Source: Patescibacteria group bacterium (GTDB taxonomy: Bacteria > Patescibacteriota > Microgenomatia > UBA8517). Taken from it: DNA of 64,000 bases. Made by a program: the position numbers and the translations under genes. The notes beneath the pieces were generated by a model that did not search any database, was not told where the DNA came from, and worked only from the letters and a program-made list of their open reading frames with translations. Numbering within the stretch: position 1 is the first letter of the stretch; every line of letters begins with the position of its first letter. The stretch is taken from assembly GCA_035260845.1 (NCBI GenBank), contig DATFUL010000008.1, positions 5,709 through 69,708 on the forward strand, given 5' to 3'. Shown here piece by piece: positions 1 through 64,000 of the stretch.

Positions 1-558
1 ATTTTAATCACTGGTGGAATTTTCTTTTTTAAGTCAGGACTAAATTTTAGTGGAACAAAAGTTGAGATTTTAAATGATGCAACAGAAAGTGCTGCACTAA
101 AAAATATAACCGCAGAAATTGCGGGAGCGGTTATTACTCCCGGTGTCTATAAATTAGCAAACGATAGTAGGGTTGACGACTTATTAATTTTGGCGGGGGG
201 ATTTTCTTCCAGTGCGGATAGAACTTGGACCGACAAATACTTAAACCGTGCAAGTGTTATTGCCGACGGACAAAAGATTTATATACCAAACGTTGGTGAG
301 CAGACACTTGGGACGAGTGCTAAAAACGATGGAGGGGATCAAACTACATCATCAAGTTTTTCATCCGATAGTAATGCTATGGTAAATGTTAACACTGCAA
401 GCTTAAATCAGTTGGACTCACTACCGGGAATTGGCCAAGTATACGGCCAAAATATCATTGAACACAGACCTTACTCAACTGGGCAAGAATTGGTGTCAAA
501 AGGTGCAATTAAGCAAAGTTTGTACGAAAAGATTAAAGACAGGATATCTGTTTATTAA
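1..558 (+). CDS. comEA: ComEA-like competence DNA-binding protein (SLBB + helix-hairpin-helix), 5'-partial
   Basis: Frame 1 reads from base 1 as ILITGGIFFFKSGLNFSGTKVEILN...GAVITPGVYKLANDSRVDDLLILAGG (SLBB-like). The C-terminal part reads NVNTASLNQLDSLPGIGQVYGQNIIEHRPY (HhH). The annotated M at 190 is internal, so the gene continues upstream of the window. Confidence 0.75.
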   Translation: MLITGGIFFFKSGLNFSGTKVEILNDATESAALKNITAEIAGAVITPGVYKLANDSRVDDLLILAGGFSSSADRTWTDKYLNRASVIADGQKIYIPNVGEQTLGTSAKNDGGDQTTSSSFSSDSNAMVNVNTASLNQLDSLPGIGQVYGQNIIEHRPYSTGQELVSKGAIKQSLYEKIKDRISVY

Positions 559-643
559 CTACCACATATTGGTATTTCAGTAATTCGGTATTTCGGTTTA
601 CAGTTACCGATGACTGAACTACTGGAGTACTGAAATACTGAAA
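559..643. repeat. Palindromic intergenic repeat, copy A (GGTATTTCAGTA...TACTGAAATACTG)
   Basis: Imperfect inverted repeat with nested hairpins. About 85% identical to copy C at 47605-47689 and shares its core with copy B at 1703-1757. Confidence 0.6.
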
Positions 644-1702
644 ATGAAACACTTAATTTGGCCCTTACTAATTTTCCTAATTGTCTTCCGGTATTTTACA
701 ACCCGTCCCATCTACAATAATGGTGACAAAATAAGAATTACCCAAACTGTTTATACTGACCCCGTCATTTATCCAACTTCTCAGTACATTAATCTTTCTG
801 GACTTAAAGTTTATTTACCTCTTTTTCCAGAGGTTTCTTACGGACAGAAAGTTGTTGTTGAGGGAGTAGTCGAAAAAGGCAAATTAAATAATCCAAAACT
901 CATTAATATTTATGAAAACCACAATTTTGCTGTTAGTTTCAGAAATAAAATAGTTGAACTTTATTTAGAGACACTGCCACAACCTATGGGCGGACTCCTA
1001 TCCGGAATAGTTATTGGTAGTAAAGGCGCCCTAACTCAAGATTTTTATAACCAAACAAAACTAACTGGAGTTGCACACGTAGTTGTAGCATCAGGAACAA
1101 ATATTACTTTTGTGGTTGCATTTTTAATGGGTATATTAACTTTAATTATGCCAAGGAAAAAAGCGATAGCCTTTATTATATTAGGTATTATTTTGTATCT
1201 ATTTATATCGGGTTTTCAAGCACCACTAATTAGGGCTGCAATCATGTCTTCTTTTATATTCCTGGGCCAGACGACAGGTAGAGTAGTCTTAACTTGGCGA
1301 ATTTTCTTTATAACCGGCTTTGGCATGCTTATTTATAGACCGGATTGGATTCTTGATATCGGTTTTATATTATCTTTTGTTTCAACTGCAAGCCTGATGC
1401 TATTTGAGAATAGAATTAGGAATTATCTTAAAAAAGTGCCGGAGGTTATTAAAGAAGGCCTTTCCACCTCTCTTGCGGCGCAAATTGGAGTCGCTCCGAT
1501 ACTATTTGTTACATTTGGACAGTTTAATATACTATCTCCAATCATCAATGCACTTGTTCTTTGGACAGTTCCATATCTAATGATCTTAGGCTCAATTGGA
1601 GGAGTTGTGGGTTTAATTGTGCCTGGCTTGGGCAGAGTTATACTTTATTTGAGCTACCCACTTTTATGGTGGTTTATAACTGTAGTCTCAATTTTCAGTT
1701 AA
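644..1702 (+). CDS. comEC: ComEC/Rec2 N-terminal and polytopic membrane (competence) domain, separate ORF
   Basis: 352-aa multi-TM protein with typical ComEC channel-domain composition. Sits directly after comEA and before a ComEC-type metallo-beta-lactamase ORF in the same frame. Confidence 0.65.
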   Translation: MKHLIWPLLIFLIVFRYFTTRPIYNNGDKIRITQTVYTDPVIYPTSQYINLSGLKVYLPLFPEVSYGQKVVVEGVVEKGKLNNPKLINIYENHNFAVSFRNKIVELYLETLPQPMGGLLSGIVIGSKGALTQDFYNQTKLTGVAHVVVASGTNITFVVAFLMGILTLIMPRKKAIAFIILGIILYLFISGFQAPLIRAAIMSSFIFLGQTTGRVVLTWRIFFITGFGMLIYRPDWILDIGFILSFVSTASLMLFENRIRNYLKKVPEVIKEGLSTSLAAQIGVAPILFVTFGQFNILSPIINALVLWTVPYLMILGSIGGVVGLIVPGLGRVILYLSYPLLWWFITVVSIFS

Positions 1703-1757
1703 TCAGTATTTCAGTAACTGCAAACTGAAATACTGGAATACTGAAGTACCGAAATGC
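1703..1757. repeat. Palindromic repeat copy B (CAGTATTTCAGT-aactgcaa-ACTGAAATACTG), occupying the gap between the comEC halves
   Basis: Perfect 12-bp stem with an 8-nt loop. Same core as copies A and C. The gap is 51 nt (a multiple of 3) and carries three in-frame stops. Confidence 0.55.
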
Positions 1758-2638
1758 AAATTTGGAAATACATCTACGGATTTTTAACTTTGATTCTTGT
1801 AGGTCTAATTATTGCCATATTCCAAATTCCAGATTCTAACCTGCATATAATTGTTTGTGATGTTGGTCAGGGAGACGCAATCCTCATTACTTATAAAAAT
1901 ACACAAGTGTTGACGGATGGCGGCCCAGACCAAAAGGTCATTAGTTGTCTTTCTAAATACATGCCGTTTTGGGATAGAGAAATAGAGCTTGTTATTTCGA
2001 CCCATCCCGATGCTGATCACTCAACAGGGCTTATAGATGTAATTAAAAGATATAACGTGGATAAAATTGCAATTAGCCCAATCGACTCTGGCACTCAGAC
2101 TATCAAAGCGCTAGAGAATGCGGTGGGGGGTCGAGGGGTAGAGGTACTTACACCAGTAGATGGCATGAGGTTGGGGTTGGGTATGATCTATTTGGATATA
2201 GTGAACCCAAGCCATAATCAAATAGGTTCCTTGAGTCAAAAAGTAGATGGCAGTCCGCTTGGTTTTTTTAAGCCAATTGATGCTACAAACGAATACTCAA
2301 TTAGCTACAAACTTAGCTTCGGAAGCTTCTCAGGTCTTTTCACTGGAGACTTTGGCCAGGGGGTAAGTGATAGGCTAGCATTGGAAAACAAAATCGGATC
2401 GGTTAACTATATCAAAGTGCCACACCATGGAAGTCGCAACGGATTAACCGAAAATCTCCTCAAGCAAATCATGCCCAAATTTGCGGTAATCAGTGTAGGC
2501 AAGAATAACCGTTACGGTCATCCACATAAGGAAATCTTGGATATGCTAAATAAATACAATGTAAAAATATTTAGAACAGATGAAGTTGGGGATGTTGGTT
2601 TGGTAACTGATGGAAAGAATTACTGGATTAAAAATTAG
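1754..2638 (+). CDS. comEC: ComEC C-terminal metallo-beta-lactamase (MBL) domain protein
   Basis: VCDVGQGDAILI, STHPDADH and PHHGSRNG motifs of the ComEC/Rec2 MBL domain. N-terminal TM helix. Same reading frame as the 644-1702 ORF. Confidence 0.75.
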   Translation: MQIWKYIYGFLTLILVGLIIAIFQIPDSNLHIIVCDVGQGDAILITYKNTQVLTDGGPDQKVISCLSKYMPFWDREIELVISTHPDADHSTGLIDVIKRYNVDKIAISPIDSGTQTIKALENAVGGRGVEVLTPVDGMRLGLGMIYLDIVNPSHNQIGSLSQKVDGSPLGFFKPIDATNEYSISYKLSFGSFSGLFTGDFGQGVSDRLALENKIGSVNYIKVPHHGSRNGLTENLLKQIMPKFAVISVGKNNRYGHPHKEILDMLNKYNVKIFRTDEVGDVGLVTDGKNYWIKN

Positions 2639-2877
2639 ATCCTTCTTCTTCCTAAGAGACCCATGCCAATACATGCTTCTGTAAATCCGGACAACTTTTC
2701 AGCGGTTATCGAAAGGAGACCTTTAATATCACTTTCAGATAGATTAATTTCTGATATTGGATCAACCAACTTTGCTCTTTCTAGGGCTTGATCGATTCTC
2801 CCATCAAGAAGATGTGCCTCTAGTTCTTTATCAACTACGGCTGCCATTAATAACAAACTTACGTCTTCTGGTGGCAT
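2635..2877 (-). CDS. Hypothetical small protein (80 aa)
   Basis: Only ORF that can occupy the gap between comEC and argS. No recognisable motif. Confidence 0.3.
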   Translation of the reverse strand: MPPEDVSLLLMAAVVDKELEAHLLDGRIDQALERAKLVDPISEINLSESDIKGLLSITAEKLSGFTEACIGMGLLGRRRI

Positions 2878-2923
2878 AGGTAGCGATTATATCATTTTTG
2901 CACTAAAAATACTAAAATGAGAA

Positions 2924-4600
2924 ATGCTTAAAAGTGAGCTTGAGAAAATATTAGGTTACGAGGTTGAAGCTACAGAAAACTCTGATTTTGGTGACTATTC
3001 TAGTAATGTGGCCTTAAGCCACAAACCTCCAAGAGAATTTGCCGAAATGGAATTAGTTAAGTTAAAAGCCAATAAAAAACTTAATGAATTCGTCGATAAA
3101 ATAGAGATTGCCGGCCCAGGATTTATTAACTTTTGGCTAAAACGCGATGTACTAGTAGGCAATTTGACACAGATTGTTGAGGAAAAAGAAAAGTATGGAA
3201 CTAACGACACAGGCAAAGGAAAATTGGCAATTGTTGAGTATTCTTCACCCAATATTGCTAAGCCTTTTACAGTTGGGCACTTAAGGTCAACCATAATTGG
3301 TGATGCTGTTGCCAACTTACTTACCGCTTCAGGTTGGAAAGTTATGCGCGATAATCATCTTGGTGATTGGGGAACACAGTTTGGCAAGCAAATCTATGCA
3401 ATCAAAGCTTGGGGTAACGAGGAAGAAATAGCAAAATCAGAAAATCCTGTTAAGGAGTTGGTTGCTTTATACGTAAAATTTCATGAAGAAGCAGAAAAAG
3501 ATCCTTCAATTGAAGACGGTGCCAGGGCTTGGTTCAAAAAATTAGAAGATGGAGACCAAGAGGCTAAACGGTTGTGGCAAAAGTGTATTGACTGGAGTTT
3601 TGTCGAATTCGACAAAATTTATAGCACTCTTAATGTTTCGTTTAGTGATGAATTTGAAGGTGGCCGCGGCCTTGGAGAAAGTTTTTTTGAGAGCAGAATG
3701 GGAATAGTTATAGATGAACTTACTAAAAAGAGGCTCTTAAAAGTAGGTAAAGAGGGTGCAAAGCTTGTATTTTTCCCCAAAGACAAATATCCGGCGCTTA
3801 TGATTGTTAAAAAAGACGGCGCAACTCTTTACGCAACACGTGACTTGGCAACGGATAAATATAGGAAAGAAAAATACGATCCAGACCTTATTATTAACGA
3901 AGTTGGGAGTGAGCAAGCTTTATATTTTAGACAAATTTACGAGACAGAAAAGCTCTTGGGATGGTTTAAGGATGAGCAAAGGGTTCATATTGGCCATGGA
4001 TTAATTCGTTTTAAGGAAGGTAAGATGTCTACCCGTAAAGGAAATGTTATCTGGATGGAAGAAGTTTTGAATGAAGCCCTTAGTAGGGCCAAAAAACTGG
4101 GCTCTGATAGCGAAAAACTAATTAAAGAAGTTGCAATTGGAGCCTTGAAATATAACGATCTAAAGCGGGATTCAAAAACAGATATTGTTTTTGACTGGGA
4201 CGAAATATTAAACATGGAAGGCAATAGTGGACCTTACTTACAATATACAGTTGCAAGGACAAACTCCGTCCTTTCAAAAGCACGAAGCACGATGCACGAT
4301 GCACGAGATGTTTCGGATTTCGATATTCGGACTTCGAATTTAAACGACGAGGAACTCGGAGTTCTTAGGACTTTAGTCCGATTTCCTGAGGTAATTGCCA
4401 CTGCATCCAAAAATTACTCACCCAACTTATTGTGTAATTATCTTTACGATTTAGCACAAAAATATAATGGTTTCTATAACGCCCACAAGATTATCGGTGG
4501 TGAGAATGAAGAGTTTAAGTTAGAACTAACAAAGGGAGTTGGCCAAGTCCTTAAAAATGGTCTCAAACTTCTTGGAATTCAAACTCCGGAGAAGATGTAG
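2924..4600 (+). CDS. argS: Arginine--tRNA ligase
   Basis: Class I aaRS. PNIAKPFTVGHLRSTIIGD (HIGH-like) and KMSTRKG (KMSKS-like). Length and architecture match ArgRS. Confidence 0.9.
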   Translation: MLKSELEKILGYEVEATENSDFGDYSSNVALSHKPPREFAEMELVKLKANKKLNEFVDKIEIAGPGFINFWLKRDVLVGNLTQIVEEKEKYGTNDTGKGKLAIVEYSSPNIAKPFTVGHLRSTIIGDAVANLLTASGWKVMRDNHLGDWGTQFGKQIYAIKAWGNEEEIAKSENPVKELVALYVKFHEEAEKDPSIEDGARAWFKKLEDGDQEAKRLWQKCIDWSFVEFDKIYSTLNVSFSDEFEGGRGLGESFFESRMGIVIDELTKKRLLKVGKEGAKLVFFPKDKYPALMIVKKDGATLYATRDLATDKYRKEKYDPDLIINEVGSEQALYFRQIYETEKLLGWFKDEQRVHIGHGLIRFKEGKMSTRKGNVIWMEEVLNEALSRAKKLGSDSEKLIKEVAIGALKYNDLKRDSKTDIVFDWDEILNMEGNSGPYLQYTVARTNSVLSKARSTMHDARDVSDFDIRTSNLNDEELGVLRTLVRFPEVIATASKNYSPNLLCNYLYDLAQKYNGFYNAHKIIGGENEEFKLELTKGVGQVLKNGLKLLGIQTPEKM

Positions 4601-4601
4601 C

Positions 4602-5204
4602 TTATTTATTCGGAGAAATTGTCTCTTTCAGTTTTTCTTCAAGTTCGGCCATGGGTTGGACTTCTGATTCTTCCAGTTGTTTATCCAGTTTTCTCTCAAT
4701 ATACCCTGCATCAATTTCTTTAGTCATTTCGTCAAGTTCCGGATCATCTTTTAGATGTTTTTGTTCAGCCAAAATTTGTTTCAGAAGCTGTAGGATCTTT
4801 GTAATTTCCCGCTCAGAAATAAGTTCAACCTGAAGTCCAAGCTCGTTTCTTAAGACATCACGTTGATTTTCCCTGTTTTGACTCATTAGAACTATAACCG
4901 ATAGAATTATAGCTTCAATTGACACAAATGAGTTCATAAATGAATATGGGTAGGGGTCTATCGTAGGGAAGCCTGGAATCTTACCTGTATTGCCCAAAAT
5001 CCAAACTCCATAGACAACGATGTTTAAAAACAAAAAACTAATAGTTCCAAAGTACGAAGTCAAAAAATCTACAACCTTTACGACAAATGGCCTGCGTTTT
5101 AAAGCTTCTGCTTCAAAACTCCTGATTATTTGATGCGATTTGCGATGGTGTTGTTCTGACATCTTTAACATATTTAGAATATACGATATACTGCCTCTAT
5201 GCAA
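4602..5204 (-). CDS. DUF1003-like membrane protein
   Basis: About 200 aa. Two central TM helices and a coiled-coil, acidic C-terminus. Resembles the DUF1003 family. Confidence 0.45.
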   Translation of the reverse strand: MHRGSISYILNMLKMSEQHHRKSHQIIRSFEAEALKRRPFVVKVVDFLTSYFGTISFLFLNIVVYGVWILGNTGKIPGFPTIDPYPYSFMNSFVSIEAIILSVIVLMSQNRENQRDVLRNELGLQVELISEREITKILQLLKQILAEQKHLKDDPELDEMTKEIDAGYIERKLDKQLEESEVQPMAELEEKLKETISPNK

Positions 5205-6476
5205 TATAAATTACAAAAGCTTCCGAATGGTCTTAGAGTTCTAACGGTTCCTATGCAAGGCCTTGAGTCAGTAACTGTTACTGTTTGGGTTAAAACCGGT
5301 AGTCGCTCGGAGGACTTAAAAGTAAATGGAATTAGCCACTTTTTGGAACATATGGTTTTTAAGGGTAGTAAAAAACGCCCAAGTGCAAAAGCAATAAGTC
5401 AGGTGGTTGACTCAATTGGAGGCGAGTTTAATGCCGCAACAAGTAAAGACTGGACCAACTTTTATATTAAGACCAGGGTAGCCAGCATCGAAACTGCAAT
5501 GGACGTACTAAGTGACATGGTTTTGAACCCACTTCTAAAGTCGGACGAGATTGAAAGAGAAAAGGGCACAATTGTTCAGGAAATTGCCATGTATGAAGAC
5601 ACTCCAATGATGCATATTGGAGACGTTTTTGAGGAAGGTGTCTTTGAGGGGAATCCACTAGGCCGTGATACAGCAGGAACTCCAAAATCAGTTAGAGGTA
5701 TCAAAAGAAATGATTTCTTACGATATAGATCGACACATTACAGACCAGACGAAATGATGGTTTCTATTGTCGGCGGAGTAAAAGAAAGTAAAGCCTTAGA
5801 ACTAGCCAAGAAATACTTTAGCTCGCTTAAAAAGTCATCCCAAAAACCTTTTAATATTGAAAAGTTTGCGACTAATCAAACTGCACCAGCTTTCAAACTC
5901 CAAACCAAAAAAGCTGAACAGGCACATCTCATACTTGGTTTCATGTCCGAAGGCCGAAATTACGAAGGCCGTTTTGCACAAAGTCTTCTGGCAACCATTT
6001 TGGGAGGTGGGATGAGTTCACGTATGTTCATTGAGGTCCGCGAGCGTCGTGGACTTGCTTATTCAATTAGAACAGGCCTAGATAGGTACCAGGAAATTGG
6101 CTATTTATCGACTTATGCCGGAGTTGATGTAACTAAAGCCGACCTTGCAATAAAAGTTATTCTTGGTGAATATTACAAAATTCTAGATTCCAAATTTAAA
6201 ATTCAAGCTTCCGAGCTTGTCAAAGCCAAGGAATATCTCAAAGGCCATTTAGCTCTTGCTCTCGAGGATACAAAAGATGTGACATCTTTCTTTTCTGACC
6301 AAGCCTTATTTGCTAATGAAATATTAACTCCCGAAGAAGTCTACAAAAAAGTTGACGCAGTAACTATCGAAGACATACTTTTTGAAGCAAAAAAACTTTT
6401 CGTGCCTTCAAAATTAAATCTAGCCATAATTGGACCTTTTAAGGATAAGGAAAAATTTGTACAATTACTGAAGTAA
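5199..6476 (+). CDS. M16-family zinc peptidase (insulinase/pitrilysin-like)
   Basis: Inverted zinc motif HFLEHMVFKGS (HxxEH) near the N-terminus. About 425 aa with two M16 half-domains. Confidence 0.8.
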   Translation: MQYKLQKLPNGLRVLTVPMQGLESVTVTVWVKTGSRSEDLKVNGISHFLEHMVFKGSKKRPSAKAISQVVDSIGGEFNAATSKDWTNFYIKTRVASIETAMDVLSDMVLNPLLKSDEIEREKGTIVQEIAMYEDTPMMHIGDVFEEGVFEGNPLGRDTAGTPKSVRGIKRNDFLRYRSTHYRPDEMMVSIVGGVKESKALELAKKYFSSLKKSSQKPFNIEKFATNQTAPAFKLQTKKAEQAHLILGFMSEGRNYEGRFAQSLLATILGGGMSSRMFIEVRERRGLAYSIRTGLDRYQEIGYLSTYAGVDVTKADLAIKVILGEYYKILDSKFKIQASELVKAKEYLKGHLALALEDTKDVTSFFSDQALFANEILTPEEVYKKVDAVTIEDILFEAKKLFVPSKLNLAIIGPFKDKEKFVQLLK

Positions 6477-6478
6477 TT

Positions 6479-7075
6479 ATGAATTCAACTGTAGAGCGAA
6501 CAATAGTTTTAGTTAAACCAGACGGTGTTAAGCGTGGCCTAATTGGCGAAATAACTTCTCGTTTTGAGAAACGCGGCCTCAAAGTAGTTGGAATGAAGAT
6601 GGTTTGGGTGGACGAAGCCATGGTTAGAAAGCATTACCCAACAACCCGTAAAGAGTGGGTGAGTGGAATTGGCGAAAAGACTCTTAAAGCTTACGAAGAT
6701 TACGGAACCGACCCCAAAGAACACTTGGGTACAATGGATCCTTATGAAATCGGCCTTTTGGTTTGTAAATGGCTTGTTGAATATTTAACTAGCGGCCCGG
6801 TTGTTGCAATTGTACTTGAAGGCCCGCACGCAATTATTGCTGTTCGTAAGATTGCAGGCTACACATATCCTGATACAGCTATTCCAGGCACTATTCGCGG
6901 TGACTTTTCGGTTGATTCACCCGACCTTGCTAACATGACTAAAAGAAGTGGAATGAATTTGGTTCACGCATCAGGTAATGCCGAAGAAGCTAAGTTTGAG
7001 ATTGAACTTTGGTTTAAAAAATCAGAACTAATGGATTACAAACGCTCCGACGAGGCCATAATGTTTGGCCTTTAA
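6479..7075 (+). CDS. ndk: Nucleoside diphosphate kinase (with internal insertion)
   Basis: ERTIVLVKPDGVKRGLIGEITSRFEKRGLKVVGMK matches the NDK N-terminus. NLVHASGN corresponds to the active-site NxxH region. About 40 aa of extra sequence inserted. Confidence 0.8.
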   Translation: MNSTVERTIVLVKPDGVKRGLIGEITSRFEKRGLKVVGMKMVWVDEAMVRKHYPTTRKEWVSGIGEKTLKAYEDYGTDPKEHLGTMDPYEIGLLVCKWLVEYLTSGPVVAIVLEGPHAIIAVRKIAGYTYPDTAIPGTIRGDFSVDSPDLANMTKRSGMNLVHASGNAEEAKFEIELWFKKSELMDYKRSDEAIMFGL

Positions 7076-7083
7076 TCTTCTTA

Positions 7084-7155
7084 GTCGGGGTGCTGGGAAT
7101 TGAACCCAGTGTCTCTACGTCCCGAACGTAGCGTAATACCGGTTTACTACACCCC
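7084..7155 (-). tRNA. tRNA-Pro (anticodon CGG)
   Basis: Manually folded cloverleaf. Acceptor CGGGGTG/CACCCCG, D-arm GTAA/TTAC, anticodon stem CTACG/CGTAG with loop TTCGGGA, T-arm CTGGG-TTCAATT-CCCAG. Confidence 0.75.
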
Positions 7156-7169
7156 GAGGTGTAACACAT

Positions 7170-7242
7170 GTGCCCTCGGAGGGAATTGAACCTCCATCTT
7201 ACCCTTAGGACGGGTCTGCTCTATCCGTTGAGCTACGAGGGC
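7170..7242 (-). tRNA. tRNA-Arg (anticodon CCT, tentative)
   Basis: Acceptor GCCCTCG/CGAGGGC, D-arm GCTC/GAGC, anticodon loop GTCCTAA, T-loop TTCAATT. One T-stem mismatch, so the anticodon call is less certain. Confidence 0.55.
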
Positions 7243-7279
7243 CTAAAACACAAGCAAATTATATCACGAACGAGGCTGG

Positions 7280-8548
7280 TTACTTTATAGTTAAAGTGTA
7301 AAGATTTGCTGAAGTATTAATGCCTCCAAGGTTTGTCAAAATCAAAAGCCTTGTTGTGTTATTGAATGGGAAAGCGAATGTTGAAATGTAGGATCCTGAA
7401 TAAACGACCTCGCGGTTAGTACCGTCATAATCCATAATTACAATTTGACCAGGCTGAGCTAAAAGAAGATGGCGGCTTGTGGACATCCACCTAATTGCCG
7501 GCACCATGTTTTTGATGTCTGGAATTTTGTCGCTAAGGTTTACGGCTTGGTCATAAACTAAGAAATTTCGATCCTCTTTGATATCGTAAATATACGTGTG
7601 ACCTGTTTGAATAGTTCTTTCTTCTCTTTGGGTTGAAGCACCAGGCAAAGGTTTTATTAGTTTGTCAGTCAAAACTCCAGCCGAACTAGCCGTGTAAAGA
7701 ATCATGTTCTGATCAGGGGAGAAGACAAAATCACTGCTTTTTCTGGTTAAGATATCTGTTAGTTCCGCCGGCAGATTTCTTATTAAACTGATATCTTTTG
7801 CAGATTTTTCTTTTTGCCACTGACGTATGGTTTCTAATTTTTGACTTGCGATATTTACTCTTTGATTTTGGGGTTTAAATGATCCTGCATCGAGCACAAA
7901 TATACCGTTTGATGTTGTTAGCATGATCTGTCGGCCATCTGGTGAAAAGGCATAACTAGTGTTAGTTAAGTCGCCGTCCGTGATTCTTTTAGGATCATTC
8001 GAAAAGCCTAAAGGTAAAGAAAATGTATCAAGCGTCCAAAGTCCGATTTTGTCATCACTTGTGCCGACACCAGGCAGAACAGAATAGGCAATTTTACCGC
8101 CATCAAGCGAAATTGTGGGATTAACAGCTCCCGAGAAGGTTACTGGTGAGAGTGATGGTACATTTCTAAAAAGAGAAACGTTGGCCTGGGTTACGACTTC
8201 TTTTTCGATAGTAAGTCTTTTATACCAAGTAAAGAATCCATCCCTCCTTACTTCAACGTCATATGTTCCAGGGGAAAGGGAAATTGTAGCATTTGTGGCT
8301 GTTTTTAAGTCACCATCAACAAAAACCGAGGCTCCATCGGGCTCGGACTTAATAACGAGGATTCCATTGGGCTGAAATTTTAAGGCCTTAAAATCAAATC
8401 TATAGCCCCGGGCATATAAGGAAACGAGCGTGCCAACGGAACCTACTATTATTACACTTAGAATAAAAGCCCAAAGGCGAACCTTAACCATACTCATATT
8501 ATACAACAGGTTGATTCTGATATGTCGTTTTCCATGAATAAAATTCAT
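7280..8548 (-). CDS. Secreted/anchored PEGA-domain protein with a beta-propeller-like C-terminal region
   Basis: N-terminal TM/signal anchor. GASVFVDGDLKTATNATISLSPGTYDVEVRRDGF matches a PEGA domain. Repetitive beta-rich remainder. Confidence 0.5.
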   Translation of the reverse strand: MNFIHGKRHIRINLLYNMSMVKVRLWAFILSVIIVGSVGTLVSLYARGYRFDFKALKFQPNGILVIKSEPDGASVFVDGDLKTATNATISLSPGTYDVEVRRDGFFTWYKRLTIEKEVVTQANVSLFRNVPSLSPVTFSGAVNPTISLDGGKIAYSVLPGVGTSDDKIGLWTLDTFSLPLGFSNDPKRITDGDLTNTSYAFSPDGRQIMLTTSNGIFVLDAGSFKPQNQRVNIASQKLETIRQWQKEKSAKDISLIRNLPAELTDILTRKSSDFVFSPDQNMILYTASSAGVLTDKLIKPLPGASTQREERTIQTGHTYIYDIKEDRNFLVYDQAVNLSDKIPDIKNMVPAIRWMSTSRHLLLAQPGQIVIMDYDGTNREVVYSGSYISTFAFPFNNTTRLLILTNLGGINTSANLYTLTIK

Positions 8549-8578
8549 GGCTGTTGCGTCTAAACGAAAACGACATAC

Positions 8579-8634
8579 CAGGGTTCAATTCATCTCCAAA
8601 GCAAGTTTGGAGTTTTCTTGAATCCTGTTATAAT
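8579..8634 (+). promoter_or_regulatory. Conserved promoter module: CCAGGGTTCAATTCATC + hairpin + TTCTTGAA + extended -10 TGTTATAAT
   Basis: Same architecture and spacing recur at 19669-19724. -10 at 8626-8634. The downstream mreB ATG is at 8645. Confidence 0.45.
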
Positions 8635-8644
8635 CGTCCTACGT

Positions 8645-9652
8645 ATGCTCCGAAAGAATATTGCAATAGATTTGGGAACCGCAAATACCCTCGTTTGGGT
8701 GGCTGGTGAAGGCTTAGTTGTAAATGAACCCACAGTTGTTGCTATCTCCTCAGAAGACAATAAAGTTGTGGCTGTTGGTGAAGAAGCTAAGCTCATGCTT
8801 GGACGTACCCCCGAGGCTTTAATTGCCAGCCGTCCCATGCGTGACGGGGTTATTGCTGATTACCAAGTAACCGAGGCAATGCTGCGTTATTTTATGGGTA
8901 AAGTTACTGGCCGTTTTCAGTTTTTTAAGCCTGAAGTTATGGTCTGTGTGCCTGCAGGGTGCACTCAAGTTGAACGCCGTGCGGCTTTAGATGCCACTAT
9001 GTCGGCCGGGGCTGCACATGCCTATTTAATTGACGAACCCTTAGCTGCCGCAATTGGTGCTGGAATTCCGGTTTCTGCTCCTTCTGGGCACATGATAGTT
9101 GATATTGGTGGGGGCTCAACTGAGGCTGCTGTTATTTCACTGGGTGGTGTGGTTACCCATAAATCGGTCCGTGTTGCGGGAAACAAAATTGATGAGGCAA
9201 TTCAAAGCTATCTTAAAAAGAAACACAATTTAATAGTGGGGGACCAAACTGCAGAGGAAATTAAGCTCAAAATAGGTTCAGCAACAGCTCTAGCCAAAGA
9301 GGAACGTTTAGAAATTTCCGGCCGCGACCTAGTTTTTGGCCTCCCAAGAAGTGTAGTTATAACAAGTACTGAGGTAACCGAGGCTATTCATCCTGTTTTG
9401 ATGCAAATAATTGGGGGGGTTAAAGGGGTTTTAGAGGACACGCCACCCGAGCTAGCCGCTGATATTATAGATAAAGGCATAGTAATGAGCGGTGGGACTT
9501 CCACTTTAAGAAATTTTGATAAACTAATGACAGAAGAAACTGGAGTTCCAGCCCACGTTGCCGACGAGCCCTTACTTTGTGTTGTTCGTGGCACGGGACT
9601 AGTTTTAGAGAACATTGAACTTTGGAAGAGAAGCATAACTAACAAGAGATAG
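8645..9652 (+). CDS. mreB: Rod-shape-determining actin homologue MreB (paralogue 1)
   Basis: IAIDLGTANTLVWVAGEGLVVNEPTVVAI, DIGGGSTE and actin-fold phosphate motifs. The ORF-track start at 8618 is a TTG; the ATG at 8645 is more likely. Confidence 0.85.
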   Translation: MLRKNIAIDLGTANTLVWVAGEGLVVNEPTVVAISSEDNKVVAVGEEAKLMLGRTPEALIASRPMRDGVIADYQVTEAMLRYFMGKVTGRFQFFKPEVMVCVPAGCTQVERRAALDATMSAGAAHAYLIDEPLAAAIGAGIPVSAPSGHMIVDIGGGSTEAAVISLGGVVTHKSVRVAGNKIDEAIQSYLKKKHNLIVGDQTAEEIKLKIGSATALAKEERLEISGRDLVFGLPRSVVITSTEVTEAIHPVLMQIIGGVKGVLEDTPPELAADIIDKGIVMSGGTSTLRNFDKLMTEETGVPAHVADEPLLCVVRGTGLVLENIELWKRSITNKR

Positions 9653-10089
9653 TCGATAACATGAGTTTCATCTACGCTATGGGGTGTATATGATTTGATA
9701 GACTTTACAAAGTTATAGGTGTTATAAAATCAAGTTATAAAAAGTTATAAAGTAAATAATCTAGAATTTAGGAGCATGTTTGCTCAGTCATAAGTAAATC
9801 GCTCATAGTATTGCATACAGGAAAGCAAAGTATTCTGGATAGATTGAGGATAAGTATTTTTACATAGGATCAAAAAAAGAGTCAAAAAATTGTTCAAAAG
9901 TGTGTATTTAATCGCGTAGGAGTGCACCTATTTTTACCTGTAGTATTAGTGATTTTAGACTAATAAACAATATACTATATACGATATCAGAAATTGAATA
10001 TAGGATACAATGGCCTGCGGTAAAAGTGAGGCTAATAGTAGAAAACTCAAAAGTTATAAGTCAAAAGTCAAAAGTTTAGACAAAATATT

Positions 10090-10974
10090 ATGAAAAATAA
10101 TAATCAAATGTCCCAAAATCACGTCAATATATTGGGAATTCATGTACTTAGCACAACAATTCCTCAACTGCTAACAAGCCTGAGAGAAAAGATGGCCCAT
10201 AATATCAAGTTTTCCATTGTTACACCTAATCCTGAGCTTGTTTTGGCTTCAACTAAGAACCCAGAATTAAAAATTGCACTTAATTCAGCCACCTTTTCGG
10301 TTCCGGATGCAATTGGGCTATCACAAGCCACAAAGTATCAATCACTTAACGCACCTTCTAATATATTTTTAAGATTTCCGGTCACTCTCTTTCAAGGACT
10401 GGTAGTTGGCTCTGCAACTTTTTTTAATCGCGATTGGCTTACGAAAGAGTTAAAACCAATTAAAGGCAGGGTTCTTTTTGAAAAATTAATAGAACTTGCT
10501 AATAAAAAGGAGTGGAAAGTGTTTTTCCTGGGCGGAATAGGGGACGAGGCAGAAAAAGCCGCGGAAAAGTTAAGGAAGAACTATAAAATGGTTAAAATCG
10601 GGACTTTTAAGGGTCCCAAGTTAGATGTTGATGGGGAACCCAAGAGCGAATCAGATAAAAACCTACAAAAAGAAGCATTTAGTCTGATTAATAAGTTTTC
10701 GCCGAAACTACTCTTTGTGGCATTTGGTAATCCTAAGCAGGAAATCTGGATTCATAAGAATCTTAAGTATTTAGATGTTGGTGGGGCAATGGCTGTAGGG
10801 GGAACTCTCCGTTACGTAGCCGGAATAAGTAAGTTGCCACCCAAATGGATGGCTAAGGCTGGACTTGAGTGGGTTTGGAGACTAATTACCGAACCCTATC
10901 GTCTTGGTCGAATCTTTAATGCCTTTCCAATCTTTCCTTTAAGAATTTTTTGGTTCAAAGTTACTGATCGTTGA
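10090..10974 (+). CDS. WecB/TagA/CpsF-family glycosyltransferase
   Basis: VNILGIHVLSTT...FFLGG...LLFVAFGNPKQEIWI matches the WecG/TagA family. Confidence 0.7.
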   Translation: MKNNNQMSQNHVNILGIHVLSTTIPQLLTSLREKMAHNIKFSIVTPNPELVLASTKNPELKIALNSATFSVPDAIGLSQATKYQSLNAPSNIFLRFPVTLFQGLVVGSATFFNRDWLTKELKPIKGRVLFEKLIELANKKEWKVFFLGGIGDEAEKAAEKLRKNYKMVKIGTFKGPKLDVDGEPKSESDKNLQKEAFSLINKFSPKLLFVAFGNPKQEIWIHKNLKYLDVGGAMAVGGTLRYVAGISKLPPKWMAKAGLEWVWRLITEPYRLGRIFNAFPIFPLRIFWFKVTDR

Positions 10975-11475
10975 CCAATTTTTAGCAAAATCCTCCTTGG
11001 CCCTGTAAATTCTGCCTTCAACAGCCCTTTCACTAATACCTAAAATCTTGCCAATTTGTTCGTAAGAGTAGTCCTTCCAATATCTAAACCATAAAAGGCG
11101 GCGTTTTTCGTATGGCAAAAGATTCAAACAATCATTAACCGAAAGCTTTAATTCCTTAAGTGCCAAACTCTCCTCAGGGGACAGATTTGTACTATCAATA
11201 TAGCTCAAACTATCTAGGAGTGGAACAATAAAACGGGAACTTGTGTTCACTTGGTCGTGGTAATAGTCTGCAATTTTGTTTAATGCAATTCGGCAAAGCC
11301 AAGTAAAATAACTACTTTTGTGTCCAAAAGTTTTGTAGCCTTTCCAAGCGGCTACAATTGTTTCTTCAAAAACTTCCTCAACCGCAGCTTCGTCTTTTCT
11401 TAAATGTTTGGCAATGAACTTAAAAAGAATCGGGGAGTATTTTTTATAAAGAGAGTCAAATCGTGGGCTTTTCAT
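10939..11475 (-). CDS. ECF-type RNA polymerase sigma-70 family factor
   Basis: Region 2 (FEETIVAAWKGYKTF) and region 4 HTH (YSYEQIGKILGISERAVEGRIYRAKE). Confidence 0.75.
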   Translation of the reverse strand: MKSPRFDSLYKKYSPILFKFIAKHLRKDEAAVEEVFEETIVAAWKGYKTFGHKSSYFTWLCRIALNKIADYYHDQVNTSSRFIVPLLDSLSYIDSTNLSPEESLALKELKLSVNDCLNLLPYEKRRLLWFRYWKDYSYEQIGKILGISERAVEGRIYRAKEDFAKNWSTISNFEPKNS

Positions 11476-11518
11476 TAAAATACAGACTAATTATATATCA
11501 TGATACAATTCAGCTAAT

Positions 11519-11764
11519 ATGCCAGAAAAATTAATATTTGTTAACCCTGGTGAAGCTCGGCGACTCGGATTGATCATAAAAAGGCTGACTGAGGGGGGAC
11601 TTTTAGAAGAAGGTGAGCAGATCATGGTTGGATCAGATTCCAGTCTGACTTCGTCTAAGGCTGCAACACAAATTAGAGTCGAACATATTTACAGAGATGG
11701 TACAAAAGGGCATGGACCAACAGATGTTGTTTCTGAGAAGGGCAGCGTAAGTTTTCGTAAATAA
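11519..11764 (+). CDS. Hypothetical protein (81 aa)
   Basis: ORF divergent from the sigma factor gene. No motif. Confidence 0.3.
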   Translation: MPEKLIFVNPGEARRLGLIIKRLTEGGLLEEGEQIMVGSDSSLTSSKAATQIRVEHIYRDGTKGHGPTDVVSEKGSVSFRK

Positions 11765-11772
11765 TTCCAAAG

Positions 11773-12294
11773 ATGGCTTCAAATAAAACCCAAATGGTTT
11801 TGGTTGACAAAAACGACCACGTTTTGGGTTTCAAAGAAAAATTTTCCACCCACAAAATTCCGGTACCTCTTCACCGCGCGATCTCGATAATTATATTTAA
11901 TAAAGATAAGAGTGAGATGCTTATTACCAAAAGGGCAAAGATTAAGCCAACCTGGCCATATATTTGGACAAATGCAGTTTGCTCTCATCCGTATCCAAAC
12001 GAAACATACAAAAAAGCAGCAGAAAGGCGACTTTACGAAGAACTTGGCTTTAAAACTCCAATTAAAGAGGTTTTTAGATTTACATATAAAGCCGAAATGG
12101 ATAATAAAGTTTGGGGAGAGCACGAGTATGATGTTTCATTTGTTGGGAGGTATGAGGGGAAAGTTCATCCCAATTCCAATGAAGTTGCAGGCTATGAGTG
12201 GATAAAAATAGTGGATCTCAAAAAAGATCTAAGAAAGAGTCCTAAAAAATACTCTCCCTGGTTTAAAATAATTCTAAAGAAACTAAAGGTTTAA
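11773..12294 (+). CDS. idi: Isopentenyl-diphosphate delta-isomerase type 1 (Nudix)
   Basis: LHRAISIIIFNKDKSEMLITKRAKIKPTWPYIWTNAVCSHP matches the IDI-1 core, including the conserved Cys and the Nudix box (ERRLYEELG). Confidence 0.8.
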   Translation: MASNKTQMVLVDKNDHVLGFKEKFSTHKIPVPLHRAISIIIFNKDKSEMLITKRAKIKPTWPYIWTNAVCSHPYPNETYKKAAERRLYEELGFKTPIKEVFRFTYKAEMDNKVWGEHEYDVSFVGRYEGKVHPNSNEVAGYEWIKIVDLKKDLRKSPKKYSPWFKIILKKLKV

Positions 12295-13172
12295 TATTTT
12301 CTATCTAAGATGAAATCAGTCAGTTCCTTTAGCTCAGTTCTTGCAGGTTCGCTATTTAAAAATCCCAAATCTTTTTCAAAAATGTCTTTTGCTTTTTGCT
12401 TCATCTCTTCTGCTAATTTTCTTGTATAGTCCACTCCCTGTGTGTTGGCCAAAGTTACTTTACTTTCCTTTTTATCTTGTTCCAAATCAAGTATGTCATC
12501 AACTAATTGGAAACATCTGCCTAAATACAAACCAAACTCAGTAATTTTATCAATTTGATCTTTTGAGGCCCCTGCTACAATTGCTCCAAGCCTCATAGGC
12601 CCTGCAATTGAGTAATAAGCACTTTTACTGTCTGCCACAAAAAAGTATTGATCGTTATCGATTTTGCCTGATTTTTCATTGTTCCACATTTGCTCAACTC
12701 CTTGCCCCAAGGCTGTTCGCATTAGCATTTTGTAAAATTCATCGCTTACCTCTTTAGAGCCAACATCATTTACCATTTTCCACATAATCATATGCAAAGC
12801 GTCACCCGCATTTATGGCAAGTTCTGGTCCATAAATTTTGTGGAGGCTGGCTTTACCGCGTCTTTCATCTGAATTATCCTCGATATCATCGTGAATCAAA
12901 ATCCATTCTTCAGAAAGCTGCATTGCCGCAGCCACGGCAACCGCCTTTTTAATATCACCATTAAGTGCTTGGGCGATTAGTAAAACTGCAGTAGGCCTTA
13001 AATATTTACCTTTTCGCTCTGGATATTCGCGATTAATTTTCCAATATGTGTCAACTTCTTTTTTGAACTTTTCGGGGATTGTGAACTGAATGGGGAACAG
13101 TGGGTCTTTTAAATACTTATCAATATCTGGCCAAACGAGAGCCTTTGTCTTTTCTAGCGTGTCAGTTATCAT
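12291..13172 (-). CDS. Short-chain (E)-polyprenyl diphosphate synthase (FPP/GGPP synthase family)
   Basis: First DDxxD (ILIHDDIEDNSDERRG) and second DDxxD (FQLVDDILD) motifs. Confidence 0.85.
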   Translation of the reverse strand: MITDTLEKTKALVWPDIDKYLKDPLFPIQFTIPEKFKKEVDTYWKINREYPERKGKYLRPTAVLLIAQALNGDIKKAVAVAAAMQLSEEWILIHDDIEDNSDERRGKASLHKIYGPELAINAGDALHMIMWKMVNDVGSKEVSDEFYKMLMRTALGQGVEQMWNNEKSGKIDNDQYFFVADSKSAYYSIAGPMRLGAIVAGASKDQIDKITEFGLYLGRCFQLVDDILDLEQDKKESKVTLANTQGVDYTRKLAEEMKQKAKDIFEKDLGFLNSEPARTELKELTDFILDRKY

Positions 13173-13217
13173 AATCTAAGTATATCAGCTTGTGTCACTA
13201 TGATATAATTTCTAGGC

Positions 13218-14468
13218 ATGACAGACGTGATCAGCCTCCCCAAAGGTACTGTAATTCCTAACCACATAGCCATGATTCTCGATGGCAACAGACGCTGGGC
13301 CAGAAGCCGTGGTCTTGCTCCTTGGAAAGGGCATTATTATGGCTATAAAGCTGTTAACGCCCTGGCGCACGCCACACGTAAATTAGGAATCCATACTTTT
13401 ACTGTTTGGGCTTTTTCTACCGAAAACTGGGAGAGGCCCCAAAAAGAAATTGACGAGATTATGAACATTTTTAGACAAGCCCTTAAAGAAACCGAAAAAG
13501 ACTTTCATAAAGAACATGTTGCTATGGTTCACTTAGGCCGTAAAGACAGATTACCTGCCGATATCCGTGCCGAAGTCATAAGGATTGAAAATGAAACTGC
13601 CAAATATTCAAAAGAGCACATTTTTAATATGGCGATAGACTACGGTGGCAGGGATGAAATTGTTAGGGCAGTTCAAAAAATAGTTAGTGAAGGCGTTCCG
13701 GCCGAGAAAATCACCGAAAAGAAATTTGCAGAATATTTGGACACTTATAATCAACCATACCCGGATCCGGACTTATTTATTCGCACAAGCGGGGAACAAA
13801 GAACTAGCGGACTTTTGCCCTGGCAAATGGCTTACACAGAATTTTATTTTGAACCAGAACACTTGCCGGACTTTTCTCCAACAAAGCTAAAAGAGGCAAT
13901 TTTGGACTATTCAAGGCGCAGGCGTAGGTTTGGCGGCAATGATGCAGTCGAGCATTTTGGATTTGATCCGCAAGTTTTGGCACACCTGGAACTTAAATGG
14001 TGGCGCTTGGGTAATATTCCGGAAGGAATGAAATTCCGCGAATATGCAATGAAGCATTTATCCGAACAATTTGGCCTTTCTAAAAGTTTAGCGGGGGAGG
14101 CAGCCCATTTACTTCTCGAAGCTATAAAGGAGGAAAACGACAACAAACTGGAAAAAGCTACCAATAAACTTAAAAAATTCTATACCTTAATTAAAAATGA
14201 AGTTAAATTGGCTTTTGAACCGGAGATTGTGGCCTCTTTGGAAGTTAGAATGCGCAACGAAAAAGGAGAATCAGAAGACACAACTCGCGAATATTTGGCG
14301 GAGGTTTATAGAATTAGTCTTTTCCAAGCCGCAAAAGCGGCCCACCTTAAAGTTTTGGCAGCAGTTGAAAGGAATCTTGCTCAAGCCGGAATGGGGGAAA
14401 ATCATTGGGCCAAGGCAGAAGACTACCTCACTAAATATTATATGGCGCTTAAGGAAAGGGTGGCCTAA
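13218..14468 (+). CDS. uppS: Undecaprenyl-diphosphate synthase (cis-prenyltransferase) with ~170-aa helical C-terminal extension
   Basis: PNHIAMILDGNRRWA, FSTENWERP and RTSGEQRTSG motifs in the first ~245 aa. The ORF then continues uninterrupted for ~170 aa with no UppS counterpart. Confidence 0.8.
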   Translation: MTDVISLPKGTVIPNHIAMILDGNRRWARSRGLAPWKGHYYGYKAVNALAHATRKLGIHTFTVWAFSTENWERPQKEIDEIMNIFRQALKETEKDFHKEHVAMVHLGRKDRLPADIRAEVIRIENETAKYSKEHIFNMAIDYGGRDEIVRAVQKIVSEGVPAEKITEKKFAEYLDTYNQPYPDPDLFIRTSGEQRTSGLLPWQMAYTEFYFEPEHLPDFSPTKLKEAILDYSRRRRRFGGNDAVEHFGFDPQVLAHLELKWWRLGNIPEGMKFREYAMKHLSEQFGLSKSLAGEAAHLLLEAIKEENDNKLEKATNKLKKFYTLIKNEVKLAFEPEIVASLEVRMRNEKGESEDTTREYLAEVYRISLFQAAKAAHLKVLAAVERNLAQAGMGENHWAKAEDYLTKYYMALKERVA

Positions 14469-14472
14469 TTTT

Positions 14473-15492
14473 ATGTCTGAACCCATTTCACGAAGAGATT
14501 TTCTAAAAATAGTTGGGGTTGGTTTGGGGGCCGGGGCTTTGATTGCTGCTAAAGTCGAAGCAAATATAAATCCACATTTTGCAAATGGCTTAAAAGTTGT
14601 TAAAGAACTAACTACCGCCGAGCTAAGTCGCGATCCCGAAAAAATATTAGAATCAAAAAAATTAGCAATGGTTTGGTTGTTTGCAGAAACTGCCACAAAA
14701 TACAGTAAAGAAATGGGCCTCGGAGGGGCTGGGTTAGGAATGGAGCACTTTTTATATGGTAATGGTCAACCTCTAGATATTACACCTTTGTTAGAAAAAG
14801 TAGTCAAAATAGAACCAGAAAGATTTGTTGGTAAGTTAGTAAATGCCGCCATTACTGATAAGGAAGATGATTACAAGCGTGTTTCACCCGAAAAGGATTA
14901 TCAATTTACAAATAGGGCACTTAAAGAACTTAAAAGTACAACTGGACTTAATACAGCTCTTGATGCTCGGGAGTGGGATATGGGGTGGGAAGAACAATTC
15001 AATGCGTTCGGTGGGGCAAGATACGTTCTTCATGCCCAAGAGGCGGATATTGTATCCCAAGATGGGTGGGGGGAGACGGTTATTCTAGAAAAAGGGATCG
15101 ATATCGCAGCTACAGACAGGTATTATTGGCAGTTAAACAATCCAGTATTTTTGCCTTCAGATGTTGGACAGGTTGCAGAAAAAGGGGCAGAAACGTTGTT
15201 TGATCAATTTTATAAATCTCATGACGTTGTTGAAAAAACACTTAGAGAATTGAAACTTCCAGAGGACTCAGTAATTAAGATTATGAATATATATTCAAGC
15301 GATCAAAGAGATGAATTTACATCTAATTTAGCACCAAGTGCATATAAATTAGCGGAAAAGATTGATCAGTCATTAATTGGGGCGCCAGATTTAGTTGAAA
15401 ATGACTTAAATTTATTAAAGAAAATTGGAGCAATGGAATACGATATGACTGGACACATAAATATTTCCAATAGACTTAAAGTTGTTGTATAG
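14473..15492 (+). CDS. Predicted Tat-exported protein of unknown function
   Basis: MSEPISRRDFLKIVGVGLGAGALIAAKVEA is a twin-arginine motif plus h-region. The ORF-track start at 14197 overlaps uppS and is rejected. Confidence 0.5.
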   Translation: MSEPISRRDFLKIVGVGLGAGALIAAKVEANINPHFANGLKVVKELTTAELSRDPEKILESKKLAMVWLFAETATKYSKEMGLGGAGLGMEHFLYGNGQPLDITPLLEKVVKIEPERFVGKLVNAAITDKEDDYKRVSPEKDYQFTNRALKELKSTTGLNTALDAREWDMGWEEQFNAFGGARYVLHAQEADIVSQDGWGETVILEKGIDIAATDRYYWQLNNPVFLPSDVGQVAEKGAETLFDQFYKSHDVVEKTLRELKLPEDSVIKIMNIYSSDQRDEFTSNLAPSAYKLAEKIDQSLIGAPDLVENDLNLLKKIGAMEYDMTGHINISNRLKVVV

Positions 15493-15516
15493 CCCTATCT
15501 AGAGTAGAATCGCTTC

Positions 15517-16977
15517 ATGCAGGCTTTCAAAAACAAAACCATTCTCCAAATCTTAGATAAATATAAAGATCTTTGGGCCATAGGCCATGTATCCGCAGTT
15601 TCCCATTGGGACTTGGAAACTTACATGCCACAAAAGGGAGCTGGAGCAAGAGGACAGGCACTTGGCCGGCTAGCAACTATCCGCCAAAGATTGTTCCTCG
15701 ACCCAGCCTTCACCAAATTGTTGGTTTCGGCGGGCAAGCAAAAGTTAAACGATCAGGAAAAAGCAGTTGTGAGAACACTTGTTAGGGCCTTAAAGTTTTA
15801 TGAGAAGCTGCCATCAAAATTTATAGAGGACTTTGAGATTTTAACCAATAAGGCTACAGTTGTTTGGCGTGAGGCTAAGGAAAAGAATAACTTTAAAATC
15901 TTTGAAAAAGACTTGGCCAAAATATTCGACATGAATAAGCAGGCGGCAGAGTACTTGGGTTACAAAGATTCGCCCTATGATGCACTTTTAGATCAATTTG
16001 AAGAAGACTTAACTAGTAAGGAAGTCGAATCATTCTTCAGTGAAATAAAACAACCACTTAAAGACCTGTTGGGGAAGATCAAGAACTCTAAAAATTATCA
16101 AAAAACACACTTCCTTGAAAAGGCAAAATATGATCGCTCAAAAATAGAAACTCTTAACACTAAGATACTAAAAACTCTCTGGAGCGATATGGAACGGTTT
16201 AGACTAGATATCTCAAGTCATCCTTTTACAACCTCCTTTTCTAATACGGACACCCGTATAACTACATGGTATCACAAGACCGATTTCGGTAGAAGTCTCC
16301 TCGCCACTGTTCATGAATTTGGCCACGCGCTTTATGACTTGCAATCTGCGGATGAACTCGAGATGACTCCTATTGAAGGAGGTTCGTCCCTCGTAATTCA
16401 TGAATCACAAAGCAGATTTTGGGAAAACTTTATAGGTAGAAGTGAACCTTTTATCCAATTTATATTAAAAGATGCAAGAGAAGCTGTTAAAACAAACATT
16501 TCAGCTTCCGATATTTATTCCTATTTTAATAAAGTTAGACCTGGACTTCTAAGAGTTGAGGCCGATGAAGTTACCTACCACTTCCACATAATGCTTAGGT
16601 ATGAGATCGAAAAAGGATTAATTGAAGGTAAACTCAAAGTCCGTGATTTACCCGAGATTTGGAATGCAAAAATGAAGGAATATTTAGGTGTTACCCCCAA
16701 AAAAGACTCAGATGGAGTTTTACAGGATATTCACTGGAGCGGGGGAATGGTGGGGTACTTTCCAACTTATTCACTCGGAACGTTCTTAGGAGCGCAGTGG
16801 GAGGAGAAGATGAATCTAGAATCTGGAATCAAGAATATAGGGAAGATAGAAAGCTGGCTCAAGGAACACATACATAAATATGGTTCAACTTACACAATGC
16901 TGGAGCTCCTCACGAAAAATAAAATGAAGTTTGATCCTAGTGTGAACTTAAATTATTTAAACAAGAAGTACTCTTAA
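15517..16977 (+). CDS. M32 carboxypeptidase (Taq-type metallocarboxypeptidase)
   Basis: HEFGHALYD (HExxH), HESQSRFWEN, LLRVEADEVTYHFHIMLRYEIE and DIHWSGG are M32 signatures. Confidence 0.8.
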   Translation: MQAFKNKTILQILDKYKDLWAIGHVSAVSHWDLETYMPQKGAGARGQALGRLATIRQRLFLDPAFTKLLVSAGKQKLNDQEKAVVRTLVRALKFYEKLPSKFIEDFEILTNKATVVWREAKEKNNFKIFEKDLAKIFDMNKQAAEYLGYKDSPYDALLDQFEEDLTSKEVESFFSEIKQPLKDLLGKIKNSKNYQKTHFLEKAKYDRSKIETLNTKILKTLWSDMERFRLDISSHPFTTSFSNTDTRITTWYHKTDFGRSLLATVHEFGHALYDLQSADELEMTPIEGGSSLVIHESQSRFWENFIGRSEPFIQFILKDAREAVKTNISASDIYSYFNKVRPGLLRVEADEVTYHFHIMLRYEIEKGLIEGKLKVRDLPEIWNAKMKEYLGVTPKKDSDGVLQDIHWSGGMVGYFPTYSLGTFLGAQWEEKMNLESGIKNIGKIESWLKEHIHKYGSTYTMLELLTKNKMKFDPSVNLNYLNKKYS

Positions 16978-17210
16978 ATTCTTTCGCCTCGAGCTGTTGA
17001 TTCCCTATGATCTTTTCTATTACTCATGATTTCTTTATGATGCATCAACTGAGAATAAAATTTTTCGATTCTAGCATGACCCATATTAAGAAGAGCTACT
17101 GGGTCAAGATCTGTATGTGCCTGATTTGAGTCACTTAAGACAGGGATTGTTGTTCTATTTTGACCGCCGATTACAACTGTATAAGTTCTAGGTTTCATTT
17201 GAAGAATCAT
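16974..17210 (-). CDS. Hypothetical small protein (78 aa)
   Basis: ORF only. Confidence 0.25.
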   Translation of the reverse strand: MILQMKPRTYTVVIGGQNRTTIPVLSDSNQAHTDLDPVALLNMGHARIEKFYSQLMHHKEIMSNRKDHRESTARGERI

Positions 17211-17328
17211 AACTCAGGCATTTAAAAAATCAACTACTAAAAAACACAAAATGACACTTGACACTCTTGTGGCGCTTTGATATCTTCTGACTAGGAAAGA
17301 TAAAGGACAGGCAGGGGACTATAACAAA

Positions 17329-17547
17329 ATGGAACCAACTACTAAAAAGAAAGTCAGATTAGAAAATCTTCCAGATTTACTTACCGTGCGCGAGGTTGCA
17401 GATATATTAAGAGTCTCACCACTCACAATTAAACGGTGGGGCAAACGCGGCAAACTTCCAGCTATAAGAATAAACAGTAGAGGTGATAGGCGCTATAAGA
17501 AAGAAGCCGTACTTTGGTTATTGGGGATGCAGTCCAAGGAAGAGTAG
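17329..17547 (+). CDS. Small helix-turn-helix DNA-binding protein (excisionase/MerR-like HTH)
   Basis: LLTVREVADILRVSPLTIKRWGKRGKLPAIRI is an HTH_17-type motif. A TTGACA-17-TATCTT promoter sits at ~17262-17290. Confidence 0.55.
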   Translation: MEPTTKKKVRLENLPDLLTVREVADILRVSPLTIKRWGKRGKLPAIRINSRGDRRYKKEAVLWLLGMQSKEE

Positions 17548-17744
17548 TCTTCTTTCTTGGCTCCGAGCTTTGCTCGTAGTAAAAAAGAAGCTGTCCTCTG
17601 GCTTCTAGGCATGCAAAGTAAGGAAGAAAAACTCTTCAAATTCGAAGTACGAAGTACGAATTTCGAAACAAATTCCAAACGTTTTGAAAATTCAAATTTA
17701 GAAATTTGACACTGTTTCGATATTAGAATTTCGTATTTAATATC

Positions 17745-19475
17745 TTAATCTAATTTGATCTGTAAATTCCAAAAATGAGAGTAGAGGCTGCCTTTTTTGG
17801 CTACTAGCTCTTTGTGAGTTCCAACTTCTTTTATCTTTCCATTCTCCATGACTACAATTTTATCCGCTCTCATAATTGTACTTAGCCTGTGAGCAATAAT
17901 AATGGTAGTTTTGCCGCGTCTAGCCTTCCAGAACGCATCCTGAATAAGTTTTTCCGATTCGGAGTCAAGATGGCTTGTAGCTTCATCAAAGACAACAATG
18001 TCAGGATCACTTAGAATCATGCGTGCAATTGCTAAGCGCTGCTTTTGGCCTCCGGAAAGTTTAACTCCACGCTCACCAACCTCTGTATTGTATTTAAGTT
18101 TTAAGCTATCAATAAAAGTGTCGATATTTGCAAGCTTTGAGGCCGATTTAATCTCGCTTAACTTTGGATTATCCTTTCCATAACCAATGTTGTAAGCAAT
18201 TGTGTTATTAAAAAGAATTGGTTCTTGGGGAACTACTCCCACAAAACTTCTTAAAGTGCTTTTGTTAAAATCTTTAATGTTAATGCCGTCGACCGTAATC
18301 TCACCCGAGTCCAAATCATAAAATCTCATGAGTAATTTAGCTAGGGTGGTCTTACCACTTCCGCTTCTTCCCACTAAGGCTATCGACTGGCCTTCCTCAA
18401 CTTTCAGGTTAATTCCATTAATAGCGTTTTTACTGCGGCCGTTATAAGTAAAATGAACGTTATTAAAATTAATAATACCGGAAACTCGGCTGATATTAAC
18501 TGGTTTTGAGGGATCTTTTACCTCAATTGCGTAGTCAAGTAAGCCAAAATATTTTTGCAGATCAGTGAATGATTTTGAGATATCTCTTAAACTCCAGACT
18601 AAATCCCAAAGTCTTGGAAACAGGATACTGATAAATGCAGTTACCAAGACGAAACTACCAACAGTCATGTGTAGATTTGTTGTGCTCACAATGCTAAAAA
18701 ATAAAATTGCAAAAATAGTAATATTAAAAAGAGTTCCAAGAGTAATATCTATATAGCGGTAGGTTAGGGTAAAGTCCCAAAGAGATTTGTACCAGGGTTT
18801 AAAAGCATTTGCTAGCCTGGTTTTTTCGAACTTTTCTCTGGCAAAAAGCTTAACTGTTTCATAATTAAGCATGTTGTCAGTAATAATGTCTGATACATTA
18901 TCTTCTTCTTCATTAAAAATTCTTCGTCTTTTGACATTTAAGGAGATAAAGAAATTGGCAATAATTAGAGTAAGTATGATTGAGACGCCTGCAATAATTG
19001 CAATTCGGAAGTCCAGGGCAATAAAGAAACAGAACATGACTATTATACTTACCGTAATGTCTAAGATCCTGTGGTGTAGGATAAAGAACAAGTCAAAGAA
19101 TGCATTGTCACCACGTTTAAAGGCAGATATTAAAGAGCCCGTGCTTTTATTAGAATGAAATACAAAATCAAGATCTTGTACCCAGGCAAAAATTTCTTGC
19201 CTAGCTAGTTTTGCGGCATCGAATGTTGCTTTATCACCAAACCAAAAGCTGATCTCAACAAAGAAAAGAGAAAGAACACTTGTTGCAATATAAAAAATAA
19301 GGATTCTAAGTAAGGTTGGGTAATTAAGTGTTGGAATTGCGTCCACAAAAAGTTTATAAAAATAGGGAATTAGGTTGTCTAGGGCCCCAGCCATAATCGC
19401 ACCAGCCACGAGCATTGTGTAGCCTAAACGGTTTGTTGTAGCAAACCTGAAAAATGTCTTTAAGATTTTATACAT
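17745..19475 (-). CDS. ABC exporter, fused permease/ATPase (MsbA-like)
   Basis: Six-TM N-terminal domain. Walker A GRSGSGKTT, signature LSGGQKQRLAIAR, Walker B IVVFDEATS. Confidence 0.85.
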   Translation of the reverse strand: MYKILKTFFRFATTNRLGYTMLVAGAIMAGALDNLIPYFYKLFVDAIPTLNYPTLLRILIFYIATSVLSLFFVEISFWFGDKATFDAAKLARQEIFAWVQDLDFVFHSNKSTGSLISAFKRGDNAFFDLFFILHHRILDITVSIIVMFCFFIALDFRIAIIAGVSIILTLIIANFFISLNVKRRRIFNEEEDNVSDIITDNMLNYETVKLFAREKFEKTRLANAFKPWYKSLWDFTLTYRYIDITLGTLFNITIFAILFFSIVSTTNLHMTVGSFVLVTAFISILFPRLWDLVWSLRDISKSFTDLQKYFGLLDYAIEVKDPSKPVNISRVSGIINFNNVHFTYNGRSKNAINGINLKVEEGQSIALVGRSGSGKTTLAKLLMRFYDLDSGEITVDGINIKDFNKSTLRSFVGVVPQEPILFNNTIAYNIGYGKDNPKLSEIKSASKLANIDTFIDSLKLKYNTEVGERGVKLSGGQKQRLAIARMILSDPDIVVFDEATSHLDSESEKLIQDAFWKARRGKTTIIIAHRLSTIMRADKIVVMENGKIKEVGTHKELVAKKGSLYSHFWNLQIKLD

Positions 19476-19668
19476 ATTTTTCGACGCAAAATTCGCCTCC
19501 TTCGATTCCGCTTCCTTAAGCGGTTTCTTATGAGGTAAAAGTACGGTGAGGCTTTATTATATAGTATATGACGCTCCTCAGGCAAGTCTTTAAGCGAAAA
19601 TAAAGTAAGTCTGGTATATGATTCTCCTCGGACAGGCCCTCGGCAGGCGCCTAAGCAAGAATCATATT

Positions 19669-19724
19669 CCAGGTTCAATTCATCCGTGAATAAATTCACG
19701 GTCTTCTTGAAAATCTGGTATAAT
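19669..19724 (+). promoter_or_regulatory. Second copy of the conserved promoter module (CCAGGTTCAATTCATC + hairpin CGTGAAT-aa-ATTCACG + TTCTTGAA + TGGTATAAT)
   Basis: Aligns with 8579-8634. The conserved block sits at the same distance (31-32 nt) from the extended -10. The hairpin differs in sequence but keeps its pairing. Confidence 0.45.
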
Positions 19725-19748
19725 ATCAGTACTTTCAAACAACTTTCC

Positions 19749-20645
19749 ATGCGGAAACTAATCTACCCTTTACTTTTAGTGCTTTTGAGCCTGGTCTTTG
19801 TGGCTCCAGGGCATGTTTTAGCTAAAACCACACCTAGCACAAGTCCATTGCCATCAGCCTCCGCAAGCGCCACAGTTGTAGCTACCGCAACACCAACAAC
19901 CGTGCCAGACATTACTCGAAAGAGTGAGGAAACTTTAGGCCCCTTGGAGACTCTAATGATGTCGCAACAATTGACCTCAGTCTGGCCATATAACCCCATT
20001 AAATATGCAATTAGAGGAGCAGTAGGTTCAGGAGTTCCGGTGAACACAATAGTACTCTTACTTCTTTTGCCAATAATGACTTTTGTTATTGCCTTTACCA
20101 GGAACGTCGTTGGTATCCGGGGATTTGGAATTTTTCTGCCAGCAGCCTTATCCGTGGTATTTGTAGCCACCGGGCCAATTGTTGGAATTGGACTCTTCCT
20201 TATAATCGTTGTTGTTTCGACCATCTTTAGGCTGATTCTTAGAACACTCAAGATTAAGCTTCAATATTTGCCAAGAATGGCACTTATTCTTTGGGGAGTT
20301 GTTCTTGGAGTCTTGGGAGCACTATTCTTGGCTCCTTACCTAAAGTTTTCGGCTCTTTCCAATGTTTCTATATTTGCAGTTTTAATTCTTATTCTTCTTT
20401 CGGAAGATTTTACCCGCGTCCAGCTTGGGAAAAGTGCTAAAACAGCCGTAAGTCTTACTTTTCAAACCCTTGTGCTTTCACTGATATCTTTCTTCTTTTT
20501 GACCCTAAAGCCTTTGCAGGAGTATGTGTTACTCAACCCCGAAATTTCTTTGATTGGTGTAGCTATTCTTGATCTTGCCCTTGGTAAATATACAGGACTC
20601 CGGGTTATGGAATTCTACAGGTTTAGGAAATTAATTCAGTCATAA
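19749..20645 (+). CDS. 7-TM membrane protein with signal peptide and Thr/Pro/Ala-rich extracytoplasmic N-terminus
   Basis: MRKLIYPLLLVLLSLVFVAPGHVLA signal. Low-complexity TPSTSPLPSASASATVVATATPTT stretch. Seven hydrophobic helices. First gene of the ATP-grasp island. Confidence 0.55.
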   Translation: MRKLIYPLLLVLLSLVFVAPGHVLAKTTPSTSPLPSASASATVVATATPTTVPDITRKSEETLGPLETLMMSQQLTSVWPYNPIKYAIRGAVGSGVPVNTIVLLLLLPIMTFVIAFTRNVVGIRGFGIFLPAALSVVFVATGPIVGIGLFLIIVVVSTIFRLILRTLKIKLQYLPRMALILWGVVLGVLGALFLAPYLKFSALSNVSIFAVLILILLSEDFTRVQLGKSAKTAVSLTFQTLVLSLISFFFLTLKPLQEYVLLNPEISLIGVAILDLALGKYTGLRVMEFYRFRKLIQS

Positions 20646-20651
20646 TTTACA

Positions 20652-21968
20652 ATGAAGATATCTTCAATTTTAGGCTTAAATGCAAGAAGTCAGTTATTTG
20701 CTTACCGCTATAATAGTCGGCGTGGTAAAAACATTGCTGACAGTAAGTTGCAAACCGCCGGGGTCCTAAAGCGCGCTGGTGTACTTCACCCAAAAATATA
20801 TAAGATTCTTAGGGACCCAACTGGAATTACAACTTTTGACTGGAATAGTTTACCCGATAGATTTGCACTTAAACCCAGCCGGGGATTAGGTGGAGAAGGC
20901 ATTATTGTTGTTAAAAAGAAGCTTAAAGATGGAGGATGGCTAACAACTCAAAAAGAAAAAGTCACTATTAGCGATCTCAAACTTCATTCACTAGATATTT
21001 TGGAAGGCGCTTATTCAATGGGCAACGTACCTGATGTAGCATTTGTGCAGGAGTATGTGGGTAGGCATCCGGTTTTTAGGCGCTACGCTTACCGCGGAAC
21101 TCCCGATATCCGCATTATTATTTTTAATAAAGTTCCTGTTATGGCCATGCTTCGCTTGCCAACAAAAGAGTCCGGTGGCCGTGCCAATTTGCATCAAGGA
21201 GCGGTTGGAGTTGGGGTTGATATTGCAACAGGAATCACAACTAAGGCTATATGGCATGGGAATCAAATTGTATTCAAACCCGGTACAAATAGAAAACTTA
21301 GAGGAATAAAAATACCCAATTGGAATCAGATTCTTGAAACTGCAGTGAATACTCAAATAGCCTCGCACTTAGGCTATATAGGCGTCGACATTGTTCTACA
21401 TCCAGATAAAGGGCCAATGGTTCTTGAAATGAATGCTCAGCCCGGGCTTCAGATTCAACTCGCTAATATGGAGGGCTTAAGGCGTAGACTTGAACGTATT
21501 GATGACCTTGAAGTACGTGACGCTGAACATGGAGTTAAGATTGCTAAAGCCTTGTTTGCAGGCCGCTTCGCTGATCGCGCAGCCGCAATTGAAGGAATTA
21601 GAACAATCAAAGCAGTTGAGGAGGTTAAGGTTTTATCATCCGATTTAAAGCGCATCCCTGTTTTAGCCAAAATTGATACTGGTGCCTGGAGCAGTGCGAT
21701 TGATAAAAAATTTGCCAAGGAAATCGGAATCCTGGATAAAAGTAAGATACTTTGGTATAAACGTAAACTTAGTGCATTAGGTGAGGAAGAGCGTCCTGTT
21801 ATTCCGGTAACTTTTTGGATTGCGGGCCGAAAGATTAAAACTGACATGACGGTAGCCGATCGCAAACTTCTTAGATACCAAATACTTATTGGCCGCGAAG
21901 ATTTGCAGGGGTTCTTGGTAAGCCCTGAGATAGATATGGAAAATTTAAGGGAGGCTAAGTGGAAGTAA
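20652..21968 (+). CDS. ATP-grasp amide ligase (RimK/alpha-L-glutamate-ligase-related) fused to C-terminal retropepsin-like aspartic peptidase domain
   Basis: N-terminal ~300 aa has ATP-grasp composition. The C-terminal ~120 aa contains VLAKIDTGAWSSAID (D-T-G-A aspartyl protease signature) and ILIGREDLQGF. Confidence 0.6.
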   Translation: MKISSILGLNARSQLFAYRYNSRRGKNIADSKLQTAGVLKRAGVLHPKIYKILRDPTGITTFDWNSLPDRFALKPSRGLGGEGIIVVKKKLKDGGWLTTQKEKVTISDLKLHSLDILEGAYSMGNVPDVAFVQEYVGRHPVFRRYAYRGTPDIRIIIFNKVPVMAMLRLPTKESGGRANLHQGAVGVGVDIATGITTKAIWHGNQIVFKPGTNRKLRGIKIPNWNQILETAVNTQIASHLGYIGVDIVLHPDKGPMVLEMNAQPGLQIQLANMEGLRRRLERIDDLEVRDAEHGVKIAKALFAGRFADRAAAIEGIRTIKAVEEVKVLSSDLKRIPVLAKIDTGAWSSAIDKKFAKEIGILDKSKILWYKRKLSALGEEERPVIPVTFWIAGRKIKTDMTVADRKLLRYQILIGREDLQGFLVSPEIDMENLREAKWK

Positions 21969-21972
21969 CCCC

Positions 21973-22866
21973 ATGAAGAAGATTTTGATTCTCACTAGTG
22001 GCAAGAAGAAAAAACTTACACCTTTTAAGTTGTCTCTCCGAAATCTCCAAATAGACTTAACTACGGCCTCATTCAACGATGTCTATTCTGATTCAGTAAG
22101 CGGCGACCTTTTACTTAAGAAAGGCCCAGCTATTTCTAGATTTGAAATAATTTACTTTAGATTAGTTGGGAAGAGCCTGGAAACTGCCTTACTCGTTGCT
22201 GCTTATGCCAAGAAAAATGGAATACAAATTGTAGACAAAATATACGAAAATGCCCAAGTTCTGCCCATTACTCAAAGTAAGATTAAGGAAATGCAGGCTT
22301 TGAAAGATGCTAAAATCACAATCCCTAAAACTATTTTTGGATCTTTGGATCAAATTGCCCAAAAAGGTCCCACTGTTTTTAGGTTCCCCTTTGTAATTAA
22401 AAGTTCAACAGGGAGCCGCGGTCGTGAAGTATATAGCCCAAATAATACTACGGAACTTAAGTCACTCATTACAGTTCTTTCCAAAGAAGAAAAATTAGGT
22501 AAACAATTTTTTGCCCAGGAGTTTGTACCAACTACAAAAAGAATTAGGGTACTTATTGTTGGCGGCCAAATAATTGGTTCCATTGTCCAACTCACTAAGT
22601 GGAGAAAAAGAGTAACAGGTTATATGCCACAAGAAGACGAAAAAAAGATAGACAAATTTACTCCAACTATTGAAATGCAAAACTTGGCGAAGTTGGCTGT
22701 TGTTGCCGTTGGAATTGACATTGCTGGAGTTGATATTTTAGTTAACGAACAGACTGGTCAGAGTCTTGTTATCGAAGTTAATGCAGCGCCCAGTTGGAAG
22801 CTTATTAAAAAATACTGCAAAGTAAATGTTGAATATGAAATCCTTAAATTTATTGCAAAGATCTAA
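21973..22866 (+). CDS. RimK-like ATP-grasp ligase
   Basis: FPFVIKSSTGSRGREVY, LIVGGQIIGS and AGVDILV match RimK/GshB-type ATP-grasp motifs. Confidence 0.65.
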   Translation: MKKILILTSGKKKKLTPFKLSLRNLQIDLTTASFNDVYSDSVSGDLLLKKGPAISRFEIIYFRLVGKSLETALLVAAYAKKNGIQIVDKIYENAQVLPITQSKIKEMQALKDAKITIPKTIFGSLDQIAQKGPTVFRFPFVIKSSTGSRGREVYSPNNTTELKSLITVLSKEEKLGKQFFAQEFVPTTKRIRVLIVGGQIIGSIVQLTKWRKRVTGYMPQEDEKKIDKFTPTIEMQNLAKLAVVAVGIDIAGVDILVNEQTGQSLVIEVNAAPSWKLIKKYCKVNVEYEILKFIAKI

Positions 22867-22870
22867 ATCA

Positions 22871-23485
22871 ATGAAAAGCAAAAGCGAAAGCTTATATCAA
22901 AATAAATTCCATAAGTTTGGGTTTAGTCCAAAATCTCTTTTATGGAAAACCCCTGGCGCTGCACACCAAAGGTTCAGGCAGTTTTGGGCCGAGATTGATT
23001 TTACAAATAAAAAAGTTCTTGATATCGGCTGCGGATTTGGGGAGTTTGGTAAATTTATTTTGAAAAGATATAAGGGAGTTACATATACCGGTATTGATAT
23101 AAACTCTGATTTTATTGAAACCGCAAAGAGGGAAGTTCCGGATGGGAAGTTTATTAATGCTGATTTTTTGAAAGAAAAAGTAAATGGTACTTATGACATC
23201 GTCATTGCTAGTGGGGTCTTAAATTCGAACATGGGAAGTCAAAACCTAACCTTTCGAAAAAAAGCAATCAAAAAAATGTTTTCACTAACTAAAAATATTT
23301 TGGCATTCAATATGTTAGGTGGTCACCCGACCCAAATAAGCAAAAAAGGGAGTAATGTTTGGTATTCAGATAGCCTTGTTATCCTTGATTTTTGTATGAG
23401 TTTAACCCGCCGTGTGGTTTTGCGTACCAATTACCACCCTAAAGACTTTACAATAATAATGTACAAAGTTAAGTCTTCAGGATAA
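22871..23485 (+). CDS. Class I SAM-dependent methyltransferase
   Basis: VLDIGCGFGEFGKFI (motif I) and TYTGIDIN. Start moved to the ATG at 22871, just after the upstream stop. Confidence 0.6.
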   Translation: MKSKSESLYQNKFHKFGFSPKSLLWKTPGAAHQRFRQFWAEIDFTNKKVLDIGCGFGEFGKFILKRYKGVTYTGIDINSDFIETAKREVPDGKFINADFLKEKVNGTYDIVIASGVLNSNMGSQNLTFRKKAIKKMFSLTKNILAFNMLGGHPTQISKKGSNVWYSDSLVILDFCMSLTRRVVLRTNYHPKDFTIIMYKVKSSG

Positions 23486-23491
23486 ATATAT

Positions 23492-24421
23492 ATGAAAAAA
23501 ATTTTAGTACTAGCCGCTAAAAGAAGTGAAAATAAAGAAAAGCTAATTGCTTTCCTCCAAAGATATTTTGATAAAAAAGCAGAAGTTGTTTTAGGTATTT
23601 TCTCTGATGTAATATTCCAAATTGAAGGCGGTAAAATCCTCGTCGAAATTGATGGCCGTAATATTAATGATTTTGATTTAGTCTATTTTAGAAACACCTC
23701 CGGTTTCCAAGCAATGGCTGCAACCCTTTCGATTTATTTGGAAAGCACAGGGGTTAAATTTTTTGATAAATCTCATATTAGCGGCAGTTTTATGGGCGAT
23801 AAATTTACATCCCTTATGCGTTTAGCTGTAAACGGTTTGCCAATTGTTCCATCTTTTCTTTGTTGGAAGGGAGCAATTAAAAAAACCAAAAAAAGAATTG
23901 CTAAGGAATTTGGGTTTCCCATTGTTGCTAAAGAAGTTACAACTCAAAGAATGCAAAGTGTTTTCTTACTTAAATCATTACGTGATTTTGACAAATTACC
24001 GGACAAAACCGGACATGGTAACAATGCACGTTACTTGTTCCAAAAATTTATAACCTTCGATAAAGAATTTAGGATTTTAGTATTGGGTGAGAAAATTGGA
24101 ATAATTCATACAAAAACAGTGAGGGATAATACCGGTTTCCAAGTTGGGTATAACGATATGACTGAATACCCCAAGTTTTTAAGACCGGAAGAAATATCTA
24201 GTGTTATTAAAGAGACAGCAGTTAAAGCTGCAAAAGTTCTTAAAATTCAAATTGCCGGAGTAGACATTTGTAGGGAAGAGGCAACTGGCAAGACTTTTGT
24301 CTTTGAAGTAAATCGTGGCCCGGGACTCGAATACGACACAGCCGTTTCACAGGAGATGCCAAAGATCGCAGAATTCTTTGCTTATGAGCTTGGTATTAAA
24401 TTGCCGAAAAATAGGAGTTAA
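23492..24421 (+). CDS. RimK-like ATP-grasp ligase (third in island)
   Basis: FGFPIVAKEVTTQRMQSVFLL, ILVLGEKIG and IAGVDICREEATGKTFVFEVN. Confidence 0.6.
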   Translation: MKKILVLAAKRSENKEKLIAFLQRYFDKKAEVVLGIFSDVIFQIEGGKILVEIDGRNINDFDLVYFRNTSGFQAMAATLSIYLESTGVKFFDKSHISGSFMGDKFTSLMRLAVNGLPIVPSFLCWKGAIKKTKKRIAKEFGFPIVAKEVTTQRMQSVFLLKSLRDFDKLPDKTGHGNNARYLFQKFITFDKEFRILVLGEKIGIIHTKTVRDNTGFQVGYNDMTEYPKFLRPEEISSVIKETAVKAAKVLKIQIAGVDICREEATGKTFVFEVNRGPGLEYDTAVSQEMPKIAEFFAYELGIKLPKNRS

Positions 24422-24590
24422 ATAATATCATTGGATACTTTCATTACTCTCCAAAGTGTGAAAATATTAAGTATTTCACGAACCAAACAAAATACGAAGA
24501 TAATTTTTGATTCCACCCCAGACATGCTTATCTTTCGCCTTCAGGTACTATTCGTACACGGCTCAAGATGTGCTTATGTCGGGGCGCACA

Positions 24591-24622
24591 AAAAATCCCG
24601 CAATTTCTTACGGGATCATTTG
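24591..24622 (-). terminator. Rho-independent terminator of rplL (minus strand)
   Basis: On the minus strand: ATCCCG-(10 nt loop)-CGGGAT followed by TTTTTTGTG. Confidence 0.6.
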
Positions 24623-24680
24623 AAGTCACTTAAATATATTATTCAAACTTTGCGTTAGCAAAGCAGTGAACAAGCTGTGC

Positions 24681-25064
24681 TTATTTAAGTTCGACTGTTG
24701 CACCTGCAGCTTTAAGTTTGTCTGCTGCATTTTTAACCTCATCAGGTTTTGCATCTTTCAAAACTTCTGCTGGAACTGCTTCTGTCATTCCTTTTGCATC
24801 CATTAGAGTTAAATTTGGATTTATCTCTCTTAGAGCTTTGATGACATTAATTTTTTGGTCGCCTGCAGCTGTCATTACAACTGTTTGGTTTCCACCTGCG
24901 GCTTCCGCTGCTGGAGCTTCTCCTGCTGCGGCTGCTGGTGCGGCTGCTGCCATAGGCATAGCTGTAACACCAAGTTTATCTTGAAGTGCGGTAACAAGTT
25001 CTGATAACTCAAGAACTGTTAACTTTGAAACTTCTTCTACTAAATCATTTACTTTATTTGCCAT
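24681..25064 (-). CDS. rplL: 50S ribosomal protein L7/L12
   Basis: ELSELVTALQDKLGV, Ala-rich hinge and C-terminal KAAGATVELK. Confidence 0.9.
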   Translation of the reverse strand: MANKVNDLVEEVSKLTVLELSELVTALQDKLGVTAMPMAAAAPAAAAGEAPAAEAAGGNQTVVMTAAGDQKINVIKALREINPNLTLMDAKGMTEAVPAEVLKDAKPDEVKNAADKLKAAGATVELK

Positions 25065-25591
25065 TAAGTTTCACCCCCTTCAGATTTTGCTTTCAAAATA
25101 TATACTAACTTTTGTAAATTTCCTTGTAAGGTTGCGACTAATCCATATTCAGATGCAAGTAAAGCTCCAAGAAGCTGACCTAAAAGAACATCTCGGCCCG
25201 GAAGAGTGGAAAGCTTGCTAAGAGCTGCACTATCTTGAAAAGTTCCTTCAACTACTCCTACTTTAAATTTAGGGAGTTCATTTTCTTTAGCAAATTTACC
25301 TAAAACTTGAATTGGAGCAATTGCGTCCTCATCTGCTATAACTATTGCAGTTTGGCCTGAAAGAATTTCGTCAGTAGCCATTTGATCATCCAATTTGGCT
25401 GATTCAATTGCGCGCTTAAGAAGTGTGTTTTTAACAACAACCATGCGTCCATTTACTTCTTTAAGTTTGCCTTTTAATTCTTGCTGAGCTTTAACGTTTA
25501 AGCCTGTGTAGTTGACCAAAACTAAAGACTTAGCGTTTTTGAGTTCGCCAGTTAAATCGTCTACTAATGTAACTTTTTGTGCCTTTAACAT
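25064..25591 (-). CDS. rplJ: 50S ribosomal protein L10
   Basis: Directly upstream of rplL. Typical L10 length and composition. Confidence 0.85.
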   Translation of the reverse strand: MLKAQKVTLVDDLTGELKNAKSLVLVNYTGLNVKAQQELKGKLKEVNGRMVVVKNTLLKRAIESAKLDDQMATDEILSGQTAIVIADEDAIAPIQVLGKFAKENELPKFKVGVVEGTFQDSAALSKLSTLPGRDVLLGQLLGALLASEYGLVATLQGNLQKLVYILKAKSEGGET

Positions 25592-25732
25592 TTTTTGTGA
25601 ACCTAAGATAGGGGAAAAGAAGCTAAAAACTGTAGTTTCTTCCTCCGGAGCGACTTATCTTTTATGCGCACCTTCTTAGGACTAACGGTATTCTAACACT
25701 CTAAACGGATAAAATCCAGCCTAAAAATTAGA
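25592..25732 (-). promoter_or_regulatory. Putative rplJ 5' leader (L10 autoregulatory leader region)
   Basis: 140-nt untranslated region immediately upstream of rplJ. Position only; no fold was computed. Confidence 0.25.
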
Positions 25733-25951
25733 CTAGTTTCCGCTTGGCTTTAATGTTCTTTCAAGATCAGTTCCACCCGTTGGAGTACCTGACTGCTTTT
25801 TCTTTTTTGCTTCCTCTTCCAGTTTTCTTTCTAAATCAACATTTCCAGTTGGGGTTCCACCGGGCTTTTTATTATCAATAACCCTTGTAAGATCCACCTT
25901 TCCCGTACCTGTACCCGTACTTACTTTGTTTTCGAATTCATTTTTATCCAT
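25733..25951 (-). CDS. Small repeat protein (72 aa) inserted between rplA and rplJ
   Basis: Three internal repeats: GTGTGKVDLTRVID, GTPTGNVDLERKLEE and GTPTGGTDLERTLK. Confidence 0.4.
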   Translation of the reverse strand: MDKNEFENKVSTGTGTGKVDLTRVIDNKKPGGTPTGNVDLERKLEEEAKKKKQSGTPTGGTDLERTLKPSGN

Positions 25952-25978
25952 GGCTTTAGTTTATATTTTTTACTAATT

Positions 25979-26773
25979 TTAAGCAACTTGAATCTTGACT
26001 GAAGGGCTCATTGTGGATTTGATAAACACTCTAACTATTTGTTTTGCCCCTCCCAAGGCTTTAAGTACTGCTTCTGTATTTTCTATGATTTCTTCGTCTT
26101 TTTGGCTATTTTTACCAACTACGGTATGAATAAGTGGGGCTTCTTTTTCTGTTTTCAAAGTTACTGAACCTGCGCCATATGCCTTGGCTTTTTTAAGGTC
26201 GGCAACAAGTGTTCCATTTTTAGGATTTGGCATTAAGCCTTTTGGACCCAAAAGTCTGGCAAAAGGAACCAACTTTGGCATCATGTCTGCGGTTGATACT
26301 AAAATATCAAAGTCAACTTTACCTGCTTGAAGTTTTTTAACAGTATCTTCATCTGCAATTTCTACTTTCTTCTGTCTTCCTGCTTGGAAGGGAAGTGCTA
26401 CTTGGGTTACTGTGCCTGTCTTTTTAACAACTATATGGAGTTCCATTGTACCGTCGAATTTTGAATATGAAGCACTTTTAACCAATTTTACGGCTTCGCT
26501 CACTTTGTATGATTTTTCGCGGTCAAATTTAGCCTTGGCTTCTATATATTTTTTGCCACGAACCTTTTCAATTATCTTTTTATCTGTTGTTTTCTTGGCA
26601 CCCTCATCAATAATTGGAGCTTCTTCCGTTACGGCTGCATCAACAACTTTTACGCGTTGACCACCTTTTAAGCCTGCAACATGAACTTTTGACTCATCTG
26701 CTTTGTGAGCTTGATCCTGCTTTTTCTTGTTTTTGTTTTCTTCGCCTACCAAGGCTGTTTTCATTTTTCCCAT
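25979..26773 (-). CDS. rplA: 50S ribosomal protein L1 with Lys-rich N-terminal extension
   Basis: GKKYIEAKAKFD...LLGPKGLMPNPKNGT matches the L1 core. About 50 extra N-terminal residues. Confidence 0.85.
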   Translation of the reverse strand: MGKMKTALVGEENKNKKKQDQAHKADESKVHVAGLKGGQRVKVVDAAVTEEAPIIDEGAKKTTDKKIIEKVRGKKYIEAKAKFDREKSYKVSEAVKLVKSASYSKFDGTMELHIVVKKTGTVTQVALPFQAGRQKKVEIADEDTVKKLQAGKVDFDILVSTADMMPKLVPFARLLGPKGLMPNPKNGTLVADLKKAKAYGAGSVTLKTEKEAPLIHTVVGKNSQKDEEIIENTEAVLKALGGAKQIVRVFIKSTMSPSVKIQVA

Positions 26774-26857
26774 AATATTCTTAATGTTATATAAAATTCA
26801 TCTTTAGAGATTCTTTGAATCGTTTAATCCCTCCTGACAGAATTTTATATTATTTTC

Positions 26858-27280
26858 TTATTCTGTTTTAACTCCCATTGAACGAGCTGTTCCTGCAACT
26901 ATTTTCATAGCAGCTTCAACGTCTTTAGTATTTAAGTCGTCTAATTTGTCTTCTGCAATTTGTCTTAATTGAGCTTGGGTTAGGGTTCCGGCGGTTTCCC
27001 TTGGGGCTTTGCCTGAACCTTTTTCTATACCTAAAACCTTCTTGATCATGTCGGCAACTGGGGCTTTTTTGATAATAAACTCGAAACTACGATCCTCGTA
27101 AATTGTGATTACGGCTGGGGCGACCTGGCCCTTCATGTCTTTAGTTTTATCGTTGTACTGCTTAACAAACTCCATAATGGCAACGCCGTGTTGTCCAAGC
27201 GCGGTTCCAACTGGAGGAGCAGGGGTGGCCTCAGCCGCCTTAAGATTGATTTTAACTATTGTTTTTACTTTTTTCGCCAT
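26858..27280 (-). CDS. rplK: 50S ribosomal protein L11
   Basis: [33 protein letters not shown]. Start trimmed to the ATG at 27280. Confidence 0.9.
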
Positions 27281-27409
27281 TCTATTTGGGTACGCAAACG
27301 AAGCTTTTTTGGAAGTTTCGACTTGCGTCTGCCACCTGAATTTCAAGTGGTAAGGCTATTGTAGCAAATCAAGATTGATTATTCAATATTAAACATATAT
27401 TATCCTGTT

Positions 27410-27676
27410 ATGGCTAAAGGAGAGTTTATCAATGTAAATAAAGTGGGCCCGGGCGATACCCTGCAAATTCGAACTTTTGGGCAGAAACCCAAACTACTTG
27501 AAGTTTTAAAAGTGGAGGCATATGGGGTTAAAAAACCTCGAGATCCGCTTGCAAGTACATTAATTCAAGTCTTCCTTCCAAAGGAGGGTGTCTATGGTAA
27601 GATATTAAGACCAAATAAGAGTAAGATAAGTCGTATATCAACAGTCGATAGTGACGGAAATATTAAGTACCCCTAA
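27410..27676 (+). CDS. Hypothetical small protein (88 aa), opposite strand between rplK and nusG
   Basis: ORF with a plausible upstream A/T-rich promoter. No motif. Confidence 0.3.
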   Translation: MAKGEFINVNKVGPGDTLQIRTFGQKPKLLEVLKVEAYGVKKPRDPLASTLIQVFLPKEGVYGKILRPNKSKISRISTVDSDGNIKYP

Positions 27677-27684
27677 ACATTAAA

Positions 27685-27894
27685 GTGGCACAAGATAAAA
27701 ACGAACAAGACACTGGCTTTCATGAAGTAACATCGCCTGGATCGTTTGATGTTACAGACGACAGCACAGAAATGCTTCAAAGGGTAACGAAAGAAACCGG
27801 AACTGAACTGAGTATTAAAAGAAATAAGGAAGGTAGGCTAATCGCTAAAATTGTGGCTATAGCTGTGAAACCTGCGAAAAAGAAAAGTATTTAA
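27685..27894 (+). CDS. Hypothetical small protein (69 aa)
   Basis: ORF only. Confidence 0.25.
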   Translation: MAQDKNEQDTGFHEVTSPGSFDVTDDSTEMLQRVTKETGTELSIKRNKEGRLIAKIVAIAVKPAKKKSI

Positions 27895-28520
27895 ACCTTC
27901 TGGATTTGAAGAAAATCTAACTCAACTGGAGTCTCACGGCCGAAGATACTAACCAAAACTTTAACTTTTCCTTTTTCTTCATCCATTTCGTGGATTGTTC
28001 CCAAGAAATCTGCAAATGGGCCATCAGTGATTTTAATAGCTTCACCAACGCTGAACTTAGTCTTAAATCTTGGTGCCGGGGAACTTATAAACTTTTGAAT
28101 GTTGTTGACCTCAGCTTCTGATAATGGGGTTGGGTTATTGCCGGCACCAACGAAACCAGTGATTCCTGCGGTTGTTCTTACTGCCAACCAAGTTGGATCG
28201 TCCAAGATCATTTTAACTAATAAATAACCAGGGAAAATCTTCTCTTTAACTGTGGCTTTTTTACCCCCACGGATAATGACGCGGTCTTGGGTAGGGACCA
28301 ACATTTCAAAAATGCGGCCGTTCAAATTCATGGTTTCGATTCTTTGCCTTAGAGTTTCCATGACTCGGACTTCATGTCCCGAGGAAGTGTGAACTACATA
28401 CCATTTGGCTTTAGGGTCTTCCGTTACCGCCACGATAATGTGTCCAGGAATTTTCTTTTTTCCTGTTCCACGCTCTGAAACTCCTGCGACAACTGCTGGT
28501 TCTTGAGTAATATCGTCCAT
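27891..28520 (-). CDS. nusG: Transcription termination/antitermination factor NusG
   Basis: KWYVVHTSSGHE (NGN domain) and C-terminal KOW (GEAIKITDGPFADFLGTI). Confidence 0.9.
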   Translation of the reverse strand: MDDITQEPAVVAGVSERGTGKKKIPGHIIVAVTEDPKAKWYVVHTSSGHEVRVMETLRQRIETMNLNGRIFEMLVPTQDRVIIRGGKKATVKEKIFPGYLLVKMILDDPTWLAVRTTAGITGFVGAGNNPTPLSEAEVNNIQKFISSPAPRFKTKFSVGEAIKITDGPFADFLGTIHEMDEEKGKVKVLVSIFGRETPVELDFLQIQKV

Positions 28521-28705
28521 TATTTTGTAACTAATTTAGTTAAGAGAGTGGTAAAAAGGTAATCTAGCCCTCCTACGTAGGCTCCTAAGATGCCTGAAAC
28601 CAAAAAGACGGTTAATGTAAGCTTGACTACTTCATCCCGGCTTGGCCAGGTAACTCTACTAAGTTCAAGTCTTACTTCACCAAAAAAATTGGTAACAGCT
28701 TTCAT
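28520..28705 (-). CDS. secE: Preprotein translocase subunit SecE
   Basis: 61-aa single-TM protein immediately upstream of nusG. FFGEVRLELSRVTWPSRDEV. Confidence 0.75.
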   Translation of the reverse strand: MKAVTNFFGEVRLELSRVTWPSRDEVVKLTLTVFLVSGILGAYVGGLDYLFTTLLTKLVTK

Positions 28706-28769
28706 TCGAGATTGTATTGTAGCAAAAAGGAAGGGTAAATAAAAGTGGAAGCTTGCAAGGCCTGGTATA

Positions 28770-29252
28770 ATGGGTTTTATGACAAGAACTGAAGATCAAG
28801 CCTCAATTTTCGGAAAGCGTATCATCCCTGGAAAAAACGGGGGTTTTGGAGTTACGGGTCCTAATGGTGCCACAATAGATAGTTTTAAAAACCCAGTTAA
28901 AGAGATAAAAATTCCATCTGAACTTCTTGGCAATCTTGTGGGACTCGTGATAGAGGCTTTTCCGGATGAATTTCAGGGATCTGAAGGCCAATCTCGCGAG
29001 GATCAATTAACAGAAGGAATATTTAAGATATTTCCTGAGGAACAAGCTATCGAAGTGGCGAATAGAACATTGCCTGTGTTGATGCATCTTGGTATAGATG
29101 GTAAAAGAGTGGCCAGAGAGATCATGCAAACGAGTGAAGTGGTTCGTACTGCTTTGAAGCTTGATACAATGCCCAAGACTGATAAAGATAAAATGATCGA
29201 ACGGCTTGGGGAAGTTGTATCTAATCATTGGCCATCTTCTGGTAAAAAGTAA
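28770..29252 (+). CDS. Hypothetical protein (160 aa)
   Basis: ORF preceded by TGGTATAAT at ~28755. No motif. Confidence 0.35.
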   Translation: MGFMTRTEDQASIFGKRIIPGKNGGFGVTGPNGATIDSFKNPVKEIKIPSELLGNLVGLVIEAFPDEFQGSEGQSREDQLTEGIFKIFPEEQAIEVANRTLPVLMHLGIDGKRVAREIMQTSEVVRTALKLDTMPKTDKDKMIERLGEVVSNHWPSSGKK

Positions 29253-29902
29253 TGGCTCTTCCAGATTTCTCCTTTGAAAATAAACTCCATAAGTTGGGTT
29301 ATAAATTAATTGCCGGGGTGGATGAAGTTGGACGCGGCTCATTCGCTGGTCCGGTTGTTGCAGGAGCAGTCATTCTGAATAACCAAATCTACAAATCTGC
29401 AAATCTACAAATTAAGATTAATGACAGTAAAAAACTTTCAAAGAAGCAAAGAGAAGTTGCGGATAAATGGATTCGGAAAAATGCGATCGCTTTTGGAATT
29501 GGCCAGGCCAGTGTTGCCCAAATAAATAAATTTGGGATCAAGAAAGCAACTGAAATTGCATTCAGAAAAGCCATAAAAAATTGTGGAATTAGAATAGATT
29601 ATCTTTTAATCGATGCTTTTTACATTCCGTACGTCAAAGGCTTAAGGCGTAAAAATCAAAAGGCGATAATAAAAGGGGATTCAAAATCAGTTTCCATTGC
29701 AGCGGCCTCAATTATTGCCAAGGTTTACAGGGATGATTTGATGACTCGTTTATCAAAACAATCAAAGTATAAAAAATATAGCTGGCACAAAAATATGGGC
29801 TACGGCACAAAAGACCACAGAAATGCAATCCAAAAATATGGGGCTACTAAACTACATAGGAAGTTATTCGTTAGAAACTGCGTTTCTTCTCAAGTTGAAT
29901 AG
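29252..29902 (+). CDS. rnhB: Ribonuclease HII
   Basis: LIAGVDEVGRGSFAGPVVAGAVIL and DSKKLS are RNase HII active-site motifs. Confidence 0.85.
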   Translation: MALPDFSFENKLHKLGYKLIAGVDEVGRGSFAGPVVAGAVILNNQIYKSANLQIKINDSKKLSKKQREVADKWIRKNAIAFGIGQASVAQINKFGIKKATEIAFRKAIKNCGIRIDYLLIDAFYIPYVKGLRRKNQKAIIKGDSKSVSIAAASIIAKVYRDDLMTRLSKQSKYKKYSWHKNMGYGTKDHRNAIQKYGATKLHRKLFVRNCVSSQVE

Positions 29903-30065
29903 AATGCGCAATTCTGTACTTGGCTTCTTTTCTTTTTTCTGAGGGTTTTTTGTATTGGGCACGATCCCTGTATTCTTGCATTACACCTTCATCAATGGTT
30001 TTTTTACGAAATCGGGCAATAAGCTTATCGTCGCTTTCTCCCTTTTTCTTTTTAAGTATGAACAT
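29871..30065 (-). CDS. rpsU: 30S ribosomal protein S21
   Basis: LIARFRKKTIDEGVMQEYRDRAQYKKPSEKRKEAK resembles S21. Confidence 0.7.
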   Translation of the reverse strand: MFILKKKKGESDDKLIARFRKKTIDEGVMQEYRDRAQYKKPSEKRKEAKYRIAHSIQLEKKRSF

Positions 30066-30170
30066 ATTTTTTCAAAATCTGTTCCCACTTGCGTGGTAAA
30101 CATTTCATAGTTTGTGAGTCACCTCCAAGTCGTATTTTAGCACATCGTAGCTAATCTTTGAACCAACAAA

Positions 30171-31745
30171 TTAGATAGGATTTTGTGGATAAGTTGGGGG
30201 AGGGGGAGTTTTAAATGAACTTACAAGCACCGAAATGCCAAATCCAAGAGCAATTATGCTAAAAGTAATAATCGCAATATATTTAAGGTCAAGGCCGTTT
30301 GATGGCTTTGATGTTAATGTTGGGGCAGGAGTAGGTGTATTTACAAAACTCTCGTTTACTGCCGATTGTGATGCGGGCTTTGTTGTTACTTCACCTTTAT
30401 AGTAAACAACTTCTGGAGTTTGACTAGCCTTTGGTGTTGCCGGTTTTGCTGTTGGAGTAGGGGTTGTTTGACCACAACTTGCGTCATTTGGATAAAGGGG
30501 GTTTCTACAATAACCATTGTAACAGAAGTAATTTGCCTGACAATTACTGTTACTGCCACAGGTCCCGTTGCAAGAATTTGGATTGTCATATGTGTTTGAC
30601 AGGTTGGTTGGAGTAGGTGTTACTGTTGGGGTATTGGTTGGAAGTGGAGTATCTGTGGCAGTTGGAATGGGAGTATCGGTTGGTGTAGCACTGGGAGTAT
30701 TTGTAGGAACTCCAGCTATTGCATTATCGTAATCAAAAACATATTTCCACCAATTATCCCAAGTACCAGAAGTGGTTGAGGCAACTTTTGGGATATGGTT
30801 CAACCAAAATTCTTTCCAACCAAGACCTGTACAACCCCACCTTTCGCAGCCAAAAGTTTGCGTTTGTGTTGTTAGTGTGGGGTAGTTTGCATAATCCTCA
30901 CAACTTGATTCAGTTTGATTAGTGTTTGACCAATCATAATCAGTAGTACCGTTTGGTGGAATGTGAACTGTTCCGCAAGCAGAGTGGGATGTAAAATTTG
31001 TCCAAAAATCTATTGTGTTGTTTGTAAACACATGTGTCATTGTTCCTTCGAACCTGTGACCAAAGTCTTCCAGCATTTCGGACAGCCCTCTTTCGTAACT
31101 GAATCCCATTATGTGGAGATTTTTTGTACAACTTGACCCGAGTAGGGGCGGAGAATTTGTATTAAACGCGTCTGGTCCAGTCATTTCTGCTTCATAATAA
31201 CCAAACCATGGTCCACCCCAAAGCCAAAGTTCGTCAATTTCTCCTGAATTAACCTTTTCGCATACTTGATTGTCGCTCAAGATCTTTAGGTAGTTTACCA
31301 GCCATGGGTCATGACAATTTTGACTATTTGCAAGACAGGAAAGATATGAACTTTCTGTATAAATAAATCCGTCGTTTAAGTCTGGAAAAGAATTAGCATC
31401 AACTCTATCAACAATTTGAAAATTCGCATAGCCATTACTTAATTGATTTAAAGTTGAAGAGTAGGATGCTTCAAGCGCTTGTGGATCGTTCCAATTTTCA
31501 TACTCACTTAATTTTTGATTACCATGATTAACTAAAATCGGATCAAAATCGATAATCATAACCTTAATATTTTTTTGCCCAATTCCTGGAATTTGTTGAG
31601 CCTTATTTAACGGGTTAAAATTTTGTGTGACAACTGCCCAAATAAAAAGTGGGAGGGCAACCGCAAAGCCTACAACGAGCCCAAGTCCCAAAAGTCTTTT
31701 AGTTGATACTGGGAGATTTTTAAGATTGTTAAAAAACCGCTTCAC
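30171..31745 (-). CDS. Cell-surface protein with N-terminal signal anchor, Thr/Pro-rich linker, Cys-rich module and C-terminal TM anchor
   Basis: N-terminal TM, a large globular domain, then PTNTPSATPTDTPIPTATDTPLPTNTPTVTPTPT. A 10-Cys module (CNGTCGSNSNCQANYFCYNGYCRNP) follows, then a second TP-rich stretch and a C-terminal hydrophobic helix. Confidence 0.5.
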   Translation of the reverse strand: MKRFFNNLKNLPVSTKRLLGLGLVVGFAVALPLFIWAVVTQNFNPLNKAQQIPGIGQKNIKVMIIDFDPILVNHGNQKLSEYENWNDPQALEASYSSTLNQLSNGYANFQIVDRVDANSFPDLNDGFIYTESSYLSCLANSQNCHDPWLVNYLKILSDNQVCEKVNSGEIDELWLWGGPWFGYYEAEMTGPDAFNTNSPPLLGSSCTKNLHIMGFSYERGLSEMLEDFGHRFEGTMTHVFTNNTIDFWTNFTSHSACGTVHIPPNGTTDYDWSNTNQTESSCEDYANYPTLTTQTQTFGCERWGCTGLGWKEFWLNHIPKVASTTSGTWDNWWKYVFDYDNAIAGVPTNTPSATPTDTPIPTATDTPLPTNTPTVTPTPTNLSNTYDNPNSCNGTCGSNSNCQANYFCYNGYCRNPLYPNDASCGQTTPTPTAKPATPKASQTPEVVYYKGEVTTKPASQSAVNESFVNTPTPAPTLTSKPSNGLDLKYIAIITFSIIALGFGISVLVSSFKTPPPPTYPQNPI

Positions 31746-31808
31746 ATATTCATACTATCTTTTTACAGCGTATTGCACAACTATTTTGTTGAGTATAGAA
31801 TAACGGAA

Positions 31809-32819
31809 ATGGCAAGCAAAAAGTCTGCACTTATTACAGGGATTACAGGCCAAGATGGCAGTTATTTAGCCGAGCTCCTTCTTAAAAAAGACTATGAGGT
31901 CTCCGGAATTGTAAGAAAAACCTCGCACGAAGAATACGCTAACATAGGCCACATCCAAGATGACCTAAAACTTTACCAAGGGGATTTGCTTGACCCGGTT
32001 TCCTTACGCGAAATTATTCAAAAAGTTGAACCTGACGAAGTTTATAATTTAGCTGCACAATCTTCTCCAGCCGAGTCTTTTAAACAGCCAATCCATACAG
32101 CAGAAATAACAGCAATTGGGGCCCACAGAGTATTAGATGCAACTCTCGACGTAAATCCAAAAACAAAATTCTACCAGGCTTCTTCAAGCGAAATGTTCGG
32201 TTGGGTAAAAGAAATTCCGCAAACAGAAGAAACACCTTTTAATCCCGCAAATCCATATGCTGTTGCTAAACTTTACGCTTTTTGCATGACCAAAATTTAC
32301 AGAGAAAGCTACGATATGTTTGCAACAAACGGAATTTTATTTAATCATGAGAGTCCACGCAGACACTTGGGTTTTGTAACTCAAAAAGTGGCCTATGCAG
32401 CAGCTTGTGCCAAACTTGGAATTAAAACTTCACAGAATCTGAATGAAGCAGGTGAGCCGGTTTACAAAAATGGCAAAGTTAGTTTGGGAAACTTGGAAGC
32501 AAAACGTGATTGGGGCTTTGCAGGCGACTATGTTGAAGCAATGTATTTAATGATGCAAGCTGCTACTCCTGACGATTTTGTTGTTGCAACAGGGGAAACC
32601 CATACAATAAAAGAGCTTTGTCAGGAATCGTTCTCATATGTTGGTCTAAACTGGGAAGATCACGTAATAATTGATAAAAGATTTGTAAGGCCCACTGAAA
32701 CTGGACCATTGGTTGGGGATGCTACAAAAATCAAAAAAGTCTTGAATTGGACTCCAAAAACTAATTTTAAAGAATTAGTTCACATCATGGTTGATGCGCA
32801 CCTAGCCCGATTGAAATAG
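31809..32819 (+). CDS. gmd: GDP-mannose 4,6-dehydratase
   Basis: ALITGITGQDGSYLAELLL (Rossmann), YAVAKLYAF (YxxxK) and NHESPRR. Start trimmed to the M at 31809. Confidence 0.9.
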   Translation: MASKKSALITGITGQDGSYLAELLLKKDYEVSGIVRKTSHEEYANIGHIQDDLKLYQGDLLDPVSLREIIQKVEPDEVYNLAAQSSPAESFKQPIHTAEITAIGAHRVLDATLDVNPKTKFYQASSSEMFGWVKEIPQTEETPFNPANPYAVAKLYAFCMTKIYRESYDMFATNGILFNHESPRRHLGFVTQKVAYAAACAKLGIKTSQNLNEAGEPVYKNGKVSLGNLEAKRDWGFAGDYVEAMYLMMQAATPDDFVVATGETHTIKELCQESFSYVGLNWEDHVIIDKRFVRPTETGPLVGDATKIKKVLNWTPKTNFKELVHIMVDAHLARLK

Positions 32820-33101
32820 ATGGAAAGAAAAGTCGTAAGAAAATCGTCGAGATTATCAATAAGTCAGTCCGAATTCGCCTCCCAAACGGGAGTAACAGTT
32901 AACTTTCTTACTCAACTAGTTGATGCCGGATTGGTAACCCCAGATTACAAGACAAATAATGTAAACAATTATGGCGACGGTTATAGGACTTCTCAACTCT
33001 GGAAAGTGAAAGAAGCCAAAAAGATAAAAGACAAACATAAAAATTGGACTGCAGAAGATATTACCTTTTTAGTACCAAAGATGAAGCCCTCTCGATATTG
33101 A
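32820..33101 (+). CDS. Hypothetical small protein (93 aa), possible HTH
   Basis: ORF only. Confidence 0.25.
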   Translation: MERKVVRKSSRLSISQSEFASQTGVTVNFLTQLVDAGLVTPDYKTNNVNNYGDGYRTSQLWKVKEAKKIKDKHKNWTAEDITFLVPKMKPSRY

Positions 33102-33132
33102 TCTTTTACCCCGAAGTCATCATTATTAGACT

Positions 33133-34377
33133 GTGAAACGCTATCTTTTGATGTTCAAAGAAAATCCGGTGTGGCAGAAAATCTTTATTTTTTCTTTAAT
33201 TTTGTTTTTTATTCGTTTGGCAGATTCAATAATCTCTTTTTGGGCTCCCAATCAAATTCAAGAATCATTAGGTAATCCAATTATTATGGGTGCGATAATT
33301 GGTTTGCAGTCAGTTGTTGGTCTTTTGGCAGATTTAGTTTTCCCCAAAATTTTTAGAACCATTACTGCACGCAGGCTTGCATTTTTTGCAATAGTTATCT
33401 CAGCCTTAACTTCGCTTTCGTTAACAGCCGGTTTCTATTTACCGTATGTTGCTGTTTTTGTAATAACAATGATACTTTGGGGAATTTATTATGAACTTAT
33501 TAATTTTGCCAACTTTCAATTTATGGGAAGCGCGGTTCCAACACACATTAGGACTGCGGCATGGGGTTTTACGGGGATATTTTTAAGTCTTGCCTATTTT
33601 CTTGGGCCATTTATAGCGTCGGCCGCTTTATTACATGGAATTTTTATTACCCAAGGTTCAATAATAATTTTTCTATTAGCCGCTTTTGTTTTGTTATCTT
33701 TAACAAAAAAAACACACGAGGCGGTAGCATTCCAACCCGTTGATTTTTCGGATCTTAACCCTTTAAGTGAATTTAAACATTGGCTAACTTTATCTGAATA
33801 TATTTGGCCAATAATAATTATTAGCCTGGTTTTAGGATTTATTGATTCCACCTTTTATACCATTGGATCTGTGTGGACTGAAAAACTGGCTCACATTAAT
33901 CCTTGGGGTATTTGGTTTTTGCCTCTATACCTTCTTCCTTCAATATGTTTAGGAATTCCGCTATCACAGTGGCAAATCGAGAGTGGCAAGAAAAAATTGA
34001 GCGAAAAATTTATGGCGCTTGCCGGAATTATTTTGGCAGGAATTGCTTTCAGTGACAGTTTACCCTGGCAACTTACCATTGTTTGTTTAAGTTCAAGTGC
34101 ACTTGCTATTTGTTATCCGCTTTTGAACGGGGTTTACTGCGATATGATTGCTAGAATGGGAAGAGAGAAAAAAGATATGATTGGTTTAACAAATTCAGTT
34201 ACAAATCTATCTTATATTGTCTGGCCTATATTTGCAGGACTTTTAACTTCTAGAGTTGGGGAGAGATTAACGTTTGCTTGGGTTGGAATAGGAGTTTTTG
34301 TTGTTGCTGTAATTTTACTTTTTATAACTCCCAAAAAGCTAAAATTGCCTCAGGAAGAAATTAAAAGTTGGGAATAA
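33133..34377 (+). CDS. Polytopic membrane transporter (MFS-like, ~12 TM)
   Basis: Twelve hydrophobic helices in 414 aa. No strong signature motif. Confidence 0.5.
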   Translation: MKRYLLMFKENPVWQKIFIFSLILFFIRLADSIISFWAPNQIQESLGNPIIMGAIIGLQSVVGLLADLVFPKIFRTITARRLAFFAIVISALTSLSLTAGFYLPYVAVFVITMILWGIYYELINFANFQFMGSAVPTHIRTAAWGFTGIFLSLAYFLGPFIASAALLHGIFITQGSIIIFLLAAFVLLSLTKKTHEAVAFQPVDFSDLNPLSEFKHWLTLSEYIWPIIIISLVLGFIDSTFYTIGSVWTEKLAHINPWGIWFLPLYLLPSICLGIPLSQWQIESGKKKLSEKFMALAGIILAGIAFSDSLPWQLTIVCLSSSALAICYPLLNGVYCDMIARMGREKKDMIGLTNSVTNLSYIVWPIFAGLLTSRVGERLTFAWVGIGVFVVAVILLFITPKKLKLPQEEIKSWE

Positions 34378-34382
34378 TCTTA

Positions 34383-34811
34383 CTATTCAAGGCCAATAAG
34401 TTTGGCGAGTTTTGTAGAAGAAAGGTCACTAATTTTCTTGATTTCAACTAATTTGGCTTTTACTAAATCTGCGTGTCTTTTTTTTTTGCTTTTCATGTTA
34501 TCGCCTTCGGTAATTGCAATTATATTGGGTTTAATTTTTTCAACTAATTTTTTGTAATCTTCATCAGAATTCATTTCTGGCAAAGATATTACTTCATCAA
34601 CAAAGTTCAAAGATTCCAACATTTCGCGTCTTTGCTTTTGGTTATGAACTGGGCGGCCCGGCCCTTTTAATCTCTTTGTAGTTTCATCGCTTTCCAGTGC
34701 AACGACTAGATAATCTCCATTTTTTTTCGCCTCTTTAAGAAAATTAACATGCCCATGGTGAAGGATATCGAATACTCCGCCAACCAAAACTTTTATCATT
34801 CTTTTTAGCAT
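34383..34811 (-). CDS. Cytidylyltransferase-like nucleotidyltransferase (HxGH family)
   Basis: LVGGVFDILHHGHVNFLKEAKKNGDYLVVAL is an (H/T)xGH nucleotidyltransferase motif as in TagD/RfaE-II/RibL. 142 aa. Confidence 0.6.
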   Translation of the reverse strand: MLKRMIKVLVGGVFDILHHGHVNFLKEAKKNGDYLVVALESDETTKRLKGPGRPVHNQKQRREMLESLNFVDEVISLPEMNSDEDYKKLVEKIKPNIIAITEGDNMKSKKKRHADLVKAKLVEIKKISDLSSTKLAKLIGLE

Positions 34812-34884
34812 TATACGGTTTGGGTTTCTAATTATAAAGAATAGAACATTAATCCTCTAATTATTTTGTGGTACTATAAATGAT

Positions 34885-35964
34885 ATGCCCAATGTAAAGG
34901 ATACTGAAGACGCTCCAAAAATAAAAAAACCTGTTATTAGAGATAGGATAAAACTTGCCATCGACCGTACTGTACTTAAAAAATTCCGTTTGGTTGTTGT
35001 TGCTTACTCAAGTGTTCAGCGGGAACATTTCGCTACAAAGGATGCCTATGAAGCAGAAATTGAAGTCGAACAGAGAGCAATAGAAGTTGCCGAAGAAGTT
35101 AGAAAATTGGGAATCCCGGTAAGGACTCTTCCCGGAGATCAATATTTTTATACAAATTTACTTGTAGATAAACCGGACCTTGTAATTAATTTAGTTGACA
35201 CACTTAAAGGTCGAGACCAACTCCAGCCCTCAGTACCAGCAGCTCTTGAGCTCGCCAACATTCCTTATACCGGGGCTGGAATGGAAGGATTGATAATAGG
35301 TAACAATCGCAATTTAACCAAAAGGCTTTTAATTGCATATGATGTTCCAACTCCACCCTTTCAGTTTATTCGCAGGGCTGGAACAAATATCGATGAAGAT
35401 TTGGGTGTTCCTTTGATAGTTAAACTTAATGAAGGCGGGGGAAGTGTGGGAATTAATAATAATGCCGTTAAAGATACCGAACGCGCCGCAAAGCTTCGCG
35501 CAAATAGCATGATTTCTACCTACCATTTTCCTGTAATTGTTGAGAAGTTTGTCGATGGCCCAGAAGTCACGGTTGTTGTGTTTGATGATGGGGTAAAAAG
35601 ACACGTTGTTATGGCCCAGAAGAAGTTTGGCATAAAGCCTGACGGCAAACATGAATTCACAAGTATCGAGTCATACGATAACTGGAAGTCATATAAATAT
35701 ATCCCGGTTGACGAGAGCAGTAAGTTTGAGATTAAAAAATTGGCGGTTCGGGCTTTTGGGGGACTTCAACATAAAGATTATGCAAAGTTTGATGTTAGGG
35801 TGGATGCAGATACCGGAATCCCATATTTTACAGACAGTAACCCAAATACAGCATTTGGCCCAGATAGAGGACTGCCAATGACAGAGGTATTGGCCATGAA
35901 TGGAGTAGAATTTTCGGATGTTTTGGCCTCTTTACTCTCCAAATATGCCAAGGATTTAGGCTGA
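34885..35964 (+). CDS. D-Ala-D-Ala-ligase-like ATP-grasp amide ligase
   Basis: N-terminal pre-ATP-grasp domain, central PLIVKLNEGGGSVGI and C-terminal Ddl-type arrangement. Confidence 0.6.
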   Translation: MPNVKDTEDAPKIKKPVIRDRIKLAIDRTVLKKFRLVVVAYSSVQREHFATKDAYEAEIEVEQRAIEVAEEVRKLGIPVRTLPGDQYFYTNLLVDKPDLVINLVDTLKGRDQLQPSVPAALELANIPYTGAGMEGLIIGNNRNLTKRLLIAYDVPTPPFQFIRRAGTNIDEDLGVPLIVKLNEGGGSVGINNNAVKDTERAAKLRANSMISTYHFPVIVEKFVDGPEVTVVVFDDGVKRHVVMAQKKFGIKPDGKHEFTSIESYDNWKSYKYIPVDESSKFEIKKLAVRAFGGLQHKDYAKFDVRVDADTGIPYFTDSNPNTAFGPDRGLPMTEVLAMNGVEFSDVLASLLSKYAKDLG

Positions 35965-35987
35965 ACCCATACTCGACAATTTATATT

Positions 35988-36683
35988 TTGTGTCGTAGAA
36001 TAGGCCAATATATGGTACTCGAGAAAAACCCCAAAACACGTCCAATTGCCAAAAGACTTCTTCAGCTTGAGGATAAAGTCAAAGGCAAACCTTTTGCTTC
36101 GATGGCTAGGGTGCTTGAACTTTCAAACTACAGCTGTGGACCAGCAACTCTTGAGATGTTACTTTCATTTGTTGGCTCTAAAGCTACCCAAAAAGAGCTA
36201 ATTAAGTCAATTCGTGTTCAAAAGACAATCAAACTCTATGGAATTAATATAAATGATATGGGACATGCCGTAAAAATCGTAAGCCGCGGCAAACTTGTAT
36301 TTTGGAGAAAACATCGAGCCAACGTTAGTGATATTGCTTTAACTATCGACAAGTTTAAATACCCAGTTGGAGTCGAGTGGCAGGGTGATTTTTATGAAAA
36401 TGAGGATGAGGACAGAGGTCATTACTCTGTTGTTACTAGTGTAAACAAAGAGTCGGGATTCTTAAGGATTGCAGACCCTTATTTTAATAGTTTTTTTAAA
36501 TATAAAGATCTTGATCGAAAGTACGCAATTAACGACTTTGTTAAAAAATGGTGGGATATAAATGAAATCAAAGTTGCAGGGTCGCCAAAAAGGCGCAAAA
36601 TTAAAGATACTCGAGTTATGTTTGTAATTGTTCCAAAAGGGGAAAACTGGCCCAAGAAACTAGGGATGGTAAAAGCCTCTTAA
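35988..36683 (+). CDS. Papain-like C39/BtrH-like cysteine peptidase or acyltransferase domain protein
   Basis: LSNYSCGPATLEMLLSFVG (catalytic Cys context) and RGHYSVVTSVNKESGFLRIADPY (catalytic His context). The start could instead be the M at 36012. Confidence 0.5.
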   Translation: MCRRIGQYMVLEKNPKTRPIAKRLLQLEDKVKGKPFASMARVLELSNYSCGPATLEMLLSFVGSKATQKELIKSIRVQKTIKLYGININDMGHAVKIVSRGKLVFWRKHRANVSDIALTIDKFKYPVGVEWQGDFYENEDEDRGHYSVVTSVNKESGFLRIADPYFNSFFKYKDLDRKYAINDFVKKWWDINEIKVAGSPKRRKIKDTRVMFVIVPKGENWPKKLGMVKAS

Positions 36684-36702
36684 ATCAATATACTTTCTTC
36701 AT

Positions 36703-37728
36703 ATGCGTGTAGCTCTTGCCTATAACGTCAAGAAAAACAAACCTTCTTCTGATCTTTCCAAGCAAACTGACTTGGAATTTGATCTTCCTTATGTAATTAA
36801 CGAAATCAAAAAATCTATTGAAGAATTAGGGCACACTATAATTAAAGTCGAAGCAGACGAAAATGCTTTTACCAAACTTAAGAAACTAAAAGGAAAAATA
36901 GATATTGTTTTTAATATTGCCGAAGGCTTGTGGGGTGAAGCCCGGGAAACTCAAATTCCAATAATCTGCGAAATACTTAAAATTCCATATACTCATTCGG
37001 GTCCAACCACTCACACAATTTCGCTTGATAAATCATTTACGAATTTAATTCTAAAGGGGGCGGAGGGCATAAATGTTCCGGAGTCACATGTTGTTAAAGA
37101 AAAAAACTGGGTTCTACCCAGTCGGCTTAAGTTTCCATTGATCGTAAAACCCAATAGCGAGGGTTCAAGTAAAGGTGTACTTGATGCCAATGTGGTTAAT
37201 AATCAACGTGACCTAAAAAAACGTGTGGAATTTGTTTCAGAAAAGTTCACGAAAGAGGTATTAATTGAAGAATACGTTGATGGCCGTGAATTTACTGTCG
37301 CTGTGATGGGTAATGAAGAATTAACAGTCCTCCCAATTATTGAGCAAAAGTTTGATTTTCTGCCCAAAGGAATGAACAAAATTGCCAGTTTTGAACTTAA
37401 ATGGCTTTACGAAGATTCTCTGACAGATCTGCATGATGCCTACGATTGTCCGGCAAAATTATCAACGAGTCAAAGAAAAGAGATAGAGCGTGTTACAAAA
37501 GAGGTTTATAGAATTTTGGACGTAAAAGATTGTGCAAGGCTGGACTTTAGAATGAATAAAAAAGGCAAACTTTATTTTATCGAAATAAATACAATACCTG
37601 GAATTAACCCAAGTTTAGACGGAATTTCTTATTTTCCACTTGCAGCAAGAACAGCAGGCATTAATTATAAAGAGATGGTAGGCAAGATTCTTGAAATGGC
37701 AGAGAAAAGGTATAAAATTCTGGGATAG
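36703..37728 (+). CDS. D-Ala-D-Ala-ligase-like ATP-grasp amide ligase (second)
   Basis: FPLIVKPNSEGSSKGV, EEYVDGREFTVAV and a C-terminal Ddl_C-like region (ARLDFRMNKKGKLYFIEINTIPG). Confidence 0.65.
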   Translation: MRVALAYNVKKNKPSSDLSKQTDLEFDLPYVINEIKKSIEELGHTIIKVEADENAFTKLKKLKGKIDIVFNIAEGLWGEARETQIPIICEILKIPYTHSGPTTHTISLDKSFTNLILKGAEGINVPESHVVKEKNWVLPSRLKFPLIVKPNSEGSSKGVLDANVVNNQRDLKKRVEFVSEKFTKEVLIEEYVDGREFTVAVMGNEELTVLPIIEQKFDFLPKGMNKIASFELKWLYEDSLTDLHDAYDCPAKLSTSQRKEIERVTKEVYRILDVKDCARLDFRMNKKGKLYFIEINTIPGINPSLDGISYFPLAARTAGINYKEMVGKILEMAEKRYKILG

Positions 37729-37730
37729 TT

Positions 37731-38882
37731 ATGCCAGCGGAACAAAATCCAAATAGTGAAAAATTTTCTGCCCGGAAAGTTCGTGCTGGTGCAATTGCTT
37801 ACTACTATCAAGGCTTCATCGAGTCAGCCCAAGAAAATGGGATAGAACTTAATGATCAACATAAAATTGTTAAAGGTGTAAAAAGATTCTTGGATGAATA
37901 TAAAACATTAATGGGTGGAGTAATGCCCACAATGGATCAACTCCTTGAATTTAAGGAGCAGACAATGGCTGTTGCAGAACTTCAGAAAAAAGAAAGTCAT
38001 TTGAGTCAGCGTGATTTTATAAGAGCCAATAAAGACAAATTTGACATAGATTTACTGGGAAGTGCAGCAAACACAAGGCTTATCCGTTCGTATCAAGACT
38101 TTGAAAATAAAGGCGGATTTTTAATGAATTTACTTCCTATTTATTTAGGTAAGCTTACATATGGCATAGGCGGCGATATTGACCGCGATCCAGATGAAAA
38201 CGCATGGGCAAGTGCTTTTTTGATGGATAAAGCAACCGACAGAATAATTAACGACTTGGCCTTTGAATTTAGTGGTTACAATACCGTTCTAGAGTTGGGT
38301 GCAGGCAGTGGCAATTTTTCCAAAAAGTTTTTAAATAAACATGAAGATGGATATGCAGTTGTAACAGACAAAAATCCTGAAACTCAAAAAACGGTAAGAG
38401 AAAATTTAAAGTCATCAGAATCATTTGAAGGGATAGATTTTGATGTTTCGGAATTGGATATGAAAGATACTGAGGGGTTAAAAAGAATAGCAGAGAAACT
38501 AGGGAACCAGAAAATTATTTTACATATTGGTTATATTCTTCATGAGAATTGGGAATTGGCGCTTGAGACTCTGAACTCTCTTTCAGAAGTTTTTAAAGAA
38601 AAAAATGTAATTTTTGCTTTCTCAGAATATTATTTACAGGATGAAATAACAGATGAAGTCCCATTGGATTTTCAAGGTCTTCATTATCCAACTCAAGATT
38701 TACTCAGTAGAGATGAACTTATGGTAATTGCAAATCACTATGGTTTTGTAAGGTGTAGAGATAGAAAAGGGAATGATATGGAAACTGTTCATAACTACAC
38801 AACTCGCATTAATCCAGATGGCTCAGAATCAAGGGAAATAATGAATTCCACCACTTACTGGACACTCTCTTCTCCTGTATAA
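37731..38882 (+). CDS. Two-domain protein: N-terminal unknown domain + C-terminal class I SAM methyltransferase
   Basis: VLELGAGSGNFSKKF (motif I) at ~aa 185. The N-terminal ~180 aa have no recognisable motif. Confidence 0.55.
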   Translation: MPAEQNPNSEKFSARKVRAGAIAYYYQGFIESAQENGIELNDQHKIVKGVKRFLDEYKTLMGGVMPTMDQLLEFKEQTMAVAELQKKESHLSQRDFIRANKDKFDIDLLGSAANTRLIRSYQDFENKGGFLMNLLPIYLGKLTYGIGGDIDRDPDENAWASAFLMDKATDRIINDLAFEFSGYNTVLELGAGSGNFSKKFLNKHEDGYAVVTDKNPETQKTVRENLKSSESFEGIDFDVSELDMKDTEGLKRIAEKLGNQKIILHIGYILHENWELALETLNSLSEVFKEKNVIFAFSEYYLQDEITDEVPLDFQGLHYPTQDLLSRDELMVIANHYGFVRCRDRKGNDMETVHNYTTRINPDGSESREIMNSTTYWTLSSPV

Positions 38883-38911
38883 TGGGAACTTCGTGAGGAA
38901 TATTTACCCGT

Positions 38912-40102
38912 ATGTTTAAAGGAAACAGAAACTTACTAATCATTGCCCTTATCGCGCTTGTAAACATGCTTGGCTATGGAATTATTATTCCAATTCTTTA
39001 TTCTTATTCCAAAAAGTTTGGCCTAACAGATTTTCAAAATGGCCTTCTTTTCGCATTATTTTCCATTTGTCAGTTTATATCAACCCCGATTATCGGAAGA
39101 CTTTCAGACAAGTACGGCAGGCGGCCAATGCTTTTAATTTCGATAATTGGAACCGCAGTCTCATTTTTTGTAATGGCCTTTGCTCCGAGCGCAATTTTTC
39201 TTTTTATAGCGCGTGCTGTTGATGGACTTACAGCAGGCAACATCCCAGTCATTTTTGCTGTTATTTCTGATTCAACTAAACCCGAGGAACGTGCCAAAGC
39301 ATTTGGTTTAATTAGCGCCGCATTTAATTTTGGCTTTATTTTTGGCCCTGCAACGGCCGCATTAACTATTCATTTTGGAACTCCCGTACCTTTTATTATT
39401 GCGGGAACAATCACTGTAATTGCCGCAACTCTTACTGCGATTTATTTGCCGGAAACAAACAAACACATGAATGAAGGCGTTGTAAAGCATAGTAAATTAA
39501 TCGATTTTCCAAAGCTTTGGCACACCTTGTTTGATCCAAATGTCGGAATGACGTTTCTTATTTCTTTAGTCTTTTTCTTAGCATTTTCCTGCGCCGTTAT
39601 TTATGGCTTTCAACCGTTCTTAATCAATGTCTTAAAAATTTCGGCTTCAACTAATGCGGTTTTGTTTACTATTTTTGGCATAATCGGTCTTATTTCGCAA
39701 ACTTTCTTTGTTGAGATGGTTTCCAAAAAGTTAGGGATGAAGAAAGCTTTTACAGTCTCGATTCTTTTTACTTTTGTAGCATTTGTGATTATGTATTTGT
39801 CCCACGCACTGCCTATTTTTATTGTTGCCATGGTAATCCTGTCTTTATTTAATAGTGTTGTTCAAACTTTGATTCCAACAATTTTATCTAACGAAGCAGA
39901 TGCAAGTTCCCAGGGCTCTGTAATGGGACTTAATTCTTCGTATCAGAGTATTGGCATGATTATTGGCCCAATTTTAGGTGGGCTAGTTGCGACCATTTCT
40001 GTTCCACTTCCATTTTTGGTTGGAGCCCTTCTTGTTTTGGTTTGCTATTTTATGTCCTCCAAAATTCTAAGGCCTGGAGTTAAAAAAGAATCAGCCTTTT
40101 AG
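38912..40102 (+). CDS. MFS transporter (drug/metabolite:H+ antiporter-type exporter)
   Basis: GRLSDKYGRRPML (MFS motif A), 12 TM helices and motif-C-like GPILGG. Confidence 0.8.
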   Translation: MFKGNRNLLIIALIALVNMLGYGIIIPILYSYSKKFGLTDFQNGLLFALFSICQFISTPIIGRLSDKYGRRPMLLISIIGTAVSFFVMAFAPSAIFLFIARAVDGLTAGNIPVIFAVISDSTKPEERAKAFGLISAAFNFGFIFGPATAALTIHFGTPVPFIIAGTITVIAATLTAIYLPETNKHMNEGVVKHSKLIDFPKLWHTLFDPNVGMTFLISLVFFLAFSCAVIYGFQPFLINVLKISASTNAVLFTIFGIIGLISQTFFVEMVSKKLGMKKAFTVSILFTFVAFVIMYLSHALPIFIVAMVILSLFNSVVQTLIPTILSNEADASSQGSVMGLNSSYQSIGMIIGPILGGLVATISVPLPFLVGALLVLVCYFMSSKILRPGVKKESAF

Positions 40103-40151
40103 AATAAATCTTCTAGAGTATAGACATCAAATGTTAAAATAAAATGAGGAG

Positions 40152-40343
40152 GTGATAGTTATGGCCAAGTATGGAAAACTAGCCCAAAAAAAAGTTGAGA
40201 GGGCAGTAAAAGAATACAAAAAAGGAAATCTCAAAAGCGGAAGAAGCGGACTAAAAGTTAAAAAGCTTAAACAAGCTGTCGCAATTGGACTTTCAGAAGC
40301 GCGGAAAATGGGAGCAAAAATGCCCCCTTATCCCAAGAAGTAA
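40152..40343 (+). CDS. Small basic protein (63 aa)
   Basis: Strong SD (AGGAGGTGA) 7 nt upstream. Lys-rich. No family assigned. Confidence 0.35.
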   Translation: MIVMAKYGKLAQKKVERAVKEYKKGNLKSGRSGLKVKKLKQAVAIGLSEARKMGAKMPPYPKK

Positions 40344-40382
40344 GACATAGCGACAGCGTTATCCTCAAAGTTAAATCGAAGA

Positions 40383-40808
40383 TTATTTTAGTAATGACTG
40401 GGGGTCGACCAATTCCCATTCTTGTTCGATTAGCTTTTCGTCGAGTGGATTTGCCTTTTGCCAGTCCACGCCAGACTTTGGAATCCAAACACCCTTAACG
40501 GGAAATCTACTACCTTTCGGTATTTCCCTACCATATTTAGTGTTTAGGTCTTCTGACAACTCGCCTTGTAATACAGCTGGGGAGTGGTGGAGCTCTTTTG
40601 CTCTTAATATGGATAACACCATTGCCCATCCAGGAGCGTCTCCAACATATTGGATTACATTAGGTTCAACATGTTTATTCTCTTTTGATTTATCAAAAAA
40701 GACGCCATCTTTTTCTACGACTGCACATTTTTTATAGTTTTCAAGCGTAGTTGCAAAGTGAATTGTTGTTTGCGGTTCTATTTCACTCCTATCTGGGCTT
40801 TTAGGCAT
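40383..40808 (-). CDS. Hypothetical protein (141 aa)
   Basis: ORF only. Confidence 0.3.
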   Translation of the reverse strand: MPKSPDRSEIEPQTTIHFATTLENYKKCAVVEKDGVFFDKSKENKHVEPNVIQYVGDAPGWAMVLSILRAKELHHSPAVLQGELSEDLNTKYGREIPKGSRFPVKGVWIPKSGVDWQKANPLDEKLIEQEWELVDPQSLLK

Positions 40809-40893
40809 AATTAGATTTTAACATATTGAATTAGTTCGATTCCTTTTGCTGGTTGATCTATCTTGGTATATAAGCTGAGTTCGAGAAAAGCTG

Positions 40894-40964
40894 CAGGGTC
40901 GGATGGAATCGAACCATCATTAGCGGTTTTGGAGACCGCTGTCCTGCCGTTGAACGACGACCCT
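40894..40964 (-). tRNA. tRNA-Trp (anticodon CCA)
   Basis: Acceptor AGGGTCG/CGACCCT, anticodon stem GCGGT/ACCGC with loop CTCCAAA, T-arm GATGG-TTCGATT-CCATC. Confidence 0.75.
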
Positions 40965-41014
40965 ATAAAGTGAATTATATCAAGGCTAGGGAACAAAAGC
41001 TAAAGAAAAGTGGA

Positions 41015-41200
41015 TTATTTAAGTTTTGAGGACTCTTTATGAAGCTGGACTTTCTTGCAAAATCTACAATACTTTTTAAGACCAAGTTTACCTTTGCCTT
41101 TTACATCCATGTTAATTTTATTCCTGTCTGTAACATAATTTTGGTTTTTACAGATAGAACAAACTAATGCAACAATTTCGCGAGCTCCTTTTTTAGCCAT
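41015..41200 (-). CDS. rpmG: 50S ribosomal protein L33
   Basis: MAKKGAREIVALVCSICKNQNYVTDRNKIN...KKYCRFCKKVQLHKE shows the L33 zinc-ribbon pattern. Confidence 0.8.
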   Translation of the reverse strand: MAKKGAREIVALVCSICKNQNYVTDRNKINMDVKGKGKLGLKKYCRFCKKVQLHKESSKLK

Positions 41201-41252
41201 GAGAGTATTCTAACACAGGCACTAGCCTCTAGGGAATAGTCACTACGATATG

Positions 41253-41324
41253 AGCCTGAAGTGGGAATCGGACCCACGACCCCGTTCTTACCAAGAACGT
41301 GCTCTGCCACTGAGCTACCCAGGC
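41253..41324 (-). tRNA. tRNA-Thr (anticodon GGT)
   Basis: GCCTGGGTAGCTCAGTGGCAGAGCACGTTCTTGGTAAGAACG...: anticodon loop TTGGTAA. Confidence 0.75.
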
Positions 41325-41328
41325 ACTG

Positions 41329-41413
41329 TGCTGAGGACAGGATTCGAACCTATGTAGCCCTTTCGGGCGAGAGATTTACAGTCTCTTGCGATTGTCCACT
41401 CCGCCACCTCAGC
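41329..41413 (-). tRNA. tRNA-Tyr (anticodon GTA), type II with long variable arm
   Basis: Acceptor GCTGAGG/CCTCAGC, anticodon stem AGAGA/TCTCT with loop CTGTAAA, long variable arm CGCCCGAAAGGGC. Confidence 0.8.
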
Positions 41414-41414
41414 C

Positions 41415-41490
41415 TGGAGCCGGGAAGAGGATTCGAACCCCCGACCTTTGCTTTACAAAAGCATTGCTCTACCAGCTGAGCTATCCCGGC
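41415..41490 (-). tRNA. tRNA-Thr (anticodon TGT), CCA encoded
   Basis: GCCGGGATAGCTCAGCTGGTAGAGCAATGCTTTTGTAAAGCAA...TCCCGGCTCCA: anticodon loop TTTGTAA. Confidence 0.75.
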
Positions 41491-41713
41491 TTAAAAAACT
41501 TACTGGCAAGGAGAATTATATCAAATTTTGAAGCAAAATTGACCCCATCATCAAGGGGCCGGCACTCTTCCTGGAATTCTCCAGGTGGGTAGGCTGCCTT
41601 CCATCGATTGCTCTTTGGCCGGACTCCGCCTTCCCAATTAAATAAAATAGTCAGAAAGATTGACCGGAACACCTTTTTAACAGGGTCAATTAATTATACC
41701 ATCCGAAGCAAGC

Positions 41714-42349
41714 TCAGATTGTTCCGAATCCTGGGACTAATAAGTTCAAAACGAAGCTAATTGCTGGGTCTATTACTGCTGTAATTAAAGAAGTTCCGCC
41801 GAATGGAAATATTAAAACCAGAAGCATAATCATTCCATATTTAGATAAAAACATATCAACTTCATTGGCTTCTTTTTTAGGTAAAATTCCAACTAAAATT
41901 TTACCTCCATCTAGGGGGTGAACTGGAACAAGATTAAATACCGCAAGGGCTACATTAAGTAAAATAACAGGGTAGGTTAGAGCAAAAATAGCTTCTGTTG
42001 GAAAAATCCTAAGTATTATTGCGAGCAGAGTGGCCAAAAGCATATTACTTAGCGGGCCGGCCAGAGAAATCAGAGCAGAATCTTTTTTGGGATTTTCTAA
42101 GTTGTATGGGTCAATCGGTACGGGTTTTGCCCAACCAAAAGGGATAACTGGGATACCAATCGAGCGCATTATGACAAGAACTAAGAGTAGGGTAGTGCCC
42201 ACAGGGTCATAATGTTTTATAGGGTTAAGGCTGAGGCGTCCAAGGAGCCTAGCTGTAGGGTCTCCGAGCCTGTCTGCCATCCAGGCATGGGAGGCCTCGT
42301 GGATTGTTATAGTTATGGCAAAAGCGGCTATCCAAATTATGATTTCCAT
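41714..42349 (-). CDS. M50-family site-2 protease-like membrane metalloprotease (small form)
   Basis: ITIHEASHAWMADRLGD (HExxH in TM1) and GRLSLNPIKHYDPVGT, typical of small SpoIVFB-like M50 proteins. Confidence 0.7.
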   Translation of the reverse strand: MEIIIWIAAFAITITIHEASHAWMADRLGDPTARLLGRLSLNPIKHYDPVGTTLLLVLVIMRSIGIPVIPFGWAKPVPIDPYNLENPKKDSALISLAGPLSNMLLATLLAIILRIFPTEAIFALTYPVILLNVALAVFNLVPVHPLDGGKILVGILPKKEANEVDMFLSKYGMIMLLVLIFPFGGTSLITAVIDPAISFVLNLLVPGFGTI

Positions 42350-42397
42350 TGCGATCAGGGTCGATTAATAGTATAATCTACCACAGCTAAAAATTAT

Positions 42398-42646
42398 ATG
42401 GCATACATTTGCGACAATTGCGGAAAAGGCATGGTTTACGGCAGACAAAGCACTCACCACAGAGGGGTAGCTGGAAAACGTTGGAAAAAACGTGCCCAAG
42501 TTACTCTTAGAACCTTTAAGCCCAACTTACAAAAGGTTTCTATTATGCTCTCTGGAGTTAAGACCCAAATGAGACTTTGTACAGATTGTATTAGCAGATT
42601 CAAGAAAGACGGAAAAATGGGAGCTTCAAAATTTGCCGCAGTTTAG
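42398..42646 (+). CDS. rpmB: 50S ribosomal protein L28
   Basis: MAYICDNCGKG...RTFKPNLQKV fits the L28 pattern (RxFxPNLQ). Confidence 0.8.
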   Translation: MAYICDNCGKGMVYGRQSTHHRGVAGKRWKKRAQVTLRTFKPNLQKVSIMLSGVKTQMRLCTDCISRFKKDGKMGASKFAAV

Positions 42647-42651
42647 GCTAG

Positions 42652-42882
42652 TTATTTAGCATCTTTTCCACCACTGAGTTTTCCTTGGCCTTTTAGTCTT
42701 GGTGGATGAAATCTTATTGCCGTAGTGTTTGTGGTTCCAGATACTTTGCCATCTCTTTTGTGCTGGAGAGCTATACCTGGAGGCAAGTGTAATGCATCTA
42801 CTTTGTCGTCATTGCTGTTTAGACACAAATCTCGTTGTTCACAGATATTTCTAATAAATGGACTACAATGTTCACAAATCAT
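42652..42882 (-). CDS. Small zinc-ribbon protein (possible divergent L31-like fragment)
   Basis: N-terminal CEHCSPF...CEQRDLC is a four-Cys cluster reminiscent of L31 CxxCHPF. The rest does not align confidently. Confidence 0.3.
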   Translation of the reverse strand: MICEHCSPFIRNICEQRDLCLNSNDDKVDALHLPPGIALQHKRDGKVSGTTNTTAIRFHPPRLKGQGKLSGGKDAK

Positions 42883-42906
42883 AATCAGCTATTATACATA
42901 TTTTTT

Positions 42907-43761
42907 TTATCCCAATTTGAAGTCCTTATAGGCCTCTTTGAATTGTTTATAAGGAACAGGCAGTTTTCCCTCAAGTTGAACCTCATCTAACACTAATTTT
43001 CCATCTTCAACATGGCTTCTAAGGAATTTTAACCTTTTCTCGTTTGGTAAATATGTCCAAGCTCCTGGCCAGGGGAACATGGCGCGAATAAAACGTTCTG
43101 CCTCAGTAGCACTTTTTTCTTTAAGATCAATAAAACCATCTTGCTTGGTAACTAATTTTGTATATGTTGCTTCGTCTTCATCCTGTTTTTTTAACTTTAT
43201 TTTTCCTTGCATGTATGGAGTAAGAGTCTCGATTAATACCTGAGCGCTTTTTTCAAATAATCTATCTCTTAAGACGTCAGAAGTATCTGATTCAAGAATA
43301 TCTTCCTTAAATTGGGTAATTATTGGGCCGTGGTCCATTTTGCTGTCCATTTTAAGAATAGTGACACCTGTTTTTTCATCGCCATTTTTAATAGCGGCAG
43401 GAACTGGGGAAGCACCCCTATATTTAGGTAATAGAGAGGGGTGAATTACCAAAATTCCCTGGGGGAACAAATTGATTACTTCCTGGGTAATAATTTCACC
43501 GTATGAAGCTAAAACTCCAAGCTCAATATCTAAATTTGCATCCAATAATTCGTTGGCTGAATAGAATGTCGGAACTTTATGCTCATGTGCCCATTTATCA
43601 ATCGGGGAATAAGAAAGATATTGTTTGCGTCCAACTGGTTTTGGGGAAGCAGTTACAACCCCAGCAATAGGGGAAGTTCCAGGGCCTGTAACAAATTCAT
43701 GATGAATTTTGGTCAAAATTGGCAAAATGTAATCTGGTGTACCAAAAAAGACTATTTTCAT
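42907..43761 (-). CDS. fmt: Methionyl-tRNA formyltransferase
   Basis: MKIVFFGTPDYILPIL and the HPSLLPKYRG (SLLP) motif. Directly downstream of def. Confidence 0.85.
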   Translation of the reverse strand: MKIVFFGTPDYILPILTKIHHEFVTGPGTSPIAGVVTASPKPVGRKQYLSYSPIDKWAHEHKVPTFYSANELLDANLDIELGVLASYGEIITQEVINLFPQGILVIHPSLLPKYRGASPVPAAIKNGDEKTGVTILKMDSKMDHGPIITQFKEDILESDTSDVLRDRLFEKSAQVLIETLTPYMQGKIKLKKQDEDEATYTKLVTKQDGFIDLKEKSATEAERFIRAMFPWPGAWTYLPNEKRLKFLRSHVEDGKLVLDEVQLEGKLPVPYKQFKEAYKDFKLG

Positions 43762-43765
43762 TTCG

Positions 43766-44305
43766 TTAGATTAATTCCACCTCTTCCCATTCGTCATTTT
43801 CCACTTTATATAGTGGTTTTTTCTCTTCCAATAAATGGTCTACAAAAAGTATACCGTTTAAGTGATCGATTTCGTGAAGAATAATTTGTGCGTCAAAATC
43901 TCTAAATTCCTCTATCATTTTTTCGCCTTTTTCGTTCAAATAGTCAATTTTTACAGCTTTGGCACGTTTTAATGGGCCATAATAAAAAGGCAAAGAAAGG
44001 CAGCCTTCTAAAATTTCTTTCTTAGTCTTTTTCTCTTTTTCAGCTTTAGACATGTCGGTAACTTTTAAGATTTTTGGATTTATAACAACCTTATTGAAAG
44101 ATTTGTAGTTACAAATAAAAACCTGTAAGTTTTTGCCGATTTGGGGAGCTGCTAGGCCAATTCCTTCCGGATCTTTTTGTACCGCCAAAGTGTCTTTTAG
44201 GTCGCGAATTAACTGCAAAACCTTTTTATCCACCTTGCCGACAGCTTTGGATTTGGTTCTAAGTATTGTGTTTCCCGACTGTAGAATTTTCTGAATCATG
44301 CTCAA
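43766..44305 (-). CDS. def: Peptide deformylase
   Basis: GIGLAAPQIG, EGCLSLP and HEIDHLNG are the three PDF motifs. Confidence 0.9.
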   Translation of the reverse strand: MSMIQKILQSGNTILRTKSKAVGKVDKKVLQLIRDLKDTLAVQKDPEGIGLAAPQIGKNLQVFICNYKSFNKVVINPKILKVTDMSKAEKEKKTKKEILEGCLSLPFYYGPLKRAKAVKIDYLNEKGEKMIEEFRDFDAQIILHEIDHLNGILFVDHLLEEKKPLYKVENDEWEEVELI

Positions 44306-44360
44306 TTATAGCATGATTGCCGAAAACACGGAACAATTCAATATCTGAATTGTTGACGAT

Positions 44361-46370
44361 CTATTTGATATTTGCCAAAGCTTGGATAGCAGTTTGATTT
44401 TTTGGATCAAGGTTGGCCAAAATATAATTAAGCTGATTTTTGGCCTCATTATTATTGCCTAAATGCACAAGAAGTGCTGCATATTCAATTCTGGCATCTG
44501 TGTAATTTGCCTTAAGATCAACGGCAGTTTTAAGAGTCTCACTAGCCGATTTATAATCACCGAGGTTGGCCTGAGTAATACCGAGGTTGTAGAAAAGTTT
44601 GGCGTCGGTTGGTGCTAGTTTTATGGCTGTTAAAAGCATATCTCTTGCATCATTAAGATATTTTTCATCAACTATAGAAAGTCTTATATAAACACTAAAA
44701 GCGCTGCGCCATAAATTAATATTTGCAGGTGCCAAACTAACAGCCTTTTGTATTGCTAGAGCGCTGCAGTTTGTAAATTCGGCAGTACTGCTTGCGTCTT
44801 TGGCTTGATTATAAGCTAAAGCAACTGCAGTGTATGAGTTTGCCATCTCTCCGTAATACATTGCTTGCGAAGGTGCAAGTTTTACAGCCTTAGTTATTGC
44901 CGGAATTGCAAGATCAGGCCTTGGAACACTATTTAGGGCGTGGGCTTTGCTGTACAAAACATCTGCATACCAATAACGGGATATCAAAGTTAAAAGGCAA
45001 AAGGTAAAAATTAAAAGTATTGAAATAGTAATTTTTTGTGAAGAATCTAGTTGTGTAACATTTTTACTTTTTCCTTCCTCGATTTTAGCTACGGCAAATG
45101 CAACTGCTGGGAATAAAAATAATTCTAATTGAGTAGGAACTACGGAAAATCCAAAGAAGTTTGAGACAGATAAACTTACAAAACCTGCAAAAATTGCAAA
45201 ATTTAGGGTTTTATTTTCACCTTTAGTTTTAAGAATGACAAAACCAAAAAAACCCAAAAGTGTTAAGTACGAAAGTAATCCGACAGTACCTGTAGTTGCT
45301 GCGAAGTTTAAAAATTCATTGTGGGCTTTGTTGTAAATAAAATCCCACTCAGAAGTTAAATTATGTGCGGCGGGTCTATAAAGATAGTAGGAATAGGCGA
45401 AAGTTTCGACTCCTGTTCCAAAAATTGGGTAGTGAAGCCAAACTTGTAGGGCTCCCTGCCAGACAATTTTTCTTATTGTGCCTGATTCTGTGCCACCAGT
45501 CTCAAGCGCGGTTCCTTGTGGTTTAGCAACTTGTTGGATTTTAGATTTATTCAATAATTCATTAATACTTGGAGTGAACTGTGTTCCGGAAATTAAACCA
45601 ATTGCAAGAAATGAAAAACCAATAATTAAAAGTGGACTCAAAATAGACTTTATATTTTTTCGCTCTTGCCAAAGATAAAAAGTCCAGAAAACAATGGAAG
45701 CTACGGCAAAGCCTAAAAGGCCGGATCTAGACTTAGTAAATATTAGTGTCCAGGAAAAAAGTATTGAAATTACAAAATAACCCCAGAAACTTAAAGATTT
45801 TACTTTTGATTTAATTAGAAGTGCCCAAGCAATTGGAATTAAAGCTGTAAGCCATGCCGCAAGCCAGTTAGGTTGCCCAAGAGATGAAAAAACACGGGAT
45901 TGCACATCTTGTACCCAAACATCTTTATCTATTCCAAAATGTTCTAAAACACCATATGTGGTCACAAGAACGCCTGATGCAAGCCAGATTTTTATTAGTT
46001 TTAATGTATCATCTTTTTCAAAATTGCTTACAAAAGCCCAGTAGAGCAATGAGTAACAAATAATGGAGAGGAGACCCCCGTTAAAGCGTGAGTAATAACC
46101 AAAAACAGAAGTGTAAAAATCAATTGAAAAAATAGTTGAAACAATCTGAGATCCCAAGAATATTAAAAGTGGAATATCTAACATTGTGCGACGGAATATT
46201 ATTTTTCCTTCTCTAATACATCTAATTGCCCAGGCACTTGCAATTAATGTGCTTAATATATAAACCAAAACAATTTTATTGAATTCAAAAACCTCGGAAG
46301 TATACGGCCACAGAACCAAAGGAACAAAAAACATCAATATGGCAAAAAGATAGAAGATTAACTTTCGCAT
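44361..46370 (-). CDS. O-antigen ligase/polymerase-like (Wzy_C) polytopic membrane protein with C-terminal TPR repeats
   Basis: About 12 TM helices with a Wzy_C-like loop, then about 200 aa of TPR-like repeats (AxxYxxLG...). Confidence 0.6.
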   Translation of the reverse strand: MRKLIFYLFAILMFFVPLVLWPYTSEVFEFNKIVLVYILSTLIASAWAIRCIREGKIIFRRTMLDIPLLIFLGSQIVSTIFSIDFYTSVFGYYSRFNGGLLSIICYSLLYWAFVSNFEKDDTLKLIKIWLASGVLVTTYGVLEHFGIDKDVWVQDVQSRVFSSLGQPNWLAAWLTALIPIAWALLIKSKVKSLSFWGYFVISILFSWTLIFTKSRSGLLGFAVASIVFWTFYLWQERKNIKSILSPLLIIGFSFLAIGLISGTQFTPSINELLNKSKIQQVAKPQGTALETGGTESGTIRKIVWQGALQVWLHYPIFGTGVETFAYSYYLYRPAAHNLTSEWDFIYNKAHNEFLNFAATTGTVGLLSYLTLLGFFGFVILKTKGENKTLNFAIFAGFVSLSVSNFFGFSVVPTQLELFLFPAVAFAVAKIEEGKSKNVTQLDSSQKITISILLIFTFCLLTLISRYWYADVLYSKAHALNSVPRPDLAIPAITKAVKLAPSQAMYYGEMANSYTAVALAYNQAKDASSTAEFTNCSALAIQKAVSLAPANINLWRSAFSVYIRLSIVDEKYLNDARDMLLTAIKLAPTDAKLFYNLGITQANLGDYKSASETLKTAVDLKANYTDARIEYAALLVHLGNNNEAKNQLNYILANLDPKNQTAIQALANIK

Positions 46371-46527
46371 TTAGCCATTCTAACGTACTTGAATAAGCAA
46401 ATCTACAAATAAGCAAATATTTGCAGATTTTGAATTTGGATATTTGAATATTTTGTCTGAGTGGGTATACTGCGTTGCGTATAAGCAGAGCTTGGCAAAA
46501 TAATATTTATATGAAAGGAGAAGTTTT

Positions 46528-47601
46528 GTGAAATTTAAATTAATTAATCCAATTGATCGCTTCTTAGGACTTTTCTCGCACGATATTGGAATAGATTTGG
46601 GAACTGCAAACACTTTAGTTTATGTACTGGGTAAAGGAGTTGTAATTCGTGAACCTTCAGCTGTTGCACGGCATAAAAAAACAAAAGAAATTTTAGCAAT
46701 TGGGGCTTCCGCTAAAAAGATGTATGGCAGAGCGCCTTCGACAATTGAGGCAATTAGGCCACTACGAGACGGGGTTATTGCAGACTTTGACGCAACGGCC
46801 GCAATGCTTAAGTATTACATTAAAAGAGTTCACGAGGGGGGTACCGTTATACCAAAGATTCCGCGCCCCAGGGTAATTGTTGGAATCCCATCAGGAGTCA
46901 CCGAAGTTGAAAGACGGGCCGTTGCTGATGCTGTAATGGACGCCGGGGCCCGAGAAGTTTATTTAATAGAAGAACCTATGGCTGCTGCAATCGGAGCAAA
47001 ATTGCCCGTAGAAAGCCCCGAGGGCAATTTTATAGTCGACATTGGTGGCGGAACTTCTGAAATTGCTGTAATTTCTTTGGGAGGAATTGTTTTGGGCCGC
47101 TCCGTGCGCGTTGCGGGGGATGAAATGGACGAGGCAATAATTAATTATGTAAGGCTTAAATACTCTCTTCTTTTAGGTCAACCAACCGCCGAGGCTGTAA
47201 AAATTGGGATTGCCTCAGTTGTAACAGAAAGCGGGGAAGCAAAACAAAAGTTTACTGTTGTACGCGGGCGTGACCTGGAAACTGGTTTACCCAAATCAAT
47301 AAAACTTACAAATAACGAAATTGGGGAAGCCCTCTCCCCAATAATTCAAGAAATTATAGTTAATATCGTGGATACTTTGGAAGAAACTCCACCCGAACTT
47401 ACAAGTGACATAATGGAGCGGGGAATTACACTTGCAGGAGGAGGCTCACTTTTGCCTGGAATCGATAAAGCAATTTCAGAAGCCACTCATATGCCGGTTT
47501 GGATCGCCGAGGACCCGTTAACCTGCGTAGTTAGGGGTTGCGGTGCGCTTCTGGAAAATCCAGAACTATTAAAAAGAGTTAGAGTAACAAAAGGTCTCTA
47601 A
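46528..47601 (+). CDS. mreB: MreB (paralogue 2), adjacent to PBP2
   Basis: IGIDLGTANTLVYVLGKGVVIREPSAVA, DIGGGTSE and LAGGGSLLPG. Confidence 0.85.
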   Translation: MKFKLINPIDRFLGLFSHDIGIDLGTANTLVYVLGKGVVIREPSAVARHKKTKEILAIGASAKKMYGRAPSTIEAIRPLRDGVIADFDATAAMLKYYIKRVHEGGTVIPKIPRPRVIVGIPSGVTEVERRAVADAVMDAGAREVYLIEEPMAAAIGAKLPVESPEGNFIVDIGGGTSEIAVISLGGIVLGRSVRVAGDEMDEAIINYVRLKYSLLLGQPTAEAVKIGIASVVTESGEAKQKFTVVRGRDLETGLPKSIKLTNNEIGEALSPIIQEIIVNIVDTLEETPPELTSDIMERGITLAGGGSLLPGIDKAISEATHMPVWIAEDPLTCVVRGCGALLENPELLKRVRVTKGL

Positions 47602-47604
47602 AAT

Positions 47605-47689
47605 CGGTATTTCAGTAGTTCGGTATTTCTGTTTGCAGTTTACCGATAACTGAATTACTGGAATACCGGAATACTGATAAAATGAGTAT
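47605..47689. repeat. Palindromic intergenic repeat, copy C
   Basis: CGGTATTTCAGTAGTTCGGTATTTC...GGAATACCGGAATACTG. About 85% identical to copy A over ~72 nt. Confidence 0.6.
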
Positions 47690-49312
47690 ATGAATTCTTT
47701 TTCTTCTAATAATGATTCCTGGCTTTCTTGGTTTTTAAGGGGAACTTTAATTCTTCTTTTTTTAATCCTTTTTGCCAAACTTTTTGAAGTTCAAATAATT
47801 AAGGGGAACTTTTATAGAAGTCTTTCCGAAGAAAATAGAATTCGCCATATTCCGCTTCCCGCAGCTCGTGGGAAAATAATGGCCCGCGGCGGGGAAGCAC
47901 TAGCTGATAACGTTGCAATTAAAAAAGCAGTTAAATTTACTCCGGGGGCCCCGGCTGTTCTTTCTGAAGATCTAACAAATGCGAATCCAGATGAAATTGT
48001 TACGGATTATAAAAGAGTTTACCCATTGGCTGAAAACTTTGCCCATGCATCTGGGTATTTGTCAGTAGTATCCGATAAAGAGGTTGGTACAGTGGACCCA
48101 GATTGTCCAGAGAAAGGAATAAGACCAAGTGGAATGTTGGTAGGAGTCACCGGACTTGAACAAGAATATGAATGTCAGCTCTTGGGAATTCCAGGGGAGG
48201 AACTGGTAGAAGTTAATACTGCAGGCAAAAAAATTAGAGTTTTGGGAGTCAAGAATCCTGTTCCTGGAACCAACTTAAAAACATCAATTGACTTCGGGCT
48301 TCAAAAGGAACTTGCTATTAATATGGATAAAAAAGGGGCAGCTATTGTGACTGATCCAAATGGTCAAATCTTAGCTTTTTACTCAAGCCCCAGTTTTGAT
48401 CCAAATCTTTTAATAAATAAAGATAATCCCGAAAAAGTTTCGGCACTTCTTAAAAATTCTGACCTTCCATTTTTTGACCGGGTAATAAGCGGAACTTTCC
48501 ATCCAGGGTCGGTTTTTAAGCCATTAGTTGCAATTGCAGCACTTGAAGAAGGCGCAATCGATAAAGATTTTACGTTTAACGATCCGGGAATAATTACTGT
48601 TAATAAATTTACCTACACCAATTGGTATTTTACGGAATATGGAAGACTGGAAGGTGTAGTTAACTTAGTTAAAGCACTGGCCCGCTCTACTGACACATTC
48701 TTTTATAAAGTTGGGGAAATGGTTGGACCAGTTAACATTGCCAAATGGGCCGATGTTTTTGATTTAGACAAACAAACTGGAGTGGATTTGCCTGGAGAAG
48801 CAAAAGGGTTAATCCCAACTCCTGAATGGAAACAAAAAACAATTCATGAGGGCTGGTTTTTAGGCAATACTTACAACATGTCTATTGGCCAGGGTGACGT
48901 TTCTGTAACCCCGATTGAACTCAATACTTATATTTCAGCAATTGCCAGTAATGGGAAGCTTTGCCAGCCACAATTTATTTTTTCTTCGTCTCCGGTTTGT
49001 AGGCAAATAAGAATTGCTCAAAATAATTTAGACTTAGTAAAAGAAGGCATGCGTGCAGCTTGTACAACAGGCGGAACCGCTTACACTTTTTTTGATTTTA
49101 GTGCCAAGCACGGTGGAACCACAGTAGCCTGCAAAACTGGAACCGCTGAAGTTGGAGTAACGGGAGAACCAAATGCCTGGTTTACATTTTTTAGCCCAAT
49201 CGAAAACCCTCAAATAGTTTCAACAATTGTTTTTGAAAAGGGTGGGCAAGGATCAGAAGTTGCGGGCCCGGTTGCTAGGAAAATTGCAGATTATTACTTC
49301 TCTTCACGATAA
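47690..49312 (+). CDS. mrdA: Penicillin-binding protein 2 (elongasome transpeptidase)
   Basis: N-terminal TM. SVFKP (SxxK), a SxN-like motif and KTGTAEV (KTG). Confidence 0.85.
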   Translation: MNSFSSNNDSWLSWFLRGTLILLFLILFAKLFEVQIIKGNFYRSLSEENRIRHIPLPAARGKIMARGGEALADNVAIKKAVKFTPGAPAVLSEDLTNANPDEIVTDYKRVYPLAENFAHASGYLSVVSDKEVGTVDPDCPEKGIRPSGMLVGVTGLEQEYECQLLGIPGEELVEVNTAGKKIRVLGVKNPVPGTNLKTSIDFGLQKELAINMDKKGAAIVTDPNGQILAFYSSPSFDPNLLINKDNPEKVSALLKNSDLPFFDRVISGTFHPGSVFKPLVAIAALEEGAIDKDFTFNDPGIITVNKFTYTNWYFTEYGRLEGVVNLVKALARSTDTFFYKVGEMVGPVNIAKWADVFDLDKQTGVDLPGEAKGLIPTPEWKQKTIHEGWFLGNTYNMSIGQGDVSVTPIELNTYISAIASNGKLCQPQFIFSSSPVCRQIRIAQNNLDLVKEGMRAACTTGGTAYTFFDFSAKHGGTTVACKTGTAEVGVTGEPNAWFTFFSPIENPQIVSTIVFEKGGQGSEVAGPVARKIADYYFSSR

Positions 49313-49351
49313 GTTATAGTTATTAGATCTCACTTTTTACTATTAGTTAGT

Positions 49352-50434
49352 ATGACTGATAAGGAATATCTAATTGCTCTAAGTACCTTCGTCTCGATTG
49401 GTCCAATGCGGACAAAGCTCCTTCTTTCTTATTTTAAGTCAGCTAGCAAAGTTTGGAAGGCAACCCAAAAAGATTTGTTGGAAGTAGGTCTTCCGGCAAA
49501 ATTAGTAGATAAATTTATTGACCACCGCAGTAAATTTGATATTCAAAAATATCTTGATAATTTAAAAAAAGAGTCAGTTTCGGCTTTAACAATTAATGAT
49601 TCTGATTATCCTGAAAACTTAAAAAGTATTGATGATAATCCATACGTTTTGTATGTTAAGGGCAAATTACTAAAATCGGATTCCCGGGCAGTCGCAATTG
49701 TTGGGACAAGATTAATGACTAGCTACGGGCGGGAAGTAACCCAGAAAATTGCAACAGAACTTGCCAATTTCGGCATAACTGTAATTTCTGGTTTAGCGCT
49801 TGGGGTTGATGCTGAGTCTCAAAGAGCAACCCTTAATGCGGGTGGGCGTACTATTGCTGTTCTTGCCTCGGGACTTGATATTATTTCACCATTAACCAAT
49901 AAAGCTCTCGCCCTGGAGTTTATTAAGAAGAACGGCGCTATTGTTTCAGAATATCCTTTAGGGCATACTCCTTTTCCATCGGATTTTCCGGTTCGGGACC
50001 GTTTAATTTCCGGACTTTCAAAGGCTGTAGTTGTAATTGAAGGCAGAATGAAAAGTGGAACTTTTTATACCGTTCACGCAGCTGCGAGTCAGAACCGGCC
50101 AGTATTTGCTGTTCCCGGGCCAATCACTTCACCCGCTTCGGAGGGACCAAATTATTTAATTCAAAATGGGGCAAGACCAATTACGTCAGCCCGGGATGTT
50201 CTGGATGAACTGCATATGCAGTTAAAAGTTGATACTCGCGCTATTGAAAAAATTATGCCAACAAGTGGAGTTGAGGCTAAAATTGTGGAAATATTGGAGG
50301 TTGAACCTTTACATCTTGACGAGCTTGTTAGAATATCAGGTATAACGACCTCTGAAGTTTCTGCTAGACTTACTATCATGGAAATGAAGGGACTAGTAAG
50401 AAATATGGGCGGGGGCATCTATAAAAGAATCTAG
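49352..50434 (+). CDS. dprA: DNA processing protein A (DprA/Smf)
   Basis: AIVGTRLMTSYGREVTQKIATELANFGITVISGLALGVDAESQRA (Rossmann-like DprA core) plus a C-terminal winged-helix domain. Confidence 0.85.
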   Translation: MTDKEYLIALSTFVSIGPMRTKLLLSYFKSASKVWKATQKDLLEVGLPAKLVDKFIDHRSKFDIQKYLDNLKKESVSALTINDSDYPENLKSIDDNPYVLYVKGKLLKSDSRAVAIVGTRLMTSYGREVTQKIATELANFGITVISGLALGVDAESQRATLNAGGRTIAVLASGLDIISPLTNKALALEFIKKNGAIVSEYPLGHTPFPSDFPVRDRLISGLSKAVVVIEGRMKSGTFYTVHAAASQNRPVFAVPGPITSPASEGPNYLIQNGARPITSARDVLDELHMQLKVDTRAIEKIMPTSGVEAKIVEILEVEPLHLDELVRISGITTSEVSARLTIMEMKGLVRNMGGGIYKRI

Positions 50435-50469
50435 AATCTAGTAGCTAGTATCTAGTTTCTAATACGAAT

Positions 50470-52419
50470 ATGAATTTGATTATTGTTGAGTCACCAACTA
50501 AAGCTAGAACTCTGGGGAAGTTCCTTGGAGAGGGTTTTGACGTGGAAGCAACAACGGGGCATATTAAAGATTTGCCCAAGAGTACTCTTGGAATCGACAT
50601 TGAACATGACTTTGCTCCAGATTATGTTGATGTAGTTAAGCGAAAAGATACAATTGCACTTCTCAAATCAAAAGCCAAAAAAGCAAAGGAAATTTATATA
50701 GCAACTGACCCTGACCGTGAGGGAGAAGCTATAGCATCACACGTTGAAGAGATTTTATCGGGACATAGCAAAACCTTAATGCATCGCATCTCGTTTCACG
50801 AAATCACAAAAGAAGCAGTCGATGAGGCTATTAAAAATCCACACGCCATAAATAAAGATTTAGTGGATGCCCAAATTGGGCGCCGTGTTTTAGATCGCCT
50901 TGTGGGTTACAAACTCTCTCCACTTCTTTGGAAAAAGGTAAGACGGGGGCTCTCTGCAGGGCGAGTGCAATCGGTTGCGGTACGTTTGATTGTAGAAAAG
51001 GAACGCGAGATTGAAAAATTTAAACCTGAAGAATATTGGGATCTTTTTTCGATTGTTAAAAGTAGTAAAGAGAAAAAAGAATTTACAGTTCAACTTGTAA
51101 AGGAGGAGGTTAAGGACAAAAAAACCGCTGATGAGATTTTAAAAGATCTTAAAAGCGCAAAATATAAAGTTAACGATGTAAGAAAGCGTCAGGTTACTAA
51201 AAATCCATATCCTCCTTTCACTACTTCTACAATGACTCAAGCGGCAAGCAGAATCATGGGTTGGTCATCCAAAAAAACAATGTCTGTAGCCCAAAAACTT
51301 TATGAAGAAGGGCTTATTACTTATCATAGAACAGACTCTCTTAATTTATCGCTTCCGGCAGTTATGAAAGCACGTGACTTTATTAAGAAAGATTATGGAG
51401 TTACCTATCTTCCGGAAGCTCCGAGGTTTTATAAGACTACAAATAAATCGGCACAAGAAGCCCATGAAGCAATTCGTCCAACCAGCTTAAATGCAAAATT
51501 GGAAAAAACGGATGATAAATTTTTTGATGACGAGCAAAAGCTATATGAGTTAATTTGGGGAAGATTTGTTGCTTGTCAAATGAATCCTTCCATCTACGAT
51601 GAGACATCGATTGATGTTGAGGCAGATAAACACATACTTCGTGCAAGCGGGCAAATAATGAAATTTGATGGATGGCGACGAATTGTACCCGCCAAGAAGA
51701 ACAGCGAAGAAGAAATTGTAGTTCTTCCGGATGTAGAAAAAGGTGAAGATTTGGATTTAGTTAAAACCTGGGGAGATCAAAAGTTTACCCTTCCTCCTGC
51801 GCGTTATAACGAGGCATCGTTAATTAAAACGTTAGAAAAGTTGGGAATTGGAAGGCCGTCTACATATGCTCCAACGATTTCTGTTATTCAAATAAGAAGT
51901 TATGTAGAAAAAAATGATAACAAACAATTTGTGCCGACTTCTGTTGGAATCGCGGTCAACGACTTTTTAATGATGAACTTTCCCGAAACCTTTGATTATC
52001 AGTTTACCGCAGATATGGAAAGTGACCTTGATCGGGTTGCCGAAGGCAAGTTGCCTTGGGTTAAAACAATTAAGGATTTTTGGAAGCCATTTGAAAAGAA
52101 ATTGGTTGATGTTGAAAAGAATTCAAAGCGGGTAAAAATTGAAGTAGAAAAGTTAGGAATAAAATGCCCAGACTGTAAAGAGGGGGAACTAGTAATTCGC
52201 ACGGGGCGGTTTGGAAAATTTATTTCCTGCTCCAGGTTTCCAGATTGCAAACACACTGAAAAATATTTAGAAAAAATTGGCGTTAAATGCCCTGAGTGTA
52301 AAGTCGGGGACGTGATTGTTAAGAAATCTAAAAAAGGAAAGTTCTTTGGTTGTTCCCGTTACCCAGAGTGTAAATATGCTAGTTGGCGAAGTCCTAAGAA
52401 GGAAGAAGCTTCTGTATAA
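50470..52419 (+). CDS. topA: DNA topoisomerase I
   Basis: Toprim (LIIVESPTKARTL), an active-site Tyr region and two C-terminal C4 zinc ribbons (CPDCKEG...CSRFPDCKH; CPECKVG...CSRYPECKY). Confidence 0.9.
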   Translation: MNLIIVESPTKARTLGKFLGEGFDVEATTGHIKDLPKSTLGIDIEHDFAPDYVDVVKRKDTIALLKSKAKKAKEIYIATDPDREGEAIASHVEEILSGHSKTLMHRISFHEITKEAVDEAIKNPHAINKDLVDAQIGRRVLDRLVGYKLSPLLWKKVRRGLSAGRVQSVAVRLIVEKEREIEKFKPEEYWDLFSIVKSSKEKKEFTVQLVKEEVKDKKTADEILKDLKSAKYKVNDVRKRQVTKNPYPPFTTSTMTQAASRIMGWSSKKTMSVAQKLYEEGLITYHRTDSLNLSLPAVMKARDFIKKDYGVTYLPEAPRFYKTTNKSAQEAHEAIRPTSLNAKLEKTDDKFFDDEQKLYELIWGRFVACQMNPSIYDETSIDVEADKHILRASGQIMKFDGWRRIVPAKKNSEEEIVVLPDVEKGEDLDLVKTWGDQKFTLPPARYNEASLIKTLEKLGIGRPSTYAPTISVIQIRSYVEKNDNKQFVPTSVGIAVNDFLMMNFPETFDYQFTADMESDLDRVAEGKLPWVKTIKDFWKPFEKKLVDVEKNSKRVKIEVEKLGIKCPDCKEGELVIRTGRFGKFISCSRFPDCKHTEKYLEKIGVKCPECKVGDVIVKKSKKGKFFGCSRYPECKYASWRSPKKEEASV

Positions 52420-52954
52420 TCTTGTCAACTTTCTCGTTTAGTTCTTTAATCGTTCCATTGTTCATAATCTTAAAGTCGGAAATCTCAATACATTTCTTTA
52501 GATTTTGTTTGTTTGGATCGGCTGAAGTCATCTCGCGTGTTTCATTTGCTAAAAACTCTGCATAGCTAATTTTATCTGTTGAACTAGCTCGTTTTACAAT
52601 TCTTTCATATCTCGTTTTAACATCAGCATCAATTGCAAATAAATAGAACTCAGCCTTCTTTCTTAATGACTCAATTTCTCCAGAAGTTCTAATACTTTCT
52701 ATAATGCAATTACTACTTGCATCAGTAGCTAGTTTGTAAAGTTCATCTACTATATAACTTGGTCCAAACTCAGCTCTTAATTCATTGGCTTTATTGGTCA
52801 TTGAGTCTCTATTTACAATATTCCCATCTTTTTTGATTTCTTTTATTAAATACTCTCGAACGGAGAAGTGTTTGAAGTTTTTATTCTTAACCAAGTAATC
52901 AACAGCAGTTCCTTTTCCGGCACCAAGTGTTCCTGTAATTCCAATTATTATCAC
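52394..52954 (-). CDS. P-loop nucleoside/nucleotide kinase-like protein (dephospho-CoA kinase / NMP kinase fold), function unassigned
   Basis: MIIIGITGTLGAGKGT (Walker A) and FAIDADVKTRYERIVKR. 186 aa. Confidence 0.45.
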   Translation of the reverse strand: MIIIGITGTLGAGKGTAVDYLVKNKNFKHFSVREYLIKEIKKDGNIVNRDSMTNKANELRAEFGPSYIVDELYKLATDASSNCIIESIRTSGEIESLRKKAEFYLFAIDADVKTRYERIVKRASSTDKISYAEFLANETREMTSADPNKQNLKKCIEISDFKIMNNGTIKELNEKVDKIIQKLLPS

Positions 52955-53024
52955 TTCCGTATTTTTATCAAATAAATTAGATATTGACTAGTGTCACATC
53001 TACTGATAAAAATCATTAGTCATT

Positions 53025-53633
53025 ATGAAAGATATTTTTGGAACTCTTCCGGATTGGGTAATTAAAGATTTTATTAAACGAAAAGTAATTAAAATCAAAA
53101 ATCTTTCCAAAAATTGGGAAAAGGATTTAGATCAGGTCTCCATTGATTTTCATTTAGGTCACAGAGTTTTAATGCCCTCGATGGGACGCCATATTGTTAT
53201 CGATATAAGAAAAGGAGTTACTGAGCAAATGTATGAAAAGATTAATCTTAAAGAAGGTGAGTCATTTGTAATTAGACCAGGACAATTCTTTATTGGAGAA
53301 ACTTTGGAAGATTTTACATTACCGGCAGATATTATTGGCAGACTTGAAGGTAAAAGTAGTTTGGCCCGTTTAGGTATTGTTATTCACCAAACTTCTGCAA
53401 GGTTTGACCCAGGCTGGAGTGGAACCGCAGCACTTGAACTCAGAAACAATAGTGATAATGATGTAATACTTTATTGTGGAGATAAAATTTGTGCCTTTGC
53501 GTTTGAGAGATTAATGTCGCCGGTTGCAAAACCTTGGCAGAAGAAAGGTTATAGAAATCACGGCAACAAAACTTTACACAGTAGGATCAACGAAGACAAT
53601 TTATCTAGAGTTAGTGGCAAGAAAGATAAATGA
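53025..53633 (+). CDS. dcd: dCTP deaminase
   Basis: LPADIIGRLEGKSSLARLGIVIHQTSARFDPGWSG closely matches the Dcd core. Confidence 0.8.
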   Translation: MKDIFGTLPDWVIKDFIKRKVIKIKNLSKNWEKDLDQVSIDFHLGHRVLMPSMGRHIVIDIRKGVTEQMYEKINLKEGESFVIRPGQFFIGETLEDFTLPADIIGRLEGKSSLARLGIVIHQTSARFDPGWSGTAALELRNNSDNDVILYCGDKICAFAFERLMSPVAKPWQKKGYRNHGNKTLHSRINEDNLSRVSGKKDK

Positions 53634-54064
53634 TCAAAAAGACTGTCAAATTCACTCTTCTCAGTAAAAACGCAAAGCTACCATCTTATGCACACAATGA
53701 TGACGCTGGATTTGATATCTATACAAACGAAACAACCATTCTTAAAAAGGGAGAATATAAAGGAATTTCTACGGGTGTTTCCTCAGAAATTCCAAAGGGC
53801 TATTTTGTTTCATTTCGCGATAAAAGCGGTCTAGCTTTTAATTTTGGTTTACACACCTTAGGTGGGGTAATAGATGCTGGGTATCGCGGTGAATGGAAAG
53901 TCATTATGGTAAATCTTGGTAAAAAGAATTATAAATTTGAAAACGGAGACAAAGTAGCTCAAGGAATTTTACAAATAGTTCCACACGCAAACATAGTGAA
54001 CTCTAAAAGCCTATCAACAAGTAAAAGAGGAAAAGGTGGTTTTGGAAGTACAGGTAAAAAATAA
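53630..54064 (+). CDS. dut: dUTP diphosphatase
   Basis: AGFDIY, GVIDAGYRGE and the C-terminal GGFGSTG are dUTPase motifs. Confidence 0.85.
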   Translation: MIKKTVKFTLLSKNAKLPSYAHNDDAGFDIYTNETTILKKGEYKGISTGVSSEIPKGYFVSFRDKSGLAFNFGLHTLGGVIDAGYRGEWKVIMVNLGKKNYKFENGDKVAQGILQIVPHANIVNSKSLSTSKRGKGGFGSTGKK

Positions 54065-54072
54065 GTTAACAC

Positions 54073-55050
54073 ATGACAAAAAAACATCCAGAATATCAAT
54101 ACTTAGATCTTCTAAAAGAACTTGTTGAACATGGAGTTGTTCAAACAGACAAGGGAACCGGAGTTAAAACATACAGTAAGTTTGGCGCACAAATAAGGTT
54201 CGATCTTTCGGAAGGGTTCCCATTATTAACAACTAAAAAAGTTTGGTGGAAAGGTGTTGTTGCAGAACTTTATTGGTTCCTGTCAGGTCAATCAAATATA
54301 AAATATTTAGTAGATAACGATGTCCATATCTGGGATGACTATCCATACAAAATATATAAAGAAAAAATGGCTAAAGGTAAAGTTCCAGAACTAACTAAGG
54401 ATGAATTTATTGCAAAAATAAAAAGCGACAAAAAATATGCGGCAAAATATGGCGAGTTACCACATATTTATGGTGAGCTTTGGAGAAAGTGGCCGGCAAA
54501 AGGTAGAACAATTGATCAAGTTAAATGGATTTTAAAAGAAATCAAAGACGATCCAGATGCGCATAATTTGATAGTTACCTCGTGGAATCCGGAATATTTA
54601 TATAGAATGGCCAAGCCCGAAGAGGCTTCAAGGTTTCCGATTTGCCACAATATGTATCAGGTTAACGTTAAAAATGGCAGGCTTTGTTTGCAGCTTTATC
54701 AACGTAGTGCAGATATTTTTCTTGGAGTCCCTTTTAATATTGCCAGCTACGCTTTGTTAACAATAGTTTTAGCCAAAGTATTGGGCTTAAAACCTGGTGA
54801 ATTTATTCATACATTTGGGGACGTACACATTTACGAAAATCATTTCGCAGCTGCTAAAGAACAATTGGCAAGAAAACCCAAAAAATTCCCAATGGTCAAA
54901 ATTGATCCAAAAGTAAAAACTGTAGATGGATTTAGACCAAAACATGTAATTTTAGAGAGTTATGATCCACACCCTCCGATTAAAGCAGAACTTACAGTCT
55001 CTGGGGGTTATAATTCTAAATTAGGAAAATCAAAAAAGTCCAAAAAGTAA
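54073..55050 (+). CDS. thyA: Thymidylate synthase (ThyA type, with insertion)
   Basis: ICHNMYQVNVKNGRLCLQLYQRSADIFLGVPFNIASYALL shows the active-site Cys and the conserved core. Confidence 0.9.
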   Translation: MTKKHPEYQYLDLLKELVEHGVVQTDKGTGVKTYSKFGAQIRFDLSEGFPLLTTKKVWWKGVVAELYWFLSGQSNIKYLVDNDVHIWDDYPYKIYKEKMAKGKVPELTKDEFIAKIKSDKKYAAKYGELPHIYGELWRKWPAKGRTIDQVKWILKEIKDDPDAHNLIVTSWNPEYLYRMAKPEEASRFPICHNMYQVNVKNGRLCLQLYQRSADIFLGVPFNIASYALLTIVLAKVLGLKPGEFIHTFGDVHIYENHFAAAKEQLARKPKKFPMVKIDPKVKTVDGFRPKHVILESYDPHPPIKAELTVSGGYNSKLGKSKKSKK

Positions 55051-55562
55051 TGTCTCCAACAATTAGTATTATTGCAGCTCTTGATAAAAAGAATGGAATA
55101 GGAAAAGGCAACAAGATGGCCTGGCGGATTCGTGAAGACCTGATCCGATTAGCCAAAAGAACAAAGGATGGGGTTGTGATTTTAGGTAGAAATACTTATG
55201 AATCAATGGCAGGCTATTATGATATTAGTGGTAAACCCATGCCTGCTAGAGAATACATCGTCGTTACAAGACAAAAAGACTTTAAAAGTAAAAGAGATAA
55301 TACTTATATGGTAAATTCGATTGAGGGGGCATTAAAAAGAGCTAAAGAAAGTGGGGAGAGGGAAGTTTTTATAATTGGAGGGGCGGAAATATTTAGGCAA
55401 ACAATTAGTCTTTCCGACAGATTATATTTAACTTTAGTGGATGGGGATTTTGATTGCGATACATTTTTCCCTGATTATTCTGATTTCAAGAAAGTAATTT
55501 CAGAAGAAGTCGGCTCCGACGAAAGTCTCACTTTTACTTATAAAGTGTTAGAGAAAGACTAA
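55050..55562 (+). CDS. folA: Dihydrofolate reductase
   Basis: ISIIAALDKKNGIGKGNKMAWRIREDL and the VILGRNTYES and FIIGGAEIF blocks. Confidence 0.8.
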   Translation: MSPTISIIAALDKKNGIGKGNKMAWRIREDLIRLAKRTKDGVVILGRNTYESMAGYYDISGKPMPAREYIVVTRQKDFKSKRDNTYMVNSIEGALKRAKESGEREVFIIGGAEIFRQTISLSDRLYLTLVDGDFDCDTFFPDYSDFKKVISEEVGSDESLTFTYKVLEKD

Positions 55563-55900
55563 TGGGTTTTAGGAGAGGCTAGTTCAAGCAATTTGTCTAC
55601 CGTTCTTTCCTCAAGCGGCAAAAAACCCAACACTTCGTTTGTAAGAACGTCCAATTTTATATGATCATTTCCTTTTCTTTCTTTAATTTCAGATCCTTGT
55701 ACTTCGTAGGCATAAGTATCGTCGATAACTAATAATGATACTTCTCGGGGACTGCGTTTCTTTCCATGGCCAGCAGAGTAGCTGGTAAAAGAAATTAATC
55801 GAACACGGCTTCTTACGGGATCGTTTTCATCTGCTTCATCTCTAATCTGTCTAAGTATCTCTTTTTGATATTGTTTATATCCATCAAATTCTGTAGTCAT
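55559..55900 (-). CDS. Hypothetical protein (113 aa)
   Basis: ORF only. Confidence 0.3.
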   Translation of the reverse strand: MTTEFDGYKQYQKEILRQIRDEADENDPVRSRVRLISFTSYSAGHGKKRSPREVSLLVIDDTYAYEVQGSEIKERKGNDHIKLDVLTNEVLGFLPLEERTVDKLLELASPKTH

Positions 55901-55966
55901 TTTCGGATTTTATCATATTAAAAACTACCATTGGAAAAAGTTATAATAGTTTATATACTCATCCAA

Positions 55967-57268
55967 ATGACAAAAATTCAGGAATTAATTAAAAAAGAAG
56001 AAGTTAGACAACAGGATACTTTAATGATGATTCCATCGGAGAATTATGCTTCAAAAGCTGTGCGGGAAGCTGTTGGGTCGGTTTTAATGAATAAATATTC
56101 TGAAGGTTATTCACACAAACGTTATTATCAAGGCAACGAGATAGTTGACGAGATTGAAGACTTTGCTATAGAAAAAGCTAAAGAACTCTTTAAAGTAGAA
56201 CATGTTAATGTTCAACCATATTCGGGTAGTCCTGCAAATTCAGCCGTTCTTTTTGCACTACTTAATCAGGGAGATAAAATAATGGGCTTAAAGCTTTCTA
56301 GTGGTGGGCATTTAACTCACGGCCACCCTGACATTACCTTTTCTGGTAAGTTTTTTAAATCCGTCCAATTTGGAACAAAAGACGATGGAATTATTGATTA
56401 CCAAGAAGTTGAAAAATTGGCCAAACAAGAAAAGCCTAATTTAATGTTTATAGGTACAACTGCTTACCCGCTTGCACTCGACTGGAAAAGACTTGGGGAA
56501 ATTGCTGACTCGATTAACGCTTGGCTTGTAGCTGACATTTCCCATGTTTCAGGCCTTGTTCTAGCAGATGCATATCCTTCTCCCGTTCCGTATGCAGATG
56601 TAATTACAACAACTACTCATAAAACTTTGAGGGGACCAAGGGGGGCAATGATAATGGTGACTAAAAAGGGAATGGCAAAAGATGCCGAACTTTCGGCCAA
56701 AATCGATAGGGCGGTTTTCCCTGGGCTTCAGGGTGGGCCGCACAATAATACAACAGCAGGAATTGCACAGGCACTGGTTGAAGCAGAAACTCCTGAATTT
56801 AAAAAATATGGCAAACAAGTTGTTGTTAATGCAAAATATTTAGCCCAAGAACTTAAAAGGGGCGGACTAACTGTTGTTACTGGTAAAACAGAATGTCATC
56901 TAATTGTTGTAGATCTTCGTCCGTTAAATCTTTCTGGAAATGTTGTTGCAGAAGCACTGGAAGCGGCTGGAATTGTTGTAAATCGTAATTCGGTACCAAA
57001 TGACGCTGCACCCCCATTTATACCATCAGGAATCCGTTTGGGGACTCCTGGAATAACAACTCGTGGAATGATGGAAAACGAAATGAAAACTATCGCAAGT
57101 TGGATTCTTCAAGTTATCGATCACGTCAAAGATCAAAGACTTCCAGAGGACAAAGAGAAACGCATCGAATTTATGAAGTTGTTCCGCGCAAACCTTTCAA
57201 AAGATAAGTTCTTAGCTAAAATTGCCTCTGAAGTAAAATCACTCAACAGCAAATTTCCAACTCCATAG
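55967..57268 (+). CDS. glyA: Serine hydroxymethyltransferase
   Basis: LMMIPSENYAS, TTTTHKTLRGPRG (PLP Lys). Start trimmed to the M at 55967. Confidence 0.9.
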   Translation: MTKIQELIKKEEVRQQDTLMMIPSENYASKAVREAVGSVLMNKYSEGYSHKRYYQGNEIVDEIEDFAIEKAKELFKVEHVNVQPYSGSPANSAVLFALLNQGDKIMGLKLSSGGHLTHGHPDITFSGKFFKSVQFGTKDDGIIDYQEVEKLAKQEKPNLMFIGTTAYPLALDWKRLGEIADSINAWLVADISHVSGLVLADAYPSPVPYADVITTTTHKTLRGPRGAMIMVTKKGMAKDAELSAKIDRAVFPGLQGGPHNNTTAGIAQALVEAETPEFKKYGKQVVVNAKYLAQELKRGGLTVVTGKTECHLIVVDLRPLNLSGNVVAEALEAAGIVVNRNSVPNDAAPPFIPSGIRLGTPGITTRGMMENEMKTIASWILQVIDHVKDQRLPEDKEKRIEFMKLFRANLSKDKFLAKIASEVKSLNSKFPTP

Positions 57269-57335
57269 AAATTGCTGGACGCAATTTGTAGCATCTTGCT
57301 TTAGCAAGCTGTGAAAACTGGTATAATCGGGCAAT

Positions 57336-58133
57336 ATGGCAATAATTTTTGATGGTAGAAAGTTTGCAGCAGAAAAGGAAGTGGCTCTACAAATCCGTGT
57401 CTTAGGCCTTAAAACTCGTGGAGTCCACCCTAAACTTGCCTCAATTTTGGTAGGTAAAGACCTGGCAAGTGAACTTTATGTGAATTTAAAGAAAAAGGCA
57501 GCAGAAAGAATCGGCGCCGAGGTTGATATTTACAAAATTTCAGAAAATTCTAAATTGGAAGATCTTAAGTTGCTTATAAAGACATTAAACGAAGACGAAA
57601 TGGTAAATGGAATAATGATTCAGATGCCAATTCCAGGAAAATTAGGAGAATCTAAAGAAGAAATTGTGTCAGAAATTGATTCCGAAAAGGATGTTGATGG
57701 CCTTAAGGAAGATAGTCAATTTCTTCACCCCACAAGTAAGGCAATTATGGAAGTACTTAAAGTTGCCGAAAGGCAGCTGGACCGCAAAATGAAGTCTGTT
57801 TGTGTGGTTGGCGCAACAGGAATGGTGGGTAAACCCCTTGTTAAGGAGCTTAAAGAGGAAAATTACGAAGTAATTGAGTGTAATACAAAAACCCCCGATC
57901 TAAAGGCAAAAACTTTAGAAACAGATGTTGTGGTCAGTGTTACTGGTAGTCAAAATATAATTACAGGGGAAATGGTTAAAGATGGAGTAGTTGTAATCGA
58001 CGTAGGTTCACCCCAGGGGGATGTGGACTTTGCCTCTGTATCTAAAAAGGCTGATTTTATTTCTCCGGTCCCAGGTGGGGTTGGTCCTGTCACAATTACT
58101 TGCCTACTTGAGAATTTGATCTCAGCATGTTAA
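57336..58133 (+). CDS. folD: Bifunctional methylene-THF dehydrogenase / methenyl-THF cyclohydrolase
   Basis: LASILVGKDLASELYV, VVGATGMVGKPL and SPVPGGVGPVT. Confidence 0.85.
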   Translation: MAIIFDGRKFAAEKEVALQIRVLGLKTRGVHPKLASILVGKDLASELYVNLKKKAAERIGAEVDIYKISENSKLEDLKLLIKTLNEDEMVNGIMIQMPIPGKLGESKEEIVSEIDSEKDVDGLKEDSQFLHPTSKAIMEVLKVAERQLDRKMKSVCVVGATGMVGKPLVKELKEENYEVIECNTKTPDLKAKTLETDVVVSVTGSQNIITGEMVKDGVVVIDVGSPQGDVDFASVSKKADFISPVPGGVGPVTITCLLENLISAC

Positions 58134-58209
58134 TATTCCCATACACACGCAGGTTATGTTTCCTGGATAACTTCCAACTTGCGGCGGATTAAGGAAACAA
58201 CAAAATTTC

Positions 58210-58917
58210 ATGGCAGTTAAAGTATCACTTGAAGATTTAGTTAATGCTGGGGCTCATTTTGGCCACCAAACAAAGCGTTGGAACCCAAAAATGGGTGAGT
58301 ATCTTTATGGCTCCGATAATGGGGTTCATATCTTCGATTTAACAAAAACCAAACCCCTTATTGAAGAAGCTTTGGAGTTTTTGGCAAAGTCAGTAAAAGA
58401 AGGTAAAACAGTTTTACTTCTTGGAACCAAAAAACAAATTAAAGACAAAGTAGCCGAAGTTGGTGAGGAACTTGGAATTCCATACGTTAATGAACGTTGG
58501 CTTGGAGGAACAATTTCCAATTTCTACCAAATGCAAAAATCTCTTAAAAAGATGGAAGAAATGGCCGAAAATATGGCCTCAGGTTTTTATAACAAAAACA
58601 CCAAAAAAGAAAGACTTTTGATTGACCGCGAAATAACACGTCTTCAAAGATTTTTTGGAGGAGTTAAAATTCTTAAAGGAGTACCAGATGTCCTTTTTGT
58701 AATAGACACAAAACGCGAGGCAGGAGCTGTTCACGAAGCAAATGCCAGAAAAGTACCAGTTATAGGCATAGTAGATAGTAATAGCGATCCAGACGCAATT
58801 GATTACCCGATTCCAATGAACGATGACGCTTCAAAAGCTTTGGAATATATGCTTGAATTATTTAAAGCTACTGTTTCTGAAGCCCAAAAGAAAGTTAAGC
58901 CAGCTGAAGTTAAATAA
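58210..58917 (+). CDS. rpsB: 30S ribosomal protein S2
   Basis: LVNAGAHFGHQTKRWNPKM and VLLLGTKKQ. Confidence 0.9.
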   Translation: MAVKVSLEDLVNAGAHFGHQTKRWNPKMGEYLYGSDNGVHIFDLTKTKPLIEEALEFLAKSVKEGKTVLLLGTKKQIKDKVAEVGEELGIPYVNERWLGGTISNFYQMQKSLKKMEEMAENMASGFYNKNTKKERLLIDREITRLQRFFGGVKILKGVPDVLFVIDTKREAGAVHEANARKVPVIGIVDSNSDPDAIDYPIPMNDDASKALEYMLELFKATVSEAQKKVKPAEVK

Positions 58918-58920
58918 CAC

Positions 58921-59376
58921 ATGGCAAACAAGATCGATATTGAACAAATCAAAAGATTAAGGGAAGAAACTGGCGTTGCTATAATTCGTATCCGAGAAGT
59001 CCTCAAAGAAGTTAAAGACGACGAAAAAAAAGCTTTGGCAATTTTAAAAAAGGAAGGCTTGGAAAAGGCAGAAAGACGAGAAGGTAGAGAAACTAGTCAA
59101 GGAAAAATCTTCGTTTATGCGCACCACACCGGACAAGTTGTTGGAATCGTTGAACTTCTTTGTGAGACAGATTTTGTTGCCAAAAACGAACTTTTCGAAA
59201 AATTAGGCAAAGATTTGGCTATGCAAGCCGCATCAATGGGAGAAGAAAAGTTTGAAGATCAAGATTTTGTAAAAGACGGAAGTCACAAAGTAAAAGATTT
59301 AGTAAAAGAATTAATTGCAAAAACTGGTGAGAATGTTAAGCTGGGTAGAGTTCAAAGACTTGAACTCGGTAAATAA
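58921..59376 (+). CDS. tsf: Elongation factor Ts (short form)
   Basis: IKRLREETGVAIIRIREVLKE (UBA-like) and LLCETDFVAKNE. 151 aa. Confidence 0.8.
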   Translation: MANKIDIEQIKRLREETGVAIIRIREVLKEVKDDEKKALAILKKEGLEKAERREGRETSQGKIFVYAHHTGQVVGIVELLCETDFVAKNELFEKLGKDLAMQAASMGEEKFEDQDFVKDGSHKVKDLVKELIAKTGENVKLGRVQRLELGK

Positions 59377-59930
59377 TGGACGATTCTTCAATAACTTCTA
59401 AAATGCAGTCAGCTGTTAATGTTTTGGCGAGCGATATTGCTGGTGTTCGAACTGGTCGTGCTACTCCTGCACTTGTGGAAAATATTATTGTTCCTGCATA
59501 TGGTGGGACTCAAAGACTTCGGGTAATGGAAGTTGCAAGTATCACTTCTCCCGACCCAACTTCCTTGGTAATTAATCCATGGGACAAAAGTATAATTGGC
59601 GACATTAGAAAAGGGATAGAAGCAGCAAATATTGGCATGAATCCATCCATTGATGGGGAAATAATTAGGATTATTATTCCACCAATGACCACTGAAGACA
59701 GAGAAAAATATGTTAAGATTTTGTCTCAAAAACTGGAAAACGGAAAAGTCATGGTTAGGGGAGTAAGGGCGGACGAAATGCACGAAATCAAAAAGAAGTT
59801 TGAGGCCAAAGAGATTACAGAGGACGATAAAAAAGATCAGGAAAAGAAACTTCAGGAAGCTACTGATTCCTTTATCGCAAAGATTGAAGAAATGGGTGAG
59901 AAGAAGAAAGTTGAACTCCTACAAATCTGA
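59376..59930 (+). CDS. frr: Ribosome recycling factor
   Basis: Length and position fit frr. MNPSIDGEIIRIIIPPMTTEDRE. Follows tsf with no pyrH in between. Confidence 0.85.
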   Translation: MDDSSITSKMQSAVNVLASDIAGVRTGRATPALVENIIVPAYGGTQRLRVMEVASITSPDPTSLVINPWDKSIIGDIRKGIEAANIGMNPSIDGEIIRIIIPPMTTEDREKYVKILSQKLENGKVMVRGVRADEMHEIKKKFEAKEITEDDKKDQEKKLQEATDSFIAKIEEMGEKKKVELLQI

Positions 59931-59945
59931 TATACTCTTCATAGA

Positions 59946-61055
59946 ATGTTTTCGACTATTCTTTATTCTTTAGGAATTCTTTTAGTTCTTTCGGTTTTAA
60001 TTTTGCTTCACGAATTTGGCCATTTTTGGGTTGCTAAAAAATCCGGAGTTTGGGTTGAAGAATTTGGATTTGGACTTCCACCCCGCATGATTGGTAAAAA
60101 AATAGGCGAGACGATCTATTCACTTAATTGGTTGCCGTTTGGTGGATTTGTAAAACTTCATGGCGAGCAAAGCGATGATGGAGTTTCTAATCCCGCTCGT
60201 GCGTTCTTGGGCAAAAGCAAATTAACCCGTGCCAAAATTGTTGTTGCTGGAATTGTGATGAACTTACTTTTAGGATTAGTTTGTTTTGCCATTGTTTATT
60301 CGTTCCTCGGGATCCCTAAAGAGCAAGGTTTTGTGCAAATTGTTGATGTGGCCATGGATTCTCCAGCCGCTACTGCCGGAATTGCACCAAACGACATTGT
60401 AGTTTCTTTTAATAAAAATCCAGTCACAAAATCTGCTGACTTTACAAATCTAACCAAAGAAAATGCAGGTAAAAAGATAGTTTTACAGATTAAACGTGGG
60501 GAACAGGTTATAAATTTTAATATTACGCTTCGTGATAAGCCAGCCGATGGTAAATCTTTCCTTGGTATTGTGGTTAGCTCACAGACTACTTATTACCCGC
60601 CAGTTTGGCAGAGACCATTTTACGGGGCTTATTACGGCACAATTGCGAGCTACGACACAACAATAATGGTAATTCAAGGCCTTTGGGGAACAGTTGCTCT
60701 GGCCGCACATGGTAAAGCCCCACAAGATACGGTTGGCCCTGTTGGAATATTCGCGATTATTTATTTTGTCCTAAAACAGGGGATTTTACCCGTACTTAAT
60801 TTGATGGGACTCATATCAATAAATCTTGCAGTTCTTAACATTTTGCCAATTCCGGCGCTTGATGGCGGTAGACTTCTATTTATTGGAATCGAAACTGTAT
60901 TTGGTAAAAAAGTTTTGCCAAAAGTGGAGGCTATGTTTCATTCAATTGGCTTTGTTGTTCTTTTAGCTCTAATTATTGTAGTTTCCTTTTTTGATATTAA
61001 ACGCGTTATTGCAGCAGGTGGATTTACTGGCTTCATTAATTCGTTTACGAAATGA
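59946..61055 (+). CDS. rseP: RseP-type site-2 protease (M50 with PDZ domain)
   Basis: LLHEFGHFWVAKK (HExxH), PDZ-like middle and a C-terminal LDGG motif (PIPALDGGRL). Confidence 0.8.
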   Translation: MFSTILYSLGILLVLSVLILLHEFGHFWVAKKSGVWVEEFGFGLPPRMIGKKIGETIYSLNWLPFGGFVKLHGEQSDDGVSNPARAFLGKSKLTRAKIVVAGIVMNLLLGLVCFAIVYSFLGIPKEQGFVQIVDVAMDSPAATAGIAPNDIVVSFNKNPVTKSADFTNLTKENAGKKIVLQIKRGEQVINFNITLRDKPADGKSFLGIVVSSQTTYYPPVWQRPFYGAYYGTIASYDTTIMVIQGLWGTVALAAHGKAPQDTVGPVGIFAIIYFVLKQGILPVLNLMGLISINLAVLNILPIPALDGGRLLFIGIETVFGKKVLPKVEAMFHSIGFVVLLALIIVVSFFDIKRVIAAGGFTGFINSFTK

Positions 61056-61067
61056 TACAATGGCTTC

Positions 61068-62267
61068 ATGCGACAATCAGAACTATTTCCTAAAACACGT
61101 AAAGAGGCACCCAAAGATGCAGAAAGCGTTAACCATAAACTTTTAGTTCGGGGTGGATTTATAGACCAACTTATGGCAGGTAGCTGGACTCTTCTTCCTT
61201 TGGGCTTTCGAGTTGTTGCCAAAATTAATCAAATAATCCGTGAAGAAATAAATGCAGTTGGAGGACAGGAGATGCTAATGCCGCTACTTCACCCGAAAGA
61301 AATTTGGAATGAAACGGGTAGATGGGACAAAGCAGACGAGGTAATGTATAAATTGACCGATACACGAAAAAAAGAATTCGCTCTCTCATTCACCCATGAA
61401 GAAATCGTAATGGATCTTCTTCGTAAAAATATAACCAGCTATCAGGACTTGCCGGTTGCTATTTACCATTTTTCTACAAAGTTTAGGAATGAACTTAGAG
61501 CCAAAAGCGGAATCTTAAGGGGGCGAGAATTTATGATGAAGGATCTTTATTCGGCGCACACAACAGAGGCCGATTTAATGGATTATTACGAAAAAGTTAA
61601 AGATGCTTATTCAAAAATATTTACCCGTCTTGGATTTAATTTTAAGATTGCCAAGGCGTCCGGAGGTGTATTTACGGATAAATTTACTCACGAGTTCCAA
61701 GTAATTGCTGGCGCAGGTGAAGACACTATCTACTGGAAAAAAGGTGATAAAGAGGCAGTTAACGAAGAAGTAATGGAGGGCAATAAAGAAGATTATGAAA
61801 GTGCAAAATCAATTGAAGTAGGCAATATTTTTCCTTTAGGAACTTGGTATTCAGAAAGAATGAGATTTTATTATACAGATGAAAAAGGCCTAAAAAACCC
61901 TGTTTGGTTTGGGAGCTATGGAATTGGGTCCACCCGTGTAATGGGAACTTGGGTTGAAGTTTCACACGACGACCGCGGTATTATTTGGTCTAAAGAAATT
62001 TCTCCGTTTGATGTGCATTTGGTTGAACTCCCTGGTGGAAACGGAAAAGAAGTTTATGATAAATTAACTAAAATGGGAATCGATGTTTTGTGGGACGATA
62101 GAAATGTTCCTGCAGGGCAAAAATTTGCAGACAGTGATTTAATCGGAATTCCTTTTAGACTTGTAGTCTCCACAAAGACTGCTGATAAAATTGAATTTAA
62201 GGAACGCACTTCTGACAAATCAGAACTCTTTAGTCTAGAAGAAGTTGTCCAAAAATTGGGAAAGTGA
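61068..62267 (+). CDS. proS: Proline--tRNA ligase (short form lacking editing insertion)
   Basis: Class II motifs. FRNELRAKSGILRGREFMMKD (motif 2 region) and N-terminal ELFPKTRKEAPKDAESVNHKLLVRGGFI. Confidence 0.8.
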   Translation: MRQSELFPKTRKEAPKDAESVNHKLLVRGGFIDQLMAGSWTLLPLGFRVVAKINQIIREEINAVGGQEMLMPLLHPKEIWNETGRWDKADEVMYKLTDTRKKEFALSFTHEEIVMDLLRKNITSYQDLPVAIYHFSTKFRNELRAKSGILRGREFMMKDLYSAHTTEADLMDYYEKVKDAYSKIFTRLGFNFKIAKASGGVFTDKFTHEFQVIAGAGEDTIYWKKGDKEAVNEEVMEGNKEDYESAKSIEVGNIFPLGTWYSERMRFYYTDEKGLKNPVWFGSYGIGSTRVMGTWVEVSHDDRGIIWSKEISPFDVHLVELPGGNGKEVYDKLTKMGIDVLWDDRNVPAGQKFADSDLIGIPFRLVVSTKTADKIEFKERTSDKSELFSLEEVVQKLGK

Positions 62268-63303
62268 TACTATAGCTATCACGCTCGTGAATAAAACCCG
62301 TAAAAAGAAAATAGTAGTTATTGGTGGAGGAACGGGAACTTTTACTATTCTCTCAGGCCTCAAAAAGTATCCTCAACTCGATCTTTCAGTAATAGTTTCC
62401 ATGATGGATGATGGCGGCAGTAACCGTGTAATCAGAGACGAATTTGGACTTTTGCCAACTAGCGACCTTCGGCAATGTATGGTTGCCCTGGCTTCCGATA
62501 GCGTAGACGAAACTTTAAGAAAACTTTTTACATACAGATACGGTCAGGGTGTTGGAATAACGGGTATGACTTTCGGGAACCTTTTTATGGCGGCACTCAC
62601 CGATATTTATAAAGGTAATCAAAAGAAAGCGATTGAGGAAACTTGCGAAGTTTTAGGGGTTAAGGGTAGTGTTATTCCTGTGACTTTTGATAAAGCACAT
62701 CTTGTAGCTACTTATTCAAATGGCAAACAAGTTTTGGGTGAGCACAGTATTGACGAACCAACTCCCGAACAAGGGAAGTATAAAATCACAAATTTGGAAG
62801 TTATTCCAAAAGCAAAAGTTAATAAAGAGGCAACAGGCGCCATAGAATCGGCCGATTTTGTAATACTGGGGCCTGGGGACTTTTATACCAGTGTTTTACC
62901 CAATGTGATAATCAAAGGAGTTGCAGACTCACTCCAAAAAACTAAAGCAAAGATTATTTTTGTAATGAATTTGATGACTAAATTTGGCCAAACTTCTGGT
63001 TTTGCTGCTAGTAATTTTATTGATGAAATAAACAAGTATTCTGGACGAAATCCGGATATTGTAATAATTAATAATTCAGATAACTTTCCAAAGAGTATCT
63101 TGGCAAAATATAAAAAAGAAAGCGCTAAACCTGTAAAAGATGATTTGGATGGCGATAAAACCATAAAAATAGTTAGAAGAAATTTAATTTCGAGTAAAAC
63201 TTACAAAAAGCCGAAAAGCGATAAATTAGTTAGAAGTCTAATCCGTCACGACTCAGAAAAACTGGCAAAAGCTGTTCTTGATCTTATTTTGACTTCCAAT
63301 TAG
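62245..63303 (+). CDS. YvcK/CofD-like (UPF0052) gluconeogenesis-factor family protein
   Basis: KKIVVIGGGTGTFTILSGLKKY and VSMMDDGGS. The start may be the internal GTG at ~62287 rather than 62245, which overlaps proS. Confidence 0.7.
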   Translation: MSKNWESDTIAITLVNKTRKKKIVVIGGGTGTFTILSGLKKYPQLDLSVIVSMMDDGGSNRVIRDEFGLLPTSDLRQCMVALASDSVDETLRKLFTYRYGQGVGITGMTFGNLFMAALTDIYKGNQKKAIEETCEVLGVKGSVIPVTFDKAHLVATYSNGKQVLGEHSIDEPTPEQGKYKITNLEVIPKAKVNKEATGAIESADFVILGPGDFYTSVLPNVIIKGVADSLQKTKAKIIFVMNLMTKFGQTSGFAASNFIDEINKYSGRNPDIVIINNSDNFPKSILAKYKKESAKPVKDDLDGDKTIKIVRRNLISSKTYKKPKSDKLVRSLIRHDSEKLAKAVLDLILTSN

Positions 63304-63314
63304 ACTAAATAGCT

Positions 63315-63674
63315 ATGAATAACGAAGATTGTATTTTTTGCAAAATCATAAATAGAGAACTTCCCTCCAAGATTGAATATGAGGATGAAGATTTGTTGGT
63401 CTTTCAGAACATTGAACCAGTCGCTCCGGTCCATGTACTAATTATTCCCAAAAAACACATCGTTAATCTCTCTGAGGTTTCTGAATCGGATAAGGAAGTT
63501 TTGGGAAAAATCCTTTTAGTTACAAAAGACATAGCAAAAAAACTTGGAATCTTTGATGCATTTAGGGTTTCAGTGGGAAATGGAGAAAACGCAGGACAAT
63601 CCGTATTTCATCTGCATTTTCATCTAACCGGAGGTTGGAAAGAGAAGTATAATAGAAACGAAGACGGCTCATAA
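63315..63674 (+). CDS. HIT-family (histidine triad) nucleotide hydrolase
   Basis: CIFCKII and HLHFHLTGG (HxHxHxx). Confidence 0.85.
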   Translation: MNNEDCIFCKIINRELPSKIEYEDEDLLVFQNIEPVAPVHVLIIPKKHIVNLSEVSESDKEVLGKILLVTKDIAKKLGIFDAFRVSVGNGENAGQSVFHLHFHLTGGWKEKYNRNEDGS

Positions 63675-63676
63675 AC

Positions 63677-64000
63677 ATGATTGCACAAACACTACAAGCA
63701 AAAATAGGTGAAGCCATGAAGGCACACAATGAAGTAAGACTTTCTACGTTAAGAATGCTATCAAGTGCTTTTGGTTATGAAAAAATTGCCAAGCAGCATG
63801 AGCTAACTGACGAGGAAGAAATGGTTGTTATTCAAAAGCAAGCCAAGCAGAGGAGGGACTCAATCGAAGCCTACAAAAAAGCTGGTTCCCCGGAGCGCGC
63901 CGCAAGTGAAGAAGCTGAACTTAAAATTCTACAGGAATATCTCCCACCAGAAATTAGCGAAGAAGAGCTTTCCAAATTGGTCACCGATGCTATAACTCAA
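63677..64000 (+). CDS. GatB/YqeY-domain protein, 3'-partial
   Basis: MIAQTLQAKIGEAMKAHNEVRLSTLRMLSSAF...LKILQEYLP is typical of YqeY. It runs off the window end and is not in the supplied ORF track. Confidence 0.55.
   Translation, partial: MIAQTLQAKIGEAMKAHNEVRLSTLRMLSSAFGYEKIAKQHELTDEEEMVVIQKQAKQRRDSIEAYKKAGSPERAASEEAELKILQEYLPPEISEEELSKLVTDAITQ

Follow-up and report, generated by a model that had tools for sequence, protein, structure and literature searches.

The 64-kb window analysed here, read together with flanks of 5.7 kb and 9.7 kb (genome coverage ~79 kb), begins with competence genes encoded on the forward strand. The first is the 3' part of comEA (1–558, stop codon at 556–558; Pfam HHH_3 at 1e-12), which has lost 69 nt of its 5' end to the window edge; the complete gene in L081 encodes 208 aa with SLBB and HHH_3 domains. 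An earlier reading based on the letters of the window (the sequence-only reading) described comEA and dprA as intact; dprA (49352–50434) is so, and comEA, interrupted by nothing other than the window edge, is complete in L081. Downstream of comEA lie the two halves of comEC. The N-half (ORF1, 644–1702, 352 aa) is the Competence/channel domain, with a PF03772 match at 5.5e-44 that covers residues 123–351. The C-half (ORF2, 1754–2638, 294 aa) combines an N-terminal TM helix with a metallo-beta-lactamase (MBL) nuclease domain, matching PF00753 (Lactamase_B) at 8.8e-10. It has its own ATG, its hydrophobic N-terminal helix reads MQIWKYIYGFLTLILVGLIIAIFQI, and motif II is HPDADH at residue 84. Two hallmarks of ComEC/Rec2 are therefore present, namely the PF03772 channel domain and an MBL domain with a ComEC-type motif II, in which Asp takes the place of a His ligand (PMC8579336). 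As the sequence-only reading had described, ORF1 and ORF2 lie in one frame (start position mod 3 = 2 in each case) with a gap of 51 nt between them (1703–1753), and reading on from ORF1 meets in-frame stops at 1700 (TAA), 1715 (TAA) and 1742 (TGA). The letters of the junction are identical in two more independent assemblies (Logan SRR5258706 and JGI 3300002907, making three in total), so that the arrangement is not an assembly artefact.

The gap is occupied by a hairpin-forming element, E2 (1693–1753, + strand), which is supported by its fold, its alignment to a second copy in the window (E3, see below) and the three assemblies. The perfect hairpin seen by the sequence-only reading is indeed there, with CAGTATTTCAGT (1704–1715) being the exact complement of ACTGAAATACTG (1724–1735) across an 8-nt loop, giving a stem of 12 bp. 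In the full predicted structure, 1693–1699 pairs with 1740–1746 and 1703–1715 with 1724–1736, leaving 1716–1723 as the loop. The 5' arm extends into the last codons of ORF1, overlapping its 3' end by 10 nt and making use of the native ...TTTCAGT TAA terminus, and the ORF1 stop codon (UAA, 1700–1702) sits within an internal bulge of the stem. The stem base is separated from the ATG of ORF2 by 7 nt (1747–1753), and the element as a whole fills the entire spacer. The predicted RNA fold has a minimum free energy (MFE) of −23.5 kcal/mol (z = −5.1), which none of 200 shuffled sequences equalled, and E2 folds equally well on the + and − strands.

A dispersed family of 8-nt repeat units

E2 is a shorter copy of a repeat that is found at two other sites in the window. 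E1 (571–643, + strand; an inverted repeat with TRF period 8) fills the spacer between comEA and comEC-N and consists of a left array, (TCRGTnnn)x3 at 571–597, and a right array, (ACTGRnnn)x4 at 613–643; its RNA hairpin (575–643) immediately abuts the ATG at 644. E3 (47605–47677, + strand; hairpin 47605–47624/47649–47668) occupies the spacer between mreB and PBP2, as the flanking genes are assigned by Pfam, and stops some 12 nt short of the ATG at 47690. Relative to the start codon, the 3' ends of both E1 and the whole E2 array are at −1 (−8 for the E2 stem). The sequence-only reading had placed copies of the repeat at 559–643 and 47605–47689; the copies are real, with the narrower bounds given here. 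E1 and E3 share about 88% identity across 73 nt, and a search with a 12-mer of the family (≤2 mismatches) gave 18 matches in the window against 6.7 ± 2.5 expected, a number reached by none of 100 shuffles. Sixteen of the 18 matches fall within 570–640, 1704–1751 and 47605–47676, and the other two are isolated elsewhere in the 64 kb. The common architecture is (nnnTCRGT)n – loop – (ACYGRnnn)n, with 8-nt units (AATACTGA / ACTGAAAT) built on a conserved pentamer core, and copies start with (T/C)GGTATTTCAG and finish with ...ATACTGA.

The copies differ in strand behaviour and in orientation. On the + strand E1 reaches an MFE of −35 kcal/mol (z = −8.0) vs. −22.5 kcal/mol on the − strand, and E3 reaches −32.2 (z = −5.7) vs. 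−21.8 kcal/mol, a sense-strand advantage of 11–12 kcal/mol that arises through G.U pairs. E2 aligns to E3 with a score of 58 as the reverse complement and 37 in direct orientation, and is probably inverted relative to E1 and E3. E3 has TAAAAT on either side, whereas E1 and E2 have no matching flanks. How E2 came to its present site may be explained by transposition-like insertion, gene conversion from another copy, or local slippage on the native TTTCAGT. The family has no copies in 645 kb from 80 related species, nor in the 15 kb that adjoin the window in this genome. By these comparisons, E1, E2 and E3 are a real, species-specific dispersed repeat family.

Several assignments to known element types were considered and set aside. 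Promoter and terminator scans placed no consensus inside the elements, which rejects the ideas of an intrinsic terminator and of an internal promoter, and if AATACT in the unit is read as a −10-like sequence, its distance to the ATGs is inconsistent. A DNA-uptake sequence is rejected by the confinement of 16 of the 18 12-mer matches to the three elements, and no features matching attC sites, integrons or CRISPR were seen. Searching Rfam (gathering threshold and E ≤ 1) returned only tRNAs and sub-threshold generic hairpin matches, and the elements match no family. Like REP/BIME/REPIN, Correia, ERIC, BOX and RUP sequences, the elements are dispersed imperfect palindromes of about 50–75 nt that lie in the spacers of co-directional genes, are presumably transcribed with them, occur in both orientations and are restricted to one species or lineage; the short extragenic palindrome typical of REP/REPIN is represented by three copies in three spacers. 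They differ in their internal 8-nt periodicity, in having no consistent target-site duplication, and in carrying neither of the tetranucleotides, GTAG or CGTC, that tag the ends of REP/REPIN (PMC3733652).

The comEC split in related genomes

The halves of comEC are separate ORFs, split at the same residue, in all 78 related loci compared, which span Woesebacteria/Microgenomates, Woykebacteria and WWE3. At most of these junctions the stop and start codons overlap or abut, generally with the two ORFs in different frames and no repeat between them. Typical forms are ATGA (−4; 13 loci), +1 nt (10 loci) and TAATG (−1; 7 loci), and 12 loci have an ORF overlap of 34–40 nt. When a fused query was used, the best 120 homologues were all N-halves of 355–376 aa, terminating at a common ...WWFxxVxxF(S/N/G) position; ORF1 itself ends in ...WWFITVVSIFS, at a position common to 26 aligned relatives. 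Among C-halves, 148 of the 150 best cluster representatives are standalone proteins of about 250–340 aa (typically ~290 aa) that align N-terminus to N-terminus, and relatives retain both the M-x-x-W start of ORF2 and the H-x-[DQE]-x-D-H of motif II. The split in 78 of 78 loci, the standalone C-half family and the conserved ATG and motif II together argue that the split is ancient and functional. On sequence grounds, the two-gene state of comEC long predates this species, a Candidatus Woesebacteria (Microgenomates, Patescibacteria; candidate phyla radiation), and the hairpin arrived later and did not break the gene; what was formerly a junction of ~0 nt has been filled, in this species, by about 51 nt of a dispersed palindromic repeat. 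We therefore consider it very likely that comEC was anciently divided into a channel subunit and a membrane-anchored MBL subunit, and that a species-specific repeat later filled the junction.

The sequence-only reading had correctly seen the gap as the later addition of a hairpin-forming repeat, one that is secondary to the ancestral junction. It had gone further and proposed that a mobile palindrome recently inserted in frame, splitting a single comEC into two cistrons, possibly as early pseudogenisation, and had named beforehand a two-ORF comEC without the repeat in relatives as an observation that would overturn this. The shared frame, the gap of exactly 17 codons and its identity as a copy of a dispersed repeat all fit such an insertion, but relatives from Woesebacteria, Woykebacteria and WWE3 have precisely that two-ORF arrangement without the repeat, the homologues of both halves form standalone families, and the conserved start and catalytic motif of ORF2 speak against pseudogenisation; the proposal, now next to untenable, is refuted by the very observation that it had named. 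The shared frame is attributed to chance, since 6 of the 17 spacers of ≥19 nt in relatives, near one third, are in frame. Unlike Rickettsia palindromic elements, which are translated in-frame insertions, the element at this junction has three in-frame stops that block read-through.

Translational bypassing, known from T4 gene 60 and mitochondrial byps elements, would provide another way to obtain a fused ComEC, with take-off at AGU 1697–1699, skipping of the hairpin, and landing at the in-frame AGU 1745–1747. The matched codons 48 nt apart, a take-off codon directly followed by UAA, and a stable hairpin beginning at the take-off site are indeed features of the T4 gene 60 type, but AGT is part of the TCAGT repeat core and these features are expected from the way the repeat is built; given that ORF2 has a conserved start of its own, that the C-half family is standalone, and that the halves in relatives lie in different frames or overlap by up to 40 nt so that a fused product is not needed, we see almost no room for this explanation.

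What had looked like comEC decay or interruption by a mobile element is thus a false lead: the genes bear no marks of decay, and no such interruption is taking place. Microgenomates-type Patescibacteria routinely encode the nuclease domain of ComEC as a product in its own right, anchored in the membrane; these organisms are thought to rely on taking up DNA. As in the canonical single-chain ComEC/Rec2 of B. subtilis and M. thermoacetica (PMC8579336, PMC6299819), the order is a Competence channel domain, then a TM helix, then an MBL nuclease domain with H-x-D-x-D-H, and comEA adjoins. The difference is that the MBL domain and its TM anchor are encoded by a separate gene here and across the sampled Microgenomates, WWE3 and Woykebacteria; neither in this genome nor in any of the 78 relatives are all ComEC domains on one polypeptide. 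The passage of PMC8579336 that cites PMC6299819 gives ComECs without the C-terminal nuclease domain as about half of the total. Domain censuses may miss a split ComEC, scoring such genomes as having a 'ComEC lacking the CTD'.

Possible roles of the junction hairpin

Tandem arrays with 7–8-nt units, often in paired inverted form, are about 20-fold over-represented in the clade, with 109 period-7 arrays observed vs. about 5 expected and 7 period-8 arrays vs. 0. Among 121 Woesebacteria arrays there are 76 different units. Hairpins of unrelated sequence occur at junctions in L008, L017, L035, L046, L054, L070, L078 and L204; a hairpin between comEA and comEC-N is present in this genome as well as in 10 or more relatives, and two of the closest relatives recovered each have one at a different junction. 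The junctions of the comEC locus are colonised repeatedly and independently, by unrelated unit sequences in different species. About 60 of the 78 relatives are hairpin-free, so that a hairpin is not required.

The above raises the question of whether E2 does anything at all. It could be a purely selfish or neutral small repeat, either REP/MITE-like or produced by slippage, that is kept in spacers because it is harmless there. This is a serious contender, although we would stop somewhat short of calling it probable. Such elements are missing in most relatives, their presence differs between two of the closest, and their sequences are unrelated between species; moreover, similar arrays are found in tolerant linkers within essential proteins, ArgRS being one example, and the region around the local stop codon often provides the seed for an array's first unit. 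Three observations are suggestive, though not decisive, of something more than neutrality, namely that the hairpins take up precisely the interval between stop and start, that the same two junctions have been colonised repeatedly, and that folding is biased to the sense strand. Of 18 co-directional spacers in relatives, 12 have the more stable fold on the sense strand and 5 on the antisense strand (Wilcoxon p = 0.024), but this bias could reflect transcription-associated C-to-T mutation rather than selection. A statistic for stop-start bridging was no better for real spacers than for shuffled ones.

By analogy with other intergenic palindromes, E2 might instead act in mRNA processing or stability within the operon, setting different levels of comEA, comEC-N and comEC-C. 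The REP sequence in malE-malF is a barrier to 3' exonucleases, and Correia elements provide an RNase III site. A stable hairpin between co-directional genes, with neither a terminator T-run nor a promoter, would suit such a role, as would the additional hairpin at comEA/comEC-N here and in relatives. On the other hand, a 1:1 requirement for the ComEC halves is expected, and we regard a processing element as possible but unlikely. Within the preferred reading of an ancient split with a later repeat, the element may equally be neutral or a modulator of mRNA stability or processing; a structured regulatory hairpin, which the sequence-only reading had offered as an alternative, is likewise possible.

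A role in translation can also be envisaged. E2 would be co-transcribed with its flanking genes and fold into a stem of about 20 bp, with the ORF1 stop in the predicted internal bulge near the stem base, and the 5' arm would be opened by any ribosome that terminates on ORF1. Folding would draw stop and start together, and in this way the termination-reinitiation coupling of the ancestral ATGA-type junction could survive. Coupling across the junction would matter because this genome has almost no Shine-Dalgarno (SD) sites, with SD-like motifs at functional distance in only a few of 62 genes. E2 would then be either tolerated, or preserve or modulate coupling in an SD-poor genome. A broader and, in our view, improbable proposition is that 7–8-nt periodic hairpins are a functional class of intercistronic RNA in SD-poor bacteria, allowing reinitiation across 50–110 nt or, through ACTGA arrays, serving as platforms for proteins. 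In a shunt-like version, the region of the upstream stop would pair with the region 5' of the downstream AUG, as a bacterial analogue of ribosome shunting. In the platform version, the ACTGA core with its 3 variable nt would be bound by a conserved single-strand RNA-binding protein of the cold-shock or S1 type.

The platform version has a parallel in the TAACTGA heptamer direct repeats described by MacGregor (2015) in marine Beggiatoaceae, cyanobacteria and some Bacteroidetes, for which the function is unknown and translational regulation via S1, Csp or CsrA-type binding was proposed (PMC4679880). Both consist of short tandem units with an ACTGA core, both have forward arrays that end a few nt from the start codon in an SD-less spacer, and in both there are arrays that run into the 3' end of the ORF upstream and others placed inside ORFs. 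Conversely, the unit here is 8 nt instead of 7, only three copies occur in the 79 kb read, and the 76 units among the Woesebacteria arrays differ from a single dominant heptamer; tandem TAACTGA doublets are absent from the window and from 82 related loci. In addition, forward arrays here are paired with an upstream inverted array to form a hairpin, whereas in BOGUAY only 1 set in 170 is inverted and structure is not predicted (PMC4679880). The cyanobacterial STRR and the long SSR heptamer arrays of bacteria summarised by Rehm et al. 2015 (PMC4692102) are similar in that period-7 arrays are strongly over-represented, mostly intergenic, sometimes present as inverted pairs able to form stem-loops, and variable in length and sequence between close relatives at one intergenic site. 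They differ in that the host here belongs to the Patescibacteria and the units are AT-rich vs. G-rich, and E1, E2 and E3, which form a 73-nt family that is dispersed and shares a conserved loop, are more than a local SSR.

These data extend the poorly understood STRR/TAACTGA-type repeat class to a new phylum, the Patescibacteria. The tiny genomes studied here carry heptamer and octamer arrays at roughly 20 times the expected number, among them hairpins that repeatedly colonise the same operon junctions and the linkers of essential enzymes. The junctions provide compact natural test cases for translation across structured spacers in SD-less operons. The platform version, if true, would tie together the elements of Woesebacteria, the TAACTGA repeats known from Beggiatoaceae and cyanobacteria, and hairpins of high-GC metagenomes. 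The last of these have the form (nnnTCAGT)n...(ACTGAnnn)n and are present in unrelated high-GC metagenome contigs; among the matches listed in a 21-mer metagenome scan, most were not to further parts of this genome but to unrelated contigs, many of them high-GC.

Ancestry of the comEC split

A comEC gene in two pieces with a palindromic repeat at the junction raises the question of whether the repeat caused the split, as the sequence-only reading proposed. The N-terminal half (ORF1, 644..1702, + strand, 352 aa) carries a Competence domain (PF03772, 5.5e-44), and the C-terminal half (ORF2, 1754..2638, + strand, 294 aa) has a metallo-beta-lactamase (MBL) fold. The two lie in one frame, separated by 51 nt (1703-1753), and the three in-frame stops described earlier are TAA 1715 and TGA 1742 inside the gap plus ORF1's own TAA 1700. 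The membrane helix ascribed to the MBL ORF is present as an N-terminal hydrophobic helix, and its start is conserved in relatives as M-(K/Q/R)-x-W. The junction is identical in two further independent assemblies and is therefore no assembly artefact. The competence genes are indeed intact: dprA spans 49352-50434, and comEA, which loses 69 nt of its 5' end to the window edge, is whole in L081, a further assembly of this locus. The window also encodes two MreB paralogues (8618-9652 and 46528-47601), the second directly preceding PBP2 (47690-49312) and then dprA; neither mreC nor mreD can be recognised between them.

Comparison with comEC of relatives, set beforehand as the refutation test, revealed the same split without any repeat. 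Among the best 120 matches to ORF1 and ORF2 fused (51-72% identity), 118 are N-halves of 355-377 aa with a Competence domain only, the exceptions (P0073 and P0114) matching the C-half; in a 27-sequence alignment the N-halves share one C-terminal end, ...WWFxxVxxF(S/N/G)*. A profile-free search of ORF2 against 1.84 billion cluster representatives gave standalone proteins (~250-340 aa) whose alignment begins at their own N-terminus for 148 of the best 150 matches. Taking one genome per species yielded 80 loci from Candidatus Woesebacteria and other Microgenomates, plus Woykebacteria and WWE3, and the halves are separate adjoining ORFs in all 78 loci where both were found. The junction is an ATGA overlap (-4) in 13 loci, a 1-nt gap in 10, TAATG (-1) in 7 and a 34-40 nt overlap in 12, and the majority are out of frame. 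MBL motif II reads HPDADH in ORF2 and H-x-[DQE]-x-D-H in relatives; it is the ComEC-type, Asp-containing form, on which nuclease activity and transformation have been shown to depend (PMC8579336). The standalone homologues, the consistently split loci and the conserved motif therefore indicate that two-gene comEC is old and under purifying selection, which, with the conserved ORF2 start, also speaks against pseudogenisation. On this comparative evidence the arrangement is ancestral and was not produced by the repeat, and ComEC of Microgenomates is a two-subunit system. The common frame of ORF1 and ORF2 is due to chance, since only 6 of 17 relatives with a comEC spacer of at least 19 nt keep frame. 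In one relative (L060, 5033-5779), 747 nt between the halves apparently hold an inserted small ORF.

The E1-E3 repeat family

The perfect hairpin reported in the gap is real: CAGTATTTCAGT (1704-1715) is exactly complementary to ACTGAAATACTG (1724-1735) around an 8-nt loop. The predicted RNA stems (1693-1699/1740-1746 and 1703-1715/1724-1736) are longer than this 12-bp core, and the fold (-23.5 kcal/mol, z = -5.1) was equalled by none of 200 shuffles. Allowing up to 2 mismatches, the 12-mer occurs 18 times in the window (6.7 +/- 2.5 expected; no shuffle reached 18), with 16 matches in three clusters (570-640, 1704-1751 and 47605-47676), in agreement with the family members noted earlier upstream of comEC and near 47605. 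These copies are E1 (571-642, comEA|comEC-N spacer), the shorter E2 (comEC-N|comEC-C spacer) and E3 (47605-47677, mreB|PBP2 spacer). Each occupies a short spacer of co-directional genes and reaches up to, or close to, the ATG of the gene that follows. Their arms are period-8 arrays (Tandem Repeats Finder) with a common architecture, (nnnTCRGT)n - loop - (ACYGRnnn)n, in which variants of the pentamer core are transitions, with pairing retained by way of G.U. E1 and E3 share ~88% identity over 73 nt, asymmetric loop included, and their sense strands fold 11-12 kcal/mol better; E2 is probably inverted relative to E3, as it aligns better as reverse complement (score 58 vs 37 direct). The 5' stem of E2 is built on the native ORF1 end, ATT TTC AGT TAA (conserved ...IFS*).

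No Rfam family matches E1-E3, no promoter-like or terminator-like consensus lies inside them, and no further copies occur in 15 kb of extra flank or in the 645 kb sampled across 80 related species; within this sampling the family is species-specific, with three copies in ~79 kb. Among known repeats, the nearest are the direct TAACTGA heptamers described from Beggiatoaceae, cyanobacteria and Bacteroidetes (PMC4679880). These too have the ACTGA core, lie in forward orientation in SD-poor spacers, stop 1 to a few nt short of a start codon, sometimes run into the end of the preceding ORF and can also be found within ORFs, but their unit is 7 nt, one unit dominates, and they form direct arrays only, with no structure predicted. 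Over-represented heptamer 'long SSRs' and STRR repeats are summarised in PMC4692102. REP, REPIN and MITE families are likewise dispersed palindromes, but E1-E3 lack the GTAG/CGTC tag, and target-site duplication is inconsistent among them: TAAAAT stands on either side of E3, and no matching flanks are seen at E1 or E2. The element, sited at an anciently split comEC, adds a new, species-specific case to the known class of small palindromic/short-period repeats. Unrelated high-GC metagenome contigs (GC 0.53-0.64; among the matches listed, L164 3830-4030, L156 5260-5400, L083, L155, L090, L172, L095, L118 and L149), picked with an ACTGA-containing pattern, carry intergenic hairpins that share this architecture, (nnnTCAGT)n ... 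(ACTGAnnn)n, with up to 7 units per arm, 3 variable nt and a constant pentamer core.

Possible consequences for ORF2 translation

The comEC locus combines an ancestral split, a secondarily added repeat and a stable predicted hairpin spanning the spacer. SD-like motifs at functional distance are rare in the window (upstream regions of ~62 ORFs) and stop and start overlap in relatives, so ORF2 is most likely translated by termination-reinitiation. The ORF1 stop codon lies inside an internal bulge of the predicted hairpin, whose stem base is 7 nt from the ATG. A ribosome halted at UAA 1700-1702 would unfold E2 on its 5' side by melting that arm; otherwise, the fold would bring stop and start within ~14 nt path length, so that coupling could survive a 51-nt insertion. 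A stop-start bridging statistic placed real spacers no better than shuffles. E2 may equally be neutral, given that ~60 of 78 relatives do without any spacer and that similar arrays are present in tolerant protein linkers. It may also be an mRNA stability or processing element. Gene-60-type bypass, formally mimicked here (AGU...UAA-hairpin...AGU), is contradicted by the comparative data. TATACT/TATAAT-like hexamers 6-9 nt before the ATG of many genes (e.g. 57336, 5199, 12291(-), 59946) suggest leaderless transcripts in this genome.

Short-period arrays across the clade

More interesting than E2 itself is the clade-wide setting of arrays and hairpins, together with the two-subunit ComEC. Counting arrays of at least 3 units and at least 85% identity in the window and 80 loci (709 kb), we found 109 of period 7 against ~5 expected, a ~20-fold excess, and 7 of period 8 against 0; periods 5, 6 and 9-12 showed absent or bare enrichment. 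The 121 arrays comprise 76 distinct canonical units, and the literature searched holds no description of a period-7 excess in Patescibacteria. Many are paired as inverted arrays, giving hairpins that cover a spacer from stop to start. Such hairpins, unrelated in sequence, occupy the comEC-N|C junction in L008 (105-nt spacer), L017 (79), L035 (81), L046 and L054 (52 each), L070 (106), L078 (96) and L204 (110; -47.9 kcal/mol), and the comEA|comEC-N spacer in at least 10 relatives. The occupied junction is not the same in two of the nearest relatives recovered (~72% amino-acid identity), a sign, together with the unrelated sequences, of rapid turnover and of colonisation that happened repeatedly and independently. 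Of 18 co-directional spacers, 12 fold better as the sense strand and 5 as the antisense (p = 0.024), modest support for structure at the RNA level.

The first unit of an array is often a second copy of the bases that end the preceding gene, stop codon included, as in L070 (5085-5110, AAGTTAA-AAGTTAA), L204 (3675-3700, CGGATAA...CGGATAA), the L046 and L054 junctions and, as an echo of the ORF1 end, window 1691-1702 (TTTCAGT-TAA-TCAGTATTTCAGT). This suggests that arrays arise by slippage seeded on local sequence or by microhomology-guided insertion; in contrast, the identity of E1 and E3 shows copying between loci.

Further short-period arrays or hairpins with different units lie at window 17638-17738, 46392-46453, 50426-50461, 10042-10075, 29382-29415 and 16812-16840. 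They include CGAAGTA paired with its inverse in a convergent intergenic region, GCAAATCT/AGATTTGC in a divergent one upstream of mreB, a palindrome of AGAATCT in the spacer that separates dprA from the next gene, AAAAGTC x5 placed 14 nt before an ATG and, within ORFs, CAAATCTA x3.6 and GAATCTA x4. The junction of L014 (Woesebacteria GW2011_GWB1_39_10, 5060-5181) holds a different element of 122 nt, richer in GC, which has a long stem (TGTCATTGCGAG...CTCGCAATGACA) and is not a short-period array. The ArgRS ORF (2924-4600) contains in-frame heptamers (4278-4341; AAGCACG x4, then TTTCGGA x4) in a variable linker between ...ARTNSVLxKA and EEL..LR. Many relatives carry an array at this site (e.g. 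L017 8004, L034 4773, L043 7699, L051 7968, L052 7856, L067 7264), with a unit that differs per genome and linkers of 13-38 aa; in several loci the same holds for LeuRS, which lies upstream of comEA.

Follow-up and report, generated by a model that had tools for sequence, protein, structure and literature searches.

The HTH gene and its surroundings

The window analyzed here, a stretch of 64,000 nt from a Patescibacteria genome, contains a small HTH gene whose last codons are encoded twice. The features of the locus are as follows (positions refer to the window; L numbers are our handles for the sequences compared):

17258..17286, plus strand: putative promoter-like site (TTGACA, 17 nt, TATCTT), with 10/12 consensus matches and proposed from the consensus match only
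17329..17547, plus strand: HTH gene, encoding a DNA-binding protein of 72 aa, BldC-like and of the MerR/Xis type, found in nearly all Microgenomates (CPR)
17497..17547, plus strand: copy 1, the gene end now in use (KKEAVLWLLGMQSKEE + TAG), with the minority codon type TGG TTA TTG; probably an imported replacement end
17548..17580, plus strand: 33-nt spacer that probably arrived with copy 1, with CTTCTTTCTT at 17549-17558 and the hairpin CGAGC-TTT-GCTCG at 17564-17576
17581..17628, plus strand: copy 2, a probable relic of the ancestral gene end (pseudo-3' end), translation not expected
17629..17631, plus strand: AAA where orthologues have a stop (lost stop), from comparison with orthologue ends
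17636..17744, no strand assigned: TTCGAA/CGAA-heptad palindromic element, a probable separate insertion from a dispersed repeat family
17745..19475, minus strand: convergent ABC-transporter gene (ORF), 576 aa, the synteny anchor for the ancestral arrangement

The HTH gene is intact, and its product ends in KKEAVLWLLGMQSKEE, followed by the TAG stop at 17545-17547. The protein matches Pfam HTH_17 (E=1e-10) and MerR_1 (E=6e-10), residues 17-68 of 72 are covered by HTH_17, MerR_1, and MerR, and the top PDB matches are BldC structures (6AMK/6AMA, E=1e-8, residues 11-65). It consists of a single MerR/HTH_17 winged-helix domain of ~70 aa and has no coiled-coil or effector domain, which places it among BldC-like proteins. 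BldC of Streptomyces is likewise a MerR-like winged HTH protein of ~70 residues without dimerization or effector domains, and binds DNA direct repeats cooperatively in a head-to-tail manner (PMC5859096), although it comes from a different phylum and its identity to the HTH protein is only moderate. Relatives of the gene number at least 438 in genome_contigs and at least 502 in metagenome_contigs; homologue matches exceeded 1,000, and 160 were taken into the comparison. Other genomes encode the identical 72-aa protein at 75-83% nucleotide identity (164-182 of 219 nt). The complete chromosome CP066686 has the gene at ~88% of its length, away from the midpoint, assuming that the record starts at the origin.

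The interval between the HTH gene and the ABC-transporter gene is 198 nt. The identical transporter gene in L007 carries Pfam ABC_membrane and ABC_tran domains, and the same neighbor is found in L008, L010, L013, L019, L020, L096, and L100. The TTCGAA-rich quasi-palindrome in this interval, pointed out in an earlier sequence-only reading of the locus, is real: its arms at 17645-17670 and 17713-17738 are 81% complementary. Relatives of this element occur at unrelated positions in L023 (two), L044 (two), and L153 according to blastn and alignment, and in L074, L142, L124, and L095 according to blastn only. Having several copies at unrelated intergenic sites as well as inverted-repeat arms, the element is MITE-like or REP-like, and we interpret the stretch as a dispersed palindromic repeat unrelated to the gene-end duplication.

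Two synonymous copies of the gene end

The last 16 residues of the protein are encoded at 17497-17544 and again at 17581-17628, with an offset of 84 nt (28 codons) that leaves copy 2 in frame. Re-reading of the sequence agrees with the earlier claim of an in-frame re-encoding with silent differences only but changes its figures: the gap past the stop is 33 nt (11 codons) and not 20 nt, the copies differ at 14 nucleotides in 11 codons and not at 11 nucleotides, and the frame stays open past the TAG for 53 codons, to a TGA at 17707-17709, and not for 57. All differences (14/14) are synonymous, with swaps that include Ser TCC/AGT and Leu TTA TTG/CTT CTA. The longest exact run common to the two copies is 8 nt (AAAGAAGC), at the left edge. 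After the lost stop, CTCTTCA matches the post-stop CTTC(A) motif of orthologues; CTTC is found within 20 nt past the stop in 53/156 lineages, compared with 14-21/156 in control windows. The 5' flank of the relic (17559-17580) is far more degraded than the next 48 nt.

The oddity of this pattern, and nothing more, speaks for an assembly or chimera artefact, which the sequence-only reading had listed among four possible explanations. However, the arrangement is 100% identical in two further assemblies produced by different pipelines, over 5.6-5.8 kb in L006 (JGI 3300002907) and L007 (Logan SRR5258706), and comparable structures are present in 15 other lineages, sampled by many projects. Repeat-induced misassembly is implausible because the copies have no exact match of more than 8 nt, and the chance that the locus is an artefact appears negligible. 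A DGR VR/TR pair was rejected as well, since the differences involve all four bases and are all silent; the 198-nt interval up to the ABC-transporter gene holds no ORF large enough for a reverse transcriptase.

Another reading is that an 84-nt unit was duplicated in tandem long ago within this lineage and that the two copies then drifted independently. The units are in tandem and in frame, and L026 has two and a half 78-nt units in tandem. Only 18% of the single substitutions in the duplicated stretch are silent and the other 82% change a residue, so that a non-functional copy would drift mainly by non-synonymous changes. Among 200,000 random sets of 14 substitutions, none gave an all-silent outcome. 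Synonymous sites are saturated, yet the relic has neither a replacement nor an indel. The substitution pattern thus effectively refutes a tandem duplication, which we regard as extremely improbable. Random synonymous encodings of the peptide under window codon usage differ pairwise by 10.0 +/- 2.3 nt (P of at least 14 differences = 0.065), so the two copies are no more alike in nucleotides than the peptide forces them to be.

Relics of gene ends in other lineages

Of 159 distinct lineages, 16 have tail relics, which always lie downstream of the gene on its own strand; these 159 lineages yielded no relic upstream or on the minus strand. In the window and 15 other lineages, a partial 3'-end duplicate flanks an insert while the gene itself is intact, and the distance between tail copies ranges from 30 nt to 2.7 kb. 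The duplicated segment comprises 10 to ~26 codons, with up to three relics stacked; since no more than these last codons were ever duplicated, a recently fused tandem paralogue, another explanation offered earlier, is unsupported. The left boundaries fall into at least three classes (Trp codon, KKEA/RRY, and RINS), and 7-8 lineages with differing spacers have the exact left boundary at the Trp codon after a G-run. The exact tract common to both tails reaches 47 nt in L063 and 44 nt in L079. When 20 relics are pooled, 88 differing codons are synonymous and 20 are non-synonymous, and the variation among relics has a three-base periodicity as in coding sequence. Decay is clear in L073 (five changes), L026 (G to D), L168 (W to C), and L118.

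These comparisons bear on whether copy 2 is translated, which could occur by readthrough of the TAG, to yield a 125-aa product in which the C-terminal helix is doubled, or by initiation at the TTG at 17557, to yield a 50-aa peptide with the helix. Copy 2 lies in a frame that remains open and has no non-synonymous change. However, TAG is an ordinary stop that ends 12/45 long ORFs in the window, and by our estimate, the 26 further open codons after copy 2 have a chance of ~0.1 in AT-rich sequence. Neither a doubled motif nor a long extension is present in any of 150 distinct homologues, 136 of which end 14-17 residues after GDRRY; the alignment that had been proposed as a check for longer forms ending in the doubled motif therefore gave none. 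Relics in other lineages are out of frame or behind stops: the frame relative to the gene is 0 in ten, 1 in one, and 2 in eight, and several lineages have in-frame stops between gene and relic. In addition, no purine-rich ribosome-binding site precedes the TTG, and the 50-aa ORF has no Pfam family. Stop-codon readthrough, also among the options of the sequence-only reading, does not hold up against these observations, and translation of copy 2 by either route is very unlikely. Because the identical protein is encoded at such nucleotide identities, any two alleles differ only silently, and the silent-only pattern is thus no proof that copy 2 is translated. The suggestion that copy 2 has been under protein-level selection holds for its history as a working gene end but fails as evidence of present-day translation.

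Spacer, hairpin, and a possible cis-acting role

Within the spacer, CTTCTTTCTT is fully complementary to the KKE codons at 17497-17506 and complementary at 9/10 positions to 17581-17590, and the spacer hairpin is present in the predicted MFE fold. Spacers homologous to that of the window, with the same layout, occur in L026, L073, L106, and L124. The stem sequences differ between these hairpins while the layout is kept (CGAGC/GCTCG, CAGC/GCTG, and AGGC/GCCT), and the complementarity between the KKE codons and the post-stop sequence, an exact 10-nt match, co-varies in L106 (AAGAAGGAAG/CTTCCTTCTT).

This conservation is in line with a reading in which copy 2 is kept for a function of its own, for example, as a cis-acting RNA or DNA element with a possible part in termination or mRNA stability, or as a possible binding site for a protein or recombinase. 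The spacer and the relic form a hairpin whose 3' arm is the KKE codons of the relic, and the enrichment of the post-stop CTTC motif points in the same direction. Furthermore, copy 2 retains a GAAGC-N9-GCTTC inverted repeat that has been lost from the recoded working tail. This repeat is created by CTT after the Trp codon, which is used in 66% of single-copy genes compared with 35% of the Leu codons elsewhere in those genes. Relics keep the repeat, whereas working tails beside relics have often lost it, with TTR Leu codons after Trp in 9/15 relic-bearing genes vs. 19/143 (p=1.2e-4).

However, the periodicity of relic variation is that of coding sequence, unlike a nucleotide motif, and relics decay in several lineages (L168, L026, and L073). 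Also, 90% of the lineages have no relic at all, and the KKE arm is missing from short-class relics. The window fold is barely better than shuffles (z = -2.1), a scan of the window locus detected no intrinsic terminator and no terminator-like U-tract, and an Rfam search of the spacer, relic, and palindrome gave no credible match. On balance, we consider a cis-acting role for copy 2 unlikely. A common fold for the 70-80-nt short-class spacer element was not supported, and the linker motif GCTTCGCG was rejected as a general 3'-UTR feature, with a frequency no higher than in control windows.

Cargo between the tails and search for a recombinase

Between tails lie DUF6922+AbiEii in L063, a minus-strand ORF in L060 that by eye is HicB-like, and, in L124, radical-SAM cassettes with one ORF on the minus strand. 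The cassettes of L063, L124, and L143 encode toxin-antitoxin, radical-SAM, peptidase-like, and unfamiliar proteins, and Pfam Radical_SAM was assigned to two ORFs flanking relic-bearing loci. Cassettes have their own promoters (e.g., TGGTATAAT before AbiE), and the arrays are flanked by housekeeping genes (MreB, WecG, and others). In 6/140 loci, the first ORF downstream encodes AbiEii. A relic is not obligatory with insertion, as AbiE cassettes in L096, L147, L153, and L071 have none.

The window insert of 84 nt has no ORF and thus no integrase of its own. No integrase or resolvase is present among the 25 listed of 69 Pfam families in 98 ORFs flanking relic-bearing loci, and a search of IMG/VR with a degenerate tail pattern gave no tail-bearing phage or plasmid contig. 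The viral contigs L091 and L092 were rejected as attachment sites; they carry full-length HTH paralogues with different tails, located in recombination or replication modules. The searches identified neither a donor molecule nor a circular form nor a recombinase. Separately, a large serine recombinase lies ~4.6 kb downstream in L001, where the sequence examined contains no relic.

Origin of the two copies

Copy 2 is nearer to the tails of 123/158 lineages and copy 1 to only 21/158, and copy 2 is 85-95% identical to working tails elsewhere. The best tail match of copy 1 is in L020 (43/48), outside the nearest relatives of the rest of the gene. With the palindrome discounted, copy 2 is ~8 nt from the end of the ABC gene, as are the working tails in L100, L019, and L012. 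A systematic comparison with the tails of the nearest relatives gave a divided answer on which copy is native, nine lineages for and six against, because these relatives are only ~80% identical. The comparison yielded no unduplicated gene from a close relative of the window genome, and polarity therefore rests on position, codon type, and the analogy of L124 and L118. In this analogy, relic 1 of L124 together with 275 nt downstream aligns with the working tail of L118 and its downstream sequence, and L118 has a decayed relic of its own after the same cassette; L118 could equally derive from an L124-like state through deletion. From this evidence, we infer a foreign origin for copy 1.

Taken together, copy 2 is likely the former 3' end of the gene, displaced by a replacement end that recombined in, with the gene 3' end being an insertion hot spot. 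Among the four options of the sequence-only reading, an integration event that supplied a replacement 3' end is the only one supported. An 84-nt piece, composed of the recoded last 16 codons, the TAG, and the 33-nt hairpin-forming spacer, would have recombined into the gene at the boundary between ...RRY and KKEA..., presumably from an allele of another Microgenomates lineage. The gene would now terminate in the imported tail, with the original tail shifted 84 nt downstream and its stop since lost (TAA to AAA), and the palindromic repeat would have landed later, between the relic and the ABC-transporter gene. With both tails having evolved as working ends of a near-invariant protein in different genomes, none of the 14 differences would alter a residue. 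Pairs recoded this thoroughly probably last because recombination finds no homology through which to delete them. The degraded sequence at 17559-17580 beside the better-kept 48 nt is not predicted by simple uniform decay.

The event is likely one case of a process that recurs, with incoming DNA entering the gene 3' end along with a replacement end. Inserts span bare spacers, toxin-antitoxin modules, and biosynthetic cassettes of 2-3 kb; older ends would stay as a row of relics, and the newest insert would adjoin the gene. The duplication, its recurrence and polarity, the decay and positional orthology of the relics, and the lack of a nearby recombinase are observations. As for the enzymology, we favor homologous recombination after DNA uptake over a site-specific recombinase acting in trans. 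The left arm would be the conserved gene body and the right arm the tail or a relic; with at most 8 identical nt in common, the copies in the window show no crossover tract. Where gene transfer has been detected in Patescibacteria, the partners are mostly other Patescibacteria, and competence genes are widespread (PMC12455944). However, the recurrent boundary at the Trp codon and the conserved hairpin layout fit a site-specific process better than plain homologous recombination.

Comparison with known systems

No description of the HTH gene-end locus was found in the literature. The closest precedent is icd of E. coli, where e14 or phage 21 enters the 3' end of the gene and leaves the icdC pseudogene (PMC13626634, citing Hill et al. 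1989). There too, the insert supplies a replacement end that leaves the protein nearly unchanged, with mostly silent differences, and a pseudogene downstream, a fragment of the C-terminal part, is what remains of the original end (PMC13626634). However, e14 is a 15-kb prophage that has its own integrase and excises, whereas the insert here is 84 nt, with at most 2.7 kb per cassette elsewhere, and no recombinase was seen in or near it. The HTH locus also differs from icd in having a duplicated segment that varies from 10 to ~26 codons, up to three stacked relics, and as its target a 72-aa HTH gene in CPR bacteria.

Islands at tRNA/tmRNA genes or dif sites arise by repeated insertion at a conserved site, copies of which bound the inserts, and Xer-dependent IMEX elements lack a recombinase of their own and use one encoded elsewhere. 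The rows of site copies between successive inserts resemble those described here. In contrast, the site at the HTH locus is the coding end of a protein gene, and its copies have no common nucleotide core, being different at almost all silent positions. Judged by eye, the HTH tail is also unlike the dif consensus, and the position of the gene away from the midpoint of CP066686 is weak evidence against a dif site.

The rows of small recombinase-less cassettes in L124, L143, and L063, each bounded by a repeat copy, are reminiscent of integrons, as are the apparent growth at the end next to the fixed gene and the hairpin-forming sequences at cassette boundaries. However, there is no intI-type integrase adjoining the HTH arrays among the listed Pfam families, and inspection by eye found neither GTTRRRY/RYYYAAC boxes nor an attC R/L-box signature in the spacers and boundaries. 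The repeat of the HTH locus is a displaced coding segment, and its cassettes have their own promoters and variable orientation. In polymorphic toxin loci (Rhs, CdiA), known for C-terminal displacement and 'orphan' arrays, new 3' ends are likewise recombined in at a conserved sequence, with older ends shifted downstream as fragments lacking a promoter, but the exchanged end there is a different toxin domain with its immunity gene, whereas the HTH replacement keeps the protein identical and the variable cargo comes after the stop codon.

Implications

For the window itself, the consequence is small: 17581-17628 should be annotated as a pseudo-3' end and not as coding sequence. More generally, when a protein is near-invariant across lineages, synonymous-only differences between two copies are no proof that both are translated.

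A further, tentative possibility is that Microgenomates have a cassette system lacking a recombinase, for which the gene 3' end is a dedicated docking site. Each unit would combine a synonymous replacement end with a hairpin and, optionally, cargo (toxin-antitoxin, defense genes, or radical-SAM peptide clusters), and the units would be stacked next to the gene with old gene ends as cassette boundaries. Such units might spread through a trans-encoded recombinase that recognizes the hairpin or tail, or by natural transformation with the gene body and tail as adjacent homology arms. If so, the silent recoding of the new end would be adaptive, blocking deletion or re-targeting.

CPR bacteria or Patescibacteria have tiny genomes with few recognized mobile elements. 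The locus provides a hot spot defined by sequence, which a search for one 72-aa protein can locate in any Microgenomates genome. Insertions there leave datable scars, and accessory cassettes gather at the locus (AbiE, HicB-like, and radical-SAM peptide clusters), so it may be used to measure gene flow between lineages and also to seek the responsible recombination system.

A gene end encoded twice

The 16 C-terminal residues of a small helix-turn-helix (HTH) gene in the window are encoded twice, the second time in frame and at an offset of 84 nt (28 codons). The features involved are as follows.

17329-17547, + strand: HTH gene, 72 residues, with C-terminal residues KKEAVLWLLGMQSKEE and then TAG at 17545-17547
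17497-17544, + strand: copy 1, the working end of the gene
17581-17628, + strand: copy 2, the second encoding
17636-17744: TTCGAA-rich palindromic repeat, arms 17645-17670 and 17713-17738
17745-19475, - strand: convergent ABC-transporter gene

Both the duplication and its silent-only differences (14 of 14 synonymous) had been recognized in the sequence-only reading, but some of its counts need revision: the gap past the stop is 33 nt instead of 20, the copies differ at 14 nt in 11 codons instead of at 11 nt, and 53 codons instead of 57 are open after the TAG. In this 16-codon stretch a single substitution is silent in only 18% of cases, and none of 200,000 simulations of 14 random substitutions gave an all-silent outcome. 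When the peptide is encoded twice at random with the codon usage of the window, the two versions are expected to differ by 10.0 ± 2.3 nt, so the two copies have no nucleotide likeness beyond the peptide constraint. The suggested assembly artefact can be set aside, since two other assemblies show the arrangement with 100% identity (L006, JGI 3300002907; L007, Logan SRR5258706; L-numbers denote related loci or lineages) and the longest exact run common to the two copies is at most 8 nt.

The TTCGAA-rich stretch, previously described as quasi-palindromic, does form a long imperfect hairpin. It belongs to a CGAA-heptad palindromic family whose members lie at unrelated sites between genes on other Microgenomates contigs (L023, L044, L074, L095, L124, L142, and L153; copies at L023 405-545 and 2385-2510, L044 4485-4600 and 4880-5020, and L153 1010-1530). 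In L153, an ORF similar to a four-helix-bundle "23S rRNA intervening-sequence protein" lies between the two arms, and the window copy therefore looks like an empty (MITE-like) form. This repeat is independent of the tail duplication.

A near-invariant BldC-like protein

The HTH protein matches Pfam HTH_17, MerR_1, and MerR, and its closest solved structures are those of BldC (6AMK and 6AMA, E = 1e-8; PMC5859096). By sequence it belongs to the small winged HTH proteins of the MerR/Xis type and has no additional domain. Its presence in Microgenomates is near-universal (Woese-, Levy-, Shapiro-, Beckwithbacteria, and others): at least 438 relatives were counted among species-representative genomes and no fewer than 502 on metagenome contigs, with amino-acid identities of 77-99%. 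Genomes with other gene neighborhoods encode these 72 residues unchanged at only 164-182/219 nt identity (75-83%; orthologues L001-L010), which indicates extreme purifying selection; such constraint is unusually strong for a small HTH protein. Alleles from any two different lineages thus differ only silently. The argument that silent-only differences place copy 2 under selection at its present position consequently falls, because a near-invariant protein already yields this pattern.

Two phage contigs from IMG/VR carry homologues that are 63-73% identical (L091 1774-1971 and L092 7944-8153), adjoining genes that resemble, by eye, SSB and recombination or replication functions. These homologues match the host protein through ...INSRGDRRYKKE and diverge exactly at the boundary of the long-class duplications described below.

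Recurrence of duplicated gene ends

We searched 172 related loci for extra copies of their own C-terminal peptide, here termed relics, as distinct from the working tail now in use. Among 159 distinct lineages, 16 have relics (the window, L015, L026, L027, L044, L060, L063, L073, L079, L106, L110, L118, L124, L143, L152, and L168), with 20 relics in total. All of them follow the HTH gene and share its strand; none was found upstream or on the opposite strand in the 172 loci.

Stop-codon readthrough, or translation of copy 2, is excluded as a general explanation by several observations. Relative to the gene, ten relics are in frame 0, one is in frame 1, and eight are in frame 2, and in-frame stops separate gene and relic in several lineages. 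Differing codons over all relics comprise 88 synonymous and 20 non-synonymous cases, a doubled motif or long extension occurs in none of 150 distinct homologous proteins, and TAG is an ordinary stop here, ending 12 of the 45 long ORFs in the window. Most relics retain their own stop codon, and decay is visible in L073, L026, L168 (Trp to Cys), and L118. Such patterns are consistent with relics that served as functional gene ends until a short time ago.

Relic boundaries and spacers

The relics fall into two classes. In the long class (window, L026, L073, L079, L106, and L124 relic 1), the relic begins at or just before the KKEA codons. The spacers share one layout, in which a polypyrimidine run directly after the stop complements the KKE codons exactly (AAGAAAGAAG/CTTCTTTCTT in the window and L124; AAGAAGGAAG/CTTCCTTCTT in L106), and the next feature is a short GC stem whose loop is TTY. 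The stem sequence varies by lineage while pairing is kept (CGAGC/GCTCG, CAGC/GCTG, and AGGC/GCCT, as read from the sequences and folded). In the short class (L015, L027, L044, L063 relic 3, L110, L143 relic 1, L152, and L168), the relic begins exactly at the Trp codon, preceded by a G-run. The spacers of this class represent copies of small elements with CCCC...GGGG termini that are dispersed beyond the HTH locus. One such element, 70-80 nt long, gave neither an Rfam match nor a convincing conserved fold and lies at the following positions.

L015 6205-6279, L110 1790-1862, and L152 362-442: element as spacer between working tail and relic
L011 8998-9072, L124 7748-7826, and L161 1026-1104, - strand: element elsewhere

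In L124 and L161, the element lies just upstream of the HTH gene and is inverted. L143 and L152 have identical flanks with different small elements at the same point. The Leu codon after the Trp is TTR in the working tails of 9/15 relic-bearing genes, compared with 19/143 single-copy genes (p = 1.2e-4). In single-copy genes, CTT is used at this position in 66% of cases versus 35% elsewhere in the same genes; it yields a GAAGC-N9-GCTTC inverted repeat, which is kept in relics.

Cargo between tails

The distance from the stop to the Trp codon of the relic, or from relic to relic, varies between roughly 30 nt and roughly 2.7 kb. In L063, a DUF6922 and AbiEii toxin-antitoxin pair lies between two tails with a 47-nt identical tract, and the second tail is followed by a 38-nt spacer and a third relic. 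The L060 insert holds an ORF that appears, by eye, HicB-like. In L143, a 38-nt spacer leads to a first relic, and a 496-aa ORF separates this from a second one. In L124, three relics (+180, +2528, and +5260) bound two successive cassettes (8469-13434), each encoding a radical-SAM enzyme, a Cys/Pro-rich small peptide, and a Zn-peptidase-like protein in a RiPP-like arrangement. One L124 peptidase-like ORF (10093-10779) extends across a tail relic, which gives it WLLGMQEKTE as its final 10 residues.

An AbiEii toxin is the first ORF downstream in 6 of 140 loci. DUF6922 and AbiEii pairs directly downstream of the HTH gene, a type IV toxin-antitoxin system with its own extended -10 promoter, were found in five lineages.

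L063 6215-7040
L147 876-1686
L153 about 8030-8898
L096 about 4500-5380
L071 2050-2658, - strand

Only L063 has a relic beside the cassette and the other four have none, indicating that only some insertions leave a relic.

A Pfam scan of 98 ORFs flanking relic-bearing loci returned 69 families, and no integrase or resolvase was present among the 25 of these that were listed. The neighbors are housekeeping genes, and no tail-bearing contig was found in IMG/VR. L001, which encodes an identical HTH protein, has a large serine recombinase (Resolvase/Recombinase/Zn_ribbon_recom; 9827-10219, running off the locus) about 4.6 kb downstream of the HTH gene, with no relic seen within its available sequence.

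Which copy is original

With the palindromic repeat discounted, some 8 nt would separate copy 2 from the end of the ABC-transporter gene, and working tails lie 2-40 nt from this gene in L100, L012, L019, L008, and L013. The CTCTTCA after copy 2 matches a post-stop CTTC(A) motif present in 53/156 lineages versus 14-21/156 in control windows, and copy 2 is followed by AAA where orthologues have TAA. Tails are closer to copy 2 than to copy 1 in 123 of 158 lineages, and copy 2 is 85-95% identical to working tails elsewhere. Copy 1 is a minority type whose best match (L020, 43/48) is not among the nearest relatives for the rest of the gene.

L118 has the same radical-SAM cassette as L124 directly after the HTH gene, with a decayed relic at its far end. 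Relic 1 of L124 and the next 275 nt are homologous to the L118 working tail and its downstream sequence. This relic is thus the positional counterpart of the working tail of a relative, and arrays appear to be extended on the side nearest the gene; the opposite polarity is possible if L118 arose by deletion. A systematic nearest-relative polarity test gave 9 versus 6, with nearest relatives only about 80% identical. That copy 2 is the ancestral end, and that copy 1, the TAG, and the 33-nt spacer were inserted, is well supported but not proven. The inserted piece would be 84 nt (17497-17580), in a register ambiguous by a few bases.

Insertion mechanism and relation to known systems

Clues to the mechanism pull two ways and favor two different processes. 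Homologous recombination after DNA uptake could use the gene body as left arm and the tail or relic as right arm; once in existence, a gene-cargo-relic segment could be knocked into any genome having the HTH gene. Inserts without a recombinase, duplicates of varying length, and long identical tracts in L063 and L079 are consistent with this process, as is the finding that most gene transfer involving Patescibacteria occurs within the group, where competence genes are common (PMC12455944). The exact and recurrent boundary, conserved hairpin layout, and ordered arrays point instead to site-specific insertion by an enzyme whose gene lies elsewhere. The simplest reading of why surviving pairs are so thoroughly recoded at silent sites is survivorship, because similar repeats would be lost through recombination.

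The closest precedent is the attachment of e14 and phage 21 in Escherichia coli icd, where, according to PMC13626634, the element brings an alternative 3′ end differing mostly silently and the original end persists as the icdC pseudogene. The HTH locus differs in lacking an integrase, in having tiny inserts or cassette-like units stacked in arrays, in its variable duplicate length, and in its CPR host. Integron arrays and polymorphic-toxin loci with displaced "orphan" ends are alike in architecture, but the HTH locus appears to lack the defining features of either. No earlier description of this insertion locus was found in the searchable literature.

Taken together, the window duplication is probably the scar of a 3′-end replacement, in line with the integration event that had been listed among the candidate explanations, and it provides no support for translation of copy 2. 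Taken by itself, the duplication amounts to a pseudo-3′ end and is of modest interest. Its wider meaning is that, across Microgenomates, an ultra-conserved BldC-like gene acts as a hot spot for recurrent, recombinase-less insertion, which merits a dedicated survey.

Follow-up and report, generated by a model that had tools for sequence, protein, structure and literature searches.

Two systems that couple a retropepsin-like peptidase to an ATP-grasp ligase have recently been examined in bacteria. The RloABC triad of P. aeruginosa has been named and studied both genetically and structurally (Lormand et al., mBio 2025, PMC12239564): RloA cuts stretches of at least eight glutamates, its residues K46, R114 and R137 bind polyE (with R114A and R137A each abolishing function), and deletion of either rloB or rloC suppresses a triple rloA deletion. 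Pseudomonas rlo mutants display cell-shape, beta-lactam and hypo-osmotic phenotypes, for which the same authors tentatively proposed a link to peptidoglycan, and 96% of RloB matches fall within the Proteobacteria (PMC12239564). The RimB/RimK pair, together with a RimBK hybrid, has been characterised biochemically (Little et al., JBC 2025, PMC11957791): RimB cleaves polyGlu tails and also stimulates the synthesis of poly-alpha-Glu by RimK, and the RimB domain of the hybrid is an active protease. The physiological role of RimK is polyglutamylation of the C-terminus of RpsF, which RimB reverses; the D. psychrophila RimBK hybrid shows no RpsF glutamylation (PMC11957791).

The operon described here comes from a tiny bacterium of the candidate phyla radiation and lies within a stretch of 64,000 nucleotides (the 'window'). 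It is a Patescibacterial (Woesebacteria-type) rearrangement or variant of the RloABC and Rim systems, and is informative as such rather than as a new kind of system. It looks like a merger of an Rlo-like module (a 7TM protein plus RloC) with a Rim-like module (a RimB-like protease plus RimK-like ligases). We infer that its products most likely work as a machine docked at the membrane, one that assembles acidic alpha-peptides of the glutamate type and trims them, a reading to which we attach intermediate confidence.

Organization of the operon

Five co-directional genes (g1 to g5) occupy positions 19749-24421 of the + strand; all five open reading frames were confirmed at these coordinates, and the gaps between them (6, 4, 4 and 6 nucleotides, the third assuming that g4 starts at 22871) agree with the tight packing reported in the initial annotation. 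The long reading frames in sequence of 38% G+C, the strong profile matches and the hundreds of homologues place the locus far beyond chance. A promoter-like site on the + strand (TTCACG, an 18-nucleotide spacer and a TG-extended TATAAT; 10/12 match) is found at 19695-19724, immediately upstream of the g1 ATG at 19749; it is a consensus match only, in a region where the total of such sites does not exceed the shuffled expectation. No terminator-like site was seen on the + strand from g2 to g5. The operon is adjacent, in convergent orientation, to rplL-rplJ, and this adjacency is gone in more distant lineages that retain the ligases.

The membrane protein

The first gene (g1; 19749-20645, + strand) encodes an RloB-like membrane protein of 298 residues. 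Hydropathy agrees with the signal peptide, TP-rich stalk and seven transmembrane helices originally read from the sequence, placing a signal-like segment at residues 1-25 (19749-19823), a T/P/S/A-rich linker at residues 26-55 (19824-19913), and the seven helices at about residues 99-280 (20043-20588). An alignment of 79 family members further delineates a conserved juxtamembrane segment (residues 56-98; 19914-20042) and an invariant motif, GLRxxExxRFR, at the cytoplasmic C-terminus (residues 283-293; 20595-20627). The match to Pfam 7TM_transglut (PF14402; E 3.9e-23) covers only residues 103-295 and profile positions 58-247, and that to NCBIfam RloB is confined to C-terminal positions 312-507 of a 508-residue profile. 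By both sequence and structure, g1 is a 7TM protein of the RloB kind in which the transglutaminase-like domain outside the cytoplasm has been lost.

The ligase-peptidase fusion

The second gene (g2; 20652-21968, + strand; 438 residues) fuses an N-terminal ligase to a C-terminal retropepsin domain. Profiles and fold identify residues 1-300 (20652-21551) as an RloC-type ATP-grasp ligase (ATPgrasp_ST/TIGR02291): this region matches Pfam ATPgrasp_ST (PF14397) at E 4e-66 over residues 13-284 and TIGR02291 at 8.9e-81 (271 bits, under the cutoff of 314), its AF2 model has a pLDDT of about 85-93, and its best Foldseek matches are ArgX (3vpb) and RimK (5zct/7qys) at E 1e-10. A set of catalytic residues (K74, R177, N179, D246, E259 and N261) is invariant across 82 homologues, and an RxNxHxGG loop, recognised by eye, is common to g2 and RimK.

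Residues 318-425 (21603-21926) form the retropepsin-like aspartic peptidase domain, on the evidence of profiles, fold and motifs. Its sequence matches the Zn_protease/RimB-like family PF05618 (E 1.9e-6; 28.3 bits against a cutoff of 27), the NCBIfam models RloA3 (1e-5) and RimB (1.8e-3), and the solved chains of RloA2 (9g59; E 0.0028) and RloA (9g58; E 0.018), with the DTGA residues aligned. An AF2 model of the domain alone (pLDDT 93.7) retrieved with Foldseek 2pma (Lpg0085/DUF785; 1.8e-6), then 9g58 (3e-6) and 9g59 (4e-6), and after these Ddi1, APRc and HIV-1 protease. The PF05618 match and this retropepsin fold bear out the fusion proposed in the initial annotation, and the two motifs quoted there are located at residues 340-351 (KIDTGAWSSAID; 21669-21704) and 411-417 (ILIGRED; 21882-21902).

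Within these motifs lie the catalytic D342-T-G-A345 (21675-21686) and G414-R-E-D417 (21891-21902). D342, T343, G344, A345, R404 and G414 are present in 82 of 82 fusion sequences and GRxD is kept in at least 80; the catalytic Asp, singled out for checking when the locus was first read, is also found in all 44 short homologues. Conservation extends to three basic residues (K340, R381 and R404), which line up with Arg and K-x-D positions in RloA2 and RloA (9g59 and 9g58). These are candidate polyE-binding residues, their probable equivalence to the K46/R114/R137 positions of RloA being drawn from residue spacing rather than from a direct alignment to P. aeruginosa RloA, and the conserved residues of the protease appear to point to acidic peptide substrates. 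The domain is shorter (about 108 residues, versus 128-141 in solved RloA chains), so its flap and specificity may differ, and a neighbour-joining tree of protease domains did not separate a RimB-like from an RloA-like ancestry.

There is no TM-like segment in g2 (maximum 19-residue Kyte-Doolittle score 1.16), and because the protease is fused to a soluble ligase, with neither a signal peptide nor a TM segment, it is predicted to be cytoplasmic. Sequence and structure describe a single soluble polypeptide that combines an RloC-type ATP-grasp amidoligase with a retropepsin-like endopeptidase whose catalytic residues are intact. Two points go beyond the initial annotation: g1 is without the hallmark of RloB, an inactive transglutaminase domain, and the g2 protease is placed in the cytoplasm, opposite to secreted RloA.

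The accessory genes

The third gene (g3; 21973-22866, + strand; 297 residues) begins 4 nucleotides past the g2 stop and encodes an accessory ligase that matches Pfam RimK (PF08443) over its full length at 2.3e-21, with NCBIfam scores of 103 bits for TIGR00768 (cutoff 143), 83 for MptN and 80 for LysX, and with RimK (7qys and 5zct; about 2e-7) as its best PDB matches. Its paralogue g5 (23492-24421, + strand; 309 residues; 27% identity, E 1e-17) is a second such ligase (Pfam RimK 9.4e-13; TIGR00768 76 bits), with PDB matches to biotin carboxylase (4e-8) and RimK (1e-5). Both fall under the RimK-family cutoff; their best NCBIfam matches are RimK, MptN, CofF and LysX, the latter three scoring about as well as RimK, and the RxNxHxGG loop was not seen by eye in either. 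RimK-family enzymes typically attach Glu or Glu-like residues to carboxylates.

Between them lies g4 (22871-23485, + strand; 204 residues), for which the start at 22871 is preferred to an upstream ATG at 22826, in agreement with homologues of 202-207 residues. It matches Methyltransf_31/12/25 at about 1e-11 and carries motif I (VLDIGCGFG), and its closest solved relatives are generic (MM_2633, 8e-8; LahSB, 7e-6; BamL, 9e-5; Tam, 8.5e-4). Sequence and structure identify g3 and g5 as RimK-family amidoligases and g4 as a class I SAM-dependent methyltransferase.

Conservation of the core and its alternative arrangements

In 75 of 75 related loci the fusion gene has the 7TM gene as its immediate upstream neighbour. 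One or more further ATP-grasp genes come after the fusion in 69 of 76, so that 'expanded', as the locus was first described, is a fair term; in 7 of the 76 the g1-g2 pair stands alone. The accessory ligases differ in number and family among close relatives (from none to 3 ATP-grasp domains in a locus), and the methyltransferase is patchy (14/76 only). Among loci of less than 60% identity, at least one ATP-grasp gene comes directly after the fusion in 26 of 32, with Collierbacteria and other lineages of 48-50% identity that have no rplL close by among them, and the linkage pattern was repeated in an independent metagenome sample. The co-conservation expected from the initial annotation therefore holds for the 7TM-fusion pair and for the extra ATP-grasp, but not for a five-gene block: an invariant g1-g2 core, evident in sequence and structure, has in most loci amidoligases of varying number and type behind it.

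Natural fusions join the core parts in several orders, namely TM-anchor+RP+7TM, RP+7TM+ATPgrasp_ST (a single protein of 657 residues) and ATPgrasp_ST+RP, where RP is the retropepsin-like domain; in other lineages the protease is attached outside the 7TM protein, or all three parts form one protein. The parts of these alternative fusions are homologous to those described here (retropepsin, E 1e-12 to 1e-24; 7TM, 27% identity, E 5e-10; ligase, 32% identity, E 1e-41), whereas their protease is attached to the 7TM protein on the extracytoplasmic side, their ligase is separate or at the cytoplasmic C-terminus, and they have no RimK-like accessory genes. Such genes accompany 94 of 118 cytoplasmic-protease loci, 6 of 8 with a stand-alone RP and 0 of 6 with the protease outside, in a census whose loci are phylogenetically non-independent and whose informative protease-outside loci number only six. 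In one relative (P0227), the ATPgrasp_ST+RP protein is fused to a YdjC-like carbohydrate deacetylase domain.

Comparison with the Rlo and Rim systems

The initial annotation assigned the locus to a family of associated ligases, retropepsin-like peptidases and 7TM proteins; for g1 and g2 this known association stands, while the description of the family as 'uncharacterised' is out of date (PMC12239564, PMC11957791). Like RloABC, the operon combines a PF05618 peptidase, a 7TM_transglut protein and an ATPgrasp_ST/TIGR02291 ligase in adjacent, co-directional genes, with the DTG motif and the basic residues at the RloA polyE positions conserved. However, RloA is made as a stand-alone protein, carries a signal peptide and is secreted, while the peptidase here is the C-terminal domain of a cytoplasmic ligase; RloB has an inactive transglutaminase domain in the periplasm, and g1 in its place a T/P-rich linker and a short conserved segment; rloABC lacks the accessory RimK-like ligases and methyltransferase; and the host is a Patescibacterium, RloB being mostly Proteobacterial. 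The likeness to the Rim systems lies in the physical coupling of a cytoplasmic retropepsin-like endopeptidase to an ATP-grasp ligase (an alpha-glutamate ligase in Rim) and in the placement of RimK-family genes directly downstream of the protease-coding sequence, as in rimB followed by rimK. In RimBK, by contrast, a true RimK has the protease on its N-terminal side, while here the protease is C-terminal to an RloC-type ligase, the RimK-like proteins are separate genes that score under RimK-family cutoffs, and a 7TM partner, absent from Rim, is present.

Proposed function and alternative readings

The GLRxxExxRFR motif directly precedes the ligase in the natural triple fusion, which suggests that the cytoplasmic side of g1 is where the ligase of g2 docks. 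There the ligases would spend ATP on alpha-linked, acidic, glutamate-type chains, either free or on an acceptor, and the retropepsin domain, as a homodimer, would cut the chains to size and might also stimulate the ligases, as RimB does RimK; the 7TM protein would export, anchor or sense the product, with methylation as an optional tailoring step. Stepwise assembly of a short modified peptide by the ligases and the methyltransferase, as suggested in the initial annotation, is plausible. The cytoplasmic 'trim' role is not simply transferable from relatives, since the related proteases are extracytoplasmic in other fusions and in Pseudomonas. Neither a substrate nor an acceptor for such chains was found in the window, and although both domains of g2 are basic (pI about 10), this may reflect the AT-rich composition of the genome alone. 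The PgsBCA/CapD poly-gamma-glutamate system follows the same logic, with an amide ligase in the cytoplasm, one or more membrane components and a depolymerase acting on an anionic polymer of amino acids at the envelope, but offers an analogy only: PgsB is of the Mur-ligase type and the depolymerase a gamma-glutamyl transferase, from unrelated families, the linkage is gamma rather than alpha, and we know of no homology to g1-g5.

It is possible, if rather unlikely, that the operon instead tags a specific protein reversibly (a loop or tail of the 7TM protein, a ribosomal protein or some other), the ligases adding a peptide tail such as polyGlu and the fused protease removing it, with the 7TM protein as a sensor coupling outside conditions to the tagging state. 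The adding and removing of peptide tags was the original comparative-genomics prediction for ATP-grasp and peptidase operons (summarised in PMC3495828); RpsF modification by RimK and RimB is a precedent (PMC11957791), and the RimB-like cytoplasmic protease and the invariant C-terminal motif of g1 are consistent with it. Yet the operon has no conserved gene for an acceptor, the window yielded no candidate substrate and no rpsF, and neither the operon products nor the window's reading frames have an acidic tail or, among the latter, a poly-E run. The wide variation of the accessory ligases among close relatives is easier to reconcile with a small product that varies than with the tagging of a single conserved protein, and the rplL-rplJ adjacency is convergent and lost where the ligases persist.

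Less probable again is the amidation of an envelope precursor, in which the ligases would add amino acids to a lipid- or sugar-linked intermediate (of peptidoglycan or a surface polysaccharide), the 7TM protein serving as a scaffold or flippase-like partner and the protease editing the peptide moiety. The Pfam description of PF14397 as 'sugar-transfer associated', the YdjC fusion (a single case) and the rlo mutant phenotypes (PMC12239564) favour it, but no glycosyltransferase, Mur or polysaccharide gene was found in or beside the operon, elsewhere in the window or in any of the 80 genome loci inspected, and the conserved protease residues suggest acidic peptide substrates.

That an Rlo-like pair (g1 and g2) merely neighbours an independent RimK-like/methyltransferase module (g3 to g5), the latter acting in MptN/CofF-like glutamylation of a cofactor or metabolite or in S6 modification and placed by local synteny beside the ribosomal protein operon, is improbable. 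The pair does occur alone, the two-gene protease-outside form never accompanies RimK-like genes, the methyltransferase is patchy and the two ligases resemble MptN, CofF and LysX as much as RimK; against this stand the 4-6 nucleotide gaps, the lack of a terminator-like site from g2 to g5, and a linkage that recurs where rplL is not close by and in the independent sample. Least probable, and very much so, is a retropepsin-like domain that is non-proteolytic in g2 and only dimerises or regulates the ligase: retropepsin domains are obligate dimers and would dimerise a fused ligase, and RimB, apart from its proteolysis, also stimulates RimK, but 82 fusions and 44 short homologues keep DTGA, GRxD and the basic residues of the groove with little or no change, which is not expected of a purely structural module, and the RimB domain of RimBK is proteolytically active (PMC11957791).

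Operon architecture and relation to known systems

Five co-directional genes on the + strand read as an 'Rlo-like' module (a seven-transmembrane, or 7TM, protein and an RloC-type ligase) merged with a 'Rim-like' module (a RimB-like protease domain and RimK-like genes). The operon comprises g1 (19749-20645, 298 aa), encoding the membrane protein; g2 (20652-21968, 438 aa), an ATP-grasp ligase fused to a C-terminal retropepsin domain; g3 (21973-22866, 297 aa) and g5 (23492-24421, 309 aa), two RimK-family ligases; and g4 (22871-23485, 204 aa), a methyltransferase. The tight, co-directional packing described in the initial annotation is borne out by the open reading frames, which are separated by 6, 4, 4 and 6 nt. 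An alternative ATG for g4 at 22826 would create an overlap with g3; the start at 22871 is preferred because homologues are 202-207 aa long. A promoter-like site with an extended -10 element (19695-19724, a consensus match only) lies just 5' of the g1 ATG, no terminator-like site was found on the + strand from g2 to g5, and an Rfam scan of 19300-24800 returned zero matches at E <= 0.1. The catalytic motifs are intact in all four enzymes.

Systems of this kind were reportedly first predicted through comparative genomics by Iyer et al. in 2009. The initial annotation placed the locus in the family that combines a RimK-like ligase, a retropepsin and a 7TM protein, and the domain identities agree with that assignment; its description of the family as uncharacterised is out of date, and it overlooked two distinctive features of the locus, namely the missing transglutaminase domain and the cytoplasmic-side protease. 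[quoted passage not shown] In the related Rim system (Little et al., PMC11957791), the cytoplasmic retropepsin RimB strips Glu from polyglutamylated RpsF and stimulates the synthesis of poly-alpha-Glu by RimK, and a natural RimBK hybrid, with the protease at its N-terminus, is proteolytically active. These two studies were what a search of the literature on retropepsins and ATP-grasp enzymes recovered; the Patescibacterial fusion variant is undescribed in the searchable literature, and nothing relevant tying RimK to Patescibacteria was found there.

The operon is thus a variant of the described Rlo/Rim kind and not a new principle. It has neither the secreted protease of RloA nor the transglutaminase domain of RloB, falls outside the RimK and RimBK equivalogs, and may plausibly work like both systems. 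Whereas RloA is secreted, the g2 protease is cytoplasmic and fused to a ligase; whereas RloB carries a transglutaminase domain, g1 has none; and whereas RimB precedes RimK in the RimBK hybrid, the order in g2 is ligase and then protease, with a ligase of the ATPgrasp_ST type.

The membrane protein

The protein encoded by g1 matches the Pfam 7TM_transglut profile with an E value of 3.9e-23 over the 7TM half only (profile positions 58-247), and the NCBIfam RloB profile over its C-terminal 196 positions only (312-507 of 508, 59 bits against a cutoff of 900), so that by both profiles it corresponds to the 7TM half of an RloB. Its N-terminal 98 residues are made up of a signal peptide, a linker of low complexity and a short motif; hydropathy analysis indicates a signal-like segment (residues 1-25), a stretch rich in T, P, S and A (26-55) and, between approximately 100 and 280, seven hydrophobic helices. 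In an alignment of 79 g1 homologues the linker is variable, and the features that are kept include a juxtamembrane segment (DITQKSxExLGPLExLL...NPIKYAIR), several charged intramembrane residues (R118, E219 and E265) and a cytoplasmic C-terminal motif, GLRxxExxRFR. The operon variant indicates that the transglutaminase-like domain is dispensable.

The ligase-retropepsin fusion

The ligase domain of g2 belongs to the ATPgrasp_ST family (PF14397, E 4e-66) and scores 271 bits against TIGR02291 ('alpha-L-glutamate ligase-like'), below the hypothetical-equivalog cutoff of 314; as with RloC, a ligase of this type is encoded beside a membrane-protein gene. Its catalytic Lys, Asp, Glu and Asn residues are kept, a GGRANLHQG loop is common to it and RimK, and its best structural matches are ArgX, LysX and RimK. 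None of the three ligases is a RimK in the strict sense: g2, g3 and g5 score 43, 103 and 76 bits, respectively, against TIGR00768 (cutoff 143), and 21-43 bits against PRK10446 (cutoff 331). The g3 and g5 proteins, which share 27% identity, are RimK-family ATP-grasps below the family cutoff, with MptN, LysX and CofF as their next-best matches. The fourth enzyme, g4, is a generic class I SAM methyltransferase of the Rossmann type that matches several Methyltransf_* families at about 1e-11 and contains the glycine-rich motif I (VLDIGCGFG).

The full-length AlphaFold2 model of g2 (pLDDT 82.9; like the other g2 model, a single-chain prediction) comprises an ATP-grasp body (residues 1-300) joined through a low-confidence linker (305-316) to an all-beta domain (318-425). 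A Foldseek search with this whole model returned ATP-grasp enzymes for all of its top 50 matches, and the C-terminal domain was therefore modelled separately from a diverse alignment, yielding a pLDDT of 93.7. The best Foldseek matches of that model were Lpg0085/DUF785 (2pma), RloA of Pseudomonas fluorescens (9g58) and RloA2 of P. aeruginosa (9g59); Ddi1, Rickettsia APRc and the proteases of HIV-1, HTLV and foamy virus ranked next, with a probability of 1.00 for HIV-1, HTLV, SFV and Ddi1.

A C-terminal GRD/N motif is a hallmark of retropepsins. In g2, D342-T-G-A and G414-R-E-D417 are both present on the beta-barrel fold, as in clan AA peptidases, and the DTGA motif, like the fold, is shared with RloA-type peptidases. 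Across 82 full-length homologues, D342, T343, G344, A345, R404 and G414 are invariant and K340, R381, R415 and D417 nearly so; 44 short homologues likewise conserve these positions. The domain exceeds the PF05618 cutoff (Zn_protease, now RimB-like) by a small margin (28.3 bits against 27). The C-terminal aspartyl protease proposed in the initial annotation is thus upheld by profile, motif and modelled fold alike. Matches to the NCBIfam models for RloA3, RimB, RloA2 and RloA1 are weak: 25 bits were obtained against the RloA1-3 equivalogs (cutoff 210), which makes the domain a relative and not an orthologue, and 18 bits against the RimB equivalog (cutoff 200), the fold being RimB-like and the location cytoplasmic. 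A neighbour-joining tree of the protease domains did not separate a RimB-like from a 7TM-tethered origin of the fused domain.

When aligned with the g2 sequence, the AK(M/L)DTGA segment of 9g59 and 9g58 falls on AKIDTGA, and both of the Arg-containing strands also align. In RloA, K46, R114 and R137 coordinate poly-glutamate, and the substitutions R114A and R137A abolish function (PMC12239564); judged by residue spacing, K340, R381 and R404 of g2 are the likely counterparts of these three residues. The g2 protein contains no hydrophobic segment (maximum KD 1.16) and its protease, C-terminal to a soluble ATP-grasp protein and not secreted as in Rlo, is therefore placed in the cytoplasm.

Conservation and variation of the locus

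The g2-type fusion is widespread in Patescibacteria, which are uncultivated. Its best 120 database matches are all 420-450 aa in length, at least 70% identical, and derived from Patescibacteria and Woesebacteria; a match at 100% identity bears no annotation beyond 'sugar-transfer associated ATP-grasp domain-containing protein'. When species-representative genomes were scanned, at least 576 fusion stretches were confirmed, the best 80 of which (48-90% identity) were examined as loci and come from Woesebacteria, Blackburnbacteria, Collierbacteria and other Microgenomates, with some implausible record labels.

Conservation as a unit, which the initial annotation named as a test, holds for the invariant g1-g2 pair, whose accessory ligases recur but vary. 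A g1-like gene lies directly 5' of the fusion in 75 of the 75 loci with enough upstream DNA, and at least one further ATP-grasp domain follows directly 3' on the same strand in 69 of 76 (none in 7 loci, one in 34, two in 31 and three in 4). The methyltransferase is present in 14 of 76 loci, nearly all of them close relatives, and the accessory set varies: among its members are RimK-like proteins some 300 aa long, a 613-aa fused double RimK, a GSH-S/YheCD-like ATP-grasp (312 aa), ATP-grasp_3 proteins (480 and 790 aa), DUF3541 and several ORFs that resist annotation. Among divergent loci (less than 60% identity) where rplL is not adjacent, 26 of 32 retain a downstream ligase, and the accessory ligases thus travel with g1-g2 and not with the ribosomal operon.

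Some accessory sequence downstream of the fusion in related loci (L041 5362-7734, L021 12698-13633, L035 5540-6241 and L026 12208-14175) gave no Pfam or PDB match. It comprises the last ~300 aa of the ATP-grasp_3 proteins of ~790 aa, a region that also occurs as a gene of its own; a 655-aa protein; and a protein of about 200 aa that precedes or follows the methyltransferase in 6 loci. A by-eye assignment of that C-terminal region as FemAB/GNAT-like was unsupported by Pfam and PDB searches.

Alternative fusions and protease topology

An exhaustive search with the protease domain alone (517 cluster representatives, E <= 1e-3) recovered stand-alone proteins and g2-type fusions, together with proteins of 330-390 aa in which a TM anchor and the protease precede 7TM_transglut, a protein with two protease domains (DTG and DSG) ahead of the 7TM domain (P0127, 487 aa, locus L082 6001-7464), and a single 657-aa protein (P0234) that joins TM anchor, protease, 7TM and ATPgrasp_ST. 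Genes for the protease-7TM fusions are followed by an unfused ATPgrasp_ST gene (287-288 aa), the product of which is 32% identical to the g2 ligase; the 7TM part of the fusions is 27% identical to g1. Since the ligase follows GLRxxExxRFR in the triple fusion, both the motif and the ligase are assigned to the cytoplasmic face. In some lineages the same protease subfamily lies outside the cytoplasm; in the lineage examined here it is cytoplasmic. Proteins parsed as 'ATPgrasp_ST-RP-RP' were rejected as tandem proteases: each has one DTG on motif inspection, and they represent a single domain with a longer insert that was split by the HMM.

In an HMM census of architectures (163 loci and the window), RimK-like genes lay downstream in 94 of 118 loci with the cytoplasmic fusion, in 6 of 8 with a stand-alone protease gene, and in 0 of 6 informative loci with the protease outside. 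RimK-like genes go with the cytoplasmic form of the protease, a pattern that is suggestive only, because the loci are phylogenetically non-independent.

Two further products of the search deserve separate mention. A true tandem retropepsin, with two DTGA domains in one soluble chain (P0122, 258 aa), is, like P0127, a single-chain pseudo-dimer and calls to mind the evolution of two-lobed pepsins that has been proposed to start from retropepsins. In P0200 (539 aa) the protease domain sits at the C-terminus of a class I lysyl-tRNA synthetase, an arrangement that may be a gene-calling artefact.

A possible mechanism and its alternatives

In the favoured mechanism, which is inferred, g2 would dock on g1 and the ligases would build alpha-linked acidic chains of the Glu type; the fused retropepsin, acting as a dimer, would size them, and would perhaps stimulate the ligases as RimB does. 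The membrane protein would serve as exporter, anchor or sensor of the product, and methylation by g4 would be optional. A speculative and rather improbable extension is that Rim and Rlo, in a natural merger, act on one molecule: the RimK-like ligases would polymerise free chains of this kind, the retropepsin would size them, and the RloC-type ligase with the 7TM protein would deliver them to the membrane, or through it, as an anionic peptide of the envelope or one that protects against osmotic stress, with methylation as an optional cap.

The leading alternative is reversible tagging of a protein, added by the ligases and removed by the protease, much as RimB acts on RpsF. A free or exported peptide is weakly preferred, because the variation of the accessory set resembles that of a small biosynthetic cluster, there is no conserved acceptor gene, and no ORF in the window has an acidic tail or a poly-E/D run. 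A tblastn search of the 64-kb window for rpsF, with an E. coli S6 query, was also negative. Amidation of the envelope or of a glycan is a further, less likely candidate; one fusion, a 688-aa protein (P0227), joins ATPgrasp_ST and the protease to a YdjC-like carbohydrate deacetylase. Mere adjacency of two unrelated units is unlikely, though it would suit the patchy methyltransferase. A non-catalytic protease domain is also unlikely and sits poorly with the invariant DTGA motif. Natural fusions that join protease, 7TM protein and ligase show that these three act together as one physical unit.

The protease can work inside or outside the membrane, which argues for a product made within the cell and present outside it as well; where the protease is cytoplasmic, RimK-type ligases join the operon, and this ties Rlo to the biochemistry of Rim. 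Fusions and topology together provide testable clues to the Rlo substrate, and the operon variant places comparative constraints on that substrate and on the roles of RloB and RloC. Were the Rim-Rlo merger true, it would name the physiological substrate of Rlo in Pseudomonas and Vibrio (in the former, osmotic tolerance, sensitivity to antibiotics, biofilm and cell shape are influenced by Rlo) and would reveal a ribosome-independent peptide pathway in minimal-genome bacteria, for which, at ~1 Mb, a three-ligase operon is a large investment. As a compact, soluble ligase-protease protein, g2 is suited to in vitro tests.

Neighbouring genes and record labels

On its 5' side the operon has a divergent ABC exporter gene and genes for a MerR/HTH_17 protein and an M32 carboxypeptidase; the convergent rplL-rplJ...rplA-rplK-nusG-secE cluster follows it. 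The M32 (Taq-type) carboxypeptidase (15517-16977, + strand) is likewise upstream in L001 and L005, the two closest relatives with sufficient sequence, and the ABC exporter half-transporter (17745-19475, - strand) lies 5' of g1, mostly divergent and nearby, in about a dozen of the closest relatives (L001, L005 and L064 being among those cited for one or other gene). Both were left out of the system because their synteny is confined to the closest relatives and because they are divergent or separated.

Two long ORFs on the + strand (13218-14468 and 14197-15492) overlap by ~270 nt in different frames; the second has no Pfam match, and downstream of an internal Met near 14461 it carries a twin-arginine-like signal, SRRDFLKIVGVGLGAGALIAAKV. 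A 72-aa ORF between rplJ and rplA (25733-25951, - strand) contains three 'G(T)PTGxVDLER'-type repeats, and gave no match in Pfam or by tblastn in any of the 80 related loci, the closest relative included. The rplA ORF itself (25979-26773, - strand), 264 aa as called from the first ATG, has in that form a Lys/Glu-rich N-terminal extension of several tens of residues relative to a typical L1.

Many contigs (L003, L007, L009 and others) whose gene order is Woesebacteria-like and whose proteins are 50-73% identical carry the label 'uncultured Gammaproteobacteria/Pseudomonadales' in their deposited records, and single contigs (among L012, L052 and L070) are labelled Woesearchaeota, Bathyarchaeia or Spirochaetia; these labels are probably placeholders or the result of mis-binning.
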